Both the position numbers and the translations under genes were made by a program. This document shows positions 1 to 32,000 of a stretch of DNA of 32,000 bases, piece by piece. The number at the start of each line of letters is the position of its first letter. The first letter of the stretch is position 1. The notes below the pieces were generated by a model, which searched no databases, was not told where the DNA came from, and saw only the letters and a list, made by a program, of their open reading frames with translations. Source of the stretch: Candidatus Tenderia sp. (GTDB taxonomy: Bacteria; Pseudomonadota; Gammaproteobacteria; Tenderiales; Tenderiaceae); NCBI GenBank assembly GCA_031416075.1, contig JANOSY010000017.1, forward strand, positions 121,691-153,690, given 5' to 3'.

Positions 1-980
1 TCACCCAGCACGGCCAAGTGACATTCCAGGTGCGGCACGTGCGTGAAATGGCGATCTTCGAAATCAAAGACTCCGGCCCCGGCATCCCGCCGCAAGAGCT
101 GGAGCAGATCTTCGAACCGTTTGCCCGCGGCAGTAACAGCAGCAGCACCAGCAGCAGCGGCACCGGTCTGGGGCTAACCGTCAGCAACATGCTCACCAAC
201 CTGATGGGCGGCGAGCTATCAGCACACAGCGCACAAGGGGCAGGCAGCACCTTTCAGATACGGCTGTTCCTGCCCGAAGTGCGCGACTTCAAACCCAGCA
301 AGGCAGAGACAACACAACGCATCGGTTATGTGGGCAAACGCCGCAGCGTGTTGATTGTGGACAACGAAGCCGTCGATCGAGAACTGCTCGCCAGCGTGCT
401 GGAGCCACTAGACTTCCAGGTACAACAAGCCGCCTCCGGCGCCGAGGCACTGGCAATGCTGCACGACTTCACACCCGACCTGATCCTGATGGATCTCGCC
501 ATGCCCGGCATCGACGGCTGGGAGACCATCCGCCGCATCCGCCAGCAACAACTCACCACCGCACAGATCGCCATCGTCTCCGCCAACGCCTTCGACAAAG
601 GGTTGGAAAACGACGCCGGCATCACCCCCGACAACTTCATCGTCAAACCGGTGCAGGTAGATGAGTTTCTCGACTGGCTCGGTGCTTGTCTCAATCTTGA
701 ATGGATAAAACAGGAATTTGAGACACTGCAAGATCTCGTCATCGCAGATGATTACACAGAGATGCACTACCCACCCGAAACGCTACTGCGCGACCTGGAT
801 GAGGTAATCTCATTAGGCTACGTGCGCGGCATACTAAAAAAATGTGACGAGATCGAAGCCGCCGACAAACAACACAACCACTTTGTCAGCGCCATACGCA
901 CACTCACCAGCCAGTTTCAGATGGAGGCGTTAGCGCAACTAGTAAAAGAGGGATTGATCCGTGCCAGAACACCATCCTGA
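1..980 (+). CDS. Hybrid sensor histidine kinase, C-terminal part (HATPase_c, receiver domain and a ~110-aa helical tail). The 5' end lies upstream of the window.
   Basis: Frame 3 is open from base 3 (ORF track 18..980). ATP-lid motifs DSGPGI and GTGLGL are followed by a receiver domain (VLIVDNE...DLILMDLAMPGIDGWE...VKP). Stop TGA at 978-980. Confidence 0.85.
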   Translation, partial: TQHGQVTFQVRHVREMAIFEIKDSGPGIPPQELEQIFEPFARGSNSSSTSSSGTGLGLTVSNMLTNLMGGELSAHSAQGAGSTFQIRLFLPEVRDFKPSKAETTQRIGYVGKRRSVLIVDNEAVDRELLASVLEPLDFQVQQAASGAEALAMLHDFTPDLILMDLAMPGIDGWETIRRIRQQQLTTAQIAIVSANAFDKGLENDAGITPDNFIVKPVQVDEFLDWLGACLNLEWIKQEFETLQDLVIADDYTEMHYPPETLLRDLDEVISLGYVRGILKKCDEIEAADKQHNHFVSAIRTLTSQFQMEALAQLVKEGLIRARTPS

Positions 981-1902
981 CCAGACCACTATCGGAACAG
1001 TTCTGATCGTGGACGACATTCCAGAAAACCTATCGCTGCTGCACGACGCACTCGACGAAGCAGACTACAAAGTACTGGTCGCCACCAACGGCGAAAGCGC
1101 CATTCAACGCGCACGCCAGGGCGCACCCAATGTCATCCTGCTCGACGCCATGATGCCCGGCATGGACGGCTTTGAAGTCTGCCGCCGCCTCAAGGCCGAC
1201 TACACCACCCAACAGATCCCCATCATCTTCATGACCGGACTCACAGAGTCGCAACACGTCGTCGCCGCCTTTGATGCTGGCGGCACCGACTACGTCACCA
1301 AACCGATCAAACCGCCCGAAGTGCTTGCCCGCATCAACGCACACCTGCAACGCGCCCGCGCCACCTCCCAGGCACGCACAGCACTCGACGCCTTTGGCCA
1401 GGCCACCATCGCCATCAACCTGCACGACAAAATACTCACCTGGCAAACGCCGTTAGCACGACAGATGCTACACGAGTTTTTTGATGCGCCTGACGGAGTA
1501 GCACCCGCGCAACTGCTGGAGTGGCTGCACAACACCATCGACGCACGGGCAGCGGGCAACGCCCCAACACCACTGCAAAAAACGGACAACAACAAACGGC
1601 TCATCGTCACCCTCTCAGCCCACACCGACGAAGGCGAATGGCTGCTCATGCTGCGCGAAGAGTCCGACGCCGCACAGATCGAAACACTCATCAGTGCCTT
1701 CAAACTCACGCAGCGCGAAGCAGAAGTGCTCTACTGGGTAGCCAAAGGCAAAACCAGCCGCGACATCGGCGACATCCTCGGCAGCAGCCCACGCACCGTC
1801 AACAAACACCTCGAACACATCTTTACCAAACTCGGCGTAGAGACACGCACCGCCGCAGTGGCGATGGCGATGGAAAAATTTCGCACCGGCCTGACAACCT
1901 AA
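961..1902 (+). CDS. Response regulator: REC domain, ~100-aa middle domain, LuxR/FixJ-type HTH
   Basis: N-terminal receiver (VLIVDDIPENL...ILLDAMMPGMDGFEV...TKP). C-terminal LuxR HTH (LTQREAEVLYWVAKGKTSRDIGDILGSSPRTVNKHLEHIFTKLGV). GTG start at 961 with AGAGGGA 6 nt upstream. It overlaps the kinase gene by 20 nt. Confidence 0.85.
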   Translation: MPEHHPDQTTIGTVLIVDDIPENLSLLHDALDEADYKVLVATNGESAIQRARQGAPNVILLDAMMPGMDGFEVCRRLKADYTTQQIPIIFMTGLTESQHVVAAFDAGGTDYVTKPIKPPEVLARINAHLQRARATSQARTALDAFGQATIAINLHDKILTWQTPLARQMLHEFFDAPDGVAPAQLLEWLHNTIDARAAGNAPTPLQKTDNNKRLIVTLSAHTDEGEWLLMLREESDAAQIETLISAFKLTQREAEVLYWVAKGKTSRDIGDILGSSPRTVNKHLEHIFTKLGVETRTAAVAMAMEKFRTGLTT

Positions 1903-1917
1903 CTTGTATCAACAATG

Positions 1918-1946
1918 TTGCAACATCGCTTTCGCCGGCCTATAGT
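1918..1946 (+). promoter_or_regulatory. Sigma70-type promoter for mazEF (TTGCAA, 17-nt spacer, TATAGT), with the palindrome ATGTTGCAACAT over the -35 box
   Basis: TTGCAA at 1918-1923, a 17-nt spacer, TATAGT at 1941-1946. AAGGAG RBS at 1966-1971 precedes the ATG at 1979. The perfect 12-bp palindrome spans 1914-1925. Confidence 0.5.
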
Positions 1947-1978
1947 ATCTACATTAACGATACGCAAGGAGATTCAAT

Positions 1979-2221
1979 ATGCGCGTAACAATTAAAAAGT
2001 GGGGCAACAGTGCATCCGTTCGGATACCTGCATCGGTAATGCAAGCCGCCCACCTACAGTTGGATGAGGATGTCGAGGTCCGAGAAGAAGATGGTCGAAT
2101 TGTTATAGAACCCGTTCGCCCAGCTTTATATGATCTTTCCCTGCTCCTGGATGGCATCACCGCTGACAACATGCACACAGAAGTTGATTTCGGGGCGCCA
2201 GCTGGAAAGGAACTGCTCTAA
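1979..2221 (+). CDS. mazE: MazE antitoxin (SpoVT/AbrB fold)
   Basis: MRVTIKKWGNSASVRIPASVMQAAHLQLDEDVEV...IVIEPV aligns closely with my recollection of E. coli MazE ([20 protein letters not shown]...LIIEPV). Its stop overlaps the mazF start (TAATG). Confidence 0.9.
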   Translation: MRVTIKKWGNSASVRIPASVMQAAHLQLDEDVEVREEDGRIVIEPVRPALYDLSLLLDGITADNMHTEVDFGAPAGKELL

Positions 2222-2553
2222 TGCCAAACCGCTATGTACCTGAGTCAGGCGATATTGTTTGGCTACAGTTCGACCCCCAGGCAGGTCATGAACAGGCGGG
2301 CCATCGACCGGCATTAGTGATCAGTCCCGCATCCTACAATGGCAAAACAGGTCTTATGGTCTGCTGCCCCATGACCAGCAAAATCAAAGGCTACCCATTC
2401 GAAGTTGTCATTGGTAAAGGTCGTGAAGGCGCGGCACTGGCCGACCAGATAAAAAGTCTGGATTGGCGGGCACGTAAAGCAACCCGCAAAGGTAAAGCCT
2501 CGGGATCTGAGCTACAGGAGGTTAAGGCCAAGATCGCAGCTCTATTGTTATAG
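2221..2553 (+). CDS. mazF: MazF/PemK-family mRNA interferase toxin
   Basis: RYVPESGDIVWLQFDPQAGHEQAGHRPALVISP...KGYPFEVVI...ALADQIKSLDWRARKA is near-collinear with E. coli MazF (RYVPDMGDLIWVDFDPTKGSEQAGHRPAVVLSP...KGYPFEVVL...ALADQVKSIAWRARGA). Confidence 0.9.
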   Translation: MPNRYVPESGDIVWLQFDPQAGHEQAGHRPALVISPASYNGKTGLMVCCPMTSKIKGYPFEVVIGKGREGAALADQIKSLDWRARKATRKGKASGSELQEVKAKIAALLL

Positions 2554-2790
2554 CAAGAGCTATTAGAATCTCTACATCATTTAAAAAGCATCCACTTACA
2601 TAAAAAATACCTGCTTGAAAAATTAGGGAATCGCTTAAAATGACACGCCAATATTAAAAATTTCCCCCTGTTGTCAGGCCAACAAAGTATATGTAGCCAT
2701 GCTTTTTTGTCATTCACAGGGGAACCGAGTATAAACTCTAAAGCAGGTAACATCCTAAACCGGGGTGTTTAAACATGTTATAAAACAATA

Positions 2791-3429
2791 ATGAGCCTAG
2801 ATCTAATCACAATAATTTTATCCCTGATTTCCCTCTACGTCTCAGTCAGAGTCGCTTGGGAAACAAGCTTCAGACCTGCAAAAATTGTAGCCGTCATGCC
2901 GCATTGCGTAATGTGGCAATTCTCATCATGGAAAGGAGACAGACCAACTGGTGATGTGATTAGCCGGCAAATGACGCCGTATCTTAGGATTAGAAATTTT
3001 GGTATAAAGCCTGTTGTTATAGAAGACCTCAGAATTAAATTCAAAACCCAAAATTCTGCTGTATTCGCTTATCCTGTTAACAAGGTAGCGGATGAAGTTA
3101 TAGAGGCACCAGGAAATAATAATCAGCAGCTTGGCTTGGGTCAAGGCGCTCCATTTTGCGGGATTTTCTTAGCCGCGAATCAAGAATGGAAAAATTCATA
3201 TGCATTTTCCATGAGCGTAAATGACTACGAAATACTAATCCAAGACGTAAATGTATATGTTGAAATTAGAACAGGAGGAAGCAATAAATGGAAAACAATA
3301 CACAAGGATATTTTTTCGTTCGGTAGCATGCCATATCATTTGCGCCCATTAAAAACTGATACTACCGCTACTGGATCTAGGAATAGCCATGTTTATTCTA
3401 AAAGATGGAATGATGCACATGGAAAATAA
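2791..3429 (+). CDS. Hypothetical membrane-anchored protein (one N-terminal TM helix, then a beta-rich ~185-aa domain)
   Basis: 212-aa ORF in the AT-rich island. The N-terminus LITIILSLISLYVSVRVAW is a single hydrophobic helix. I recognise no family motif. Confidence 0.55.
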   Translation: MSLDLITIILSLISLYVSVRVAWETSFRPAKIVAVMPHCVMWQFSSWKGDRPTGDVISRQMTPYLRIRNFGIKPVVIEDLRIKFKTQNSAVFAYPVNKVADEVIEAPGNNNQQLGLGQGAPFCGIFLAANQEWKNSYAFSMSVNDYEILIQDVNVYVEIRTGGSNKWKTIHKDIFSFGSMPYHLRPLKTDTTATGSRNSHVYSKRWNDAHGK

Positions 3430-3516
3430 GTTTTCTAACAACTCGTTTAAGTTATGCTCACGCTAATCACACGGCCACTTAACTCAAACGTTAGGCCAGC
3501 ACATTTTAAGAGCAGT

Positions 3517-3639
3517 ATGATGAATAAAACAATCTTAACCACGAGCATTCTGTTGTTATCCTTACTCTCAGGCCAGAGTAATGCAGATAATATTTCTAGA
3601 TATGCAATAGGTAGTACCGGCTATCTAATGAAGCAATAA
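3517..3639 (+). CDS. Small ORF that is essentially only a signal peptide (MMNKTILTTSILLLSLLSGQSNA/DN...). It may be a decayed 5' end of the downstream amidase gene.
   Basis: Internal ATG of ORF 3454..3639. It has a classic n-h-c signal peptide with an SNA-D cleavage site. It shares the reading frame of the amidase ORF (3703), separated from it by TAA 3637-3639 and TGA 3676-3678. Confidence 0.3.
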   Translation: MMNKTILTTSILLLSLLSGQSNADNISRYAIGSTGYLMKQ

Positions 3640-3702
3640 GCAATAGGGGACAGACCACTGTATTTTCCTAAATACTGATCCAACCAATCAAAAGGAAACA
3701 CC

Positions 3703-4302
3703 ATGATCGTAATTGACAAAGACGGAAAGGTCGTTGATAAAAAAATAAAATTAAAAATAGTTCCTGCGATTGAGAAAAATCCAATGGCAAAAGTCAGAGG
3801 AATAATAATACATCAAACAGGAGGGTCAACCGCCGAATCCGCATTCAACAGTTATAAAACGGGTAGCGCGGGTGCTCATTTCCTTATCGATAAAGATGGG
3901 GCAATTTATCAAACTGCTTCAGTTATAAAACAGACTTGGCATGTTGGTAAGTTAAGATCACGGTGCCTGGCAGAAATGACATGCACGGCAACAGAACTCA
4001 GTTTACTCAAAAAATTCGATCCTACTCGGACACATCGTAGAGAAACAGGAAAGAACGTTCCCGATCGATACCCTTCAAACCAAGATAGTATAGGCATCGA
4101 AATTGTAGGCCAGGCGTTACCTTTAACGGAACCCGATCCAGATAAAAGAAGTTATGAGGCACTAACCAAAGAACAGAGCGAACAGCTAAAGTGGCTTATT
4201 CAGGAGCTAAGGGCATCCCTTAAGGTACCTTTGACAGAAATTTTTCGGCATCCTACGGTCTCTTATAAGAACAAAACAGAGGCGGGGAATGCGTCATGGT
4301 GA
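3703..4302 (+). CDS. N-acetylmuramoyl-L-alanine amidase (Amidase_2 / PGRP / T7-lysozyme fold), no signal peptide
   Basis: Motifs IIIHQTGG, GAHFLIDKDGAIYQ, WHVG, SIGIEIVG and a C-terminal RHPTVSYKNKTE match the Amidase_2 pattern of zinc ligands and core strands. AAGGA RBS before the ATG. I see no hydrophobic leader. Confidence 0.75.
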   Translation: MIVIDKDGKVVDKKIKLKIVPAIEKNPMAKVRGIIIHQTGGSTAESAFNSYKTGSAGAHFLIDKDGAIYQTASVIKQTWHVGKLRSRCLAEMTCTATELSLLKKFDPTRTHRRETGKNVPDRYPSNQDSIGIEIVGQALPLTEPDPDKRSYEALTKEQSEQLKWLIQELRASLKVPLTEIFRHPTVSYKNKTEAGNASW

Positions 4303-4754
4303 AGCGATTACTTATTACTTCTGCTTTGATTCTATCTGGATGCTCATCAAGTGATCATGAAACAACAACCAAACAAAAATCGCCTGAAAATGTATTAAGC
4401 ATTGAGTCTATAAAAATAGAGCATAACGGTGACTTCTCAAACTACATTAGCTCTGATGAAACGTCTGAAATGTGCAAAGACTTTGTTTTAGATAAAGCAG
4501 ACGTATTAAATTTTTTTACAACGGCGCGCTCGGCAACTTCAAGAGAGTATGAACATGATCTGACGGCATCAAACTGCTTTGCCAGCGGAACTTTCATTTC
4601 CAACAGTGGTGTTAGTGGTGATTGGAAAATTGACCGTTCAAGAAGAGGGACACTTCATGTGCAGGACAAGGCACCTGAATATTATTATTGCAGTGAGTGC
4701 AAAAGCCAGCTGTTTTACGAAGCGTGTGACATAGATTGTGCTCACGGTGAGTAA
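4296..4754 (+). CDS. Cys-rich lipoprotein, translationally coupled to the amidase (candidate immunity or partner protein)
   Basis: Lipobox LILSG-C at residues 12-16 (MVKRLLITSALILSGCSS). Six further cysteines are concentrated at the C-terminus (YYCSECKSQLFYEACDIDCAHGE). Its ATG overlaps the amidase stop (ATGGTGA, 4296-4302). Confidence 0.7.
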   Translation: MVKRLLITSALILSGCSSSDHETTTKQKSPENVLSIESIKIEHNGDFSNYISSDETSEMCKDFVLDKADVLNFFTTARSATSREYEHDLTASNCFASGTFISNSGVSGDWKIDRSRRGTLHVQDKAPEYYYCSECKSQLFYEACDIDCAHGE

Positions 4755-4823
4755 TCAACAGGGCTACCATGTAAATCACAACCTCCCCAAACAAAGTAGA
4801 CCCAGCCGTATGTAGCCAAGTAA

Positions 4824-4952
4824 GGTGCATTCCATGCACCATCACCACAACCAGTGATTATGTGTTTCATGTTTGATACACAATCAAAAAAGTGCGCTGA
4901 CAAATTATCGGTGTCTAATGGGTAATTTAAAAAATGGTGCATGGAATGCACC
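4824..4952. repeat. Inverted pair of a 19-nt hairpin repeat (GGTGCATTCCATGCACCAT), REP/MITE-like
   Basis: 4824-4842 reads GGTGCATTCCATGCACCAT and 4934-4952 is its exact reverse complement. Each copy is itself a 7-bp stem with a 3-nt loop (GGTGCAT-TCC-ATGCACC). The flanks (gccaagtaa / ttagtaggc-type) extend the similarity imperfectly. Confidence 0.8.
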
Positions 4953-4991
4953 CTACTAAGCCGGATTCAACAAACACGCTGTCAGTCCCTC

Positions 4992-5729
4992 TTAACCGCC
5001 ATGGATGTAATGGATGGTTTTTAAGTTTAGCTTACCGCTAAATCCTCTTATTATCTCAAACCCCTTGTCACCAAAAAGGCGCGCTAGAAATGCGCGGTAC
5101 TTACACACTGGACGTTTGTTAACCTGACTTATGTAGGCGTCGACACTTTTTTCCATTGAGTCCCATCCCAAGACAGAAGCGGTGGCGTCAGTATTTTTTT
5201 TTACCCCACAAAAGTAAACGTCAAAAGATCTCCAATTAACCCAAAATTGATAATTCGAAAACCCCATCTCCAAATCAAGCTTTTTCTTAAAGTCACTTGG
5301 AAGTAAATTGTGATAATAGTTCCATCCCATTTCAACCGTTAGCGGGGAAGCTTGCGGGTCAGTCCTGGCGGTGCCGTGCTCTTTTCTTCCGTGAGTTGCG
5401 CAGGTCATTAGCACAAGCCCTCCGGGCTTACACACGCGAAGCATATTCTGAAAAGTCTCAACCCAGTGTGGGTTATGTTCCATAGCCTCACACGAAATGA
5501 CCTGATCGAAGTAATTATCGGGACCATCGTAATCTTGACCCTGGCAAACGATATCAACATTCTTACCTTCCGAAATATCAAGGCCCGTATAGTCGCAATT
5601 ACTAAAATAATCTTTGACGGAACCGTTAATATCCAAAGAGCCGATTTCTAAAACTTTGCTATTAGTAAAATATTGGTTCATTTCGGCAGAAATCAATTTT
5701 ACGAAATCACGCTGTGCAGGATGTGACAT
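4992..5729 (-). CDS. Class I SAM-dependent methyltransferase
   Basis: Motif I-like VLEIGSLDINGS, an acidic loop TGLDIS, a post-I/II region FDQVISCEAMEHN and KPGGLVLM are typical of Methyltransf_11/23-type enzymes. 245 aa, AT-rich. Confidence 0.7.
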   Translation of the reverse strand: MSHPAQRDFVKLISAEMNQYFTNSKVLEIGSLDINGSVKDYFSNCDYTGLDISEGKNVDIVCQGQDYDGPDNYFDQVISCEAMEHNPHWVETFQNMLRVCKPGGLVLMTCATHGRKEHGTARTDPQASPLTVEMGWNYYHNLLPSDFKKKLDLEMGFSNYQFWVNWRSFDVYFCGVKKNTDATASVLGWDSMEKSVDAYISQVNKRPVCKYRAFLARLFGDKGFEIIRGFSGKLNLKTIHYIHGG

Positions 5730-5805
5730 TTTTACCCCTAAACGATGTTAATTAATGAAATTATTCTGTCTCAAGAGTTTTTCGGTAGCTATCCGCGCGA
5801 TGCTT

Positions 5806-6130
5806 GCTTAACATTCGCTAACCGCCATGGAGAGCGAGGCGAGGGCGGTTAGTCCCCGATAGGCGACCCCGTCCGCAGACTCGTAGTTGGGAGCGTTAGC
5901 GAGCGACGAAGAGGATGCGACTACGGGTATAGTCGCCGTAGAGTCATTGTGGCAGCCGTGTCGTAGTGTGGCAAGTCCATTTATGGACAATGCCATACGG
6001 AGACGCGGCGGACACAGGACGGTCGGGGCAAAAGGAATCAGCTGTCGCGTAAGTGAGTCTATTTTGGGCATGGACGCCCAAAATAAACAGCATCGGGGAC
6101 AGACACAGCATCGAGGACAGACCACGGTTT
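5806..6130. other. GC-rich non-coding segment with several stable hairpins and an 18-nt tandem duplication (candidate structured RNA or decayed element)
   Basis: Hairpins: 5818-5826/5844-5852 (9 bp), 5917-5923/5930-5936 (7 bp), a long imperfect one at 5956-6000, and 6061-6069/6076-6084 (9 bp, ATTTTGGGC/GCCCAAAAT). Tandem CAGCATCGGGGACAGACA / CAGCATCGAGGACAGACC at 6088-6123. The ORFs here have no RBS and odd composition. Confidence 0.4.
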
Positions 6131-6323
6131 TTCACCCTAAGTTGACCCCAAAAAAAACAACTAACTCAAGCATAAACCGCATCGTACTACTCGCATTTCA
6201 CCCACCAAGCGTCTCTCCCCTTCCCCCATACGCAATCTGACGTATTGCGGGAAAAGTTCCCCAACCCTACTCTGAACCCGTCACTGTTTTTGCACCTCAC
6301 TTTTAATCACGGGAGTTTCTGCC

Positions 6324-7484
6324 ATGGAAAAACAATCCACTATCCGCTCGCTGCAACGGCGCAGCATAGTGACTGCTGTTAGCGCTGCCTGCCTGTTGAC
6401 TGCCTTGGGGGCTGAGGCGGGTGGTACTGTGAGTTTTGGGGATGACAAATCCATCACGGTGGGGTTGGGTCTGCGCACCAGCTTTAGCAGTGTTGAGGAT
6501 GGTGCGCCGAGTGGAGCCAGCCGCTCGTCGGATTTTGCTATGGATAGTCTGCGTCTGTACGTAAACGGTTCTCTTAGCAAACAGATCAAGGCGACCTTCA
6601 ATACCGAAAAAGATGGTAGCGACAATATCAAGATGCTGGACGGCTACGCCCAGTTTGAATATTCAGATGAACTTAACATCTGGGTGGGGCGTATGTTGCC
6701 GCCTAGCGACCGTTCCAATCTGGATGGTCCTTATTATCTGAGCGGCTGGGGGTATCCAAGCGTTTCACAATATCCGGCCAAGTTTGCCGGGCGTGATAAC
6801 GGCGTTAACGTTTGGGGCAAGCTGCTCGACAAAAAACTGACCTATGCGGTGGGGGCGTTTGAAGGCCACAACAACTTTGCCGGTGCCTCTAGCGAAGATG
6901 ACAACCTGCTTTACGCCGGTCGTGTTCAGTACGACTTCTGGGACAACTCGCTTGATCCTGCCTACTACACCAGCAGCACCTATTTCGGCGGCAAAAATGT
7001 GCTCTCCGTTGGTATGGCCGCCATGTATCAAAAAGATGGTGTGGGCAGCGCCGCCGCCAAGGGTAACTATCAGTCCTGGAATCTCGATGCACTGCTGGAA
7101 AAGCCGTTGGCTGATAGCGGCACCGTGACCGTTGAGGCGGCTTATTACAACTACGATACCGGTGATGTTGCCGATGTTGCCCCTGGTTTTGGTGGCTCCA
7201 TGGGCACCGATAATGTGGGTGGTTTAACCCAGGGCACAGCCTATCTGGCGAGTGCTGCCTATCTGCTGCCACAGGCAGTGGGGCCGGGCAAGTTCCAACC
7301 CTATTTGCGTTACCAGAGTTTTGATAGTGACCTGAGCAATGTCACCTCCACGCAGCAAGACCTGGGTGTGAACTACATCCTGAATGGCCATAACGCGCGT
7401 GTCAGCGCCACCTACACCAAAAATGATTCAGACGTGACCACGGCTACAGATAAGTTTGTGGTGGGGCTACAACTACAAATCTGA
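6324..7484 (+). CDS. Outer-membrane porin (OprO/P-like beta-barrel), first gene of the urea uptake cluster; possibly a urea/short-chain-amide channel
   Basis: Signal peptide (SIVTAVSAACLLTALGAEA) followed by alternating beta-strand sequence rich in Y/G/N/D. It lies 37 nt upstream of urtA on the same strand. GGGAG RBS at 6311-6315. Confidence 0.65.
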   Translation: MEKQSTIRSLQRRSIVTAVSAACLLTALGAEAGGTVSFGDDKSITVGLGLRTSFSSVEDGAPSGASRSSDFAMDSLRLYVNGSLSKQIKATFNTEKDGSDNIKMLDGYAQFEYSDELNIWVGRMLPPSDRSNLDGPYYLSGWGYPSVSQYPAKFAGRDNGVNVWGKLLDKKLTYAVGAFEGHNNFAGASSEDDNLLYAGRVQYDFWDNSLDPAYYTSSTYFGGKNVLSVGMAAMYQKDGVGSAAAKGNYQSWNLDALLEKPLADSGTVTVEAAYYNYDTGDVADVAPGFGGSMGTDNVGGLTQGTAYLASAAYLLPQAVGPGKFQPYLRYQSFDSDLSNVTSTQQDLGVNYILNGHNARVSATYTKNDSDVTTATDKFVVGLQLQI

Positions 7485-7521
7485 TTTTTAAATTTTAATC
7501 CCGTTATCAAGGAGCAATGAT

Positions 7522-8799
7522 ATGCAATCGCGTCGTACTTTTATTAAATCCATGACTGCCATCGCCGTTGGCGCGGCGCTCATGAGCGGTGGCTTGGCCG
7601 CACAGGCCGCTGACAAATCGCCGATCAAGGTCGGCATTCTGCATTCACTCTCCGGCACCATGGCGATCTCTGAAACGGCACTTAAGGATATGGCGCTGAT
7701 GACCATTGATGAGATCAACAAAAGTGGTGGTGTACTTGGCCGCCAGCTGGAGCCTGTGGTGGTTGATCCCGCCTCTGACTGGCCGCTGTTTGCTGAGAAG
7801 GGACGTCAGTTACTGAGTCAGGATAAAGTGGCCGTCACCTTTGGTTGCTGGACCTCGGTCTCACGCAAGTCGGTATTGCCGGTCTACAAAGAGTTGAACG
7901 GTCTGCTCTTCTACCCGGTGCAGTATGAAGGTGAGGAGTTGGAGAAAAATGTCTTCTACACCGGTGCCGCACCCAACCAGCAGGCAATTCCCGCCGTTGA
8001 ATATTTGATGAGTGCCGATGGTGGTGGCGCGAAACGTTTTGTGCTGCTGGGTACTGACTATGTTTATCCACGCACTACCAACAAGATCCTGCGTGCCTTC
8101 CTGAAGAGCAAAGGTGTGGCGGATGCCGACATCATGGAGGAGTACACACCGTTTGGTCATGCCGACTATCAGACCATCATCGCCAAGATCAAAAAATTTG
8201 CGGCTGAAGGTAAAAAAACAGCGGTTGTCTCCACCATCAACGGCGACTCTAACGTACCGTTCTACAAAGAGCTGGGCAATCAGGGTTTGAAGGCGAAGGA
8301 TGTGCCGGTTGTTGCCTTCTCTGTCGGTGAAGAGGAGCTGCGTGGCGTGGATACCAAACCACTGGTGGGCCATCTGGCGGCATGGAACTACTTCATGAGC
8401 CTGAAGAATCCGGCCAATGCCGCCTTCACCAAAAAGTGGGCTGAATACGCCAAGGCGAATAAGTTACCGGGTGCGGATAAACCCATCACCAACGATCCAA
8501 TGGAAGCGACCTATATCGGTATTCACATGTGGAAGCAGGCTGTTGAGAAGGCGGGCACCACGGATGTGAATAAGGTAATCGCTGCTGTCGGTGGCCAGAA
8601 GTTTAACGCGCCAGATGGCTTTACCATCGAGATGGATCCTAAAAATCACCACCTGCACAAACCTGTGTTTATTGGCGAGATAAAGGCCGATGGGCAGTTT
8701 AACGTGGTGTGGAAGACCAAGGGGCCAATCAAGGCAGAGCCATGGAGTCCTTACATTGTGGGTAATGACAAAAAGAAGGGTGGGCCAGAGGCTAAGTAA
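7522..8799 (+). CDS. urtA: Urea ABC transporter substrate-binding protein UrtA
   Basis: Tat-like leader MQSRRTFIKSMTAIAVGAAL...AQA, then a LivJ-type binding protein (IKVGILHSLSGTMAISE...). It is followed by the UrtBCDE set and urease genes. Confidence 0.9.
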   Translation: MQSRRTFIKSMTAIAVGAALMSGGLAAQAADKSPIKVGILHSLSGTMAISETALKDMALMTIDEINKSGGVLGRQLEPVVVDPASDWPLFAEKGRQLLSQDKVAVTFGCWTSVSRKSVLPVYKELNGLLFYPVQYEGEELEKNVFYTGAAPNQQAIPAVEYLMSADGGGAKRFVLLGTDYVYPRTTNKILRAFLKSKGVADADIMEEYTPFGHADYQTIIAKIKKFAAEGKKTAVVSTINGDSNVPFYKELGNQGLKAKDVPVVAFSVGEEELRGVDTKPLVGHLAAWNYFMSLKNPANAAFTKKWAEYAKANKLPGADKPITNDPMEATYIGIHMWKQAVEKAGTTDVNKVIAAVGGQKFNAPDGFTIEMDPKNHHLHKPVFIGEIKADGQFNVVWKTKGPIKAEPWSPYIVGNDKKKGGPEAK

Positions 8800-8822
8800 T
8801 TAAATGGTGATTAATACTTTCT

Positions 8823-8913
8823 CCGTTCGTGGTGAGCCTGTCGAACCATGGACGGAGGATTTATCATCAGCAACAATTAACATCACCAGCCCTTCGACAG
8901 GCTCAGGGCGAAG
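8823..8913. repeat. Hairpin repeat element A1: two inverted copies of the core TGAGCCTGTCGAA separated by ~47 nt
   Basis: Core at 8833-8845 (+) and 8893-8905 (reverse complement). The element as a whole resembles 17652-17727. It lies in the urtA-urtB spacer. Confidence 0.8.
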
Positions 8914-8977
8914 AACCTGCCTACTTTCCAGAAAGCTGTTTAACCATGTTGCTGAAGAGGTTCGCAAAACAACTTTC

Positions 8978-10582
8978 ATGAGTATACAAATGCAGATTTC
9001 AAAAATAGTTATCACTGGTCTCATGGCGGGGTGGTTGTTGCTAAGCAGCACCGCACACGCCCTGTCACCTGAAAGCATTACATCACTGACCACGGGCGAC
9101 AATGAGCAGCGTATCGACGCCATCACCAGTGTGGTGAACAGTGGTGATAGCAGCGCCATTGCATTCTTGAAAAACATCCTTAATGACGAGGTCAAACTCG
9201 CCGATGGCAAGATTCTAATCGTCAGCGACAGTGGCGCGGTGGATGCCATCACCGGCCAGGCGGTTGCGCTGCCAGAATATCCGGAAGATCTTATCAACAA
9301 CAACCGTGTGCGTAACGAACTGGATGTCGCTATTGCAGCGCTGAGCCTGCGCTCCAGCGATGATGCCGTGCGGCTGGCGGCGGCTAAAAAATTGCAGCAG
9401 ACCACAACATCGGAGTCGATGTTGCCGCTGGTGCGGCAGGCAGAGAAAAATGAACAGAGTGCAAAGATTCGCACCCTGCTGGTGGAGATTCGCGCCGGCA
9501 TTGAACTCTACAGCAGTGACAAACAGTTACGCCTGGATGCCGCCCATGAACTGGCAGACAGCGCCAGCGCCCAGATTAGGCAGTCACTCACCAGCCGACT
9601 CGAGGCGGATGGCGAGTCCGACCCGCAGGTACGCAAGGCGATTGAGGTTGCCATTCACTCCATCGAACAGCGCCTTGGTTATTATGAGTTTGCCGGAACG
9701 GTTTTTACCGGACTCAGCCTCGGCAGCGTACTGCTGTTGGCAGCGCTCGGCCTGGCGATCACCTACGGCCTGATGGGTGTCATCAACATGGCCCACGGCG
9801 AGATGATGATGCTGGGGGCCTATGCAACCTATATTGTGCAAAATCTGTTTCGCCAATATCTGCCGGAGTGGTTTGATGCCTATGTGCTGGCGGCGATCCC
9901 TGCCGCCTTTATTGTGACCGCGCTGATCGGCGTGGTGATGGAGCGCACGGTGATTCGCCACCTCTATGGCCGACCGCTGGAGACACTGCTGGCCACCTGG
10001 GGCATCAGCCTGATTTTGATGCAGCTGGTGCGCACGCTCTTTGGCGCGCAAAACGTGCAGGTGGAAAATCCCAACTGGATGTCGGGCGGCATCGAACTCT
10101 CATCCAATCTGGTGCTGCCCTACAACCGCATCGACATCATCATCTTCTCCGTTGCCGTGCTGCTGCTCATCTGGCTGCTGCTCAACAAGACCCGCCTCGG
10201 CCTGTTTGTGCGCGCCGTGACACAAAACCGCACCATGGCCGGTTGTGTCGGTGTTAATACCGCGCGTGTCGATACCTGGGCCTTTGCGTTGGGTTCTGGT
10301 GTTGCCGGATTGGCCGGTGTGGCGCTGGCGCAGATCGGTAACGTTGGCCCTGATCTCGGCAAGACCTACATCGTTGACTCTTTTATGGTGGTGGTATTGG
10401 GCGGTGTCGGCCAGCTGGCCGGGACGGTCTACGCCGCCCTGGGCATGGGTGTTGTCAGTAAATTTCTGGAGAGTTTTTCCGGCGCGGTGCTGGCCAAGAT
10501 CATCGTGCTGGTCATTGTTATTATTTTCATTCAGAAACGGCCTCAAGGCATCTTTGCCCTGAAGGGCCGTTCAGTGGAGTGA
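8978..10582 (+). CDS. urtB: Urea ABC transporter permease UrtB, with a ~230-aa N-terminal periplasmic helical-repeat extension
   Basis: LivH-type permease core (AITYGLMGVINMAHGEMMMLGAY...). I placed the start at ATG 8978 (MSIQMQISKIVITGLMAGWLLLSSTAHA, signal-like). The longer ORF from 8804 merely reads through repeat element A1. Confidence 0.85.
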   Translation: MSIQMQISKIVITGLMAGWLLLSSTAHALSPESITSLTTGDNEQRIDAITSVVNSGDSSAIAFLKNILNDEVKLADGKILIVSDSGAVDAITGQAVALPEYPEDLINNNRVRNELDVAIAALSLRSSDDAVRLAAAKKLQQTTTSESMLPLVRQAEKNEQSAKIRTLLVEIRAGIELYSSDKQLRLDAAHELADSASAQIRQSLTSRLEADGESDPQVRKAIEVAIHSIEQRLGYYEFAGTVFTGLSLGSVLLLAALGLAITYGLMGVINMAHGEMMMLGAYATYIVQNLFRQYLPEWFDAYVLAAIPAAFIVTALIGVVMERTVIRHLYGRPLETLLATWGISLILMQLVRTLFGAQNVQVENPNWMSGGIELSSNLVLPYNRIDIIIFSVAVLLLIWLLLNKTRLGLFVRAVTQNRTMAGCVGVNTARVDTWAFALGSGVAGLAGVALAQIGNVGPDLGKTYIVDSFMVVVLGGVGQLAGTVYAALGMGVVSKFLESFSGAVLAKIIVLVIVIIFIQKRPQGIFALKGRSVE

Positions 10583-10586
10583 TGTT

Positions 10587-11687
10587 GTGATGCACTCAAG
10601 CTACCAACCTTTTCTGTTACGCCTGATGGGCAACTCGCGCTGGATCGGTTATGCCGTGGCGCTGGCCATCATCTGCATCCTGATTCCGGTACTGAACCTG
10701 GCGGTGCCGGAGCAGAGCGCGCTGCATCTGTCGGACTACACTGTGTCGCTGCTGGGCAAGATTCTCTGTTACGCCATGGTGGCGCTGGCGATGGATCTGG
10801 TGTGGGGTTACACCGGCATTCTCAGCCTTGGCCACGGCATCTTTTTTGCGCTGGGCGGTTACGCCTTTGGCATGTTCCTGATGCGTGAAGCGGCCGATGC
10901 CGAGGGCGGCAGCCAGCTGCCCAACTTCATGGTCTTTCTCGACTGGCACGAGTATCCTTGGTATTGGGCGGGCAGTGACAGCTTTATCTTCACTCTGTTG
11001 CTGGTGGTGCTGGCGCCAGGAGTGCTGGCCTTTATCTTTGGCTGGTTTGCCTTTCGTTCGCGCATCAAGGGGGTCTATTTTTCCATCATTACTCAGGCGA
11101 TGACCTACGCCTTTATGCTGCTCTTCTTCCGTAACGAGACCGGCTTTGGTGGCAACAACGGCTTTACCGATTTCAAAACCATTCTTGGCATTCCCATCGC
11201 CACAGCTGAAACGCGGATTGTGCTGTTTGCCTTGAGTGGACTGGCGCTGCTGGCAATGTTATGGATGTCGCACCGCATCGTCGAAAGTAAATTTGGCCGG
11301 GTGCTTACCGCGATTCGTGATGCCGAATCGCGGGTGATGTTTTCCGGTTACAACCCACTGCATTACAAACTGGCGATCTGGACCCTCTCGGCGATGATGT
11401 GTGGTGTAGCCGGGGCGCTCTATGTGCCGCAGATCGGCATCATCAACCCGACTGAGATGTCACCCGCCAACTCCATAGAGATCGCCATCTGGACCGCCGT
11501 GGGCGGGCGCGGCACACTCATCGGCCCGCTGATCGGCGCCGGTTTTGTCACGGCGCTCAAGAGCTGGTTCACCGCCAGCTTCCCCGAGTACTGGCTCTAC
11601 TTTCTGGGTGCGCTGTTTATTGTTGTCACACTCTATCTGCCGCACGGGGTGATGGGGCTGGGTAAAAAACTGCTGGGTAAAAAGTGA
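10587..11687 (+). CDS. urtC: Urea ABC transporter permease UrtC
   Basis: LivM-type permease (MDLVWGYTGILSLGHGIFFALGGY...). Start is GTG 10587 or ATG 10590, 5-8 nt after the urtB stop. Confidence 0.9.
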   Translation: MMHSSYQPFLLRLMGNSRWIGYAVALAIICILIPVLNLAVPEQSALHLSDYTVSLLGKILCYAMVALAMDLVWGYTGILSLGHGIFFALGGYAFGMFLMREAADAEGGSQLPNFMVFLDWHEYPWYWAGSDSFIFTLLLVVLAPGVLAFIFGWFAFRSRIKGVYFSIITQAMTYAFMLLFFRNETGFGGNNGFTDFKTILGIPIATAETRIVLFALSGLALLAMLWMSHRIVESKFGRVLTAIRDAESRVMFSGYNPLHYKLAIWTLSAMMCGVAGALYVPQIGIINPTEMSPANSIEIAIWTAVGGRGTLIGPLIGAGFVTALKSWFTASFPEYWLYFLGALFIVVTLYLPHGVMGLGKKLLGKK

Positions 11688-12517
11688 TGAACAGTAATCA
11701 CACCATGACAACCGATGCTGGCCATGTCAGCGACAGCCATCTGCTGCAACCAGGCGTACTCGATACCTCACACGGCGTGGTGCTCTATCTTGATGATGTC
11801 ACCGTTAGCTTCGATGGCTTTCGGGCGCTCAACAAACTGAGCTTCTCGGTGGATGTGGGTGAGCTGCGCTGCATCATCGGCCCCAACGGCGCGGGTAAGA
11901 CGACGATGATGGATAGCATCACCGGCAAGACTCGCCCCGACTCCGGCAGCCTTTTTTTTGGCCAGACCCTGGACCTGACCCGCATGAGCGAGGCCGAAAT
12001 TGCCCAGGCCGGTATCGGTCGCAAGTTTCAGAAACCAACAGTGTTTGAACAGCACACCGTCTTTGAAAATCTGGAGCTGGCGCTCAAGTGCGACAAACGG
12101 ATCTGGCACTCGCTGTTTGGCAAACTGACCGGGCAACAGCGCGACGCCATCGACGCCATCGACGCGATCATGCAGACCATCGCCCTGCAAGAGCTGGCCA
12201 ACAGCCGCGCCGGTCTGCTCTCCCACGGTCAGAAGCAGTGGCTGGAGATCGGCATGTTGCTGGCGCAACAGCCACAACTACTGTTATTGGATGAACCGGT
12301 CGCGGGCATGACCGATCACGAAACAGAACGCACCGCCGAACTGCTTAACTCTCTGGCGGGCAAACACTCCATCGTAGTGGTTGAACACGACATGGATTTT
12401 GTCGCCAGCATCGCCCGCAAGGTGACGGTGCTGCATGAAGGCAGTGTGCTGGCAGAGGGCGACATGGCAACGGTACAGAGCAACGAACAGGTGATCGAGG
12501 TCTATCTTGGACGCTAA
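11684..12517 (+). CDS. urtD: Urea ABC transporter ATP-binding protein UrtD
   Basis: Walker A GPNGAGKTT, followed by ITGKTRPDSG typical of UrtD. Signature LSHGQKQWLEIG and Walker B LLLLDEP. Its start overlaps the urtC stop. Confidence 0.9.
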   Translation: MMNSNHTMTTDAGHVSDSHLLQPGVLDTSHGVVLYLDDVTVSFDGFRALNKLSFSVDVGELRCIIGPNGAGKTTMMDSITGKTRPDSGSLFFGQTLDLTRMSEAEIAQAGIGRKFQKPTVFEQHTVFENLELALKCDKRIWHSLFGKLTGQQRDAIDAIDAIMQTIALQELANSRAGLLSHGQKQWLEIGMLLAQQPQLLLLDEPVAGMTDHETERTAELLNSLAGKHSIVVVEHDMDFVASIARKVTVLHEGSVLAEGDMATVQSNEQVIEVYLGR

Positions 12518-12518
12518 C

Positions 12519-13217
12519 ATGTTGGAAATCAGCGGACTCAACCAGTATTACGGCGGCAGCCATATCCTGCGTGATGTCACATTCTCTGTGCCGATGGGCG
12601 CCTGCACCGTGCTGCTCGGTCGCAACGGCGTGGGTAAAACCACGCTGCTTAAAGCGCTGATGGGGGTGGTGCCGGTCAAGAGTGGCACGACATTGTTTGA
12701 TGGCAAAAACATCACTCACCTGCCCGCCTACAGCCGTGCAGCCGCTGGCATCGCCTATGTGCCGCAGGGGCGCGAAATCTTTGCCCGTCTGACCGTGGAG
12801 GAGAATCTGCTGATGGGGCTGGCCACCGCCAAAGGCAAAAATGCCAAGACCATTCCAGACGATATCTACGCGATGTTTCCGGTACTCAAAGCGATGTTGC
12901 AGCGCCGTGGTGGTGATCTTTCCGGCGGCCAGCAGCAACAGCTGGCGATTGGCCGGGCGTTGATATCGCGGCCAAAATTATTGATTCTTGATGAACCCAC
13001 CGAAGGCATTCAGCCCTCCATCATTAAAGATATCGAACGGGTCATCCGCACACTTTCGCAACGCGGCGACATGGCCATCCTGCTGGTAGAGCAGTACTAT
13101 GACTTTGCCCGCGCCCTGGCAGACCACTACCTCTGCATGTCGCGCGGCCAGATCGTCAAACAGGGGTTAGGGGCTGACATGGACAGTGAAAATATTCGTG
13201 ATTTTGTAACACTGTGA
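12519..13217 (+). CDS. urtE: Urea ABC transporter ATP-binding protein UrtE
   Basis: Walker A GRNGVGKTT, signature LSGGQQQQLAIGRAL, Walker B LLILDEP. ATG 12519 (MLEISGL...) is preferred over the TTG at 12507. Confidence 0.9.
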   Translation: MLEISGLNQYYGGSHILRDVTFSVPMGACTVLLGRNGVGKTTLLKALMGVVPVKSGTTLFDGKNITHLPAYSRAAAGIAYVPQGREIFARLTVEENLLMGLATAKGKNAKTIPDDIYAMFPVLKAMLQRRGGDLSGGQQQQLAIGRALISRPKLLILDEPTEGIQPSIIKDIERVIRTLSQRGDMAILLVEQYYDFARALADHYLCMSRGQIVKQGLGADMDSENIRDFVTL

Positions 13218-14080
13218 TGGTACACAACCACGCTGCCGCCAGCACGACATCCTATAAACGCACACCGTGGCATGCCGAATTACATCTGGGGTTTAGTGAA
13301 CGTGATGGCCGCACTATCCTCAGCCACCGTGACCATCGTGGCCCGTTGGCAATTCAGAAGATGCTCTACCCCGAAGGTGATGCGGTCTGCCACGCCATCA
13401 TCCTGCACCCCCCTGGCGGACTCGCCGGTGGCGACAGACTGGAGATCAACATAAGTGCCGCCACATCCGCACACGCCCTGCTGACCACCCCCGGCGCTGG
13501 CAAGTGGTACAAGGCCAACGGCGCAACGGCATCACAACAGCTGGTGATAAGCACCGCTGACAACGCCACGATCGAGTGGCTGCCACAAGAGACCATCGTC
13601 TACGATGCCGCCGAGGCGCAGTGGCGTGGCGAGGTCCATCTTGCGGAGTCCGCACGTTACGCAGGTTGGGATATCATCTGCCTGGGACGCCAGGCGTGTG
13701 GCGAACAGTTCCGCCAGGGACTGCTGCGCCAGAGCCTGAAGATATTCCGTTCCAATCGCATCATCTGGGGCGAACACGCCAATCTAAAAGGGAGTGATCG
13801 ACTGCTAAGTTCAGCGGCCGGGTTGCGCGGCCAGCCGGTCTTTGCCACCTTTGTGATTGCTGCGGGCGCGATACCACCAGAGCTACTGGAGCAGTGTCGC
13901 GCCGTTAGCGCACCTGGTGATGGCGCCACCTGCGTTACCGCGCTGCCAGAGATTTTTGTCGGCCGTTACCTGGGCCGCAGCACACAATCAGCACGGCTCT
14001 ATTTTGAAGCGCTCTGGGCGCTGTTGCGCCCCTGGTATGCAGGCATGGCCGCACAGCGGCCGCGCATCTGGAACACATAA
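13214..14080 (+). CDS. ureD: Urease accessory protein UreD
   Basis: 288 aa, positioned directly before ureA. UreD-like segments (LYPEGDAVCHAIILHPPGGLAGGD, TTPGAGKWYK). Its start overlaps the urtE stop. Confidence 0.85.
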   Translation: MMVHNHAAASTTSYKRTPWHAELHLGFSERDGRTILSHRDHRGPLAIQKMLYPEGDAVCHAIILHPPGGLAGGDRLEINISAATSAHALLTTPGAGKWYKANGATASQQLVISTADNATIEWLPQETIVYDAAEAQWRGEVHLAESARYAGWDIICLGRQACGEQFRQGLLRQSLKIFRSNRIIWGEHANLKGSDRLLSSAAGLRGQPVFATFVIAAGAIPPELLEQCRAVSAPGDGATCVTALPEIFVGRYLGRSTQSARLYFEALWALLRPWYAGMAAQRPRIWNT

Positions 14081-14087
14081 GGAACCA

Positions 14088-14143
14088 CTGATTAATTCCT
14101 CCGCTCATGGTTCGACAAGCTCACCACGAGCGGAATTAATCAG
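14088..14143. repeat. Hairpin repeat element A3 (single reversed core TGAGCtTGTCGAA inside its own 16-19-bp inverted arms)
   Basis: CTGATTAATTCCTCCGCTC ... GAGCGGAATTAATCAG arms, with the core (one mismatch) at 14111-14123 on the reverse strand. It lies in the ureD-ureA spacer. Confidence 0.75.
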
Positions 14144-14184
14144 TGACACCGCAACTCTAATGCATGAATTAAGGACTAACACCG

Positions 14185-14487
<303 letters not shown>

Positions 14488-14497
14488 GGAGTGCGCC

Positions 14498-14803
14498 ATG
14501 ATCCCCGGAGAGATAATTACCCAGTCAGGCGAGATCGAACTCAACGCCGGACGGCAGACAATCGAGATCGACGTTTCAAACAGTGGTGACCGCCCGATTC
14601 AAGTTGGATCGCACTACCACTTTGCCGAGACCAACGACGCACTCAGTTTTGATCGCCAGCAGGCACACGGCTACCGCCTCGACATCGCCGCCGGAACCGC
14701 CATCCGTTTTGAACCGGGCATGACCCGCCGCGTGCAACTGGTCGCGCTCGCGGGCGAACGCAAGGTATTTGGTTTTCAGGGACGGGTGATGGGGCCGCTT
14801 TGA
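14498..14803 (+). CDS. ureB: Urease subunit beta
   Basis: [19 protein letters not shown]...[21 protein letters not shown] is canonical UreB. ATG 14498 is preferred over the upstream TTG at 14480. Confidence 0.95.
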
Positions 14804-14858
14804 AACACCCGAATAACCTGGCGATAGAATAAACCTGTGTGTGAGAAAAATATCAGAC

Positions 14859-15350
14859 ATGAAATTTGAAATTGACATCGCAGACCTTTTAAAAATTGAT
14901 GATATCGAGCTATCAGAACTTCTGACACAGGTCTATGTCGCTGGTGGATTCATGGAGCCTGACGAGGCGATTACGCTTTTAGAACCGTCCGCTGTCAGAA
15001 AACGTGGGATGGTAATCGGTGCTCGTGAAACGAAACATCATAAATTGGCTGGTATTGTTATTGTTGTTCCGCCAGATTCGCCGGCCCGACGCATGGCAAA
15101 AAACAGTGAGGCGGAAATGCATCTATTAGGGGTCAAGCCAGAATACAGAGGACATGGTCTCGGTCGAATGCTTATTGAAGCAGTCATTGATAAGGTTAAA
15201 CAGAACAACTTCTCAAAGATTATTTTGTGGACGCAGTTTTCCATGACATCCGCCCAGAAGTTATATGAGGCAGCGGGATTCACTCATATAGATGACATGC
15301 AGAGAAATGGCCGTAGCTTCAAAGTTTATGAGCTGGTGCTTGGTGGCTAA
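14859..15350 (+). CDS. GNAT-family N-acetyltransferase inserted between ureB and ureC
   Basis: GNAT motif A (LLGVKPEYRGHGLGRMLIEAVI) and a motif B region (AQKLYEAAGF). The gene is AT-rich relative to its neighbours. The start could be GTG 14841 or ATG 14859. Confidence 0.75.
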   Translation: MKFEIDIADLLKIDDIELSELLTQVYVAGGFMEPDEAITLLEPSAVRKRGMVIGARETKHHKLAGIVIVVPPDSPARRMAKNSEAEMHLLGVKPEYRGHGLGRMLIEAVIDKVKQNNFSKIILWTQFSMTSAQKLYEAAGFTHIDDMQRNGRSFKVYELVLGG

Positions 15351-15452
15351 TAGCATCAGCGCGGATAACATTTAGATCTTGTTGGATGCCAAACGGGTAA
15401 TCAAGCTGCATCATTAAAAATTGGCACCACACACTTTAGGGGAGCACTGTTT

Positions 15453-17155
<1,703 letters not shown>

Positions 17156-17156
<1 letters not shown>

Positions 17157-17617
17157 TGTTGCCGCTGATGTTACAGATCACAGAACGTTTAACCTCTGGC
17201 GAGCAGCATGACGACCGACTGATACTGCCGTTTGACCGACGCCAGAAGAGCCGCTTGCGGGTTACGCTGGAGTCTGGCACCGAGGCCGGGCTGTTCCTGG
17301 CGCGTGGCACCCTGTTACGCGGCGGTGACCGGTTGCGCGGCGACGACGGCCGCATCGTGCTGATCGTAGCCGCAGACGAACCTGTGATGCGTATCACTGC
17401 CACAACCACACACCAGCTGATGTGTGCTACCTACCACCTCGGCAATCGCCATGTCCCGCTCCAGATTGGCGAGGGGTGGCTGATACTCGAACAGGACCAC
17501 GTCCTGCAAGAGATGTTGTTAGGGCTAGGTGTGACGGTCACCTATCAAAACGCGCCTTTTGAACCCGAGGCAGGTGCCTATGGCGGCGGACATCGTCATC
17601 ATCAGGATGGCGATTAA
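17156..17617 (+). CDS. ureE: Urease accessory (nickel chaperone) protein UreE
   Basis: Its ATG overlaps the ureC stop (TGATG). UreE-like core (YHLGNRHVPLQI) and a His-rich tail (GGGHRHHQDGD). Confidence 0.85.
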
Positions 17618-17651
17618 AAATCCGCACCCAAAGCACCATGTGGAGCAGGTT

Positions 17652-17727
17652 TTTCGTGGCGAAATTGTCGAACCATAGACGGAGGACGATTAACGTCACC
17701 AGCCCTTCGACAGGCTCAGGGCGAGCG
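17652..17727. repeat. Hairpin repeat element A2 (same family as 8823-8913)
   Basis: TTCGTGGCGAAATTGTCGAACCATAGACGGAGGA...TTAACGTCACCAGCCCTTCGACAGGCTCAGGGCGA is collinear with A1. The right core is perfect at 17706-17718 and the left core is degenerate. Confidence 0.8.
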
Positions 17728-17729
17728 GA

Positions 17730-17942
17730 GGATTTATTCAGAGGTTCGTTAAAAATTATTTATGCGGCTGTCATCATGATCAAAGGACAGCTAAAGATCG
17801 AGCCGTGCGGTTGCCATCTTCATGATCAAGGAACGATTAAAAATCCAATCGTGCAGTGGCCATCGTTGTTATCAGGAGACGGACAAAAATCATCATCAAG
17901 AGAATGTTAAAAGCTGTCATTATCAGAAGGCACCCAATAATC
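17730..17942. repeat. Array of about six degenerate copies of a ~24-nt motif (approx. TCATGATCAAGGAACGATTAAAAAT)
   Basis: Copies at about 17737, 17774-17798, 17820-17844, 17865-17889, 17890-17912 and 17916-17941. The first two full copies share TCATGATCAA exactly. Spacing is irregular (20-46 nt). Confidence 0.55.
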
Positions 17943-17997
17943 CGTTCGTCCTGAGCCTGTCGAAGGATGAACGGATTAACTAAAAAGGATAAACAAA

Positions 17998-18363
17998 ATG
18001 TTTTGGGTCTACATTCTCCGCTGTGCCGACGGCAGCTATTACACAGGGCACACCGACAATCTTGAAAGACGAATGGGACAATACCTGGCCGGAGAGTGTG
18101 AGGGCTATGTCTCAACACGTCGTCCAGTGGAACTTGCCTGGTCGCAGGAGTGTGTCACCAGAGAAGAGGCCTTAACCGCTGAGATGCAGATCAAAGGATG
18201 GAGCCGTAAGAAAAAAGAGGCCATGATGCGCAGCGACTGGACGGAAGTTTCTCATTTAGCAAAAAGTAAATCGTCCATCCTTCGACAGGCTCAGGACGAA
18301 CGGCCTGCCTCACGTAGTGCTTTGGGTACGGATTTAACTCTGCTGCGGAGTAATAAAAGTTGA
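17998..18363 (+). CDS. Small GIY-YIG (URI-domain) nuclease family protein
   Basis: FWVYILRCADGSYYTGHTDNLERRMGQY (GIY ... YxG ... R) and a downstream REEALTAEMQIKGWSRKKK match the stand-alone GIY-YIG / UPF0213 pattern. AAGGA RBS. The C-terminal ~30 aa (SILRQAQDERP...) are a read-through of the right-hand repeats. Confidence 0.8.
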   Translation: MFWVYILRCADGSYYTGHTDNLERRMGQYLAGECEGYVSTRRPVELAWSQECVTREEALTAEMQIKGWSRKKKEAMMRSDWTEVSHLAKSKSSILRQAQDERPASRSALGTDLTLLRSNKS

Positions 18364-18430
18364 TTAGCCACTATTTTCATATTGCATCTCAATGCAGATG
18401 CCCTGCATCCACAATTACGGTCGCACCATC

Positions 18431-19132
18431 ATGATTGATTCACTCGCACTCGCCCGACTGTTACAACTGGCCAGCCCGATGTTGCCGGTGGGCGCCTACA
18501 GCTACTCCCAAGGTTTGGAGTGGGCCATTGAAGAGGGCACGGTGTACGACGCCGCCACTGCCGAGCAGTGGATCGGTGATGTGCTCGAATTTTCACTCGG
18601 CAGCTTTGAACTGCCGTTGCTGTGGCGCATGTGTCACGCCTGGCAGTTGCAGGATCAACAACAGATCAACCACTGGAACGATTTTTTCTGTGCCGGACGC
18701 GAGACCGCCGAGTCCCATGCCGAAACATTGCAGATGGGTTATTCACTGCGGCGGCTGCTCAATTCACTAGAGTCGTTGGAATCCATTGGTGAAGGGCAAA
18801 CATCACCACTGCAACAGCTGCAAGAGATCTCGCCAATCAGCTTCCCCACCGCCTACGCCTGCGCCGTGGCCAGTTGGAAAATCCCGATTGACGCAGCGCT
18901 GCAAGCCTACGCCTGGTCGTGGCTCGAAAATCAGATCAGCGCCGCTATAAAAACTATTCCGCTGGGGCAAACCGATGGTCAGCGCACCCTATTTGCATTG
19001 GCAGGACGCCTGCCGCAATTGATAACACACGCCTGCATACTTGAAGACGATGAGATCAGCAACTTCGCTCCCGGCCTCACCTTTGCCGGATGCCGCCACG
19101 AGACTCAATACAGCCGTCTATTTAGATCATAG
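18431..19132 (+). CDS. ureF: Urease accessory protein UreF
   Basis: LARLLQLASPMLPVGAYSYSQGLEWAIE is the characteristic UreF N-terminus. ATG 18431 is preferred over 18392. Confidence 0.88.
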   Translation: MIDSLALARLLQLASPMLPVGAYSYSQGLEWAIEEGTVYDAATAEQWIGDVLEFSLGSFELPLLWRMCHAWQLQDQQQINHWNDFFCAGRETAESHAETLQMGYSLRRLLNSLESLESIGEGQTSPLQQLQEISPISFPTAYACAVASWKIPIDAALQAYAWSWLENQISAAIKTIPLGQTDGQRTLFALAGRLPQLITHACILEDDEISNFAPGLTFAGCRHETQYSRLFRS

Positions 19133-19197
19133 ATTTTCAGGAATTGTAACTGTTCAGAACTTGTCTGACATTGAGTTAAACCACTGGCCAATATGAT

Positions 19198-19231
19198 GTA
19201 GAGTGGATTAGCGTTTTTTGCGTAATTCACC
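19198..19231. repeat. REP-like hairpin in the ureF-ureG spacer
   Basis: GTAGAGTGGATTAGCGTTTTTTGCGTAATTCACC: an 8-bp stem (GTGGATTA/TAATTCAC with one G-T pair) around a 12-nt loop. Its architecture resembles GTAG-prefixed REP elements of gammaproteobacteria. Confidence 0.4.
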
Positions 19232-19335
19232 AAGCGTGCGAAGCACTCCAGCTATTTTTTAGCCGTGCTTTATCAAGGCAGAAAGATAAAGATGTTGAAT
19301 AGTTAAAAACTGTTTTATTAAAGGAAAATACAGTG

Positions 19336-19950
19336 ATGAGAAGAGAGACCCTACGCATCGGCATCGGTGGTCCGGTTGGTTCCGGCAAAACCGCACTGAC
19401 ACTTGCGCTCTGCCAGCAGCTGCGCCAGCGCTACAACATCGCCGTAGTCACCAACGACATCTATACCAAAGAGGATGCTGAATTCCTCACACGTAACGAG
19501 GCGTTGGCGCCAGAACGCATCATCGGCGTTGAGACCGGCGGCTGCCCACACACCGCCATTCGTGAAGATGCCTCCATGAATCTGGAGGCGGTGGATCAAC
19601 TCTGTCGTCGCTTTGAAGGGTTGGAGATCGTCTTCATCGAGAGTGGTGGCGACAACCTGGCCGCCACCTTCAGCCCCGAACTCTCCGATCTGACTATTTA
19701 TGTAATCGACGTCTCGGCAGGCGAAAAGATTCCACGCAAGGGCGGCCCCGGAATCACCAAGTCAGACCTGCTGGTGATTAATAAAATTGATCTGGCCCCC
19801 TACGTTGGCGCTTCACTCGAGGTGATGGATCGCGACGCCAAACGCATGCGCGGCGAACGGCCATTCTTTTTCAGCAACCTTAAAACCGGCCAGGGGTTGG
19901 ATGAGATTATTAAGTTCATTGAAGCCGAAGGGCTGATGGTAGCTCGATAG
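19336..19950 (+). CDS. ureG: Urease accessory GTPase UreG
   Basis: [16 protein letters not shown] (P-loop), [20 protein letters not shown] and the NKIDLAP motif are canonical UreG. Start is GTG 19333 or ATG 19336. Confidence 0.95.
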
Positions 19951-19985
19951 CGCGGCAAAAAACTCCGCACCTTCAGCTATGTTGA

Positions 19986-20432
19986 TCACTCCCCAATTTC
20001 TGGTTCAACAAGTTTTGCGAGTGCGGCAAGCGACTCCTGCCAACCGAGGTAACACATCTCGACGGGGATGACGTCAGGGATGCCCGCCTGCACCACATTC
20101 AACTCAGTGCCACAGGAGACCTGTTTCAAAGAGACCGTCACCTCTATCACGCTAGGAAGATTTGGGTCCTCGAATTTATCTGTATAGCGAATCAATTCGT
20201 TTGGCACCAGCTCCAAGTATTCACCGCCGAAGGAGTGGCTCTTTTGGGTAGTGAAGTTTGTAAACGACATCCTGAATGACCCGCCAACCTTGGCATCCAT
20301 ATGATGCACGGTGCAGGTAAAACCGTTTGGAGGAATCCACTTGGCCATGGCATCGGCATTGAGGAATGCACGATAAACCCGCTCCGGCGGTGAACGCAAA
20401 ACACGATGCAGACGAACAGTGTTGGTGGCCAT
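19986..20432 (-). CDS. SRPBCC / AHSA1 (Aha1-like) domain protein
   Basis: From the internal ATG (MATNTVRLHRVLRSPPERVYRAFLNADAMAKWIPPNGF...GGSFRMSF...GGEYLELVPNELIRYT), typical of the Activator-of-Hsp90-ATPase-homolog / SRPBCC family. GGAGAG RBS upstream of 20432. Confidence 0.7.
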   Translation of the reverse strand: MATNTVRLHRVLRSPPERVYRAFLNADAMAKWIPPNGFTCTVHHMDAKVGGSFRMSFTNFTTQKSHSFGGEYLELVPNELIRYTDKFEDPNLPSVIEVTVSLKQVSCGTELNVVQAGIPDVIPVEMCYLGWQESLAALAKLVEPEIGE

Positions 20433-20581
20433 GATTTTTCTCTCCTTTTGTTGTTGGGTTTCAGAATCTGTTTCGACACAGGACTTAAAGATATTACCTT
20501 GCACCTTTAAGCGCCAGAAGTTCACGACAACTGCCTATCCTGTACAGCATGAATGGTTAACATTCGGATCATAATCGTTTG

Positions 20582-21271
20582 TTAAATATGGCACTCATTG
20601 CTCAATAGCGACCTTATATCAACCGCATATTTCTGATAAGAATTCCAACCAAGTATCGAACAAATATTTGACGAATATGAAGTAATAGACTCTCTTTCAA
20701 GATCAAACGCAGGATCATTAAAATCTCCATAGTCATGATTGGTTGCCAGCGCTTTAAATATATTACGACTTATAATTCTCAGGCCACTTTTATCATCGAA
20801 GTGGTTATACTGGTTGCGCCCTGCATAAATAACGAGGCCTAAAGGCACACCCCTAACAACCCTGCCAAATGCAAATTTTTTTATTATATTTATTGCATTG
20901 GATTTACTTTTTTCACCATTACAACCATGGCACAGATATAATAAGAAATCGTCGAACTTGCTGTTAATGGCATGCAGTTCAATTCCTTTAAACGCTATTT
21001 GTAAAATCGAACCTGAAATAACATGCATCGAAAACAAGCTGGCTTGATACTCTTCTCTCGCATACTTGGCGACCTCGAATTCTTGCCGCACTTCTGGCCT
21101 TGACCTCCACTCCTCATATTTTTTTTCAAATTCTCCTTCCTTGCCGTTATGGCGAAACACCGCTACAGGAGGAATGCTCATTCCGATTAAGCCCCTGTAA
21201 TAATCAATAGACTCAAACATGCTTTTTACTGCATGCTCAGTTTGATCTATGTATTGTTCTGAGCTGATCAT
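20582..21271 (-). CDS. Hypothetical alpha-helical protein with an RNxxxH (HEPN-like) motif; candidate RNase toxin or abortive-infection effector
   Basis: 229 aa, AT-rich. VIYAGRNQYNHFDD contains R-N-x-x-x-H, the Rx4-6H signature of HEPN RNases (Abi_2, DUF86, Csm6 and Cas13 share RNxxxH). I recognise no other family motif. Confidence 0.4.
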   Translation of the reverse strand: MISSEQYIDQTEHAVKSMFESIDYYRGLIGMSIPPVAVFRHNGKEGEFEKKYEEWRSRPEVRQEFEVAKYAREEYQASLFSMHVISGSILQIAFKGIELHAINSKFDDFLLYLCHGCNGEKSKSNAINIIKKFAFGRVVRGVPLGLVIYAGRNQYNHFDDKSGLRIISRNIFKALATNHDYGDFNDPAFDLERESITSYSSNICSILGWNSYQKYAVDIRSLLSNECHI

Positions 21272-21314
21272 TTCAATTTTCTCTTAACAGATAATCGCCT
21301 CAAAAGCGGGGCAA

Positions 21315-21566
21315 TCAAACATCCCACTTTTTTAGGTGGCAATCTGGAATATATACTCGGCTCTCGCATGAATGACAAAAAAAACTTAGCCGCGCATAAA
21401 ACACCGACACATCAACGGGGCATGTATTTAATTCTGGTGTTTTTGTCTGGTCTCTTACTTCAATGTCGCCGAATCGTGAAACACCAACAATCCAAAACCT
21501 TCCTTTCTCAACCTTGATCACACTGCTCACCGCAGAAATCGCCACTTCACCCACAACAGTGCTCAT
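21315..21566 (-). CDS. Small hypothetical protein (83 aa) with a Cys/His cluster, translationally coupled to amgK
   Basis: Its ATG overlaps the amgK stop (ATGA at 21563-21566). C-terminal CPVD...CHSC...CH may bind zinc. 43 nt upstream of the 229-aa gene. Confidence 0.45.
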   Translation of the reverse strand: MSTVVGEVAISAVSSVIKVEKGRFWIVGVSRFGDIEVRDQTKTPELNTCPVDVSVFYARLSFFCHSCESRVYIPDCHLKKWDV

Positions 21567-22555
21567 CTAACCTGTCGTGTCATCACCCGCTCCTCCAACA
21601 ATCGCCGCAGCGGCTGCAACTCCGGCACCCGCTGCACCACTTCCAACACATATTCCATGATGCGTGGAATATCTTGCAGATAGCCGGGTTTGCCGTCGCG
21701 GATGTTGAGGCGGGCGAAGATGCCGAGCACTTTGAGGTGGCGTTGCACGCCCATCAGATCAAACCATTGCAGCAGCTGTTGCTGGCTTTCGCCTGCGTTG
21801 ACGCCTGCGGTCATTGCTTGTTGGCGATACTGCGCGACCCATGCCTCTACACGTTGACGTGGCCAGGCGATGTAACAATCTTTGAGTAGTGAGACGAGGT
21901 CATAACTGACCGGGCCGATCACGGCGTCCTGAAAGTCGAGCACGCCGGGGTTGTGTTGGGTGGTGAGCATGAGGTTGCGTGAGTGGTAGTCGCGATGGAC
22001 CCAGACGTAGGGTTGTTGCAGTGACTGTTGCGTCAACCACTCCAGCACTTCATCCAGCGCGTGCTGTTGTTCTGCGGTCAATCTGATTTGCAGATGTTTT
22101 TCCAGGAACCACTCCTGGAACAGCGCCATCTCGCGCATCAATAAAGCATGGTCGTAACGTGGCAGCGCTGCGTCGGTGAGTTTGCCGTTGGCCTGTAGCT
22201 GTACCAGGGCGGTGATTGCGTCGCCGTAGAGTTGATCTGCACTCTGCTCATTCAGGGCGGGTAGGTATTGCTGATGGCCCAGATCACTCAGCAGCAAAAA
22301 TCCTTGCGTCAGATCCTGCTCCAGCACTACCGGCACGTTGAGGCCATAATCCGCCATGGCCGCTGAGATCTTGATGAAGGGGCCGCAATCCTCTTTCTCT
22401 GGCGGCGCATCCATGACGATGTGGCTCGTGCCCGGCAGCGTTATCCGGAAGTAGCGCCGGAAACTGGCGTCGCTGGAGGCGGGGGCGATCTGGGCACCAC
22501 TGATACCGAGTGTCTGCTCTACCCAAACGGTTAACTGTTCCAATCTTCTGTCCAT
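21563..22555 (-). CDS. amgK: Aminoglycoside-phosphotransferase-fold kinase, probably anomeric MurNAc/GlcNAc kinase AmgK
   Basis: APH/choline-kinase motifs (FRRYFRI, VWVHRDYHSRNLML, VLDFQDAVIGPVSYDL). It is divergent from lptD, which is where amgK-murU sits in Pseudomonas. Confidence 0.7.
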   Translation of the reverse strand: MDRRLEQLTVWVEQTLGISGAQIAPASSDASFRRYFRITLPGTSHIVMDAPPEKEDCGPFIKISAAMADYGLNVPVVLEQDLTQGFLLLSDLGHQQYLPALNEQSADQLYGDAITALVQLQANGKLTDAALPRYDHALLMREMALFQEWFLEKHLQIRLTAEQQHALDEVLEWLTQQSLQQPYVWVHRDYHSRNLMLTTQHNPGVLDFQDAVIGPVSYDLVSLLKDCYIAWPRQRVEAWVAQYRQQAMTAGVNAGESQQQLLQWFDLMGVQRHLKVLGIFARLNIRDGKPGYLQDIPRIMEYVLEVVQRVPELQPLRRLLEERVMTRQVR

Positions 22556-22750
22556 TGTGACCCTTTGTGACTGCTTTGCTGAACGACCTAGCCCCCGTTT
22601 GCCGCTGAAAAACGGGTATACTTGCCAACCTTATATATGAACATCAGCGTGTGGGCCTGACCATTTATGAATTCTGTAGTAAGTTACGATAAAACCCGTG
22701 ATTGTGCCATCTCTTCACTTGACTTCCGCAGCTGCTGACAGCATCTGTCG

Positions 22751-25000
22751 ATGTACAAATCCCATAAAAACACTCTTCTGATTCTTGCCCTCTCTGCTGC
22801 TATCAATGCCGCCCAGGGGGAAGAAAGCCCTGTGCTGTGGGGGCAGTGCCACGCCTGGCAGCTCCCTGAGTTTAGTTATCCCGGTGAGGATCGTGGTGAA
22901 CAGTCTGCCACTTTTCTGGGGGCGGACTCCAGTGAGGGGCGCGACAATGAGGTGATTGATCTGCTTGGCAACATTCGTGTGCAGCGCCCTGATCAGCAGC
23001 TGTTTGCCGATAAGGCCACCTACAACCGGGCGCTGAAGACGCTGGAGGTACATGGCAATATCCGTTACGAAGCGGCGGATTTTACCACCCAGGCCGACTA
23101 CGCACTCATAGCCCTGGAGGGTGGCAAAGGACGGTTTGAGAACAGTCAATACGTCATCCCTACACGCCACGCCCGTGGCAACAGTCGTGTCATTGACATT
23201 CAAAGCAGTGATCTGACGGTATTTCGTCAAGCCAGTTACACCACCTGTGATCCCGGCAATGAAGACTGGATACTGCGCGCCAGCAGTGTTGAGCTGAATC
23301 GGGGCAGTGGCATGGGCAGCGCCTGGAACGCCCGAATCGCTTTTCAGGGGGTGCCGTTTCTCTACATCCCCTATATTCGTTTTCCCATCACCAACGAACG
23401 GATGACAGGGCTGCTCGCCCCCACCTATGGCACTTCAAAACTGGGCGGTACAGAGCTGGCACTGCCGATCTATATTAACCTGCACCCTCAGCTCGACCTG
23501 ACCATCACCCCCCATAACTATACCAACCGTGGTTTGAAATGGGATAACGAGCTGCGCTACCTCAGCCACTATGGCAGCGGCAAGATTCACACAGAACAGA
23601 TCGATGATGGCGTCTATGGCCAGGAGCGTCGCCTGTTTGAATATAACCACACGGGCCAGCTAACAGGCGACTGGAGCAGTGACCTGCTCTACAACCGTGT
23701 CTCTGACCGCTACTACTTTAACGATTTTGGGAACTCACTCAGCGTTAGCAGCCTGACCCATCTGGAGCGTCACGCCCAGCTGACACACGCTGATCGTTAT
23801 GGTCGTTTTTTCATTCAGGCCCAGGGGTTTCAAACCATTGATGACTCCACCCCGTACAGCGAGCGCCCCTATCGCCGCCTGCCACAGCTCACCTATACCA
23901 GCGTACCGTATGGCATGGGCGCACTACGGCTGAACCTGAACAGCGAGCTGGTCCGTTTTCAACAGCATGAACGGCTCACTGGCAGCCGTGCCAACCTCAC
24001 GCCATCACTGTCGCTGCCTTATCAACGCCCGGCGGGGTTTATCACCCCCAAGCTCAGTCTCAGCCTCAGTCGTTATGCGCTGGAAGAGGCTTACAATACG
24101 CTCGACACCCGCACACTGCACCGTGTAGTGCCAATCACCAACATCGACAGTGGACTCTATCTGGAGCGTGAAACAACACTCTTTGGCGGCAACTATTTAC
24201 AGACCCTCGAACCCCGCGCCTTCTATCTCTACGTGCCCTATCGTGACCAGTCTGACTATCCGATATTTGACAGTGGCAGCTATGACTTCAGCAGCGCCCA
24301 GCTCTTTCGCACCAACCGGTTTGCCGGTACCGACCGGATTGGTGACGCCAATCAGATCACCGTTGCCCTCACCTCACGACTACTGCAACAACAGGATGGC
24401 TGGGAGCTTATGCGTGGCAGCATTGGACAGATCCAATATTTCAAAGATCGCCAGGTAACACTTACCGGCAATCAGATTGACAGCCGCAACCACTCCGAAA
24501 CCATTGTTGATGCTGAGTTTCACCCCACCCGGCCACTCAGCATCCGTGGCGATCTGTTCTGGAACAGTGACAATAACAGCGTCACACGACGCGATCTGCG
24601 CCTGCAATATATGAACGACGAACGCCACATTCTAAGTATTAACTATCGCCAGCGCAGCACACCCGACACCGTCGCCAATACCGCCGCACGGGAAATCGAC
24701 AGCGCCATTCTCTGGCCGCTCACCAGCCAGTGGAGTATCATTGGACGCCGCTACCACTCCCTTGATGATAACCGCACGCTGGAAAAACTGGCGGGGGTTG
24801 AATACAGCGACTGCTGCTGGGCGTTTCGTGCTGTGCGCCACGCCACCTTTGTAGAGTCCGCCGGTGCCACCAGTGCCCCCTACGGAACCTTGCGCTACGG
24901 CTGGTATCTACAGCTTGAGCTGAAAGGACTCACCAGCCTGGGCGACAGCATCGACAAACTGATGCAGGATAAAATTCTCGGCTATAAGGCCATACCTTAG
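22751..25000 (+). CDS. lptD: LPS-assembly outer-membrane protein LptD
   Basis: 749 aa with a signal peptide. Conserved segments (FQGVPFLYIPYIRFPITNERMTGLL, LEPRAFYLYVPYRDQSD, GDANQITVALTSRL, YSDCCWAFR) and the lptD-surA-pdxA-rsmA synteny. Confidence 0.93.
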   Translation: MYKSHKNTLLILALSAAINAAQGEESPVLWGQCHAWQLPEFSYPGEDRGEQSATFLGADSSEGRDNEVIDLLGNIRVQRPDQQLFADKATYNRALKTLEVHGNIRYEAADFTTQADYALIALEGGKGRFENSQYVIPTRHARGNSRVIDIQSSDLTVFRQASYTTCDPGNEDWILRASSVELNRGSGMGSAWNARIAFQGVPFLYIPYIRFPITNERMTGLLAPTYGTSKLGGTELALPIYINLHPQLDLTITPHNYTNRGLKWDNELRYLSHYGSGKIHTEQIDDGVYGQERRLFEYNHTGQLTGDWSSDLLYNRVSDRYYFNDFGNSLSVSSLTHLERHAQLTHADRYGRFFIQAQGFQTIDDSTPYSERPYRRLPQLTYTSVPYGMGALRLNLNSELVRFQQHERLTGSRANLTPSLSLPYQRPAGFITPKLSLSLSRYALEEAYNTLDTRTLHRVVPITNIDSGLYLERETTLFGGNYLQTLEPRAFYLYVPYRDQSDYPIFDSGSYDFSSAQLFRTNRFAGTDRIGDANQITVALTSRLLQQQDGWELMRGSIGQIQYFKDRQVTLTGNQIDSRNHSETIVDAEFHPTRPLSIRGDLFWNSDNNSVTRRDLRLQYMNDERHILSINYRQRSTPDTVANTAAREIDSAILWPLTSQWSIIGRRYHSLDDNRTLEKLAGVEYSDCCWAFRAVRHATFVESAGATSAPYGTLRYGWYLQLELKGLTSLGDSIDKLMQDKILGYKAIP

Positions 25001-25025
25001 ATTTGATCATCAACAGGTCACCAAT

Positions 25026-26297
25026 ATGAAATATTTTCTTACAATACTCACTCTGATTGCCACACTCAGCGCACAGGCAGAGCCGGTAAAAATCGACGGC
25101 ATCGCCGCCGTCGTCAATGAAGAGGCGGTTACGCTGAGTGAACTGGATAACGAAATAAAAACCGTCAAAGCCCAGCTGCAACAGCAAAAAAGCAGCCAGC
25201 CCAGCGACGCAGCCCTGCAACGGCAGGTGCTGGAGCGTTTAATTGTCATTCATCTGAAGCAGCAGCTGGCCGACCGTAACAACATCATCATTGATGACGA
25301 GACCCTTAACCGCGCTATCAGCAGCATCGCCAAACAGAACAACATTTCACTGGCACAGTTACGCAATGTAATCGAACGGGACAGTTTTGATTTCAATCTC
25401 TATCGTGAAAACATTCGCCACGAGATTCTCCATACCCGGCTGCGCCAGCGTTATGTCGACAACCGCATCAACATCACCAGCGCCGAGATTGAACTCTTTC
25501 TCAAACAGCAAGAGAAGAGTGGCGGCAATGAAAACGAGTATCAGCTTAACCATATCCTGATCAGCATCCCCGAAGGTGCCAGTGCCGAAACCATTCAAAC
25601 AGCCAAACAGCGCGCCCAAGCCATTCTCGACCGTCTCGCCAAAGGTGAGCCGTTTGCAGAGCTCGCCATCGCCGAATCCGATAGCCAACAGGCGCTGAGC
25701 GGTGGTGACCTTGGCTGGCGCAAACTGGGGGAGATCCCTTCACTCTTTGCCAATATTGTGGTGGATATGAAAAAAGGCGATGTCAGCACACTCATCCGCA
25801 ACCCCAGCGGCTTTCACATCATCAAACTCAACGATGAGCGTGGTGGCGAACGCCACATGGTCAACCAGAGCCACGTTCGCCACATCCTAATCAAGACCGA
25901 TGAGGTCACCGACGACAACGCCGCACTGCACAAAGTCGAAGAGCTGAAATCACGTATCGAACAGGGCGATGACTTTAGTCTCATTGCAAAAGCACACTCC
26001 GATGACAAAGGCAGTGCCACCAAAGGTGGCGACCTCGGCTGGGCCAGCCCCGGTCAAATGGTGCCGGCGTTTGAAAAGGTGATGAACGACATCGCCCCGA
26101 ATAAAATCAGCGACCCCTTCCAGAGTCCGTTTGGCTGGCACATTTTAGAGGTGCTGGAGCGCCGCACTCAGGATGATACTGACCAGTACAAACGCAACAT
26201 CGCCCGTCAACAGCTCTTCGAACGTAAAGTGAGTGAAGAGGAAGAGCTATGGTTACGGCAACTGCGTGATGAAGCGTATGTTGAGATTCGAATTTAG
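25026..26297 (+). CDS. surA: Periplasmic chaperone / PPIase SurA
   Basis: Signal peptide, an N-terminal SurA domain (IDGIAAVVNEEAVTLSELD) and two parvulin domains (HILI...GGDLGW ... GWHI, twice). Confidence 0.93.
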   Translation: MKYFLTILTLIATLSAQAEPVKIDGIAAVVNEEAVTLSELDNEIKTVKAQLQQQKSSQPSDAALQRQVLERLIVIHLKQQLADRNNIIIDDETLNRAISSIAKQNNISLAQLRNVIERDSFDFNLYRENIRHEILHTRLRQRYVDNRINITSAEIELFLKQQEKSGGNENEYQLNHILISIPEGASAETIQTAKQRAQAILDRLAKGEPFAELAIAESDSQQALSGGDLGWRKLGEIPSLFANIVVDMKKGDVSTLIRNPSGFHIIKLNDERGGERHMVNQSHVRHILIKTDEVTDDNAALHKVEELKSRIEQGDDFSLIAKAHSDDKGSATKGGDLGWASPGQMVPAFEKVMNDIAPNKISDPFQSPFGWHILEVLERRTQDDTDQYKRNIARQQLFERKVSEEEELWLRQLRDEAYVEIRI

Positions 26298-26369
26298 CTG
26301 ATCGCCTGATCCCCTTCACTGTCCAATCGGCACCAAAGGGGAACACCATTTAACAGACAGAGTATCGGC

Positions 26370-27368
26370 ATGAACAGACCGCTCAGACTCGCCATCACCC
26401 CCGGAGAACCTGCAGGCATCGGCCCCGACCTGGTTGTCACGCTGGCGCAGCAGCCACACACACATCAGCTCATCGCCATTGCCGATCCTGCACTGCTCAG
26501 CGCCCGTGCACAGCAGTTAGGGTTGCCGCTGACACTCAAAACATTTAATGCCAACGCACCTATTGAGTCACACCAACCCGGCGTACTTGACATACTGCCC
26601 GTTGCACTACACAACGCAACCACACCGGGCCATCTTGATGTCAATAACGCCAGCTACGTACTGGAGACGTTACGCCAGGCAACACTCGGCTGCATGCATG
26701 GCCAGTTTGATGCACTCATCACCGCCCCCGTACACAAAGGGGTTATTAACGATGCAGGCATTAAATTCAGCGGCCACACGGAATTTCTTGCGGAACTCAC
26801 ACAGACACCACAAGTGGTCATGATGCTGGCCACCCCCGGCCTGCGCGTAGCATTGGCAACCACACACCTGCCCCTGCGCCAAGTAGCCGATGCCATTACC
26901 CAACCGCTACTGGAAGATGTGATTACTGTTCTGAACAACGCGCTGATCAATCAGTTTGGCATCCCGCAGCCGCATATTTTTGTCTGCGGCCTTAATCCAC
27001 ACGCCGGTGAAAATGGCCATCTCGGCCACGAAGATGAAGAGATTGTCGCCCCTGTATTGGAACGTTTACGTTGCAAAGGGGTGCGCCTGACTGGCCCGCT
27101 GCCCGCCGACACACTTTTTGTGCCTAAATATCTCAACCATGCCGATGCGGTACTGGCCATGTATCACGACCAGGGATTGCCTGTGCTCAAACACAAAGGG
27201 TTTGGCAACGCCGTTAACGTCACTCTTGGCCTGCCAATCATTCGCACCTCCGTTGATCACGGTACCGCGCTGGAGCTGGCGGGCACTGGCAGAGCCGACA
27301 GCGGCAGCCTCGCCTACGCGATTACTATTGCCATCGAGATGGCACAACAGAAGAGCTTCGCCTCATGA
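26370..27368 (+). CDS. pdxA: 4-hydroxythreonine-4-phosphate dehydrogenase PdxA
   Basis: [42 protein letters not shown] and the [11 protein letters not shown] motifs. Confidence 0.95.
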
Positions 27369-28174
27369 ACCAACAAAATGACAGCCATCGCGCCCGCAAA
27401 CGTTTTGGTCAAAACTTCTTACATGATCAACAAATCATTCAACGCATTGTCAGTTCACTCAGGGCCAAGCCCAGTGACCGTGTTGTGGAAATTGGCCCAG
27501 GACTCGGCGCACTTACACAACCATTGATCGACATTGTTGGCAAAATTGATGTCGTTGAGATCGATCGTGATCTGGTCGCACGGCTGCAACAGCACTACTC
27601 ACCCGAGGTGATGACCATCCACAGCCATGATGCATTGAAGTTCGATTTCCACACACTGGTAACCGCTGGTGAGAAGCTTCGCATCATCGGCAACTTACCC
27701 TACAACATCTCCACTCCACTGCTGTTTCATCTCATGGAGCAACTCGATGTTGTGCAGGATATTCATTGCATGTTGCAAAAAGAGGTTGTTGAACGTATGG
27801 CGGCAAAACCCGGCGACAGCGCTTACGGCAGGCTTAGTATCATGCTGCAATACCATTGCGATGTGGTGAAACTTTTCAACGTTGGTCCGGGGGCATTTCA
27901 TCCGGCACCCAAAGTTGACTCCGCCGTAGCGCGACTCACACCGCACACCACTAAACCCACACATGTCAACGATGAAAAAATATTTAGTAAAGTTGTCAAT
28001 CAGGCCTTTAGCCAACGCCGTAAAACATTACGCAACTGTCTTAAAACATTGCTAAGCACCGAACAGATCGAATCATGCAACATAGATCCAACGGCACGCC
28101 CAGAGACGCTCTCACTGTCTGACTTCGCCAAACTTAGCAACATCACCGTAGACTCACCAGACACATCCAAGTGA
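27365..28174 (+). CDS. rsmA: 16S rRNA (adenine1518/1519-N6)-dimethyltransferase RsmA/KsgA
   Basis: [40 protein letters not shown]. It overlaps the pdxA stop. Confidence 0.95.
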
Positions 28175-28605
28175 AACTTAAAGGACAATTCTGGTCAGGC
28201 TGGTATACAGCCCTGCTGCTTACTGCGGGTGTGGTTTTTATAATCATCGAACTGCCACAAGGCTATAGCAGCGATCTCTCTATCATCGGCCAGGGTAAAG
28301 ATGCAATTGTCATTGTTCACGATAGCAAAAGTTTCCCCAGTGTCGAGTTTCTCAGTCGCATGAATGTCATTCGTGACAAACATAAACAGCACGTAGTTTT
28401 TTCCGTGGCTGACATTAAAGAGAAGGCCGGGGCTGAATTTGCACAAGAGCATAGCGCAAAACCACCATCACTCCTGCTCTTCACCGCTGACGGCACGCCA
28501 TTAGGCAACATCAGCGGAAATCGCTCTTCTGATGTCATACTAAACTCTATTGAAAATAGATTTCAGTGGCCACATAACCAGCCGAAGCAATCAACTACAT
28601 TTTAA
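28171..28605 (+). CDS. Membrane-anchored thioredoxin-fold-like protein lacking the CxxC cysteines
   Basis: One N-terminal TM helix (WYTALLLTAGVVFIIIEL). The layout AIVIVHDSKSFPS...VVFSVADIKE...KPPSLLLFTADGTPLG parallels thioredoxin (WCGPC ... IPTLLLFKNGE), with SFPS in place of CGPC. GTG start overlaps the rsmA stop. AT-rich. Confidence 0.45.
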   Translation: MKLKGQFWSGWYTALLLTAGVVFIIIELPQGYSSDLSIIGQGKDAIVIVHDSKSFPSVEFLSRMNVIRDKHKQHVVFSVADIKEKAGAEFAQEHSAKPPSLLLFTADGTPLGNISGNRSSDVILNSIENRFQWPHNQPKQSTTF

Positions 28606-28706
28606 TAACCCAAAAAAATTAACAATCTACCATTCACTTTTCTACTTTTCACTTTCTCAAAGAGCCAATATTTAGCCTATAAACCTCACAAATACTCAGT
28701 AGAGAC

Positions 28707-28723
28707 AATCTGATATTCAGATT
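28707..28723. promoter_or_regulatory. Palindromic candidate operator AATCTGA-TAT-TCAGATT upstream of the FadL-like gene
   Basis: Perfect 7-bp inverted repeat with a 3-nt spacer at 28707-28723. A third AATCTGA half-site lies at 28744-28750. All fall in the AT-rich 220-bp leader before ATG 28825. Confidence 0.35.
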
Positions 28724-28824
28724 TTATCTTACGTATAAAAATTAAATCTGAGACCAATCTCTATTTACCTTTACACTCTCAGCCCTGCGCTCCAAAGCAG
28801 TTAAAAGGATGACAGGACAACTTT

Positions 28825-30282
28825 ATGAACCACTTTCCATTACGGCGCACCATCGCCCTGCTCTCTCTGGCACCGTTTTCTGCCCTTGCCACCAATGGCA
28901 TGAACCTGGAAGGATACGGCCCCATTGCATTAGGTATGGGGGGAACCTCATTTGCTTTCGACAACGGCACAGCGGCAGTCATCAATAATCCTGCCACATT
29001 GGGGTTAATGGAACGTTCAAGCCAGCTCGACCTGGCCATTGGTTTTTTAGGCCCCGATGTCAGCTCCACACACACCGCCAGTGGCATGCGTGCTGACTCA
29101 TCTGCCGACGGTTTCTACATGCCCGCAGTTGGCTGGGCCACAGGCTCGGGTCCCTGGACCTCTGGCGTGGCGCTGTTTGGCCAGGGCGGTATGGGCACAG
29201 AGTTCTCCAGCAGCAGTTTTATGTCTAATCCCGGCGGCATGTCACCCTCACCCGATCTGATTAACCGTTCAGAGGTGAGTCTGGGCCGTGCAATAGCGCC
29301 GCTTGTCTACGCCGTAAACCCCCGGCTTCAGGTTGGCGGCAGTATTGATTTTGTCTGGGCGGGAATGGACCTGCGGATGGCAATGAGCGAGTCACAATTT
29401 CAAGATCTGGCCAACCCCTCCAGTCGTCAATATGGATCTGCCTCCGGCTCCATGGTCAACGCCTTCGGGGCGATGTACGAACCCTTTGGTGGCTCGGGCA
29501 TTAACAAGCTTTACCACGCTTATTTCGACTTCAGCAATGACAACGACTTTTCCGGCAAGGCACGTGGATATGGTTTAGGTGCAAAACTGGGGCTGACGTA
29601 CCAGATGAATCCCAAAGTCACCCTCGGTGCAACCTACCACGCTAAAACCTGGCTCAATGATCTCACCACCAACGACGCGCAGATGAGCATGGCCGTCAAC
29701 GGTGATGAAGGGCTTCTCACCACGGGCACACCTTCTGGAAGTGATGTCGACAAGATCATCAACCTGACTGGGCAGATCGCCGTCAAAAACTTTGAATGGC
29801 CCGCCATCACAGGCATTGGTTTTGCCTTTCGGCCCACAGGTGAATGGCTACTGGCCGCGGACTACAAACGGATCTTCTGGTCAGATGTGATGGATAATTT
29901 CAGCATGACCTTCACCGCCGCCAATCAGACAAGCAATGGCGGCTTTGCCGGAAAACAGCTCGACGCTACCCTTTACCAGCGCTGGCAGGATCAAGATGTA
30001 ATTGCACTGGGCGCAGCCTATCAACTAACAGACACATGGACAGTGCGGGCGGGCGCAAACTTTGGTGACAACCCGATCCCCGACCGTTTTCTGAACGCTC
30101 TATTTCCCGCCACCATTGAAAAGCACTATACTGCCGGGGTTGGTTACCAGATCAATAAACAGAGTGCCATTAACAGCGCCATCAGCATCGCCCCCGAGGC
30201 TCGTTTTATTGCCGCCAACGGCATTGCCAGCCAACACCAGCAACTCAACTGGCAGCTGATGTACTCCCGGCTATGGGAATAG
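28825..30282 (+). CDS. Outer-membrane hydrophobic-compound channel, FadL/TodX (OMPP1) family
   Basis: Signal peptide, then NGMNLEGYGPIALGMGGTSFAFDNGTAAVINNPATLG, the typical N-terminal hatch region of FadL/TodX proteins. 485 aa, beta-barrel-like composition. Confidence 0.8.
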   Translation: MNHFPLRRTIALLSLAPFSALATNGMNLEGYGPIALGMGGTSFAFDNGTAAVINNPATLGLMERSSQLDLAIGFLGPDVSSTHTASGMRADSSADGFYMPAVGWATGSGPWTSGVALFGQGGMGTEFSSSSFMSNPGGMSPSPDLINRSEVSLGRAIAPLVYAVNPRLQVGGSIDFVWAGMDLRMAMSESQFQDLANPSSRQYGSASGSMVNAFGAMYEPFGGSGINKLYHAYFDFSNDNDFSGKARGYGLGAKLGLTYQMNPKVTLGATYHAKTWLNDLTTNDAQMSMAVNGDEGLLTTGTPSGSDVDKIINLTGQIAVKNFEWPAITGIGFAFRPTGEWLLAADYKRIFWSDVMDNFSMTFTAANQTSNGGFAGKQLDATLYQRWQDQDVIALGAAYQLTDTWTVRAGANFGDNPIPDRFLNALFPATIEKHYTAGVGYQINKQSAINSAISIAPEARFIAANGIASQHQQLNWQLMYSRLWE

Positions 30283-30338
30283 TGACACGCAGGTAACATA
30301 TCGATCACCCGATAAATTTGGATTGCAAGGATGCAGTC

Positions 30339-30689
30339 ATGACAATAAAGACCGTACTCACTGATGAAAGACCAGGACGCCCACTTGCGGTCACCCTGTT
30401 AGCCATTGCCGTGACAGCAATGCCTGCCATCACCTTCTCCTTATCTGATAACCACTCTGGCTTTTCTCTCCACTATTTAAGCGCCCAGCCACCAACAGGC
30501 AGCGATAAAACACCGCGCCCGGCCATTATCATCACCGGAAAAACAGACCAGCAGTTAAACACAGAGTTGACACAGGCGGAGCAGGAGCTACAGCAAGCTA
30601 AAACTGAGCGGGAAAAGACACTACGGAGAATCGAGCAGCTCAACAAAATATTAAAAAGAAAACTCGATGAGGCGCAGCTCGCGCAATAA
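30339..30689 (+). CDS. Hypothetical protein with one TM segment and a C-terminal coiled coil
   Basis: ATG 30339 (MTIKTV...) is preferred over TTG 30318. Hydrophobic LAVTLLAIAVTAMPAI, and a charged heptad-like tail (ELTQAEQELQQAKTEREKTLRRIEQLNKILKRKLDEAQ). Confidence 0.5.
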   Translation: MTIKTVLTDERPGRPLAVTLLAIAVTAMPAITFSLSDNHSGFSLHYLSAQPPTGSDKTPRPAIIITGKTDQQLNTELTQAEQELQQAKTEREKTLRRIEQLNKILKRKLDEAQLAQ

Positions 30690-30709
30690 AACAGATCACC
30701 AAAACAGAA

Positions 30710-30731
30710 CAGGGCGACCAAGGCCGCCCTG
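30710..30731. terminator. Hairpin between convergent genes (likely Rho-independent terminator, better for the minus-strand yceI transcript)
   Basis: CAGGGCG-ACCAAGGC-CGCCCTG (7-bp GC-rich stem). On the minus strand it is followed by TTCTGTTTTGGTG. Confidence 0.5.
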
Positions 30732-30755
30732 CTCCAATATAAAAATAGCAATCCA

Positions 30756-31331
30756 CTATTTACGTTCGGCCTCAACCTCAAAGGTCAGCACCATATCGTC
30801 GCCGACCGCAGGCAGTGCGTATTTAACTCCAAAATCTGAACGTTTGATTTTGGCACTGGCATCAAAACCACAGACATAAGCCCCTTTTTTCATGGGGTGA
30901 TCACCGCAGTTAATACGCGCAACCTTAAGGGTTACCGGTTTGGTGGTGCCTGCCAATGTCAACTCCCCCTCAACTGTTGCACTTTTTTTATCGACAATCA
31001 CCACTTTGGTGGATTTATAAGTAATCGTTGGAAACTCGCCCGCGTTCAGGAAATCAGGAGAACGCAGGTGGTCATCACGCTTGGCAAAGCCGGTATTCAC
31101 CGATGCTGCATCAATCTTGATATCAACCGTACCGGTGTTTTTGGCCCAATCAATCGTCAATGCCCCTTCTGTTTTATCAAAACGCCCCTGCATGGTTGAG
31201 AAACCAAGATGGCTAATCGCAAAGTGTGGATAGGTGTGGGTCGGGTCGATGGTGTACTGCTCCGCAGCATTAACCAGAACCGGAGCCGAAACGGCGCTCA
31301 TCATTGCCACTGCCAGATAGATCTTACGCAT
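30756..31331 (-). CDS. yceI: YceI-family periplasmic polyisoprenoid-binding protein
   Basis: From the internal ATG: signal peptide MRKIYLAVAMMSAVSAPVLVNA, then YTIDPTHTYPHFAISHLGFSTMQGRFDK and the FLNAGEFPTITYKS motifs typical of YceI. Confidence 0.85.
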   Translation of the reverse strand: MRKIYLAVAMMSAVSAPVLVNAAEQYTIDPTHTYPHFAISHLGFSTMQGRFDKTEGALTIDWAKNTGTVDIKIDAASVNTGFAKRDDHLRSPDFLNAGEFPTITYKSTKVVIVDKKSATVEGELTLAGTTKPVTLKVARINCGDHPMKKGAYVCGFDASAKIKRSDFGVKYALPAVGDDMVLTFEVEAERK

Positions 31332-31372
31332 AGTATTTTCCTCTTTTGAGTTAAAAAAATAGTGCCAGAACA

Positions 31373-32000
31373 TTAAATAGGTGGCGCGCCCAGGTCACGC
31401 CAGGTCAGATAGATTGCAACACCAGCGGGTAACACCGCCATCACTACCCGTACCACCAGCTGCACAAACAACGGCCAGCGTGCGGATATCGGCAGGCGCA
31501 CCAACAACGGCACCAGCGCCAGCAGCGCCAGTGTATACCAAGGCAGCTTGGAGTAGACCATAGCACCCACACCCAGTAGCGCCGTCACTGCCACCAGCGG
31601 CACCACCATTAGCGCACCGGCAGCCACCGGCCGGCCAAACAGTTGTAACAACAGCCGTGCGCCAATCGCAGCGGCGATGGCCGAGGCCAGCTGACCGTAG
31701 AGTGCCGTTGCCCCCAGCAGCGCAGTGAGTCCAGTACCCAGCGCCAACGCAAAAATCATACTGTCGGCCTGTACCGGTTTATCTTTCAGCCCAACGCTGG
31801 CGGCAACCAGCCAACCGACATAGGCACTGCCCGCCACTGCCAGCAACCAGACCGGCCACGCATCAAAACTATTAATACGTGGCCACAACAACCAGAGGCA
31901 CGCGGCCGCACCCGCGACAAACAGCAGCCCCGGCGCCAGTCGTCGCCACCGTACCAGATCAAGCAACAGCCCCAGCACCACCGCACCGCAACCCAGTAAT
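31373..32000 (-). CDS. Polytopic Ala/Leu-rich inner-membrane protein of unknown function (may extend beyond the window)
   Basis: 202+ aa consisting almost entirely of hydrophobic helices. The frame stays open upstream of GTG 31981 to the window edge. It has no histidines, so it is not the cytochrome b561 often paired with yceI. Confidence 0.5.
   Translation of the reverse strand, partial: LLGCGAVVLGLLLDLVRWRRLAPGLLFVAGAAACLWLLWPRINSFDAWPVWLLAVAGSAYVGWLVAASVGLKDKPVQADSMIFALALGTGLTALLGATALYGQLASAIAAAIGARLLLQLFGRPVAAGALMVVPLVAVTALLGVGAMVYSKLPWYTLALLALVPLLVRLPISARWPLFVQLVVRVVMAVLPAGVAIYLTWRDLGAPPI

What the first reader, a model, noticed from the sequence alone, without database searches (positions are those of the whole stretch)
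17618..18335. GIY-YIG nuclease cassette with nested terminal inverted repeats, inserted precisely between ureE and ureF
**What the sequence shows**
- The space between the ureE stop (17615-17617) and ureF is filled by a discrete 718-bp unit.
- Its outermost 19 nt (17618-17636, AAATCCGCACCCAAAGCAC) recur inverted at 18317-18335 with one mismatch.
- Both ends abut TTAA, which could be a palindromic target-site duplication or part of the repeat.

**Internal structure**
- A second, 28-nt perfect inverted repeat (17942-17974 and 18272-18303) tightly brackets a 90-aa-core GIY-YIG nuclease ORF. Each copy is itself a hairpin around TGAGCCTGTCGAA.
- The left arm also carries a hairpin element of the A family and an array of short degenerate motifs.

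**Why it matters**
- There is no transposase, integrase or homing-endonuclease DNA-binding domain. If this unit moves, the small GIY-YIG protein together with structured DNA ends would be the only machinery.
- To my knowledge that is not a characterised transposition system.
- The insertion leaves both urease accessory genes intact.
Basis: partly seen in the sequence, partly recalled or inferred. Interest (0 to 1): 0.72.

Follow-up and report, generated by a model that had tools for sequence, protein, structure and literature searches.

The report
Small nuclease gene nested in hairpin repeats
The DNA wedged between two urease genes is a small nuclease gene surrounded by copies of a hairpin-forming repeat that is scattered through the genome; this resembles the recently described Ssn nuclease/repeat systems but involves a different nuclease branch and a different hairpin.

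Summary
The repeats and the ORF are real. The ORF (17998-18363) encodes a 92-aa single-domain GIY-YIG nuclease with its catalytic residues intact, under purifying selection.

The "718-bp cassette with nested terminal repeats" is not a discrete unit.
- The inner repeats are two copies of a 41-nt hairpin element (CCGTTCG, a 3-bp covarying stem, TGAGCYTGTCGAA, and the return arm). This element also occurs elsewhere in the window without any nuclease gene.
- The outer 19-nt repeat belongs to a 28-nt module sitting inside the arm of variant copies of the same hairpin.
- The insertion runs from about 17615 to about 18396, inside the 3' end of ureE, and a relic of the ureE tail survives at 18397-18438.

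Across 80 relatives from different species, 50 have the hairpin on both flanks of the gene and 67 on at least one, a 30-fold local enrichment. Single hairpin elements are present or absent between near-identical relatives.

The closest known system is the Ssn family of site-specific ssDNA nucleases with NTS/SRM repeats (Chenal 2025). Here the published SRM motif does not match, and the protein scores closer to UPF0213 than to SsnA.

Verdict: a new variant of a known kind. ssDNA cleavage and mobility are inferred, not shown.

The parts
17153..17617 (+). ureE, truncated at its 3' end by the insertion. The stop codon TAA (17615-17617) is supplied by the inserted DNA.
   Evidence: Pfam UreE_N and UreE_C. 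Relatives L014 and L015 have longer C-terminal tails that overlap ureF.
17618..17686 (+). Outermost left repeat: a degenerate 'long-arm' hairpin copy. It consists of AAATCCG, a 28-nt module (17625-17651), and a decayed hairpin (17649-17686).
   Evidence: 64-nt, 73% inverted repeat with 18272-18335. In register with the 8822-8856 copy (D2). Module also in L022. Does not fold significantly.
17696..17766 (-). Short-stem hairpin copy (loop 17706-17718) with a tail-like 3' flank. Together with the previous part it forms a GIY-less double-hairpin element like 8813-8930.
   Evidence: 95% identical to 8873-8911 (D1). 17704-17757 matches the hairpin plus tail of L001.
17759..17954 (+). Four degenerate units of about 46 nt that resemble the ureE 3' end plus the junction with the repeat (..CATCATCAGGAnGGCGATTAAAAATCC). 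The last unit runs into the upstream hairpin.
   Evidence: (D1, D2, D8). Unit 2 scores 36 against a shuffle maximum of 23. This stretch is absent from L022. TRF finds nothing.
17938..17978 (+). Upstream hairpin element of the nuclease unit (loop TGAGCCTGTCGAA, 17952-17964).
   Evidence: z = -7.2. Homologous unit begins here in L001, L002 and L006.
17998..18363 (+). GIY-YIG nuclease ORF. The conserved core is 17998-18273 (92 aa). Codons after the core are read-through of the downstream hairpin and repeat.
   Evidence: Pfam 3.4e-19. Y5, Y15, R25 and E62 conserved. dN/dS 0.04-0.11. AF2 pLDDT 88.5, best fold matches UPF0213 1zg2 and 1ywl, then UvrC and Slx1.
18267..18335 (-). Downstream hairpin element (loop 18281-18293), interrupted in its outer arm by the 28-nt module 18304-18331.
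   Evidence: 28-nt insert relative to four other loci. The loop starts 9 nt after the core in about 30 of 80 relatives.
18336..18390 (+). Tail that travels with the unit. It is homologous to the sequence after the downstream hairpin in Nitrotoga copies.
   Evidence: 18328-18382 vs L002 6304-6359; two paralogous copies in one genome share hairpin-gene-hairpin plus a ~70-nt tail, 422 nt at 92%.
18397..18438 (+). Relic of the ancestral ureE 3' end (DALHPQLRSHHHD*). Its TGA overlaps the ureF ATG by 8 nt, as in relative L014.
18431..19132 (+). ureF (probable start ATG at 18431).
   Evidence: Pfam UreF 9.8e-44. Start aligned with L014 and L015.
8813..8930 (.). Dispersed GIY-less double-hairpin element of the same family. 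Hairpin (+) is at 8822-8856 and the short-stem copy (-) at 8885-8912.
14082..14155 (-). Dispersed single hairpin element between ureD and ureA (hairpin 14093-14134). It is absent from a ~98% identical relative.
   Evidence: 74-nt gap in L013; z = -6.4.

Best explanation
This is a nuclease/repeat system of the Ssn type. A 92-aa single-domain GIY-YIG nuclease gene sits inside a cluster of its presumed cognate repeat.

**The repeat.** It is a 41-nt element that folds as a single-stranded hairpin. It has a sequence-conserved 5' arm (CCGTTCG), a covarying 3-bp stem top, an invariant 13-nt loop (TGAGCYTGTCGAA), and a return arm.

**The conserved unit.** It is hairpin, gene, inverted hairpin, and a tail of about 55-70 nt, roughly 420 bp in all. 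In this lineage it landed in the 3' end of ureE. That spot has since accumulated further hairpin copies and duplications of the junction.

**Inferred mechanism.** The nuclease binds the folded hairpin on the TGAGC strand when the DNA is single-stranded (replication, transformation, repair) and nicks nearby, as SsnA does at NTS. The resulting breaks, repaired by the host, would drive gain, loss and spread of the hairpins and occasionally of the gene cassette. This would be analogous to REPIN/RAYT.

**Shown versus inferred.** Shown computationally: the anatomy, the gene-repeat association, the hairpin covariation, the indel polymorphism and the insertion into ureE. Inferred only: binding and cutting of ssDNA, dependence of the repeats on the nuclease, and any cellular role.
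For: **Gene-repeat association**
- In 80 loci from different species, the strict hairpin motif lies within 200 nt on both sides of the gene in 50 loci and on at least one side in 67.
- Its density is 4.76/kb next to the gene against 0.157/kb elsewhere in the same loci.
- A relaxed 5'-arm motif is present within 250 nt in 77 of 80 loci.
- The arrangement is the same in Nitrotoga, Methylobacter, a gammaproteobacterium and Sphingomonas, each at a different genomic site.

**Hairpin structure**
- Across 132 distinct copies, the three stem-top pairs show 38, 35 and 23 double compensatory changes. None of 500 shuffles reaches the observed covariation, and slid controls score far lower.
- The 5' arm is about 93% conserved while the return arm decays.
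- G:T outnumbers A:C by 379 to 179 on the TGAGC strand.

**Repeat dynamics**
- A 74-nt element is absent from the ~98% identical contig L013.
- Three further indels separate the window from syntenic L022.

**The insertion**
- ureE and ureF overlap in relatives.
- A relic of the ureE tail lies at 18397-18438.

**The protein**
- The catalytic residues are kept.
- dN/dS is 0.04-0.11.
- The predicted fold is GIY-YIG.

**Precedent**
- SsnA and three homologues cut ssDNA next to their flanking hairpin repeats. They do not cut dsDNA or RNA (PMC11893778).

**Paralogous copies**
- Two copies in one Nitrotoga genome share exactly hairpin-gene-hairpin-tail: 422 nt at 92%.
Against: - No biochemistry exists for this clade.
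- It is not in the SsnA clade by sequence. It has 32% identity and 41 bits to N. meningitidis SsnA.
- A profile of its clade scores Ssn proteins at 38.6 bits, YhbQ proteins at 41.0 bits, and the UPF0213 protein BH0048 at 67.9 bits.
- The published SRM motif finds 0 sites in the window, and only 1 of its 18 sites in the 80 loci lies within 500 nt of the gene. The same search finds 8 NTS in a Neisseria control.
- The cassette here has been stable since the split from L022 (gene dS 0.30). dS against other genomes is saturated, so recent movement of the gene itself is not shown.
- Whole genomes were not available, so genome-wide co-occurrence of nuclease and repeats was not tested.
- A hydrolytic nuclease cannot by itself explain insertion.
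Confidence: 0.62

Rival explanations
1. One reading: a discrete 718-bp transposon (17618-18335) bounded by 19-nt terminal inverted repeats with a TTAA target duplication, mobilised by the GIY-YIG protein acting as a transposase.
For: - The 19-nt inverted repeat is real and non-random.
- Relatives have no ureE-ureF spacer.
- There is no other enzyme in the unit.
Against: - The outer repeat is a 28-nt module inside a variant hairpin arm. It is absent from the units in L001, L002, L006 and L007 and present in an unrelated spacer of L022.
- Homology with other units runs past 18335.
- The ureE relic puts the right junction near 18396.
- L022 has the same insertion with a different left half.
- The AAAT/ATTT flanks covary as stem bases.
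- GIY-YIG enzymes hydrolyse DNA and form no covalent intermediate (established knowledge).
Confidence: 0.05
2. A resident, vertically inherited housekeeping nuclease of the UPF0213/YhbQ/Slx1-like kind (DNA repair). The hairpins would be generic REP-like intergenic repeats that pile up in any available spacer, with no functional link to the gene.
For: - The best sequence and fold matches are UPF0213 proteins.
- Purifying selection is strong and dS is saturated.
- The insertion is shared with L022.
- Hairpins also occur away from the gene.
- NCBI names E. coli YhbQ a DNA damage response exonuclease.
Against: - Hairpins are 23- to 30-fold enriched right next to the gene in species from several classes and phyla.
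- The downstream hairpin loop sits at a fixed +9 nt.
- The gene lies at a different locus in each genus examined and has 2-3 diverged paralogues in some genomes.
- E. coli yhbQ has no such repeats.
- Relatives have ureE/ureF overlapping with no gene between them.
Confidence: 0.15
3. The hairpins act at the RNA level as REP-like terminators, mRNA stabilisers or a riboregulator of the urease operon. The nuclease gene would be incidental, or regulated by them.
For: - The hairpins lie in intergenic spacers of operons.
- Complete copies are stable stem-loops.
- The gene sits co-directionally between co-directional neighbours in 46 of 67 loci.
Against: - There is no Rfam match, even at E = 1.
- The scan found no terminator-like sites (stem-loop followed by a T run) in 17400-18600.
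- Copies occur on both strands. The downstream copy is mostly antisense to the mRNA (57 vs 27), where its G:T pairs become A:C mismatches.
- The loop and the 5' arm are conserved as sequence, which fits a protein site rather than a mere stem.
Confidence: 0.1
4. A free-standing homing endonuclease gene that spreads by cutting cassette-free alleles between genes.
For: - It is a GIY-YIG nuclease inserted between or into conserved genes.
- There is a weak NCBIfam hit to group I intron endonuclease (E = 0.16).
Against: - There is no DNA-binding domain. The protein is 92 aa, against about 250 aa for homing enzymes such as I-TevI (established knowledge).
- There are no PHROG hits.
- The insertion sites are unrelated genes in different genomes.
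- The defining companion is a dispersed repeat, not a single target.
Confidence: 0.04

Closest known systems
Ssn nucleases with NTS/SRM repeats (SsnA, NMB0047/NMV_0044; CDD cd10448 GIY-YIG_unchar_3), Chenal et al. 2025, PMC11893778
   Same: - A single-domain GIY-YIG protein of about 90-95 aa.
- The gene is flanked on both sides by hairpin-forming repeats of 20-50 nt.
- The repeats have an orientation-giving conserved 5' flank.
- The repeats are also dispersed through the genome.
- The layout is IS-like (repeat-gene-repeat).
   Different: - The protein is a different branch: 32% identity to SsnA, and it scores higher against UPF0213 proteins.
- The repeat is different. It has a 13-nt invariant loop and a CCGTTCG arm, where NTS has CGTCAT, an 8-bp stem and a 3-nt loop.
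- The published SRM pattern does not match it.
- ssDNA cleavage is untested here.
UPF0213 / YhbQ / YazA family (bacterial Slx1-like GIY-YIG; PDB 1zg2, 1ywl)
   Same: - Closest by sequence (8e-13 and 7e-11) and by fold.
- Same size and same catalytic residues.
   Different: - E. coli yhbQ is a fixed chromosomal gene with no flanking hairpins.
- The clade here sits at variable loci, has paralogues, and is embedded in repeats.
REP/REPIN elements and RAYT (IS200/IS605-like Y1 transposases)
   Same: - One nuclease gene flanked by inverted copies of a hairpin repeat.
- Dispersed singlets and inverted doublets of that repeat.
- Clusters like BIMEs.
- Recognition of a hairpin on one DNA strand.
   Different: - The enzyme is a hydrolytic GIY-YIG nuclease, not an HUH/Y1 transposase that forms a covalent intermediate.
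- Cut-and-rejoin chemistry is therefore not available to it.

Membership tests
Ssn family (cd10448) as defined by Chenal et al. 2025 | Single-domain GIY-YIG protein of about 90-150 aa with no extra domain | tested here: met
   92-aa core. Only Pfam GIY-YIG matches, over residues 1-73. The AF2 model is a single domain.
Ssn family (cd10448) as defined by Chenal et al. 2025 | Homology to N. meningitidis SsnA (blastp E < 1e-10 per genome, at least 75% cover), or cd10448 as best CDD model | tested here: not met
   - 41 bits and E = 4e-11 in a two-sequence comparison. By my estimate this would be about 1e-7 or worse against a proteome.
- The Ssn profile scores the window protein at 33.5 bits, against 178 on average for members.
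- The profile of the window's clade scores the UPF0213 protein BH0048 at 67.9 bits.
- CDD rpsblast itself could not be run.
Ssn family (cd10448) as defined by Chenal et al. 2025 | SRM motif HGTCWYN(0-2)YYVSBRHN(0-5)WNVSBRGN(0-2)RNCYNB flanking the gene | tested here: not met
   - 0 hits in the window.
- 0 hits in L001, L002 and L004.
- 8 hits in the N. gonorrhoeae control L003.
- 18 hits in 669 kb of the 80 loci, only 1 of them within 500 nt of the gene.
Ssn family (cd10448) as defined by Chenal et al. 2025 | Gene flanked 5' and 3' by hairpin repeats that are also dispersed in the genome | tested here: met
   (50 of 80 loci on both sides; 30-fold enrichment).
Ssn family (cd10448) as defined by Chenal et al. 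2025 | Site-specific cleavage of ssDNA only, next to the repeat, on one strand | not testable with these tools
   Needs purified protein and oligonucleotides. The only indirect hint is the strand-biased G:T pairing.
UPF0213 / YhbQ (cd10456) | Sequence and fold similarity to BH0048, EF2693 and YhbQ | tested here: met
   - PDB phmmer: 7.9e-13 and 7.2e-11.
- Foldseek top two hits.
- The profile of the window's clade scores BH0048 at 67.9 bits, EF2693 at 59.6 bits and YhbQ proteins at 41.0 bits on average. The YhbQ profile scores the window protein at 34.8 bits.
- Whether cd10456 is the best CDD model was not tested.
Classical insertion sequence / transposon | Transposase, terminal inverted repeats at the true ends, target-site duplication, and identical copies elsewhere | tested here: not met
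   - There is no transposase.
- The ends are asymmetric: a hairpin on one side and a hairpin plus tail on the other.
- No clear duplication was found; a shared GAT at both junctions could be chance.
- Paralogues within one genome are 69-92% identical, not identical.
REP/RAYT (REPtron) | Y1/HUH transposase gene flanked by REPs | tested here: not met
   The protein is GIY-YIG, not Y1/HUH. The layout is analogous only.

The most novel reading that the evidence does not exclude
A previously undescribed REPIN/RAYT-like system. In it, a UPF0213-like (non-cd10448) GIY-YIG nuclease recognises and nicks a 41-nt ssDNA hairpin (CCGTTCG, stem, TGAGCYTGTCGAA, stem). This activity would drive the spread of hundreds of miniature hairpin elements and of its own ~420-bp cassette through Beta- and Gammaproteobacteria and Desulfobacterota.

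If true, it would assign a function to a large orphan branch of small GIY-YIG proteins. It would supply new ssDNA-specific cutters with a new specificity. It would also explain the recurrent spurious peptide motifs (..SLSKDE.., ..LRQAQDER.., ..PSTSSGRT..) produced when these repeats are translated.
Probability: 0.35. Interest if true: 0.7.

Novelty: new variant of a known kind. Interest (0 to 1): 0.55.

Why it matters
- The 2025 Ssn work showed that one branch of tiny GIY-YIG proteins are sequence-specific ssDNA cutters paired with genomic hairpin repeats.
- If the pairing found here works the same way, the principle is not confined to that branch or to the SRM motif. This second clade scores closer to UPF0213/Slx1-like proteins and has its own, differently built hairpin.
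- That widens the pool of candidate ssDNA tools and gives a testable function to an orphan clade.
- The data here add something the Ssn paper only hypothesised. Hairpin elements are gained or lost between near-identical relatives, and the gene cassette sits inside operons at unrelated sites in different genera.
- Practically, the repeats break assemblies and inflate ORF predictions with repeat-derived tails.

Tried and rejected
- **Rfam.** At gathering threshold on the whole window, and at E <= 1 on 17550-18450, nothing matched in the region.
- **Other protein libraries.** PADLOC and PHROGs gave no hit. NCBIfam gave only a sub-threshold group I intron endonuclease hit.
- **TRF.** It found no tandem array at 17500-18500 because the units are too diverged.
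- **Literature search for the repeat.** The repeat sequence and its translated motifs gave no relevant paper. A search for YhbQ gave little.
- **Exact-protein look-ups.**
  - The 121-aa ORF and the 233-aa UreF were not on record.
  - UreA gave one short contig, which happened to be an empty site for the ureD-ureA hairpin.
  - The 246-aa UreF ORF gave only two short contigs identical to the window, which break inside the hairpin.
- **RNA fold of 18262-18440.** Not better than shuffles, z = 0.04.
- **Long-arm hairpin variants.** Folding them gave no significant structure for the 28-nt module.
- **Promoter scan.** It gave no convincing outward promoter in the tail.
- **Supplements of the Ssn paper.** They are not held, so the SsnA sequence was recovered from a Neisseria chromosome mislabelled as a plasmid in PLSDB and then from the protein database.
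- **Are the ~46-nt units decayed half-hairpins?** They match the ureE 3' junction better, 36 and 23 against 12-14.
Full report
**1. The observation**

The sequence features are there.
- The 19-nt AAATCCGCACCCAAAGCAC at 17618-17636 recurs inverted at 18317-18335 with one mismatch. No shuffle gave a match.
- An inner inverted repeat, 17942-17978 / 18267-18303 (37 nt, 92%), brackets an ORF.
- The upstream copy folds on its own as single-stranded DNA (17936-17982: -13.1 kcal/mol, z = -7.2). The downstream copy, folded with its 28-nt insert, is not significant (z = 0.08).
- The ORF 17998-18363 is a GIY-YIG domain protein (Pfam 3.4e-19).
- It lies between ureE (17153-17617) and ureF.

**2. The hairpin is a dispersed repeat, not a private end of a cassette**

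- The loop TGAGCCTGTCGAA occurs 7 times in the 32 kb at up to 2 mismatches, against 0.77 expected. Three copies have no nuclease gene nearby: 8833 (+), 8893 (-) and 14111 (-).
- The left 120 bp of the 'cassette' (17649-17735) is a decayed copy of the double-hairpin element at 8813-8930 (D1 and D2).
- The 'outer TIR' is part of a 28-nt module. The module is inserted between ..TCCG and TTCGT.. in the 5' arm of variant hairpins.
- Compared with four other copies of the nuclease unit, the window's downstream hairpin has exactly this 28-nt insert, at 18304-18331.
- The same module sits in a hairpin in an unrelated spacer of a relative (L022 ~1862-1890).
- The two outermost repeats are therefore two long-arm copies of the same family in inverted orientation.

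**3. Where the insertion really lies**

- In relatives with 71-73% identical UreE (L014, L015), ureE and ureF overlap and there is no spacer.
- In the window, ureF most likely starts at 18431.
- Upstream of it, 18397-18438 reads DALHPQLRSHHHD*. Its TGA overlaps the ureF ATG by the same 8 nt as in L014.
- This is the orphaned 3' end of ureE.
- The insertion therefore spans about 17615 to 18396 and cut off the last ~13 codons of ureE. The present TAA stop comes from the inserted DNA.

**4. A syntenic relative shares the insertion**

- L022 (MAG ND3_Bin_17) carries the same urease operon, with dS of 0.5-0.8 in ureC, ureE and ureF. It has the same ureE|GIY-YIG|ureF arrangement.
- Its left half differs in three ways:
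  - It has a complete extra hairpin right after the ureE stop.
  - It lacks window 17737-17975.
  - It has a double-hairpin element between ureB and the GNAT gene that the window lacks.
- A ~98% identical metagenome contig (L013) lacks the 74-nt hairpin element between ureD and ureA (14082-14155).
- Hairpin elements are thus gained or lost on short time scales. The gene itself has stayed put since the split from L022.
- The four ~46-nt units at 17759-17954 resemble the ureE 3' end plus its junction with the repeat. Unit 2 scores 36 against a shuffle maximum of 23. They match that junction better than they match the hairpin. This suggests repeated duplication at the junction.

**5. The unit in other genomes**

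- The core protein has thousands of relatives.
- In Ca. Nitrotoga arctica and a second Nitrotoga genome it lies between an aminotransferase gene and hom.
- In Methylobacter it lies between hypD and hypE.
- In a gammaproteobacterium it lies between a short ORF that follows sucD and dacB.
- In a Sphingomonas replicon it lies between nrdR and a methyltransferase gene.
- In every one of these cases it is flanked by the same hairpin family.
- A scan of one genome per species gave at least 561 relatives. In the best 80 loci (70-92% identity; Beta- and Gammaproteobacteria, Desulfurivibrionaceae, Geobacter) the results were:
  - The strict hairpin motif lies within 200 nt on both sides in 50 loci and on at least one side in 67.
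  - Density is 4.76/kb near the gene against 0.157/kb elsewhere.
  - A relaxed 5'-arm motif is found in 77 of 80 loci.
  - Loci scored as 'none' carry variants with a long insert between TGAGC and GTCGAA.
- Two paralogues in one Nitrotoga genome share exactly hairpin-gene-hairpin plus a ~70-nt tail (422 nt, 92%).
- The window has the homologous tail at 18336-~18390.
- The gene sits co-directionally between co-directional neighbours in 46 of 67 loci. In 6 of 67 both neighbours are opposite.

**6. The hairpin as a structure**

- In 212 distinct copies, the 5' arm CCGTTCG is about 93% conserved.
- In the loop, ten positions were fixed by the search pattern; of the three left free, two are nearly invariant (C, T) and one is Y.
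- The return arm is much less conserved.
- The three stem-top pairs covary: GTCC/GGAT, GTGG/CCAT, GCCC/GGGY and GTGC/GCAT.
  - They show 38, 35 and 23 double changes in 132 sequences.
  - None of 500 shuffles reaches the observed score, and slid controls are far lower.
- Mismatches are biased to G:T on the TGAGC strand (379 against 179 A:C). A G:T at pair 11-31 is the consensus.
- The downstream copy is mostly antisense to the mRNA (57 against 27).
- There is no Rfam match.
- The scan found no terminator-like sites (stem-loop plus T run) in 17400-18600.
- Together these favour a single-stranded DNA hairpin read by a protein over an RNA element.

**7. The protein**

- The catalytic Y5, Y15, R25 and E62 are conserved.
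- dN/dS is 0.04-0.11.
- The AlphaFold model (pLDDT 88.5) best matches the UPF0213 proteins 1zg2 and 1ywl, then UvrC and Slx1.
- Codons beyond residue ~92 are read-through of the downstream hairpin (ILRQAQDER here, HPSTSSGRT in relatives). This explains the variable lengths of homologues.

**8. Comparison with what is known**

- Chenal et al. 2025 (PMC11893778) showed four things:
  - SsnA, a 94-aa single-domain GIY-YIG protein of family cd10448, binds and cuts ssDNA next to the NTS hairpin repeat.
  - Homologues do the same with their own repeats (SRM).
  - The genes are typically flanked by these repeats.
  - The layout resembles an IS or REP/RAYT.
- The system here works like that on every feature I could check in the sequence, but two defining features fail.
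  - The published SRM pattern finds 8 NTS around the N. gonorrhoeae gene. It finds none in the window and none next to relatives, apart from 1 site in 669 kb.
  - The protein is no closer to Ssn than to YhbQ, and is closest to UPF0213. It has 32% identity and 41 bits to N. meningitidis SsnA. The profile of its clade scores Ssn proteins at 38.6 bits, YhbQ proteins at 41.0 bits and BH0048 at 67.9 bits. The Ssn and YhbQ profiles score each other's members at only 9-16 bits.
- I could not run CDD, so membership of cd10448 against cd10456 remains formally open.
- I file it as a new variant: a different nuclease branch and a different hairpin with the same architecture.

**9. What remains unexplained**

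- The non-coding stretch 18274-18430 differs from L022 at only 2 of 157 positions. Synonymous sites around it are 30-80% diverged.
- It has no significant predicted RNA fold.
- It may be a recent recombination tract or a constrained element that keeps ureF expressed.

**10. Verdict**

- The finding is real but mis-bounded.
- It is best read as an Ssn-like nuclease/hairpin-repeat locus that inserted into the end of ureE.
- ssDNA cleavage and any role in moving the repeats are inferences by analogy.
- Interest is moderate. The kind of system was published in 2025. This clade/hairpin pair, and the evidence for repeat turnover, do not appear in the literature I could search.

Noticed in passing
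window 18274-18430: This non-coding stretch comprises the downstream hairpin, the 28-nt module, the tail and the ureE relic. It is 98.7% identical to the syntenic relative L022 (2 mismatches in 157 nt). Neighbouring genes have dS of 0.3-0.8. It has no significant RNA fold.
   Followed up: partly
window 14082-14155: A 74-nt hairpin element between ureD and ureA is cleanly absent from a ~98% identical metagenome contig (L013). This is a filled/empty pair for a single repeat element.
   Followed up: yes
window 17759-17954: Four degenerate ~46-nt units look like duplications of the ureE 3' end plus its junction with the repeat. They are absent from L022. A comparable array of degenerate repeat units lies upstream of the nuclease unit in L047 (4740-4940).
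   Followed up: partly
window 14841-15350: A GNAT acetyltransferase gene sits between ureB and ureC inside the urease operon. It is also present in L022.
   Followed up: no
window 15606-15891 (-): Rfam 5_ureB_sRNA (RF02514) matches at 120 bits, antisense, inside ureC. This probably reflects conserved urease coding DNA rather than a real sRNA here.
   Followed up: no
L022-L101 (80 loci): Relatives of the nuclease gene sit co-directionally between co-directional neighbours in 46 of 67 loci. In 6 of 67 both neighbours are opposite. This suggests reliance on host read-through transcription, or selection against the other orientation.
   Followed up: partly
window 18274-18363; proteins P0001-P0120: The C-terminal tails of the annotated homologues (89-161 aa) are translations of the downstream hairpin (ILRQAQDER, HPSTSSGRT). 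Such repeats probably seed recurrent spurious peptide motifs in protein databases.
   Followed up: partly
L102, L103 (Logan SRR20217189, SRR20217178): Public contigs 100% identical to the window start inside the hairpin loop at window ~18277. The assemblies break at this repeat.
   Followed up: yes
window 4819-4842 / 4934-4957 and 2703-2738 / 21347-21382: Two other inverted repeat pairs: 24 nt at 96%, 91 nt apart, and 36 nt at 81%, 18.6 kb apart. They are unrelated to the hairpin family.
   Followed up: no
window 8804-10582: The mechanical ORF start at 8804 would run through the double-hairpin element 8813-8930. The true start of this gene is probably downstream.
   Followed up: no
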